Assembly (NCBI RefSeq): GCF_013365495.1
Contig: NZ_CP046580.1
Coordinates: 780,001 to 812,000 of the forward strand
Reading direction: 5' to 3'
Length of the DNA: 32,000 nt
Origin: Candidatus Saccharimonadota bacterium
GTDB taxonomy: Bacteria; Pseudomonadota; Alphaproteobacteria; Rickettsiales; Anaplasmataceae
Shown: piece by piece, positions 1 through 32,000 of the stretch
Position numbering within the stretch: position 1 is the first letter of the stretch
How the letters are laid out: every line of letters begins with the position of its first letter
The notes under the pieces: model-generated
Seen by the model: only the letters and a program-made list of their open reading frames with translations
Told to the model about the DNA's origin: nothing
The model's database searches: none
Position numbers and translations under genes: made by a program

Positions 1-840
1 TCCATATTCTTAAAAAAACAGCAGCAATCTTAAAAAACTTATTTACTATACAAAGTGAACAACCTGAACTAAGATATATAAAACTTTCAAAGCTTCTATG
101 TAAATGACTACTTTATTAGAATATAATGTTAATTTTGTCCAAGAAATTCCTTTAAAAATACAAAGCTTAAACAACAGATAAGAAGAATAATGCACACAAA
201 AAACCAAAAATAGGTTCTTTAATTTTCTAACGTGACTTTTTATTATAAATAAATTAAAAAAACTTTTTAATTAAAATAAAAATAGTTTTATTTAAAGAAT
301 AATCCTACTACAAAATAGTTACTCAAAAAATATAGCGAATAATAAATGTAATAAATATTGATCAAGCTTTTTTTTTCATAAAACTTCAACAAGAAAAGAC
401 CTAATTCTTTAAAATCAGAAAAAGCTCTTAAGTGAAAACTTTCACATTTAAATTACATATGACTACTTGTAAAAAAGTGGAATTTATTAAGATAGAATTT
501 TTTCAAACATTACCAATATAATAATTCAATATTAAGTGAGAAATATTACCCAATCTAAAAATTCCTTTACTTAAAAAGTCACAGCCCACAATAGTTATCA
601 AAAAAGTAAGTACTTTGATAAAGTTTCAGTTAAAACAAAAAAACATAAACGAGATTAGAAGTAACAAAAAAAATCTCAGAATTAAGTAATGTATCTATTT
701 ACTCTTAAAATAAAGAAGCAAACAATAAAATCATAAAAGACATAATTAATTCACTTTATAATTAAAAGTATTATCAAACTAAATTATACAACTACAACAT
801 ATACTATATCCATAGGTTAATTAATTTTGGTGTAAGTAAC

Positions 841-869
841 CTTGAAAGAGTGAAGCTTAATACTTAAAT
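841..869 (+). promoter_or_regulatory. candidate RpoH (sigma-32)-type heat-shock promoter for htpG
   Basis: CTTG (841-844), N18, CTTAAAT (863-869), ending 20 nt before the htpG ATG. It matches the alphaproteobacterial sigma-32 pattern CTTG-N17/18-CYTATNT at 9 of 10 specified positions. Confidence 0.4.
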
Positions 870-889
870 CATTAAATAGTAAGTTAATA

Positions 890-2800
890 ATGGAGTCTAC
901 AGTGCATAACGTACAAGAAACTGAAAATTTTAAATTTGATGCTGAAATAGAAAAAGTACTAAATATAGTAATTCACTCACTCTATACTAATAAAGAAATT
1001 TTTTTACGTGAATTAATATCAAATGCATCTGATGCATGTGATAAATTACGTTACGAATCTCAATTAAATCCTAACTTACTCGATTCAAATGATGAATTAA
1101 AAATTACCATTAGTGTTAATAAAGATAAGAATGAGTTATATATAACTGACAACGGTATTGGAATGAACCGACAGGATTTAATAGATAACCTTGGTACAAT
1201 TGCTAGCTCTGGTACACAAAAATTTCTAGAAGCAATTAAAAGTAGCAAAGATTCAAGTCAAACTGTAGAACTTATTGGAAAATTTGGTGTGGGTTTCTAC
1301 TCAAGCTTCATGGTTGCTTCAGAAGTAATAGTTGAATCTCGAAAGGCGGGAGAAAAAGAATCTTGGAATTGGAAATCTAAAGGAGATGGAAAATATTCAA
1401 TCAATAAATCAAATAATCAAATTATTCGTGGAACTAAAATCACTTTAGTTGTACATCCTGAAGACAATGAGTTCTTAGATAAGTTTCGTATTGAAAATAT
1501 TGTTACTACTTATTCGGATCACATCAACTCTCCCATCGAATTTATAAACGAAGAAGGAAAAAGTGAAAAATTAAATAGTAAAGCTGCAATTTGGACTAAG
1601 CAAAAAAATGATATTACTCAAGAAAAGCACAACGATTTCTTTCGAAGTGTTGCACATGTTGGTGGTGAACCTTGGATGATATTACATAATAAAAATGAAG
1701 GAGCAATAGAATATACAAATTTACTTTATATTCCCTCTATCAAACCCTTTGATTTATTTCATCCAGACAGGCGTTGTTCTGTAAAATTATATGTAAATAA
1801 AGTATTTATTACTGAAGACAATGTACAAATTATACCGCAGTATTTACGGTTTTTAAAAGGCATTGTTGACTCACCAGATTTACCTCTCAATATCAACAGA
1901 GAAACTTTACAGAATAATCGTGTTGTTGATCAAATTAAAAAATCTCTTACTAAACGAGTAATATTTGAACTTGGTAAAAAGGCACAAGAGAATTTAGAAG
2001 AATATACAAAATTTTGGAGTAACTTTGGTGCAGTACTAAAAGAAGGTCTTTGTGAAGCTATGCCAATTGACGAAAGAGAAGCATTACTTTCAATTTGCAG
2101 ATTTCATAGTACTAGCAATGATAAACTAGTCAGTATTGATGATTATATAAGCAGAATGAAACCTGAGCAAGAATATATCTATTATCTTACAGGAAATAGC
2201 TTAGATTCTGTAAAATATAGTCCACAACTTGAAGGATTTGTCAGTAAAGGATTGGAGGTTATCTTACTTATCGATCCGGTAGATGATTTCTGGACTAGCG
2301 TAATCCATGATTATAAAAATCAAAAGTTTAAGTCTGTAACTCGCGCTGATGTTGATCTAGAAAAATTTTCTCTAAGAGAAAAAGACAAAGATAATAAATC
2401 AGATGAGATAAAGAATGAAACAAATACAGAATCTATATTGCAATATTTTACCAAAGTCCTTGGTAATTCAGTAAAAAGCATAAAAATTTCCAAAAAATTG
2501 ACTGACAGTCCCGTATGCCTAGCAGTAGATGAAGGCACTATGGACCTTAGAATGGAACGTTTTTTGCGTGAACAAAAACAACTAAATTATCGTACGCCAA
2601 AGGTACTTGAAATTAACACCAAGCACCCTATAATAAAAAATATAGCGAAATCTCATGCTAAAAATGGTGAAAATCAGATATTAGAAGACATGATTCACTT
2701 ACTGTTTTACCAAGCCTGTATTATGGAAAATGAAGAGATAGATAACGTGAACCTATTCGCTAAGAGACTGAACAACTTGCTTAGCAAGATTCTTATTTAG
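890..2800 (+). CDS. htpG: molecular chaperone HtpG (Hsp90 family)
   Basis: 636 aa. N-terminal GHKL ATPase signature [14 protein letters not shown] and [11 protein letters not shown]. Full-length Hsp90 architecture. Confidence 0.97.
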
Positions 2801-3570
2801 TATCTCCTTTTCAAGGGGAAAACATTTTGTAAAATTATTTAGGTATTGTCACCAAAAAAAAATCCTAAAAAAAATAATACCAAGAATAAGTTATTTAAAG
2901 ACTTAAATCTCAAAAAAAGAATTACAAATCTAAAAAAACAAAAGAATATTATTTGTCCAATTCTAACATTGAAAAAAATAATAAAAAATCTAAAATTTTA
3001 TAATAAGCCAAGAGATATTAATACTTTCTAAGAATACACATAAATCTGAATACATTAATTAATGACTTTGAATATACTCTAAAAATTTAAAGTTTATACC
3101 TAAACATAATTAAATTATAGAATTTATAAATCTAAATTATTTAGAGATACATAATTTTCTAGAAAAAGAATGATAATAATAAAAAAATAATAACTTATCA
3201 CAGAAGTACATTACATTAATAAAAGTATAAAGTAAAATTAAATATTCATGATATTACTTTCTTTATCAAGATATTATTTATCATAGAAATAACACGCAGA
3301 GAAACTATGAAACTGAAGATACTGTTTTCCCTTTTTTTAAATAAACATTAAACCTATACACAACTGTGTGTAAAACAAAAATACTCCATAATGTCAGTAA
3401 ATAAATTTATATATCTTAAAACAAACAAAAGTAAATAATAGAAAGTAAAATTTCAAAATATCAATAGTCACATAGCTAGAAAAATACTATAGACAAAAAA
3501 AAAATATTATAAATAATTGAGAGAGGGCTTCAATACTGAAGTCTATTAGCAATAATTACAAGAGGGTGAA

Positions 3571-4329
3571 ATGTGTAAAAGCAAAAAGAAAAAAAATCAT
3601 AGTAGTAAACCACCTAACATTCAAAGACAAGAAGTTCTTGAAACTCAAGTTCCAGAACAAATAGGTGTCACTCAAAATGAAGAAGCTTCTTTAAACATAC
3701 AAAAAACTCATAACAACCGTAATATTCCCATTTCACAAAACGATAACCAAAAAAAACACGCTTTTTTTAATCAACCTATCGAACAAATAAAAAATGAGTT
3801 AGGTCATGAAAACAAAAACAGTCAACTAGATTCACCAGAAAGTTCTATGAATAGTGATCGAAGTCACAGCAGCAGTTCTTTCAGTGCAATTGATGTACCA
3901 AGTGATAACGGCTGCTCCCCATTTGAGAATATAGACAAAGGTGAAAATGCTTCTATTTCTGAAAGGAGTAGCCCGCAAGACACACAACTAAAAAAACAGA
4001 GCTATCAATATTGGCGACATCATGATCAACATAAATACTATCTAGCAATTAACAACAAAAATTTTGAGCAAGCAACAAATAACAGTATTTCACAAAATAT
4101 AAAAAACAATAACTTGCATACTATAGTTGTCTCCATATTAGCAACAGCTGGAATAGCTCTAGGAGTGTCTACTGCAGTTCAGTTAGAAATATCAATAGTG
4201 AGAATAGCAATTGGAGCCTGTTGCTTAGTTGCTGCTGCAGCTATGTACTATAGTATGCCTAAAAGTTTAGTTGAAAACAGTAAAGTTGAAGAGGTTAGTA
4301 AAAAATGGCTGACTACTGTTATACCATAA
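3571..4329 (+). CDS. hypothetical membrane protein: polar Ser/Asn/Gln-rich N-terminal region plus C-terminal bilobed hydrophobic hairpin
   Basis: 252 aa ORF. Good SD-like AGAGGGTG 4 nt upstream of the ATG. Two hydrophobic segments, LHTIVVSILATAGIALGVSTAV and IVRIAIGACCLVAAAAMYY, are separated by QLEIS. I recognise no conserved domain. Confidence 0.7.
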   Translation: MCKSKKKKNHSSKPPNIQRQEVLETQVPEQIGVTQNEEASLNIQKTHNNRNIPISQNDNQKKHAFFNQPIEQIKNELGHENKNSQLDSPESSMNSDRSHSSSSFSAIDVPSDNGCSPFENIDKGENASISERSSPQDTQLKKQSYQYWRHHDQHKYYLAINNKNFEQATNNSISQNIKNNNLHTIVVSILATAGIALGVSTAVQLEISIVRIAIGACCLVAAAAMYYSMPKSLVENSKVEEVSKKWLTTVIP

Positions 4330-4391
4330 ATAAATGTGTGCTACTACTAAATAATTTATTATAATTTCATTAGCCATTAATAGAGAAACAT

Positions 4392-5594
4392 TTGGTAGAT
4401 TACGAAGAAATATTTTTAAATAGAATAAAAGATATAAAAGAGGAAGGACGTTACCGTGAATTTATGCATTTTGCATCATTGCCTGGTAGATTTCCTTATG
4501 TTATGGATTATGAAAGAAATAGAGAAGTAGTTGTCTGGTGCAGTAATAATTATCTAGGAATGTCACAAAATAAAAATGTAATTTCTGCTATTCAAAACTC
4601 ATCAATTGGAGCAGGAGGAACAAGAAATATATCTGGTACAACAAAAGAGGTAGTTGAACTCGAGAAATCCTTAGCCTGTCTGCATAATAAAAAAGCTGCC
4701 TTAACTTTTGCTTGTGGTTACCTTGCTAACCAGACAACACTTAGCACTTTATCATCAGTTATTCCTGACGTAGTATTTTTTTCAGATGAAAAAAATCATT
4801 CTTCAATGATAGAAGGTATAAAGTCAGGAAAAAGGCCAAAGTATATATTTAAACACAATAACATTGATCATTTAGAACAACTATTAAAGTCTGTAGATAA
4901 AAAAACGCCCAAGATAATTGCATTCGAATCCATATATTCAATGGATGGAGACATAGCACCACTGAAAGAAATATGCGACCTAGCAGAGAAATACAATGCA
5001 ATTACCTATTCAGATGAAGTACATGCAGTTGGCATGTATGGTTCACATGGGGGCGGAATTGCAGAAAAAGAAGGTTTGATGGATAGAGTAACTATTATTC
5101 AAGGTACATTATCAAAAGCCTTTGGAGTGATGGGCGGGTATATAGCATCTTCAAAGAGCTTAGTAGATGTAATCAGAAGTTCTGCTCCAGGATTTATTTT
5201 TACCACTGCTATTTCACCAGCTTTAGCAGCTGCAGCAAAAGCAAGCATTGAGTACCTAAAATCAAGTAATATTGAAAGAGAAAAACAAAAACAAGTTGTT
5301 GAAAAAGTAAAAAACTCATTAAAAAATGCGAGAATTAATCTTATTCCAACAAAAACTCATATAATCCCAATAATAATTGGTGATCCAGAATTATCTAAAA
5401 AAGCATCAAAATTGCTATTCGATGAACATGGAATATATGTGCAACACATAAACTACCCGACTGTTCCAAGAGGAACTGAGCGCTTTCGTATTACTCCTAC
5501 ACCCTATCATACCGATGAAATGATGGAACACCTAACAGAATCTCTTGTAAAAGTTTTTAAGAAATTATCTATTTCTATAGATTACTTATGCTAG
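4392..5594 (+). CDS. hemA: 5-aminolevulinate synthase (PLP-dependent, alphaproteobacterial HemA/ALAS)
   Basis: 400 aa with a TTG start. Motifs [19 protein letters not shown] and the PLP-lysine context GTLSKAFG. Confidence 0.95.
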
Positions 5595-6283
5595 TTTATA
5601 TTTCCTGCAACAATTAATCCATTATCCTCTACTACCAGCCCCCCTCCACTTTCTTGAAGAAAGAGTCTACCAAGTAAAACTTTATATTTATTAACCCTAG
5701 AATAAACTATTCCTCTATGTCTTCCTGCAGCAAGGTATGCAAAGCCTAAAACTGTCGAGCCTATAGAACGCACATTATCATTATTAGGCAATAATTTATC
5801 TAATAAATCACCACTAACATCTATTAAGCCCCCGTTACGACTTTTCATTCGCATTCTTATATGACGAAATCTAGAATCTTCAAGAAAAGCACCTTTTTTT
5901 TCTTCTGCCCAAAAAGTTTCTCTAAGTGCTGGAACATCAATTACAGCTGCCACAACTTTATTTCTATGAATTAGACAAATTGATACTGCAAAATAAACCA
6001 TGCAACTAGAAAAATTCTCCTTACTTTCTATAGGCATAATAAACCAGGTATAAGTGTCCTCTTTTAATTCTTGATCAAGATCATCTTCAAAAAGAAAACC
6101 ATAGCCTTGCCTATAATTGTACAAGCAACCACATATAGTTTGCTTAGATTTTAAATAAGTTTTATTAACAAAGTCATCAGACTTGACATTAGAGATCTGT
6201 AATTCACTAAAATCACGCATAAGCTGTTTAGAAGCACCTCGCACAGAATCAAGCATCACACTAATCCGTGGTGAAACAGGCAT
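5591..6283 (-). CDS. suhB: inositol monophosphatase/SuhB family protein with degenerate active-site motifs
   Basis: 230 aa. Aligns along its length with E. coli SuhB ([20 protein letters not shown] blocks). The metal-binding motifs are altered; see findings. Confidence 0.8.
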
Positions 6284-6292
6284 CCTATTCCC

Positions 6293-6859
6293 TTATTCTT
6301 TTACCCTCTCATAATAACTATCGTTAGGAGTATATATCACAACTTTATCTTCCTCTTTTATAAATTGAGGTACATTCACACGCATTCCATTTTCTAAAAC
6401 TGCAGGCTTATAAGAAGAAGTAACAGTTTGTCCTTTAATGACAAACTCTGTTTCTTTTACAACCAATGTAACATAGTCAGGTATATGTATCGAAATTATT
6501 TTATCTTGATAAGTTATGACTTTTATTCTTATATTATCCTGCAAATAAATTTTTTTTTCTCCTAATAAATCTAAACCTAGAGTAATCTGCTCATAATTAC
6601 TTGGATGCATAAGATAAATAATATCTCTTTCAGTAAAAAGGTAAATATATTCCTCTTCATCTAAAATAGCTCTTCTAATTGGAGCATCAGAGCGAAATCT
6701 TTCATAATATTTTGCTTTTGTTTGAATATTTCTTATTTTAGCTTGTATATATGCAACCCCTTTACCAGGTTGAGTGTGCATAACACTGAGAACCAAAAAT
6801 AACCCACCGTTATGTTCTAATACTTGACCTGGCCTAATATCATTAGCTCTTTCTATCAT
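6293..6859 (-). CDS. efp: translation elongation factor P
   Basis: 188 aa. Loop QPGKGVAYIQAKIRN and the three-domain EF-P length. Lies 9 nt upstream of the suhB-like gene on the same strand. Confidence 0.95.
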   Translation of the reverse strand: MIERANDIRPGQVLEHNGGLFLVLSVMHTQPGKGVAYIQAKIRNIQTKAKYYERFRSDAPIRRAILDEEEYIYLFTERDIIYLMHPSNYEQITLGLDLLGEKKIYLQDNIRIKVITYQDKIISIHIPDYVTLVVKETEFVIKGQTVTSSYKPAVLENGMRVNVPQFIKEEDKVVIYTPNDSYYERVKE

Positions 6860-6921
6860 AATTTTCTATTTTAGTTAATTTTATAATTATAAAATGCTTT
6901 TTATAAATATCAAAAACTTTA

Positions 6922-7431
6922 TTAACCAATAAATTCTGGCATATTGAGAACTATGTAATTTCCCTTGATATCTATATATGGAAATATTTCCTTAATAAAA
7001 GGTAACATAATACTCTTTTTTGTACTAATAACCAATACCTTTAATATATCTCCTGAGCCAAAATTACATATAGATTTTACATATCCATATAGTTCATTAT
7101 CTTCCTTTAGCCTTACCTGCATATCTATAAGGTCACTTTGATAAAATTCATCCTTATCATCTAATCTTGGCAACTTATCTCTTTCTATATACAATTTCTT
7201 ATTTCTTAAAAGCTCTGCTTTACTACGAGAACTTATTCCATTTATTGAAGCTACTACTAAATTATCATCTATAATAAACATTGAGTCTATCTTATAATTC
7301 TCACTATTACTTATCACCTTATCATATAAAAAAAGATTCTCAGGTTTTTCAGTAAAAGTTTTTATTTTAATACTTCCCTTCACTCCATGAGGAGAAATAA
7401 CTACCCCTAAACATATTAGATTATTGCCCAT
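6922..7431 (-). CDS. rimM: 16S rRNA processing / ribosome maturation factor RimM
   Basis: 169 aa. N-terminal [13 protein letters not shown] motif and a PRC-barrel-like C-terminus. Confidence 0.9.
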
Positions 7432-8735
7432 AGCTAATATAAGTTAAAAAACTTCTTAGAAAAATACCATTTCAAACCTTAATAATTTAATAAACTTCCT
7501 TTTTGATCATAACTAATAATAGTAGTAATTATCATAATAATCTTAACACTACCTTAATACTTAAACCTACTTTATTATATTAATTATACTTATACCAAAA
7601 AATTACCTCTTAACTCTCAACATAACTTTATATCACCATTATGAATATTAAGATTTTCATAATTTAGATCCTTTTCACTGCTGTATATAAGTAAGAAAAA
7701 TTTCCTAAAAGCATTATAGTACATTAAAATTTAACTAAAATTAAATCTTTTTATTTTCTTAATAAACTCTAAATTTAAAACCTATACCTATCATTCGCAA
7801 AAATTTATAAAAAGTATAATATCAATAAAGCTACTACTATTTTCTACAAAATTACTGTATATTAAATATACTATAAATATTCATTATATAATATAATTAC
7901 TCCTTTTTTAATTTAAGAATACCACTTAACATCAATTTAAATAATCAAAAGTATTAACAATTATTTCAAAGCAAAAATTTATATAGTATTATCGTCAATA
8001 TAACATAAATAAACATCTTTACTATAAAAAATTTACATTAATAAAATAATAAAATGCAAAGAGATAATTATAAATTAATGTATACTTAAGTTCAATAATA
8101 ACATTGAATATTTCTTTATCACAACTCAATTTAAGATTAAAAAAGTATTAAAAATAATATACTAGAAAAATACTACTATTCAACAATAAAAAGCATCTAG
8201 ATACAAGAACTAACCATGTAAATTATGATAAATGCACACACATTATTCAAATAGCTACAAATCAAAAAGCTAATTTAGACCATTTTAGTAAACTAAAGCA
8301 AAAAACAAAATGAATCCAAACAAAATAACAAATTTATAACTTAATATATTTTATTTACACCAAAAAAATAGAAACTAGTTCAAAGAAAAAAAATATACCT
8401 GTAACAACTATTGTCATTTATAAGTTATAAAAAAAGTAATATACATTATGATAGCTTTACATTAAACTCATTAAAAAATGAATGAAATAATAATTTAAAT
8501 TATAAAGATATATTATTCAATTAATTTAGATAACAAAACAAAAATGATACAGTACATACAGAAGGACTATGTCTCTTAGCAAGAAGATCAGAATATAAAA
8601 ATCAAGAATAAATATTAAGATTACCTACTGCTTGACAAAAAATCACTAAGTTAATAATGAACCTTTAATATCAAAATGAAATAAAACTTGATACTAATAA
8701 AATTAAATTTCTTTATATAAAAAAAGTAAATACAT

Positions 8736-8766
8736 AAAAAATTAATTGACTTTCAATTAATTTTTT
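8736..8766. promoter_or_regulatory. perfect 14-bp inverted repeat (operator or weak bidirectional hairpin) upstream of bcp
   Basis: AAAAAATTAATTGA-CTT-TCAATTAATTTTTT. The left arm contains a TTGACT -35-like hexamer (8746-8751). A T9 run follows. It lies about 60 bp upstream of the bcp ATG. Confidence 0.45.
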
Positions 8767-8824
8767 TTTAACTTAAGCTATTATACATATAAAATGTATC
8801 ATAATAAGTCCATAAAAAAACAAG

Positions 8825-9298
8825 ATGAAATTAACAGTAGGAAATAACGCACCAGACTTTAGCCTACCAACAGACTCTGGTGAAAACTTATCACTAAGTA
8901 ATTTCTTTGACAAAAAAAACGTAGTTCTTTATTTTTACCCTAAAGATGATACCCCAGGTTGTACTATAGAAGCAAAAGATTTCAAGGATAAAATAAATGA
9001 TTTTTCTTCTTTTGATACAGTAATAATTGGTGTATCAAAAGATAGTATTAAATGCCACGCAAATTTTAAAGCAAAATATTCATTACCATTCTATTTAGTT
9101 TCTGACGAAAATATTGAAATACTAGAAAAATATGGTGTTTGGGTAGAAAAGAGCATGTTCAGTAAAAAGTATATGGGAATAGAACGTACTACTTTTTTAA
9201 TAAATAAAAAAGGGAAAATAGTTAATATTTGGAAAAATGTAAAAGTCAACAAACATGTCGATAAAGTTCTAGAGCAAGTTAAAAAAATAAAAATTTAA
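8825..9298 (+). CDS. bcp: thiol peroxidase Bcp (peroxiredoxin Q/BCP family)
   Basis: 157 aa. Peroxidatic cysteine motif FYPKDDTPGCTIEA. Confidence 0.93.
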   Translation: MKLTVGNNAPDFSLPTDSGENLSLSNFFDKKNVVLYFYPKDDTPGCTIEAKDFKDKINDFSSFDTVIIGVSKDSIKCHANFKAKYSLPFYLVSDENIEILEKYGVWVEKSMFSKKYMGIERTTFLINKKGKIVNIWKNVKVNKHVDKVLEQVKKIKI

Positions 9299-10395
9299 AA
9301 ACTACTTGAGTTAATAATGATTTATCTTTACATATAAGAAATCAAGCTACATAATTTTTTAATCTTTTAGCTTAAAAATTATTCAAATAATAATTTAATT
9401 ATAATCCACTTAAGATAATACTAGTAAGGTTATATCATTAATAATATGAGCTTCAATAGTTTTATCACCATTAGCAAAACTAATTAATATCCAGTTTATC
9501 ATTTATAATAAAGTTCTTATAACACTAAAAAATAATCGCACTCCTCAAAAAAAAGTTAATCTCATATAATAAAAATTAATCAAACCTTGAATCAATAACT
9601 AGAGATAAAATTAATATTTTAATTTCTACAAAAATTAAACTATATAACTTCATAGCTAATATCATCATGGCAAAATCAGCAACAGTAAATTTTTTCAAAA
9701 TTTACCCAGTTACCATTTAATACTGATAAAATAAGTACTTACAGCATCACACTACCATAATAATTTCTACAATAAACAAGCACTATAATAAGTAAACTTC
9801 AACAAAATTAATACTAACAAATGCTAGGTATACATAAAAGCTGCAATAACTGCTATCATAACAACCACAAGTTTAAGTTTTAATTAATTTAAAAAAACTC
9901 AGAAAAAAACTATACAAAAAGTACTTACCTAATAATAAAAAATAAACACCCCTTATATTATCTAGATTTTACTTCTTTTAAAGTACTTTTTTTTTCACTA
10001 AATTAACTTACTACAACTAATACCCAACTAAAGTAAAGATTATAATCTCTGCTCAGAATAATAAATGTTTTTAAGTAATAAGATCTCTAATGTATAAAAA
10101 ATATTACAAGGATTATAATTATGTTGTTATCTTTATGTTAGAGCTACCTAATTTTAGATTAAATAAATAAAAAATGAAAAACTTTATAATCATACAAAAA
10201 GCTACAAAATATCAAATAGGTACTACTAAGATAGTATAAGGTAATTACAGGTAGTTTATATTAAAGAAACACGGAAATAATAGCACTTATTTAATAGTAA
10301 TTTAAAATTTCCAATAATAGTCCATTACTTAACATAAAATCATTGCAACAAAAAAATCATTTTACTCTTATAATTTATATGTTAAAAATTAGTTA

Positions 10396-10737
10396 AGGTG
10401 AAATAAGTAGCTGCTGTTGTATAATAATACAGCAGAGGAAAGTCCGGGCTCCAAGGAAAGATAGTGACGGGTAATACCCGCCGGAGGTAACTTTAGTTCA
10501 GGGCTACAGAAAATTACCGCCTAAAAAAACATTTTAGGTAAGGGTGAAAAGGTATGGTAAAAGCATACCAAACCAATGGCAACATTGGTGCTGAGTAACC
10601 AGCACTAGGAGCAAGATTAAATAGAGTAGATTTTATGTTTTCCTCATATCTACTCGGGTAAATCGCACGCAATAAATGGTAACATTTACTCTAGATAAAT
10701 AGCTACATAAACAGAACCCGGCTTACATTTCACCTAA
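10396..10737 (+). ncRNA. rnpB: RNase P RNA (bacterial type A)
   Basis: Conserved blocks GAGGAAAGTCCGGGCTCC, GGTAAGGGTGAAA and ACAGAACCCGGCTTA. P1 pairing of AGGTGAAAT (10396-) with ATTTCACCT (-10735). A perfect TATAAT at 10369-10374 lies upstream. The ends are approximate. Confidence 0.93.
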
Positions 10738-10782
10738 ACAAAAACCTATATAAAAAAGTATTTAATAATAATTACCCTTCAC

Positions 10783-11535
10783 TTATTTACTTTGGTAACC
10801 ACCATCACTTTCTCCTACATTAATATTAGAATATTCTTCATCATCAAGATATTCTTTTAAAACATACCCTCTACCCCAAACAGTTTCTATATGACTTTTT
10901 CCATCATTCGCACTTTCAAGTTTTTTACGTAATTTGCACATAAAGACGTCAACGATTTTATTATCTGAAGGCTCATCTAAACCATTATAAAGATGGTTTA
11001 AAAACATTTCTTTTGTTAGTACAGTTCCTTTACGTAACGCCAGCAATTCTATCATAGAATATTCTTTGTTAGTTAGATGAACTGTTTTACCTTTTACTTC
11101 AACAACCCTATAATCAAAATTAATATTTATGTTACCAATCTTTATTACTGATTCAGGATGTCCTTTAGTACGGCGTACTATTGCCTTTATCCTAGCTAGC
11201 AGCTCACTCTTATGAAATGGTTTGGTTAAATAATCATCAGCACCATACCCTAGTCCTTTAGCTTTTTGATTAACAGCAGATATACATGAAAGTATCAAAA
11301 CAGGAACTTTAATTTTTGCACTCCTTAACCTTAACAAAATATCATATCCATCAATATCACCTGGCAAATGTATATCTAAAATAACCAAATCATAATGATC
11401 TCCATTTGAAGAAACCATATTATTGTTATAGTCTTGCGCAGAAGTCACAACATCACAAAAATGTCCATCAGAAGCTAAGGCATTAACCACAGTCTTTGCA
11501 CTTATTTGATCATCTTCGATTAATAATATACGCAT
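10783..11535 (-). CDS. ctrA: cell-cycle response regulator CtrA (OmpR/winged-helix family)
   Basis: 250 aa. Near-identical blocks to Caulobacter CtrA: MRILLIEDD, LTKPFHKSELLARIKAIVRR, TKEMFLNHLYNGLDEP, IETVWGRGYVL. Phospho-acceptor Asp sits in LVILDIHLPG. Confidence 0.93.
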   Translation of the reverse strand: MRILLIEDDQISAKTVVNALASDGHFCDVVTSAQDYNNNMVSSNGDHYDLVILDIHLPGDIDGYDILLRLRSAKIKVPVLILSCISAVNQKAKGLGYGADDYLTKPFHKSELLARIKAIVRRTKGHPESVIKIGNININFDYRVVEVKGKTVHLTNKEYSMIELLALRKGTVLTKEMFLNHLYNGLDEPSDNKIVDVFMCKLRKKLESANDGKSHIETVWGRGYVLKEYLDDEEYSNINVGESDGGYQSK

Positions 11536-11774
11536 ATTTTATACCCCGTAAGTAATTTATAATTTTAGCAATATATATGACTAAGAAAAGTACAAATCAA
11601 CTTTTATTAAAAAATAGTCAAAATTACTATAATAAAAACTATTATTTCAAAATAATTAAACATAAATCTAAAATAGAAAAACATATTATCTTATATAAAA
11701 ACATTATTTTCAGCAAATATGAATAAATATACATCTTTCTTAAAAAGAACTCATAATTATAAATATGAAATCTT

Positions 11775-11790
11775 TTGCATATTTATGCAA
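11775..11790. promoter_or_regulatory. palindrome TTGCATA-TT-TATGCAA in the ctrA/gpsA divergent intergenic region
   Basis: Perfect 7-bp arms with a 2-nt spacer, about 55 bp upstream of the gpsA start and 240 bp upstream of the ctrA start. Confidence 0.3.
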
Positions 11791-11844
11791 TATTTTTAAT
11801 TTACTTACCATACTATCCTAAGTAAAATATAATTTTTAGAAATA

Positions 11845-12834
11845 TTGGTGACGATATCAATCTTAGGTGCTGGAGCATGGGGAACAGCAATTGCAATTTC
11901 ACTTAGTAGTGATAAACAAAATATAATTCTATGGACTCGAAGTAAAACTACATTTGAATTAATTAATAAAACAAGAGAAAGCGATAAATTACCAGGTTAC
12001 CAGATTCCTAATACTGTGTCAGTAAAGTCATCTATTAAAGAAACAATTAATTCTTCAATAATTATCCTAGCCACTCCCGTACAATCCTTAAGACAGGTAT
12101 GTCAACAATTACATAATTGCAATTTAAGAAAAGATGTGACAATAATTTTAGCCTGTAAAGGAATAGAAGAATACACATTAAAATTACCAAGTGAAATAGT
12201 AAATGAAGTTTTACTTAATAATCCAGTTGCTATTTTCTCAGGTCCCAGTTTTGCTGTAGAAGTCGCAAAAAAATTACCCTATTCAATGGTTCTTGCATGT
12301 CAAGATAATACGCTAGGCTCAAAACTAATATCAAAACTACAGCAAGAAAATATTAAATTATATTTTAGTAATGATGTTATAGGAGTGCAAATTTGTGCAG
12401 CGTTAAAAAACGTTTTTGCCATAGCATGTGGAATTATTTTAGGTAAAAAACTTGGATACAATACTCATGCAGCACTAATAACAAAAAGTATGAATGAAAT
12501 AAAAACTTTTTATCTAGCAAAAATCAACAACAATATAGATATAGACACATTATTCGGACCAGCATGTTTGGGTGATTTAATAATGACATGTACATCTCTA
12601 AACTCAAGAAATTTATTCTTTGGCTCTAAAATAGGCAGTAGTAATAATAATTTGAATATCCAACAGATTTTACTAGAAAATAATAAACTAGTAATCGAAG
12701 GTTTTAGCACTGTTCAATCTGTATTTTATCTAGCAAAAAAGCTAAAAATAAAAATGCCTATATGTGAAGCAGTTTATAGATTACTATATAAAAATTCTTC
12801 TATAGAAGACACCATTTCTGCTCTTGTAAGCTAA
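11845..12834 (+). CDS. gpsA: NAD(P)H-dependent glycerol-3-phosphate dehydrogenase
   Basis: 329 aa. TTG (11845) or GTG (11848) start. Rossmann motif ISILGAGAWGTAIA and the NVFAIACGI block. Confidence 0.93.
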   Translation: MVTISILGAGAWGTAIAISLSSDKQNIILWTRSKTTFELINKTRESDKLPGYQIPNTVSVKSSIKETINSSIIILATPVQSLRQVCQQLHNCNLRKDVTIILACKGIEEYTLKLPSEIVNEVLLNNPVAIFSGPSFAVEVAKKLPYSMVLACQDNTLGSKLISKLQQENIKLYFSNDVIGVQICAALKNVFAIACGIILGKKLGYNTHAALITKSMNEIKTFYLAKINNNIDIDTLFGPACLGDLIMTCTSLNSRNLFFGSKIGSSNNNLNIQQILLENNKLVIEGFSTVQSVFYLAKKLKIKMPICEAVYRLLYKNSSIEDTISALVS

Positions 12835-12855
12835 TCTTTCCTTTAATGCATATAT

Positions 12856-13344
12856 ATGAAAATTTTTTATAAATTAATATCAACATGGGGGTTGTCTGGC
12901 ACAATAATAAAAAAGATACCAGGTACTATGGGCAGCCTAGCTGCCTATCCAATCGTTCCTATAGTATTAAACAACAAAATTCTAGGGGCAGCTACTATTC
13001 TTTTTTTATTCTTAATTGGATTATGGTCTATAGATAACTATATAAAACATTACAAAACCCCACATGACCCAAAAGAAGTAGTAATTGACGAAGTAGTTGG
13101 ACAACTATTGACAATATTCTTAGTATCAATACCGCTAAACCAAAAAATGAATAATATCCTTTTATTAATGTTATGCTTTTTTTCCTTTAGGCTCTTTGAT
13201 ATAATAAAAATGTGGCCTATAAATTTGATTGACAAAAACATCAAATGTCCTCTAGGCATTATGCTAGATGATATTATAGCTGCAATTTTAGCTTATGTTT
13301 CTATATGGACTTTTTATTGTTTATTATCTGTATATGCAGAATAA
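12856..13344 (+). CDS. pgpA: phosphatidylglycerophosphatase A
   Basis: 162 aa multi-pass membrane protein with the PgpA motif DPKEVVIDEVVGQ. Confidence 0.9.
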   Translation: MKIFYKLISTWGLSGTIIKKIPGTMGSLAAYPIVPIVLNNKILGAATILFLFLIGLWSIDNYIKHYKTPHDPKEVVIDEVVGQLLTIFLVSIPLNQKMNNILLLMLCFFSFRLFDIIKMWPINLIDKNIKCPLGIMLDDIIAAILAYVSIWTFYCLLSVYAE

Positions 13345-14113
13345 AAAAATCTATTATTCAAGTTTAGTTATTCAAAATCTTAAAGATTATATACTGCATG
13401 CAGCAAATCTATCTCAGTGGGAAGCACATAATGAATTTGACAATATTGGATTTTCAATAAATAGAACCAGAGAATCATTATTCAATTTTGTGTCCTGTGA
13501 AGATAGATGTACTGAACCTTCTGTACAAAAAACTCTAAATTACCTTAAGAAAAGAAATACAGAAGAAACATGGGTAATAAATTCACATGCAAAAATAAAA
13601 GTTCTTCTAGAAAAAAATAAAATACAATATGTTAGTACACCAAAAAAAGTTTTACTTAACATGAAAAGCTATCTCCTATCCGCTGATGTTGTTCCAAATT
13701 TAAAGTTAAATACTGTTAATAGTAATAATCTTTTAGAACAGTTAGATTTATGTATCTCTAGAATTTTTTATCACAATATTGGAACTGTCAATACATTTTT
13801 TCGTGGACTACCAAATCACAATGATAAAAATCTGGGATTAAGGTTTTTTCTCGTGACATTAAACAATGAAGTTGTTGGAACATGCAGCTTTTATATTAAA
13901 GATAACATAGCAGGATTCTACAATGATGGAGTTTTACCTATTCATAAAAATCATAGAATAGGTACTCAAATGATTATAGAAAGAATTAAAATAATTCAGC
14001 AACTTAAATGTAAATACGTAGTAGTACACTGTATGAAACCTTCCATTAACTTTTATAAAAGGTTGGGCTTTCAAATACTAGTCAATCTTTACTTATATAC
14101 ATCTTCAACATAA
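13334..14113 (+). CDS. GNAT-family N-acetyltransferase (substrate unknown)
   Basis: C-terminal GNAT core: VVGTCSFY, acetyl-CoA loop HRIGTQMI, FYKRLGF. I prefer the ATG at 13334 (MQNKKIYY) over the track start at 13295. It still overlaps the pgpA end by 11 nt. Confidence 0.75.
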   Translation: MQNKKIYYSSLVIQNLKDYILHAANLSQWEAHNEFDNIGFSINRTRESLFNFVSCEDRCTEPSVQKTLNYLKKRNTEETWVINSHAKIKVLLEKNKIQYVSTPKKVLLNMKSYLLSADVVPNLKLNTVNSNNLLEQLDLCISRIFYHNIGTVNTFFRGLPNHNDKNLGLRFFLVTLNNEVVGTCSFYIKDNIAGFYNDGVLPIHKNHRIGTQMIIERIKIIQQLKCKYVVVHCMKPSINFYKRLGFQILVNLYLYTSST

Positions 14114-14167
14114 CTTATACATACTCTTAGGATAGTTACAAATTTTTACGTCTGTTTTAAAAATACT

Positions 14168-15301
14168 ATGTTTTTTTTGTATGAAGCAATTTTATTATTA
14201 ACTTTAATAATATTCTTTCTCTCTTATTTCAAGTTAAAAATAGATAATAAAATTAAAAGCTTACAACATCAAAATATCATAATAAACAATTTAATTGATA
14301 CTGTGGACGATGGGTTCTATATTTGGGATGCAAAAAAGCGTATAGAAAAATTTTCTCCCAATTTACTAATTTTACTCAATACCATTTTTTATTCATTTAA
14401 TGAGTTTGTAAATTTCTTCGAGCAATCGGAAAGCCTAATTAAAAATTTTACTGAAGCAAAAAAAATAAATAAATCCTTTACTCTGGATTTAAAATCAAAA
14501 GACGGCGAGGTCTACTGTATATGTTATGGCAGAAGCATAATAGATGACTCTAACACCGTAATAGGTGTACTATTGTGGATAAGAAACATCTCAGACTATA
14601 AAATACAAGCCACCGAACTTGAATCAGAAAACAATAAACTTAAACAAAGAATAAAGAGTTATAAAAACATTTTTAACTCTCTACCGTTTCCCATACTTAA
14701 ATATAATGAAAATAAAAAAGCAAAATTCTATAATTTATTTTATGATAAATATATAAATTCTCAAAGATTAGCTGTTGCTAGCAGTATTCAAGGAACAAAA
14801 TTAGGAAAACATGTAATAACTTACAAAAATGAACGTAAAGTTTTTGATTTTATTAAAATCCCAATACAAAATTCCAGTAGTATAATAGTGTATGGAAAAG
14901 ATATCAGTGACACAGAAGAGTTACACGTTAAATTAGATAACTACTTAGCTGCACATAAAAATTTACTTGAAGAATTACCAATAGCCATCACAATATACGG
15001 AAAAAATCAAAAACTAAAGTTTTTTAATAACGCCTTTATAAAAATTTTTCAAATTGATATAAAAATCTTAACATCTTATCCTACTTATTATGAAGTTATA
15101 CTTTACCTATTTGAATCTAAAAAGCTTTTAAAACAAGAAGATTTTCAAAGCCTCAGTAGTCAAAGGCATGAGTTATTTAAAAAACTACTTGGACCATATA
15201 ATAGTACAATTCATCTCACAAATGGAAAAGCGTTTAGAATATTGATAATGCCTTATGCTTCAGAAGATTTACTTTTCTCATACGAAGAATTTAAAAAATA
15301 A
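14168..15301 (+). CDS. membrane-anchored PAS-domain sensor protein lacking a kinase transmitter (truncated histidine kinase?)
   Basis: 377 aa. N-terminal TM segment AILLLTLIIFFLSYF, then three PAS-like modules ending GVLLWIRNISDYK, IIVYGKDISDTEEL and LLFSYEEFKK. No H-box or N/G1/G2 boxes. Confidence 0.7.
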   Translation: MFFLYEAILLLTLIIFFLSYFKLKIDNKIKSLQHQNIIINNLIDTVDDGFYIWDAKKRIEKFSPNLLILLNTIFYSFNEFVNFFEQSESLIKNFTEAKKINKSFTLDLKSKDGEVYCICYGRSIIDDSNTVIGVLLWIRNISDYKIQATELESENNKLKQRIKSYKNIFNSLPFPILKYNENKKAKFYNLFYDKYINSQRLAVASSIQGTKLGKHVITYKNERKVFDFIKIPIQNSSSIIVYGKDISDTEELHVKLDNYLAAHKNLLEELPIAITIYGKNQKLKFFNNAFIKIFQIDIKILTSYPTYYEVILYLFESKKLLKQEDFQSLSSQRHELFKKLLGPYNSTIHLTNGKAFRILIMPYASEDLLFSYEEFKK

Positions 15302-15304
15302 TAT

Positions 15305-16099
15305 TCAAACTACTCCTCCCTTTTCTAGCACAAGCTGTTTTATTTTTACTATTGCTCTTGCTGGATTAAGTCCTTTAGGACAGGCTTTTGTACAATTCAT
15401 TATTGTATGACAGCAGTATAATTTAAACTGGTCAGTTGTTAAAGCATCAAGCCTTTTATCTGTCTTACTATCACGACTATCAACGATCCACCTGTAAGCT
15501 TGTAGCAATATTGCTGGCCCCAAAAATTTATTGCTATTCCACCAATAATTTGGACAACTAGTTGAACAGCAAGCACACAATATACAATCAAAAAGACCAT
15601 CAAGTTTTTTTCTATCTTCAAGAGATTGAAGATATTCTTTATTTGGTAAATTAGCTTTATTTGGCTGTAACCAAGGATAAATTGACTTATATTGCTCATA
15701 AAATTCGCTAAGATCTGAAACTAAATCTTTTATTACATACATGTGAGGTAATGGATATACTTTTACATCACCTTTTATATCAAGTATAGGCTTAATGCAT
15801 GCAAGAGTATTAACTCCACCAATGTTCATAGCACAAGATCCACACACTCCTTCTCTACAAGAACGCCTAAAAGTTAAAGTTGAATCTATTTCATCCTTTA
15901 TCTTTATCAATGCATCAAGTACCATAGAGCCACAATTATCCACATCAATAAAAAATGTATCTACTCTAGGATTTTCCTTATCATCAGCTGACCAACGGTA
16001 AATTAAAAATTTCTTAACATTTTTTGCCTGAGCAGGAGCAAGATAAATTCTTCCTTTTTCGTTAATTTTAGAATTCTTTGGCAAAAAAAACTGAACCAT
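15305..16099 (-). CDS. sdhB: succinate dehydrogenase iron-sulfur subunit
   Basis: 264 aa. Three Cys clusters: [44 protein letters not shown]. Confidence 0.97.
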
Positions 16100-16195
16100 A
16101 TATCTACCTTTATTGTTAATAGTTAAAAAATAGTCCTTATTTTACAAATAACACAGTTTACTATTATCTACTACATTTTTATTAATTTTTTTAAA

Positions 16196-16642
16196 CTAAA
16201 CATAATCACAACCCAAAAAAACTAAAATCCTATTTTCCAAATTCTTCATTATAATTTCCTCATCTTTTTTTTGATGATCATAACCAAGTAAATGTAATAA
16301 TCCATGCACCAACATATGTGTAACATGAACTATCATGGATATGTTGTACTCATCTGATTCCTTTTGTATTGAATCCATTGAAATAGCTACATCACCCAAA
16401 TCACACTTATTAGACAATTGTTCACATTGAAATGATAACACGTTAGTTGGCTTATCGATTTTTCTAAATCTTAAATTAAGCTGATGCAGAAAATCATCAT
16501 TAGCAAGAACAACTGATATACTTGGCTCATAATGATATATTCCTAATCTTTGTAGAGAAACTTTCATAACATTAAGTACAAATATCTCTGGATCTTTTAT
16601 AATACTATACCATCTCTCATCAAAAATATTTACTTCTACCAT
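16196..16642 (-). CDS. ybeY: rRNA maturation endoribonuclease YbeY
   Basis: 148 aa. Zinc motif [15 protein letters not shown]. Confidence 0.92.
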
Positions 16643-19600
16643 TACTTATCCTTATCTTCATTAAGAATAAAAAAATTAATAAACACAACTGTTTAAATAA
16701 TGCCGTACTTTTAAAAGAAAATTTCTTTATACTACTTGGTGCTGAATTTTTTAAAATTATCTAAAATAAGCTTTCCTTTACTATACAATAAAATTTTCAT
16801 ATAATCTTAACCTTAATCATTTATACACACCATTTTACTTAGCATTACTCTATTTTTACAAATATTCACTCATAATTTAAGAACCATAATTTCATTATTT
16901 TTTTCTTTCCTAATCGGCCAATATCATAAATATTATGTATAATTCCATTATATCTCTTCATTTACTTACTCAAATGGCCATGGTATCAAAGTTTAACTAT
17001 ATAGGTATCCACTTTTTCTTTTAATCATTATCCCTAATTAATCAAAAAAAAGTTTACCTATCATCAAAGATAGCATCATCATCACTACCAACAGAAAGAA
17101 AAAAACTTAACTTTTTCTTCCATTTATCTGATTAAAGATAGTATTAAAATTAACACCATATTTCATTTTCATCTACTTTTGACACACTCTATTCGCTGCA
17201 GCACCAACTATTTTATAAAATAGCCTATCTTTTTTCACTAACTTACAATGTTAATAATATTCCTTAATATACCTTACTTAAACACATGATCAAATAATAG
17301 ATTAGAAAGTAATATATACAACTTCTACAGTACACTTGAACCTAGCTTTTCTCTGTAGAAAAAGAGAGCCAAAAAAGAACAACAAATTTTATTATCCCAT
17401 CTTCTTTTTCACTCTCATTTACTATTATTCCTAATATTCTTAAAGTCAAAACTAATTAATACCCCATCATGGATTCACTATCCAAGCCAACATTTCTCTA
17501 ATACCAATTAGACAATACTATCTGCAAATTTAAATATATCAAGCAAATATAATTTTCATCAACAATTTTAAATAATTTTTAGTTTAAACAACAATAAACG
17601 CAGTATATTCCACATATTTTGCACTTCTTTCAAGTCAAAGTCCTGTATACCAATATACGTGTCATCTTTAAAGCTGAAATAGCTGAGTTACAACTCCAAC
17701 AGTCAAACTTTTTTAAAAAAAACTTTATCTTTACTAACAACCTTTATTTCTTTAATACTGCTTTTACAATTTATATACCATTACCACCTCTACTCATTTA
17801 TGTTATAATAAGAGCATATAAATATCTTTAATATATATACCCAAATTTCCTTCAATTAATTCTTTTACCAGCCTTTTTATACCAACACCTAAAAAAAAAG
17901 TAGCCACCAAACCTTTAATTAAACTCTACAGCTGAATTTTTTTATCACATAACCACTTTTACTCTAAGTACTTTTTTATTAGTTTGCAATAAAATTACCT
18001 CTTATAAATTAGTTAAATTTAATGATATCCTTTTTTTAAAGATCTCACCAGTAGTACAACACATATCTACAACAGCAATCTTTAATATACTACAGAAAGC
18101 TTTCTAAATTGAGATTAATAAACATTTAGATTTCTTAAATTTTATCAATTCACGTGAATAAGTTACTGTTTTTAACAAAATGAAAATGCCTTTATTACAT
18201 AAACAATAAATAACTTACTTATTTATCAACATAACAGCATCATAAATCATATTTAATGATTTAATTTATTAACATGTTCCTATCATGTATAAAACAAAAA
18301 AAATACCTTTAAAAAAAACAAAACTTACTCCTTTCTATAAATCATATTGTATCTACTCTTTCATTAATCTAAATTTTATAAAATATTATTAAGACCAATA
18401 ATTATTAAACCACTTCACCTTTTTACTTAGTTACTTCAAATTATCCAATAACCTTTTTTATAATCAAGTTCAAGTATAGTTTTTTTTTACTTCTTAACAA
18501 TTTAATTACTTAATACAATTCAATATTACACACACTATAAGTAATAGATATCCATTACCGAGCAGCTGCAAACAATAAATAAACTATTACATAATTGCAG
18601 TATATATATTATAATCATTTTACTTTTAAGTATTATTTATATATAAACTAACGCCACCGACTTATCAAAATAATATAAATACAAAACTTATACTTTTAAA
18701 AAGTAACTGTAGGAATTATCATAATTATATCAACAACTTGAAGGTATTTTCATTAATTATTTTTAGTACACTTACAAATTTATCAATACCACCAAACTTC
18801 TTAGTAATCTTTGACTTATTTATATCTTCCAAAATAACATTTAAAATACCACTTTTCTTATATTTAAAACTTGCTAACACTATCAACTCCACTTTAAATA
18901 GAAAACTAAAATTTATCTTAAGAGAAACATTCATTTAAAAAATTTCATTCATCAAACAATATTCATTTAGTAATATTTTATTTTCATAACTTAACACTCT
19001 TCAAAAAAGACTCCCTTTTTCACTTTTCTCCCAAGACTAGCATAGCTGTATTCCACTATTTTTACAATATACTCATCCTATTAATTAAAAACATAGTCCC
19101 TTTTGCTATTTGAGAAGTGCCTTCTACTACATATGGATAAAACTCTCTTATAAAAAAGCTTATCAAAACAACTTCATCATACCATTTTTAAGAAAAATTA
19201 ATAGTTAACTATATATTATTCAGTTAAATTTTTCTTATTATTATTTTTTTTATTATTATTACTTCTTTTTCTTTTGAACAATAAAAGAAAATGTCAAAAG
19301 CTCTAGTATCAAATAGTATATCTATATTATTAAACAATTATCCAAACGTTTTGTTTTTATGAACTTGCACATCAAAGATTTTTTTGTGTGACCTATATTA
19401 TATTTCTTAAATAACTGCATCTGTATAAATTTATATAATAACCAGTTAAAAATCTAAATAATAGTAGAACATTAACCTCTAGATAGTAACTACCATACCT
19501 TTAATAATTCAACTCAAAAAATTAAGACAAATCTCAAAAAAAATTACACTACACTATAACCATAATGATTTTTCAAATTTTTTACTCCTCCTTATTACTA

Positions 19601-20263
19601 TCAACATGAAACATGAGTAAAAATAAAGATAAATTCTTTAAATACTTATTATAATCTATCTATTAGAATACAATAATATCCTCATAATCAACTTAAAAAT
19701 CTTTTATTAGTAAATCTAAAAAACAAACTACTTACAAGTATCAATTTTCTCTGGTACTAGAGAAGAATTATAACAACAAAAGCTATATACCAGCATAACC
19801 TTATTACTGTCATTTTAACTATTACCCGCAATAACTAACCTTTTTAACACATTATTTTAATATCAAAACCAATTTTTTCTTTCTACCTTACTTAAAATTT
19901 TCTAGCTTATAATTAACTAATCCTCTTGAAAAAATTTTACAAATACAATACCATCAAATTTTTTATAACCAATATACTTTATATTTTTTGCTAACAACTT
20001 TTCTAACTTTATTCATAGATAAACAACCTACTATTCTTTAATTTTGTTTTTGTAATTTTATTCCTCTCCCAAACTTACGAACTAAAATAACCTTTACCTA
20101 AATACCAAGACTAAATTCTTCAATTACTATAACACACATCACACATGAATAGCCAATACCCATTATATAATAGATAATATTTAAAGCCTGAAAAAACCTT
20201 CAAAAAAGTAAAAAAGGTAAAGTTAATCTACCACTTCCTCTTTTTACTAATTATTACTGCTTC

Positions 20264-20896
20264 TCACCTTGTTTGTTCTCGATCTATATGTCCAATAATA
20301 ACTGAGTTTAAATAAGTGTTAAACTCTTTAGCACCAACTTTATCTAATCCTAATACTTTTAATATCTCAGTTTGAATTATATACTTACCATCATCACTTT
20401 TCATGTTTAATGCACTTATATTCAAAAGCAAAGTATTACCTATTTCCTTACTCTTCTCACTTGTAATAATAACATAGCACTCTTTACCATCTGAGTTAAT
20501 AAAATCTATACGATACTCATCTTCTATAATCTTTCCATCTTTATCCTTATTTTTGTTATTTTTCCTTATATACTCAAACTCCTTTCTTGTTATTTGCAAT
20601 TTCACATTACCATTATCAACAATAAACTTCATAGCTTCCAACTCAGATATTTTATTATTTTTACTAATGGCATATGTTGCTAAACTTACCAATACAACAG
20701 CAATGGTTATCAATACACCTATTCCAAGTGATGTAGCCGCAAAAGCTGCAAGTGGAGCTAAGACTGAAGTTGAAGACACTAAATGTGGTGCTGACAATAC
20801 TACTGCCGAACCCACAATATACAAAGAAGCAAGTACTACAAGAGCTGTATTCGTTTTACGGAGTTGACCACGATGGTTTTTAAAAATTAACATCAT
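20264..20896 (-). CDS. hypothetical membrane protein: N-terminal bilobed hydrophobic domain plus about 130-aa soluble C-terminal domain
   Basis: 210 aa. Hydrophobic TALVVLASLYIVGSAVVLSAP and VLAPLAAFAATSLGIGVLITIAVVLVSLATYAI near the N-terminus. Same strand as, and downstream of, dut. No domain recognised. Confidence 0.65.
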   Translation of the reverse strand: MMLIFKNHRGQLRKTNTALVVLASLYIVGSAVVLSAPHLVSSTSVLAPLAAFAATSLGIGVLITIAVVLVSLATYAISKNNKISELEAMKFIVDNGNVKLQITRKEFEYIRKNNKNKDKDGKIIEDEYRIDFINSDGKECYVIITSEKSKEIGNTLLLNISALNMKSDDGKYIIQTEILKVLGLDKVGAKEFNTYLNSVIIGHIDREQTR

Positions 20897-20997
20897 TACC
20901 TCTTTAATAAATCATTAATATACTAAAACTATACACAAAAATCACCTCGGTCAAGAAATTTTTAACTAAAACTACTCATATATTGACGTTCACATAA

Positions 20998-21453
20998 TTA
21001 CCTACCACTTGAACCAAAACCACCTTTATTTCGATCAGTTTTTTCCATATAAAACTCTTCTGTATTACTCCAAATTACCCAAGATACAGGAGCAACAAGA
21101 ATTTGTGCAATTCTATCCCTCCTTCTTATTTCATATGGTCGGTTACCCAAATTAATTAAACAAACTCCAACCTCACCTCTATAATCAGAATCTATAGTAC
21201 CAGGAGAATTTAAGACAGTAATTCCATACTTTACAGCAAGACCAGAGCGTGGACGAATTTGCCCCTCAAAACCATTTGGTATCGCAATTACAATTCCAGT
21301 TGGAATAAGTAACCTTTCAAATGGATTTAAAATTACAAAATCATCTAATGCCGCATAAAGATCCATACCAGCACTATGTGCAGTTATATAATCTGGAAAA
21401 GGTAAATCCCCCCCGTGTAATAATTTTTTTATCTCTACTTTTATTTTTTGCAC
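20998..21453 (-). CDS. dut: dUTP diphosphatase
   Basis: 151 aa with a GTG start. Motifs AGMDLYA, RSGLAVKYGI, GTIDSDYRGEV, GGFGSSG. Confidence 0.95.
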   Translation of the reverse strand: MQKIKVEIKKLLHGGDLPFPDYITAHSAGMDLYAALDDFVILNPFERLLIPTGIVIAIPNGFEGQIRPRSGLAVKYGITVLNSPGTIDSDYRGEVGVCLINLGNRPYEIRRRDRIAQILVAPVSWVIWSNTEEFYMEKTDRNKGGFGSSGR

Positions 21454-21528
21454 TCTACTTACAAAAATTAATTTAACTTAAACATATAAATTGCATCTAC
21501 AAAATAATACACTACAATCAATACTAAA

Positions 21529-22467
21529 CTACAAATCACTCATAACCGATATACTTGAATTATTCTCAGTAAATAAATCAATCATAACATTAGGTATTCT
21601 GCCATCAACTATATGAGCAGTTCCAGCACATTCTTCTACCATTTTAGTGCACGCTATAAGTTTTTCAATAAGTCTTTCTCCCCTAATTTTACCACAACTA
21701 ATCGATGTACTTAAATTTTTAATAGATATCCTTCTACTACCAATTTTATCTATCTCTTCTGTATCACTAAAAGTTATCATTTTAGATGCAGAAACTGCAA
21801 TTGCTATTGCACTTGCAGCACTATCAGCATCAATATAATATGTTTCTCCACTTTTTCCATGACCAACAGGTGCAATAACAGGTATAAAATCCGATTCCTC
21901 AATAAAAAATAATATATCAGGATTAACCTCGATTGGCATACCGATAAATCCCATGTCTAATATTCTTTCAATATTATCAGATCCATTTTCCTTAAGAGTA
22001 GCACTTAATTTTTCAGCTTTTATTAAGTTACCATCTTTTCCACACAATCCAATGGCTGAACCACCAGCAGAATTTATGTGCTGAACAATTTTTTTATTAA
22101 CTGAACCACATAACGCCATTTCTATAATTTTCATAGTATCTTTATCTGTAAGCCTGATATTATTCACAAATTTACTACCTATACCCAAAGTTTTTAATAC
22201 AGAATCAATTTCACGCTCTCCATCATGAACTATAACTGGATTTATGCCAAGCTGTTTTAGCAAAACAATATTATGTACAAAAGTGTTAAATAGCGCTTCA
22301 TCTGAAACAGCTATACCACCACACTTAATAACAAAAGTTTCCCCTACAAAGTTTGGTATATTAGATAATACCTCAAGCAATATTTCAGCTTTTTGTTTGA
22401 ATGATATCTCACCATTTAAAAATTCATTATTCTTCATCTTTTTACTTTGCAAATTTGAAAAATTCAT
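21529..22467 (-). CDS. argB: amino-acid kinase family protein, acetylglutamate kinase-like (divergent ArgB)
   Basis: 312 aa with co-linear similarity to NAGK (FVIKCGG, PVIVH, IRLTD, IPVIAPVG, YYIDADSAASAIA, HIVDGR). An alternative start at 22437 (MKNNEF) removes the overlap with engB. Several catalytic motifs are altered; see findings. Confidence 0.75.
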   Translation of the reverse strand: MNFSNLQSKKMKNNEFLNGEISFKQKAEILLEVLSNIPNFVGETFVIKCGGIAVSDEALFNTFVHNIVLLKQLGINPVIVHDGEREIDSVLKTLGIGSKFVNNIRLTDKDTMKIIEMALCGSVNKKIVQHINSAGGSAIGLCGKDGNLIKAEKLSATLKENGSDNIERILDMGFIGMPIEVNPDILFFIEESDFIPVIAPVGHGKSGETYYIDADSAASAIAIAVSASKMITFSDTEEIDKIGSRRISIKNLSTSISCGKIRGERLIEKLIACTKMVEECAGTAHIVDGRIPNVMIDLFTENNSSISVMSDL

Positions 22468-23035
22468 CTCTTACCTTCGCTATTTTGTATTTAATACGAG
22501 TACTTATTTGATGAATTGATATATCCTCTTTATTAATCCATTTTTGAGTGCTTTCTAAAATTGCATCGAGATTTTTCTGATTTACTTTATCTACTTTTGT
22601 TAGCACAATATCAAAGTTAATATTGCTATATATTAACCAATAAATAAAACCTTTGTCTATTTCTTTTAGTCCTACTTTACTGTCTACTAATACAAATACT
22701 TTCCTTAAACTTCTTCTTCTAACCAAATAATATTTGCTCAAGCTTAAATACTGTATCCTTTCTTTCTTACTAGCATAAGAATAACCATATCCTGGTAAAT
22801 CAACAAGTCTAAACTTATCATTATACATAGCATAAAAATTTATTTGTCTAGTGCACCCAGGGCTAGAAGAAACTCTGGCAACCTTTTTACTGTTAATCAA
22901 CAAGTTAATCAAGCTCGACTTTCCTACATTTGATCTACCGGCAAAAGCAATCTCCGGAACAGATTCACTGGGCAATGACTTTATGTTGGAAACCCCAAAC
23001 ATAAAGTGACTGTTTAATGTCATCTTTACTTTCAT
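22442..23035 (-). CDS. engB: ribosome biogenesis GTPase EngB/YihA
   Basis: 197 aa. G1 GRSNVGKSSLIN, G3 DLPGYG, G4 TKVDK. Confidence 0.92.
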   Translation of the reverse strand: MKVKMTLNSHFMFGVSNIKSLPSESVPEIAFAGRSNVGKSSLINLLINSKKVARVSSSPGCTRQINFYAMYNDKFRLVDLPGYGYSYASKKERIQYLSLSKYYLVRRRSLRKVFVLVDSKVGLKEIDKGFIYWLIYSNINFDIVLTKVDKVNQKNLDAILESTQKWINKEDISIHQISTRIKYKIAKVRDEFFKFAK

Positions 23036-23051
23036 TACTATAAAAATATCT

Positions 23052-23089
23052 AAGGTAGTATGTACATTATAAGGTAGTATATATATTAT
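23052..23089. repeat. 19-bp tandem direct repeat, 2 copies
   Basis: AAGGTAGTATGTACATTAT / AAGGTAGTATATATATTAT, 17 of 19 identical. Sits in the engB/prfA divergent spacer, starting 17 nt from the engB start codon. Confidence 0.8.
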
Positions 23090-23171
23090 AATGTTATTAC
23101 TTGATGTAAAATTTTTTTTATTTTAAGTATATGCTATTTACCAAATAGTTGAAATATTAAACTTAAGACGT

Positions 23172-24251
23172 ATGAACATAGAAAATAATTTACAATATTT
23201 AAAAAAAAAATTTAACGATACAGAAAAAAAATTAGCAAACCCTATCAACTTAAATCAAAAAGAATTTATTAATCTTTCAAAAGAATATTCTGAACTTAAA
23301 CCAATTATTAAAATAATTGATGAATATAATATACTAAAAAAAGAAATTTCAGACTTAGAAGAAATACTTAAAGATGAAAATAATGAATATGAAATAAAAG
23401 AGTTAGCAAAAGAAGAATTTTTTGAAAAACAAAAAGTATTGTTACCAAAAATAAAAAATAAGTTAAAATTAGCATTATTACCTAAAGATGAAGACGATTC
23501 AAGAAATGCAATACTAGAAATTAGAGCAGGCACAGGAGGAGAAGAAGCAGCATTATTCGCAGCAATGTTATTCCGCATGTACCAAAAATATGCAGAAAGA
23601 AGAAACTGGAAATTTGAACCAATAAATGTTTCTAGTACAGAAATAGGTGGCTATAAAGAAGCTTCTGTACTTGTTAATGGAACAGAAGTTTTTGCAAGAT
23701 TAAAATTTGAATCAGGAGTACATAGAGTACAGCGAGTACCAGAAACTGAATCTTCAGGAAGATTACACACTTCAGCAGCTACTGTTGCAGTATTACCTGA
23801 AGTCGAAGAAGTTGATTTTAAAATAGAAGAGAAAGATTTACGAATAGATGTTTATAAATCTAGCGGTCCCGGGGGGCAATCAGTTAATACAACTGATAGC
23901 GCAGTAAGAATCACTCACTTACCTACAGGAATAGTTGTAGTACAGCAAGATGAAAAATCACAGCACAAAAACAAGGCCAAAGCGCTTAAAGTATTAAGAG
24001 CAAGACTATATGAAATTGAAAGACAAAAAAAAGAAATAGAAAGATCAACAATGAGAAAGAATCAAATCGGTTCTGGGGATCGTTCTGAGCGCATAAGAAC
24101 CTATAACTTTCCACAATCAAGAATAACAGATCATAGAATTAATCTAACTTCACATAGACTAGAACAGATTGTAAAGGAAGGTGAGTTAGACGAATTTATT
24201 GAAGCATTAATTTCATATAATGAAGCAGAAAGGTTAGTAGGAGAAAATTAA
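23172..24251 (+). CDS. prfA: peptide chain release factor 1
   Basis: 359 aa. GGQ motif in [24 protein letters not shown]. PxT tripeptide region [17 protein letters not shown]. Confidence 0.96.
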
Positions 24252-24650
24252 TTATCTCTATATTGCTATTCCATCCTATCATTAGATATTTTACTGATTG
24301 ACCATCATTATAAATCTTTCATAGCTGCAAAATCATTATCACATTCAAATATTTTTATATTACCTTTTTTTAACTAAAATAAAAATTCACTCAAGGTTAA
24401 AATAAGTAAACCAAAAAAATTATTATATATAAACACTAGTAACATTTCCTGTTTTACTAAGTATATTTAAACATTACTACTTAACTTACTTACTTTAATT
24501 TAAAAAAATTACATAAATACTAAAAATAAAAAAAAATAATAAATCTTCATTATTGCAATAAAAATAAATTAATTAACTTTTTTTTATTAAAAATTTTATG
24601 TAAAAATCATTTTTGTTGTATTAAATGATAGTAATATTTTAATTAACAAA

Positions 24651-24679
24651 TTGATTTTACAATCATTACAACTTATCAT
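24651..24679 (+). promoter_or_regulatory. candidate sigma-70 promoter for alaS
   Basis: TTGATT (24651-24656), 17-nt spacer, TATCAT (24674-24679), 24 nt upstream of the alaS ATG. Confidence 0.35.
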
Positions 24680-24702
24680 TGACAAATAATTCAGTATAAA
24701 CA

Positions 24703-25992
24703 ATGAAGCTAAATGAAATTAGAGAAAGATTTATAAAATTTTTTGTAAATAACGATCATAAGCATATTTCTTCTTCCTCATTAATCCCAGAAAATGACCA
24801 AACACTCATGTTTACAAATTCTGGTATGGTACAGTTTAAAAATTGCTTCATCGATTCACAAAAAATTGAAACAAAACGTGCTGTTTCGAATCAAAAATGC
24901 TTAAGGGCTGGTGGCAAACACAATGACTTAGAAAATGTTGGCTATACAACTAGACATCACACATTCTTTGAAATGCTTGGAAATTTTAGCTTTGGTGATT
25001 ATTTTAAAGAAACGGCAATAGAACTTGCGTGGAAATTTATTACTAAAGAATTATCTCTTGATAAGAATAGATTATCCGTAACCATCTATCATACTGATGA
25101 TGAATCATACAAGATTTGGCGTAAGGTAAGCGGTCTTTTAGATGATAAAATCATAAGAATCGCAACGGATGATAACTTTTGGAGCATGGGTAATACTGGC
25201 CCATGTGGTCCATGTTCTGAAATCTTTTATGATCATGCAAACCCTAACCTAGAAAACGACGACAAAATTGTTGAAATTTGGAATCTGGTATTCATAGAAT
25301 TTAACAAAAATGAAAAAGGTAATTTACAAAAATTACAAAAAAAATGCATCGATACTGGAATGGGTCTCGAAAGAATAGCTGCCGTGATGCAAAACGTTTA
25401 CGATAATTATGACACTGATTTATTTTTTGCTATAATAAATAAGTCACAAGAATACTGTGGAAATATAGAAAATAAAGTAGCTCACAAAATTATCGCAGAT
25501 CATCTTCGTGCATCTGCATTTCTGATCGCAGAGGGAATACTGCCTGGAAATGAAGGTAGAAATTACGTGTTACGCAGACTAATTAGAAGAGCTGCACGTT
25601 ATATCCACCAACTCGGATATAATAACTCACTACTTCATCACATTTTTCCAGTATTAATAGATAACTCAAGCTCAGCTTACATGGGAGACATTTATCCTGA
25701 GCTAATCAGAGCTAAAAGCTTAATAGAAATGACGTTAAAATCAGAAGAAGAGAATTTTAAAGACACTTTGATAAAAGGCATCAATCTTTTAAAAAAAACT
25801 ACTTTAAATTTTAAACCAGGTGATACTTTTCCAGGAGAATTAGCATTTAAGCTATATGACACTTATGGATTTCCTTTAGATATTACACTCGATATTCTAA
25901 AAGAGAAAAAAATAAATTTTGATCAAAAAGGTTTTGATCATGCAATGGCAAAACAGAAAGAAAGAGGACGTGCTAAATGGGCAAAGATTTAG
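24703..25992 (+). CDS. alaS: alanyl-tRNA synthetase, N-terminal aminoacylation/tRNA-recognition core only (truncated)
   Basis: 429 aa, co-linear with residues 1 to about 457 of E. coli AlaRS. Blocks [86 protein letters not shown]. Ends [13 protein letters not shown] normal bacterial AlaRS is about 870-890 aa. Confidence 0.9.
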
Positions 25993-26170
25993 TAAAAAGT
26001 ATGTTAAGCAATATACGGCTCAATTTAATTGATAGATTTGCACAATAAGATTTTATTAATATAAACCTAATAGCAAAGAAATAAAATACTATCATAATCT
26101 CTCCTAAAACAAAGTTGTAGTTCTACAAAAAGAGGAAAAATTAATCATATTTGACAAAACATCTCTTTGA
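25983..26170 (+). pseudogene. alaS: decayed remnant of the alaS segment that follows the catalytic core
   Basis: Frame 0 (25983-26066) reads [27 protein letters not shown]. Frame 2 (26111-26170) reads KVVVLQKEEKLIIFDKTSL*, compare E. coli EAVVVLDQTPFYAESGGQ. The frames differ from the intact ORF and contain stops. Confidence 0.5.
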
Positions 26171-26998
26171 TAATAAGTAAAAGTGCTAGTAAGAGTATTA
26201 GAAAATATAAGAAAGAACTTTTTTTAATCTTGTATCAAGACACAAATCAAAAAAAAATTAATAGTGTTTCCTCCATTCACTATATAAATTATACCCACTC
26301 AATGCCTAATTAATAGAAAACACAATAAACATTAAAGAGCTATATAAAGTTGCTTAACACAAAATATGATAAAATTAAGTTGTAAATATTAAGATTCTAA
26401 AGAATCTATGCAAAAATACATACATAAAATACACTAGATAATTAGTTCATTAAAAAAAATAGTATGAATATTCTTACTGTATTCAAAATAAGAGAATTGA
26501 AGCTATAACCAACCAAAAAATAATAATTACATCATAATAATGAAATTAATTTTTTAAAAAAAGTCGTAAAATTTGTAAAAGCTCAAGAAATAAGATACAA
26601 ACCGATTAAATGTTTACCAAGAGCATAAAGAGTCAAGCGCTAAAACAAAACACCTTACAAGCTAAATTATTACTCATATTCTTACAAATAGAATAAAAGA
26701 ACTCACCCTATGCAATAAAAGCTAAAAACAATAATAGTTTTTATAACAACAAAAAAATAAATACTTATACACCTCAATCATCCCAATAAATAACGCTAAA
26801 AATAAAATAGAACCGCTAATTTTCTACTACTAAACAACACACTACTAATAAAATAAGTTTTGCAAAAATAAGCAAGAGTTAGCTAATAAAATCAGTATAA
26901 AAGGAAAGTATTTTAATACTACCACCTATCGCTAAAAAAAATCTGTGCTCTGAAAAAACTTCAGCTACCCAAATAAGTTGTAATAGAATAAGCCATTA

Positions 26999-29746
26999 TT
27001 ACAACCTACAAGTAGAGACCGTTGTTGTCTCCCCTGCATTACAAAGATCACTCAATTTAGTTTTGACCATTTCTTCTGTTCCTTGGCAAATACTTTTATT
27101 TTTACTAGTCAGTGTAAATTCAATATCCTTAAAAAACCTACTCCACATACCACACAAATGCTCTTTTATCTTAGGCCATATATCTCTTCTAAAAGTCTCC
27201 CCATTATCAGAAAATACATTACCTACTAAGACTCCTACTTCTTCATAACTTGCTTCAAAATATTGAAGCAATATTCCTACTTCCTTATAAATATCATGTG
27301 CAGAATCCAAAGCTTTTCCTTCTATACTATTTTTATCTCCAATAGCTGATAATCCAAGCTTATTATAATTTAAAGCAATTTGTGCAGGCTTTACTATCTT
27401 TCTATATACCCATCCCCAACCTTGATCTAATAAATTACCTTCACTATCTTTTGATATACTTCTCGGTACATTATTTACTATATTTTCCATCAAAATACCT
27501 ATCAAAGGAGACAATAGAGCCTGACAAAAATGTTTAATATTATCCTTTGTTTTTATTGTAGGATACTTTATACACTTTTCTGCTAAACAGCATTCAAGTT
27601 CTGCCCTCTCTAATAACTTCTCAATCTCTCCTTCATTAAAAATTTCTTGCTTACATAACTTCAATAAATCATCTTCTATTACTGCGAATCTTATTTTTTC
27701 GCGAGATATTAATTCCTCTCTATAATTATTTTCGGTCTTTTCATTTATTAATAACCCTTCTTTCTCTAATCCTAATCTTTCTAATGTTTCCAGAATTTCT
27801 TGATTATTTTTTAAACATAATTCTATTAACTCTACACTTAAAGACCCCTCTTCCTTAGTATTTTTTTCACTATCCAAGTTCTTATTCTGTTCTTCTATTA
27901 CTTTCTTTAATTTTATAGGTTGAGTTAAATATTTTCCTATTTCTTCTCGATAAGAAACAATCCTATTCACCAAACGTTCTTCATTTTCTCCGTCGAATAA
28001 CATGAACACACCAGTATTATCTTCTATATCCCTTATACTCTTCCCTTGCTCTCGAAACAAACTCTTAGTTTTATATTTCATTATTTCTGAATACATTTTA
28101 TCTAATAGGAGGTTTACTTCATGATAAGAACACACATTTATATCTAAATTATAAAACTCACTAAGTAAACTTTGCTTCATATCAATTGTCAAATCTGATT
28201 TATTTAACATCACTTCAGCCTTGCTCACTTTCGATTTTATTAACTCTCGGTAAACACATTGATTAGTAGGTTCAAACTTAAAAATATCTTCAAGTTTTCT
28301 CCTCAAATTATTACCAACTGAATCACTATTTTTGTTTAAGGCTTTATGTATCTCTGGATACATTATCTCCAATTTTTCTTTTATATCCTGATATTTGCGT
28401 TTTCCTCTATTTTTTAATTCTTCAATCAAACTTCTAGCCTTAGAAACAGCCTTTTTCATCTCCTGAGGATATATTTCGTTGTAAACACCAATCACCCCAC
28501 CAGCCATACGTTGTCTCCATTTTGCTCTAAATAAAGGAAGTACACCACTTCTTAAGTTATTTGATATTCTCAAATCCTTCATTATCATTTCCTTTTCAGT
28601 CGGCAACTCTTTACCTTGACTCTTTAATTCCTGTTCTACCAATACTTCCTTAAGTCTTTCTTCTATATCCATCCCTCCTCTTCTCTCTCTTTCTTTCTGT
28701 GCAATTTTAACTACCTGTATAAAAGCAACTCTATAAGCATCCTGTATTAAATGACTTGTTAACTTAAAATCTACCCCATCCACTACTTTAAACCTGAACT
28801 CATTCAATAATTTTTTCAACTTATCATACGTAATACCCTTCCCCCCAAGTTTTACCAATCTCTCAATAAACTTTGCAAATTCTTGAATCAATTTTGTAAT
28901 TACACTCTTAATCTCGCTATATAAATACACAAGACCATTTTTTAAATGAACATTAGCTGACAACTTAAGTATAGTACTGTGTTTCACATTTTGTGCAACA
29001 AATAGCTTACCATTTTTATTTTGACACAAATCTCTAAGTAACTGCCCAAATTGTGGTGGAAACTTAATCTTCATATCCCACGCAACATCTTGGTTAAGAG
29101 TTCCTGTTTCAGGACTTACCTCGCAAAAAGATACTTTAATACTTCGGTATTCATTATGATATAATCCCATACTGATTCTAAGAGCAGCAATTAAAAAATG
29201 AGATAACTCTCTGTTTAAAAGATAAAAAATAGCTAAAGTAAGTGTTGCAGGAATAACCAAGACCATCAACATAGCAATATTAATAAAAATTACTATCACA
29301 GTAAGAACATTATATACTATTTTTTTTAAAATACTTCTACTCACTTTATTTCCTTTTATTTTATTTTCATTAAAACCAGCCTGTGTTTTATCATCTACTT
29401 TGAATCTATTAAATATAACTAATCCCAATGCAACAAAAGCAAGATAAGGAAGCATCAAAACTGATAAGGCCAAACTTAATACCCGTCTTTCTGGACAAGC
29501 TCTATTTATTTCTTTAAATATTTCACTCGATACATTATACCAAGAAGTAAAAAAATCAGAGCTATAACCTTTATAGTGAAATAAACTCAATGGAATATCA
29601 AAAGCAATAACTTGATCCTTACTCCTTAAGTTTTCCCGTTTTTCCAAAAAAGAAATAGATTTTTGTTTTTCTGAATTAATAACAGGCCCTTTTCTATCCA
29701 AACTATTACCATCATCTAAGTCATCAACCTTAATAGCTATACTCAT
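26999..29746 (-). CDS. large hypothetical membrane-associated protein (lineage-specific orphan)
   Basis: 915 aa uninterrupted ORF in about 25% GC DNA. Hydrophobic cluster at about aa 85-200 (VLSLALSVLMLPYLAFVALGLVIF; VLTVIVIFINIAMLMVLVIPATLTLAIFYLL). Long Lys/Glu-rich helical C-terminal region. Lies 57 nt downstream of ileS on the same strand. Confidence 0.8.
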   Translation of the reverse strand: MSIAIKVDDLDDGNSLDRKGPVINSEKQKSISFLEKRENLRSKDQVIAFDIPLSLFHYKGYSSDFFTSWYNVSSEIFKEINRACPERRVLSLALSVLMLPYLAFVALGLVIFNRFKVDDKTQAGFNENKIKGNKVSRSILKKIVYNVLTVIVIFINIAMLMVLVIPATLTLAIFYLLNRELSHFLIAALRISMGLYHNEYRSIKVSFCEVSPETGTLNQDVAWDMKIKFPPQFGQLLRDLCQNKNGKLFVAQNVKHSTILKLSANVHLKNGLVYLYSEIKSVITKLIQEFAKFIERLVKLGGKGITYDKLKKLLNEFRFKVVDGVDFKLTSHLIQDAYRVAFIQVVKIAQKERERRGGMDIEERLKEVLVEQELKSQGKELPTEKEMIMKDLRISNNLRSGVLPLFRAKWRQRMAGGVIGVYNEIYPQEMKKAVSKARSLIEELKNRGKRKYQDIKEKLEIMYPEIHKALNKNSDSVGNNLRRKLEDIFKFEPTNQCVYRELIKSKVSKAEVMLNKSDLTIDMKQSLLSEFYNLDINVCSYHEVNLLLDKMYSEIMKYKTKSLFREQGKSIRDIEDNTGVFMLFDGENEERLVNRIVSYREEIGKYLTQPIKLKKVIEEQNKNLDSEKNTKEEGSLSVELIELCLKNNQEILETLERLGLEKEGLLINEKTENNYREELISREKIRFAVIEDDLLKLCKQEIFNEGEIEKLLERAELECCLAEKCIKYPTIKTKDNIKHFCQALLSPLIGILMENIVNNVPRSISKDSEGNLLDQGWGWVYRKIVKPAQIALNYNKLGLSAIGDKNSIEGKALDSAHDIYKEVGILLQYFEASYEEVGVLVGNVFSDNGETFRRDIWPKIKEHLCGMWSRFFKDIEFTLTSKNKSICQGTEEMVKTKLSDLCNAGETTTVSTCRL

Positions 29747-29803
29747 ACATAACCTTGTCTGAAAGAGCTTAACTATAGCATAAATAACAAAATTTTCAAC
29801 TAC

Positions 29804-32000
29804 TTAACAAATTAAGCTAATACCAATTATTAAATTTCGATATTTTTTAAAATAAAAATTAACTCCGATTTCTATACTAATTTCCAAAGATGAAGCAAGA
29901 GTTTGCTCTTTGATATACTCACTCCATATATTTACTGCTTTTTTAATTTCTTCATTCTCTGTTTTCATTATCACTCTAATCCTATCAGATATATGAAAAT
30001 TAGCCTGTCTTCTAGTTTCCTGAACAAGCCTTACAATATCCCTCGCAACTCCTTCTAAAACTAATGCATTATTTAGCTCAGTATTTAAAACAACAACTCC
30101 CTTACCATCATCAAATACAGCGGAATATTCACTATCTATCTTTAGCAATAGCTCATATTCACCCCTTTCTATAACATAGCTTTCTGACTCATCCCCTAAA
30201 AATATTTGCTCATCTTCAATTTGCCTCCATTTTTTCTCTTTAACATACTGAATCAGCTTCTTTATTTTACTTGGAATTTTCTTTCCAAGCAGTGAAAAAT
30301 TTAATTTTAACTCTAATGATGCAACATCCTCAAGTCTATTTACCAATTTCAAGCTTTTGATATTCACTTCATCCTTTATCATCTCCTGATAGCCATCTTC
30401 AAGAAAACCACAAAAAAATTTATGATAAATGATCATACTGCTAAGTGGCTGCCTAATACGTATATTAAAAGTATTTCTAATAGAAAAAGCAGCATTACAT
30501 AACTCTCTCACTAAATCCATTTTAGCGATAAGTTTATTATCGTAACTCTCTAACCGTGGAAAACTAGCCAAATGAACAGATATTTCTTCATACTTAAGCC
30601 CTTGCCATATAGTCTCCGTTATAAGCGGCAATAAAGGAGCTGCAGCTTTTAATATATAATAAAAGATCGTATACAGAACATTATAAGCATCAAGTTTATC
30701 CTGATCTAAAGTACTTTTCCAAAAACGTTTACGACTGCGACGAATATACCAATTATTTAATACTTCAAAAAAATCCATCAGAACTTTACAAGCTCCTTGA
30801 GAATTATAATTGTTCATAAAAGTTTGTATACTTTCTACAGTCTTGAAACATTTAGAGATTATGTAACAATCAATAATACTTTGATAATCTTTGCAAATCT
30901 CAGCCTTAATTTCATCTACATTTGCATACATAGTAAAAAAATGATAACTACTCCAAATAGGTTTTACCACGTTCCTTAAAATATCTCGTATTACATTCCC
31001 TTTTTTATCAAACAATAAATTACCACCACAAACAGTAGAGCTAGACAACATAAGAAAACGTAGTGCGTCAGAACCATACTTATCAAAAACCTCCATAGGA
31101 TCCATATAATTATTTAAACGCTTAGATAACTTACGCCCTTTAATATCAAGAATTACACCGTGACATATACAGTTCCTAAATGGTTCACTATCAAATAAAG
31201 CAGTAGATAACACAAAAAGTGTATAAAACCACCCTCTTGTTTGTGCTATATATTCGGTAATAAAATCCGCAGGAAAATTACATTCAAACCACCTCTTATT
31301 TTCAAATGGATAGTGTACTTGTGCAAACGGCACCGAACCAGACTCAAACCAGCAGTCAAACACATCAGATACACGGCGCATAACTGATTTCTCTGTTGGA
31401 TCATCAGGATTTGGTCTTGTCAAAGAATCAATAAATGGTCTATGCAAATCATCTACTTTCACATTAAAATCCCGCTCTAGTTCCTCTATTGAACCATATA
31501 CATCCACTCTTGGATACCTTGCATCATCAGATTTCCATATAGGAATTGGTGTACCCCAAAATCGATTGCGCGAAATTGACCAATCATGTGCCCCTTCAAG
31601 CCACTTCCCAAATCGACCATCTCTTATATGATTTGGTATCCAATTAATTCTTTTATTTAACTCCACCATCCTTTTTTTTAATTTTGTCACAGCAACATAC
31701 CAGGAAGACATAGTGCGATAGATCAAAGGAGTATCAGTTCTCCAACAGTGGGGATAGCTATGAGTATATTCCTCAGTTCTAAACCAGTTCCCTTGTTCTT
31801 TCAACTTCCTTATTACTACATCACTAGCATCAAAAACATGAACTCCAGCTAAATCTGAAACTTCAATAGTAAATTTACCACTACTATCAATTGGACAAAT
31901 GGCTGGAATATTATTATCTTGACAAAGATAAAAATCTTCTTCACCAAATCCAGGAGCAACATGCACAACACCAGTACCATCTTCTGCTACAACATAATTA
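29804..32000 (-). CDS. ileS: isoleucyl-tRNA synthetase, type 2 (eukaryote-like), 5' end outside the window
   Basis: The reading frame stays open to the window edge (NYVVAEDGTGVVHVAPGFGEEDF). KMSKS variant GRKLSKRLNNY. About 720 aa lie after the HxAPGFG block, which fits long type-2 enzymes. Confidence 0.95.
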   Translation of the reverse strand, partial: NYVVAEDGTGVVHVAPGFGEEDFYLCQDNNIPAICPIDSSGKFTIEVSDLAGVHVFDASDVVIRKLKEQGNWFRTEEYTHSYPHCWRTDTPLIYRTMSSWYVAVTKLKKRMVELNKRINWIPNHIRDGRFGKWLEGAHDWSISRNRFWGTPIPIWKSDDARYPRVDVYGSIEELERDFNVKVDDLHRPFIDSLTRPNPDDPTEKSVMRRVSDVFDCWFESGSVPFAQVHYPFENKRWFECNFPADFITEYIAQTRGWFYTLFVLSTALFDSEPFRNCICHGVILDIKGRKLSKRLNNYMDPMEVFDKYGSDALRFLMLSSSTVCGGNLLFDKKGNVIRDILRNVVKPIWSSYHFFTMYANVDEIKAEICKDYQSIIDCYIISKCFKTVESIQTFMNNYNSQGACKVLMDFFEVLNNWYIRRSRKRFWKSTLDQDKLDAYNVLYTIFYYILKAAAPLLPLITETIWQGLKYEEISVHLASFPRLESYDNKLIAKMDLVRELCNAAFSIRNTFNIRIRQPLSSMIIYHKFFCGFLEDGYQEMIKDEVNIKSLKLVNRLEDVASLELKLNFSLLGKKIPSKIKKLIQYVKEKKWRQIEDEQIFLGDESESYVIERGEYELLLKIDSEYSAVFDDGKGVVVLNTELNNALVLEGVARDIVRLVQETRRQANFHISDRIRVIMKTENEEIKKAVNIWSEYIKEQTLASSLEISIEIGVNFYFKKYRNLIIGISLIC

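What the first reader, a model, noticed from the sequence alone, without database searches (positions are those of the whole stretch)
24703..26998. alaS ends after the aminoacylation core, and the editing/C-Ala half appears to have decayed in place
The 429-aa ORF keeps the AlaRS catalytic and tRNA-recognition blocks I could check. It stops at the position equivalent to about residue 455-460 of the 876-aa E. coli enzyme. The next 1 kb has no ORF. Shifted frames still read like the following AlaRS segments: [27 protein letters not shown] at 25983-26066, and KVVVLQKEEKLIIFDKTSL* at 26111-26170, compare VVVLDQTPFYAESGGQ. The nucleotides just after it (gtaaaagtgctagtaag) look like mutated GESGGQ codons. 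I found no trace of the HxxxH or CxxxH editing motifs. The space before the next gene is about 0.3 kb too short for a full C-terminal half. At least two frameshifts plus several stops argue against a single sequencing error. The N-terminal half looks strongly conserved and has a plausible promoter. The E. coli N-terminal 461-residue fragment is known to charge tRNA-Ala. This could therefore be a natural mini-AlaRS lacking editing, which is a nearly universally conserved function. Alternatively it is a dead duplicate.
Basis: partly seen in the sequence, partly recalled or inferred. Interest (0 to 1): 0.8.

Follow-up and report, generated by a model that had tools for sequence, protein, structure and literature searches.

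The report
Wolbachia alanine-tRNA ligase without proofreading half
In the smallest known Wolbachia genome (wDcau, from a filarial worm), the enzyme that loads alanine onto tRNA has kept only its charging half under strong selection, while its proofreading and tRNA-gripping half has rotted in place; if this short enzyme is active, it would be the first mini alanyl-tRNA synthetase I could find reported for a cellular organism.

Summary
ORF 24703-25992 encodes 429 aa, which is the AlaRS catalytic plus tRNA-recognition domains. It ends at about E. coli residue 442, not 455-460.

The 1,006 bases after the stop are the decayed editing and C-Ala half:
- Their alignment to the closest full-length Wolbachia alaS scores 421, against 107±13 for shuffles.
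- About 475 nt are deleted, in 33 lineage-specific indels, and there are 11 in-frame stops.
- The HxxxH region is gone and CGGTH has become CKNTY.
- Mismatches are flat across codon positions (0.24/0.23/0.20).

The N-terminal half has no indel and no stop. Its mismatches are 0.11/0.06/0.25, and dN/dS is about 0.15 on its own branch. It keeps the alanine-pocket residues and the N/D pair that reads G3:U70.

Synteny (prfA, alaS, convergent 915-aa gene, ileS) shows this is the ancestral locus, not a duplicate. The window is from wDcau (863,427 bp). GenBank lists no protein for this gene.

All 15 other Wolbachia examined keep full-length alaS with both editing motifs. The sister strain wCtub has one poly-A frameshift.

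Best reading: a selected, editing-less bacterial mini-AlaRS. Activity, a second copy elsewhere and trans-editing remain untested. The only described natural mini-AlaRS I found is from Tupanvirus.

The parts
23172..24251 (+). prfA (peptide chain release factor 1), the upstream neighbour
   Evidence: Pfam PCRF and RF-1 domains. Exact match to QKX01292.1 of Wolbachia endosymbiont of Dipetalonema caudispina. prfA also lies upstream of alaS in wCtub and in L004 and L010.
24703..25992 (+). alaS-N: a 429-codon ORF for the AlaRS catalytic and tRNA-recognition domains, ending in TAG
   Evidence: PF01411 positions 1-434 of 552. Aligns to E. coli AlaRS fragment residues 5-436. 83-87% identical to Wolbachia AlaRS over residues 1-427. 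dN/dS 0.08-0.14 pairwise and 0.15 on its own branch. Keeps R69, W170, N212, D235, G237 and the N/D pair (E. coli numbering, read from the alignment).
25981..25992 (+). Truncating lesion: one extra base relative to four relatives shifts the frame and creates TAG at 25990-25992
   Evidence: In the five-way DNA alignment the window reads GGGCAAAGATTTAG where relatives read GGGC-TGGATCTGG (wLbra, wPaur) or GGAT-AGGGTCTGG (wCtub). A second +1 insertion follows about 30 nt later.
25993..26170 (+). Remnant block 1: the linker and the start of the editing domain (L004 codons about 431-497), read through two frame shifts with stops
Evidence: DNA alignment. tblastn 26004-26117 in frame 3.
26171..26378 (+). 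Heavily deleted stretch. The GESGGQ region, the Wolbachia-specific insert and the HxxxH editing motif are missing.
   Evidence: The largest window-specific deletions (154 and 127 nt) are in the multiple alignment. A 52-nt gap covers RRNHSATHLLHFALRK of L004, near 26263.
26379..26525 (+). Editing-core remnant. CGGTH has become CKNTY (Cys 26409-26411, His to Tyr 26421-26423), with three in-frame stops.
   Evidence: tblastn at 33-43% identity over 49 aa against all 15 Wolbachia relatives, best 31.6 bits against a shuffle maximum of 26.9.
26536..26656 (+). Remnant of the start of C-Ala: NNEINFLKKVVKFVKA at 26536-26583 (frame 1) and NRLNVYQEHKESSAKTKHL at 26600-26656 (frame 2)
   Evidence: tblastn at 75-81% and 52-65% identity, colinear with the other blocks.
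26657..26998 (+). Remnant of the C-Ala globular part, including KTIIVFITTKK at 26725-26757. It runs up to the stop codon of the next gene.
   Evidence: DNA alignment to L004 codons about 771-900. tblastn 9 of 11 identical residues.
26999..29746 (-). Convergent 915-aa hypothetical protein, which marks the conserved end of the alaS locus
   Evidence: Exact match to QKX01293.1 (GOY14_03120), the accession immediately after prfA. Homologues lie directly after full-length alaS in L003, L004, L006, L009, L010, L016 and wCtub.

Best explanation
This is the ancestral alaS of Wolbachia wDcau. A +1 frameshift truncated it after codon 429.

[quoted passage not shown] It corresponds to the E. coli 1-441 / N461 and Aquifex N453 catalytic fragments. 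It has been held by purifying selection.

**Inferred function.** It most likely serves as the cell's AlaRS. It would activate alanine and charge tRNA-Ala through the G3:U70 acceptor-stem contact. It would probably act as a monomer with weak tRNA affinity, because C-Ala, the dimerisation and elbow-binding module, is gone.

**What is lost.** The editing domain is destroyed, so the enzyme cannot clear Ser-tRNA-Ala or Gly-tRNA-Ala in cis. The symbiont then either tolerates Ala-to-Ser/Gly mistranslation or relies on an unidentified factor acting in trans.

**Shown here:** the truncation, the in-place decay, the orthology of the locus, and selection on the N-terminal half.

**Inferred:** expression, charging activity, oligomeric state, mischarging, and absence of any backup.
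For: **Domain content and boundary.**

**The remnant is homologous and neutrally decayed.**
- Alignment score 421 against 107±13 for shuffles.
- Mismatches by codon position 0.238/0.227/0.204. Functional C-terminal halves among relatives show about 0.18/0.12/0.29.
- 24 deletions (475 nt), 9 insertions (48 nt), and 11 stops in 310 projected codons.
- Substitutions on the window's branch are dominated by G>A and C>T.

**The N-terminal half is under selection.**
- No indels and no stops in 1,278 nt. At the remnant's indel density about 29 would be expected (my arithmetic).
- Mismatches 0.112/0.061/0.251.
- dN/dS 0.076-0.138 against 15 relatives, whose own mean is 0.080.
- On the window-specific branch, 45 synonymous and 28 nonsynonymous changes, omega 0.154.
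- Only 3 changes at 209 columns invariant in the other Wolbachia, within the leave-one-out range of 0-9.
- Alanine-pocket residues and the N/D pair are retained.

**Orthologous locus.**

**Not an artefact.** Same sequence in two re-assembled runs.

**Precedent for activity.**
- Tupanvirus mini-AlaRS charges tRNA-Ala and rescues a yeast knockout.
- Aquifex N453 charges a minihelix.
- E. coli N461 binds tRNA poorly, with Kd > 32 uM (PMC10036535).

**No intact C-terminal half found.** A protein search with a Wolbachia C-terminal half found none from the wDcau chromosome or its sequencing runs, although it did recover the wCtub fragment.
Against: - There is no expression, proteomic or enzymatic evidence.
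- I could not read the rest of the 863-kb genome. A second alaS, a relocated C-terminal gene, AlaX or DTD are therefore not excluded.
- The protein search used for that check is demonstrably incomplete. It missed the 87%-identical wCtub ORF.
- The E. coli N461 fragment binds tRNA poorly, and the wDcau protein shows no obvious compensating changes.
- GenBank lists no protein for this gene, which implies the annotators treated it as a pseudogene.
Confidence: 0.72

Rival explanations
1. The whole gene is a pseudogene. The N-terminal ORF is a non-functional leftover, and alanine charging comes from elsewhere, either a second alaS in the genome or an imported host enzyme.
For: GenBank gives no protein product between prfA (QKX01292.1) and the 915-aa gene (QKX01293.1). 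The genome is highly degraded (PMC8116671). The rest of the genome could not be searched.
Against: The two halves decayed very differently: 33 indels and 11 stops in the C-terminal half against none in the N-terminal half. Omega is 0.15 on the wDcau branch. Invariant residues are kept. If a redundant copy existed, nothing would maintain this fragment. Synteny shows this is the ancestral locus. No second AlaRS from the 863,427-bp contig appeared in either protein search, which is weak negative evidence.
Confidence: 0.12
2. This is a split AlaRS. The N-terminal protein works with an editing/C-Ala protein or an AlaX-type factor encoded elsewhere in the genome, so editing is kept in trans.
For: There are precedents: the split AlaRS of Nanoarchaeum (PMC10036535) and free-standing AlaX (PMC7373986). 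The rest of the genome was not searchable.
Against: The C-terminal half was not moved; it decayed in place. The search with a Wolbachia C-terminal half returned about 17 Wolbachia-like hits, none from the wDcau contig or its runs.
Confidence: 0.1
3. It is a sequencing or assembly artefact, or a frameshift rescued by slippage, so that a full-length AlaRS is really made.
For: Homopolymer errors are common in AT-rich genomes. The sister strain wCtub has exactly such a poly-A frameshift.
Against: In the restored frame, stops follow within 14 codons. About 475 nt are missing, including HxxxH, and there are 11 stops. The sequence is identical in two re-assembled runs.
Confidence: 0.01
4. The N-terminal fragment is retained for some function other than tRNA-Ala charging, for example a role that needs only alanyl-adenylate formation.
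For: Selection shows only that some function is kept, not which one.
Against: Conservation extends across the whole tRNA-recognition domain, including the N/D pair that reads G3:U70 and the YDTYGFP motif. These would be dispensable for an adenylate-only role.
Confidence: 0.05

Closest known systems
Tupanvirus mini-AlaRS (TuAlaRS, 461 aa; Antika et al. 2023, PMC10036535)
   Same: [quoted passage not shown]
   Different: TuAlaRS is viral and of eukaryotic type, and it works in a host cytoplasm that has full AlaRS and AlaX. It lacks the conserved N/D pair and evolved tight acceptor-stem binding. The wDcau protein is bacterial, keeps N/D, shows no obvious remodelling, would be the cell's only AlaRS, and still has the decayed half lying next to it. 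TuAlaRS activity was measured; here it was not.
Engineered catalytic fragments: E. coli AlaRS 1-441 (3hxu) and N461, and Aquifex aeolicus N453 (1riq)
   Same: The domain boundary is almost the same: the ORF ends at about E. coli residue 442. These fragments activate alanine and charge acceptor-stem substrates (PMC10036535, and established knowledge).
   Different: Those are laboratory truncations. E. coli N461 binds tRNA poorly. The wDcau form is natural and under selection.
Editing-deficient aaRSs of host-restricted organisms (Mycoplasma LeuRS, PheRS and ThrRS; microsporidia; the Melnikov et al. 2018 survey, as cited in PMC11415595, PMC10057733 and PMC7373986)
   Same: A reduced-genome intracellular bacterium losing aaRS proofreading through genome erosion. 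The predicted outcome is a statistical proteome.
   Different: Here AlaRS loses the entire editing domain and also C-Ala. AlaRS is described as keeping its prototype structure throughout biology (PMC10036535). I could not read the 2018 survey, so I do not know whether comparable AlaRS truncations are listed there.
Split AlaRS of Nanoarchaeum equitans
   Same: AlaRS function is divided at the gene level.
   Different: There both pieces are intact and cooperate, and the split lies inside the tRNA-recognition domain. Here the second piece is destroyed.
C. elegans mitochondrial AlaRS (PMC8887476)
   Same: A natural AlaRS with a reduced C-terminus.
   Different: It keeps the editing domain and a residual C-Ala. 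It is organellar and nuclear-encoded.

Membership tests
AlaRS aminoacylation domain (class IIc, Pfam PF01411) | [quoted passage not shown] | tested here: met
   E = 9.2e-170, 566 bits against a cut-off of 30.3, model positions 1-434 of 552. E = 2.7e-136 to the E. coli fragment 3hxu.
AlaRS aminoacylation domain (class IIc, Pfam PF01411) | Alanine-pocket residues (E. coli R69, W170, N212, D235, G237) and the motif 3 region DTGMGLER | tested here: met
   All are identical in the alignment: [40 protein letters not shown].
AlaRS aminoacylation domain (class IIc, Pfam PF01411) | Conserved Asn/Asp pair of the tRNA-recognition domain that reads G3:U70 | tested here: met
   PGNEGR and LYDTYGFP align to E. 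coli SNENR and LYDTYGFP. The role of the pair is as described in PMC10036535.
Canonical full-length bacterial AlaRS | Editing domain with HxxxH and CxxxH motifs (tRNA_SAD, PF07973) | tested here: not met
   No PF07973 match. The HxxxH region is deleted and CGGTH has become CKNTY with stops. All 15 Wolbachia relatives keep both motifs.
Canonical full-length bacterial AlaRS | C-Ala domain (helical part plus DHHA1-like globular part) | tested here: not met
   Only frameshifted remnants remain at 26536-26998.
Natural mini-AlaRS (TuAlaRS type) | The product contains only the aminoacylation domain | tested here: met
Natural mini-AlaRS (TuAlaRS type) | Charges G3:U70 tRNA-Ala and supports growth | not testable with these tools
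   Needs enzymology or complementation. The only indirect support is purifying selection.
Natural mini-AlaRS (TuAlaRS type) | [quoted passage not shown] | not testable with these tools
   No unusual substitutions suggest it: only H31N, T50I and A422G at otherwise invariant columns.
Whole-gene pseudogene | Relaxed selection and disruptions along the entire former coding region | tested here: not met
   The C-terminal half fits this and the N-terminal half does not: omega 0.15, no indels, no stops.
Duplicate (paralogous) dead copy | Located away from the ancestral locus, with an intact copy elsewhere | tested here: inconclusive
   The locus is the ancestral one by synteny. The presence of another copy could not be checked genome-wide. 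None was seen in the protein searches.
Split AlaRS (Nanoarchaeum type) | A second intact ORF encoding the remaining domains | tested here: not met
   No ORF longer than 48 aa lies in 25993-26998 and the remnant is riddled with stops. Elsewhere in the genome this was not testable.
Editing-deficient aaRS of host-restricted bacteria | Reduced-genome obligate intracellular organism with lost editing-site residues | tested here: met
   wDcau is 863,427 bp and 28% G+C. The editing motifs are destroyed.
Editing-deficient aaRS of host-restricted bacteria | Measured mistranslation (Ser or Gly at Ala codons) | not testable with these tools
   Needs proteomics.

The most novel reading that the evidence does not exclude
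wDcau is a cellular organism whose only alanyl-tRNA synthetase is a 48-kDa aminoacylation-only enzyme. It would have no cis editing, no C-Ala and no trans-editing backup. It would therefore live with constitutive Ser/Gly misincorporation at alanine codons. This may reflect a relaxation that began in the supergroup J ancestor, because the sister strain wCtub carries a poly-A frameshift just before its editing domain.
Probability: 0.4. Interest if true: 0.75.

Novelty: new member of a known kind. Interest (0 to 1): 0.6.

Why it matters
AlaRS editing is regarded as one of the most strongly defended quality-control steps in translation. Evidence for this includes the redundant AlaX factors, the phenotypes of the E. 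coli C666A mutant, and neurodegeneration in editing-defective mice. AlaRS is also described as the one synthetase that keeps its four-domain structure throughout biology (PMC10036535).

A bacterium that has kept only the charging half under selection would give three things:
- A natural test of how much alanine mischarging a cell can tolerate.
- A bacterial counterpart to the single viral mini-AlaRS, one that keeps the canonical G3:U70-reading residues.
- A dated series of the loss, from intact alaS in other Wolbachia, through the poly-A frameshift in wCtub, to the decayed half in wDcau.

It also corrects the annotation. As deposited, the genome appears to lack any AlaRS protein.

Tried and rejected
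- **tblastn of partial Wolbachia AlaRS proteins against the whole window** gave only chance-level downstream hits, E 2-10. The signal appeared only with full-length relatives and the restricted region.
- **My colinear-chain score** did not discriminate, because it summed many tiny hits: 185 against 161±12. I replaced it with the best single hit and a global DNA alignment with shuffles.
I identified the organism by exact protein look-up instead.
- **I suspected that the neighbouring ileS was also truncated**, because an ORF was listed as starting with GTG at 31966. I rejected this: the frame stays open to the end of the window.
- **The promoter/terminator scan** gave fewer promoter-like sites than shuffles and no terminator, so it is uninformative.
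- **Melnikov et al. 2018** could not be read. Literature searches for a truncated AlaRS in endosymbionts or Wolbachia found nothing specific.
- **Split alaS gene calls in other assemblies** (L083, L087) were set aside as likely single frameshifts.
- **Rfam** found nothing in the locus.
Full report
**Source of the window.** The window has 27.9% G+C. Four of its proteins are exact matches to GenBank proteins of Wolbachia endosymbiont of Dipetalonema caudispina (wDcau), on a contig of 863,427 bp:

| Window protein | Accession |
|---|---|
| HtpG | QKX01275.1 |
| EF-P | QKX01279.1 |
| PrfA | QKX01292.1 |
| 915-aa hypothetical | QKX01293.1 |

. wDcau is the complete supergroup J genome of Lefoulon et al. 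2020. It is the smallest Wolbachia genome reported there and has 28% G+C (PMC8116671). PrfA and the 915-aa protein flank the finding and carry consecutive accessions. The 429-aa product is known only from Logan re-assemblies. The deposited annotation therefore gives alaS no protein product.

**The observation.** ORF 24703-25992 (+) encodes 429 aa.
- It matches the AlaRS class II core, PF01411 positions 1-434 of 552, at E = 9e-170. There is no tRNA_SAD or DHHA1 match.
- It aligns to residues 5-436 of the E. coli AlaRS 1-441 crystal fragment.
- No ORF longer than 48 aa lies between the stop and the next gene at 26999.
- Logan assemblies of two runs from the original study (SRR10902913, SRR10900510) give the identical ORF, and identical DNA for 217 and 423 nt past the stop.

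**Relatives.** All 15 Wolbachia species representatives recovered have alaS ORFs of 849-906 codons, as do an Anaplasmataceae MAG, an Anaplasma-like symbiont and two Ehrlichia. All 15 Wolbachia keep HxxTH and CGGTH. In seven relatives, including wCtub, alaS is followed by the convergent homologue of the 915-aa gene and then by ileS, as in the window. The window locus is therefore the orthologous, ancestral alaS and not a stray duplicate.

**The downstream kilobase is the decayed C-terminal half.** tblastn with the C-terminal halves of the 15 relatives gives colinear hits in shifting frames:

| Window coordinates | Matches relative residues |
|---|---|
| 26004-26117 | about 434-473 |
| 26379-26525 | about 650-719 |
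| 26536-26583 | (next colinear block) |
| 26600-26656 | (next colinear block) |
| 26725-26757 | (next colinear block) |

.
- The best hit scores 31.6 bits, against 20.8±1.8 (maximum 26.9) in 100 dinucleotide shuffles.
- At the DNA level, 25993-26998 aligns to the C-terminal coding DNA of the closest full-length relative (L004) with score 421. Shuffles give 106.8±12.7 and the reversed sequence gives 120.5.
- In a multiple alignment with wCtub and six outgroups, the window has 24 lineage-specific deletions (475 nt), 9 insertions (48 nt) and 11 stops among 310 projected codons. wCtub has no lineage-specific indels.
- The HxxxH stretch lies in a deletion near 26263.
- The CxxxH stretch survives as VVNIKILKNLCKNTYIKYTR*, with His changed to Tyr and three stops.
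- The truncating lesion is one extra base at about 25981-25985. A second +1 insertion lies about 30 nt later.
The GESGGQ guess is not.

**Selection.** Against L004, mismatches by codon position are 0.112/0.061/0.251 in the N-terminal part and 0.238/0.227/0.204 in the remnant. Functional C-terminal halves among relatives show about 0.18/0.12/0.29.
- Pairwise dN/dS for the N-terminal part is 0.076-0.138 against 15 relatives, whose own mean is 0.080.
- With changes polarised by wCtub and six outgroups, the wDcau branch carries 45 synonymous and 28 nonsynonymous changes, omega 0.154. The wCtub branch gives 0.097.
- On the same branch the remnant changed at 0.38/0.39/0.30 per site by former codon position, mostly G>A and C>T.
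- The N-terminal part has no indel in 1,278 nt. At the remnant's indel density about 29 would be expected (my arithmetic).
- It differs at only 3 of 209 columns invariant in the other 16 Wolbachia (H31N, T50I, A422G), within the leave-one-out range of 0-9.
- R69, W170, N212, D235, G237 and the Asn/Asp pair that reads G3:U70 are all present.
- The catalytic fragment has therefore stayed under normal purifying selection during the long period in which the other half drifted. This is hard to reconcile with a dead gene or with a redundant intact copy.

**The sister strain.** Logan contigs L084-L086 are wCtub: PrfA is 100% identical to QKX01420.1, and the 911-aa neighbour is QKX01421.1.
- Its alaS is full length except for a frameshift in an A11 tract after codon about 518. 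One run shows A10, and neither length restores the frame.
- The 390 downstream codons are intact, keep HSAIH and CSGTH, and still show a purifying pattern of 0.079/0.080/0.222.
- RefSeq names the 526-aa N-terminal ORF alanine--tRNA ligase.
- The destruction in wDcau therefore came after the split from wCtub. Whether wCtub makes a full-length protein by slippage is unknown.

**Is there another copy?** I could not scan the wDcau chromosome.
- A protein search with the L004 C-terminal half returned about 17 Wolbachia-like hits.
- The four hits known only from Logan assemblies trace to other samples: wCtub runs, SRR10988555, SRR21069192 and SRR3480637.
- No hit lies on an 863,427-bp contig.
- This is weak negative evidence, because the same tool missed the wCtub N-terminal ORF.

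**Mechanism.** The product should behave like the known catalytic fragments.
- E. coli N461 and Aquifex N453 charge acceptor-stem substrates, and the Tupanvirus 461-aa mini-AlaRS charges tRNA-Ala and rescues a yeast knockout (PMC10036535).
- E. coli N461 binds tRNA poorly, with Kd > 32 uM. Nothing in the wDcau sequence suggests compensation. A slow enzyme suited to a slow-growing symbiont is the likeliest picture.
- Without an editing domain, Ser- and Gly-tRNA-Ala cannot be cleared in cis. Tolerance of mistranslation, as reported for Mycoplasma and other host-restricted bacteria (PMC10057733, PMC11415595), is the default expectation. A factor acting in trans is not excluded.

**Novelty.** Loss of editing in host-restricted bacteria is known. 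One natural mini-AlaRS, from a virus, is described, and its authors call it the only natural aaRS with just the aminoacylation domain that functions normally. In the held library, 'mini-AlaRS' appears in only two papers and neither reports a bacterial case. I could not read the 2018 survey of editing-domain loss. I therefore rate this as a new, bacterial and independently evolved member of a known kind. It is of moderate to high interest, conditional on biochemical confirmation.

Noticed in passing
L084:3659-3669 (wCtub, Logan SRR10898805). The same site is in L085 and L086.: The sister strain's alaS has a single frameshift in an A11 tract (A10 in one run) just before the editing domain. The 390 downstream codons are intact and still look selected. 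This could be rescue by transcriptional slippage, or a very recent first step toward the wDcau state. RefSeq names the 526-aa N-terminal ORF as AlaRS.
   Followed up: partly
window 16643-20263: A 3.6-kb stretch with no ORF of 70 aa or more inside it except one, with 21-26% G+C and GC skew of about -0.5, like the minus-strand genes nearby. It is probably another large gene decayed in place.
   Followed up: no
window 24703-25992 versus the GenBank annotation: PrfA (QKX01292.1) and the 915-aa protein (QKX01293.1) have consecutive accessions, and the 429-aa product is absent from NCBI sources. As deposited, the genome therefore appears to encode no AlaRS protein.
   Followed up: partly
window 10395-10740 (+): Bacterial RNase P RNA class A, 260 bits, full length.
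   Followed up: no
window 29804-31999 (-): ileS runs off the end of the window. The visible part keeps the GTGVVHVAPGFGEEDF stretch at the end of the CP1 editing domain, so at least this editing motif of IleRS is not decayed, unlike that of AlaRS.
   Followed up: partly
L083:6001-8601 (GCA_902636535.1) and L087:1865-4368 (SRR10988555): Other Wolbachia assemblies also call alaS as two adjacent ORFs (622+242 aa and 368+455 aa). These are probably single homopolymer frameshifts or sequencing errors. They suggest that alaS is prone to frameshifts in Wolbachia.
   Followed up: no
window 26999-29746 (-): A 915-aa protein with no Pfam match. It is conserved in position next to alaS across Wolbachia but diverges fast: 47-75% identity, against 72-82% for the neighbouring IleRS. 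It looks fragmented in L016.
   Followed up: no
window 7432-8824 and 9299-10394: Further long stretches without ORFs of 90 aa or more, consistent with the generally degraded state of this genome.
   Followed up: no
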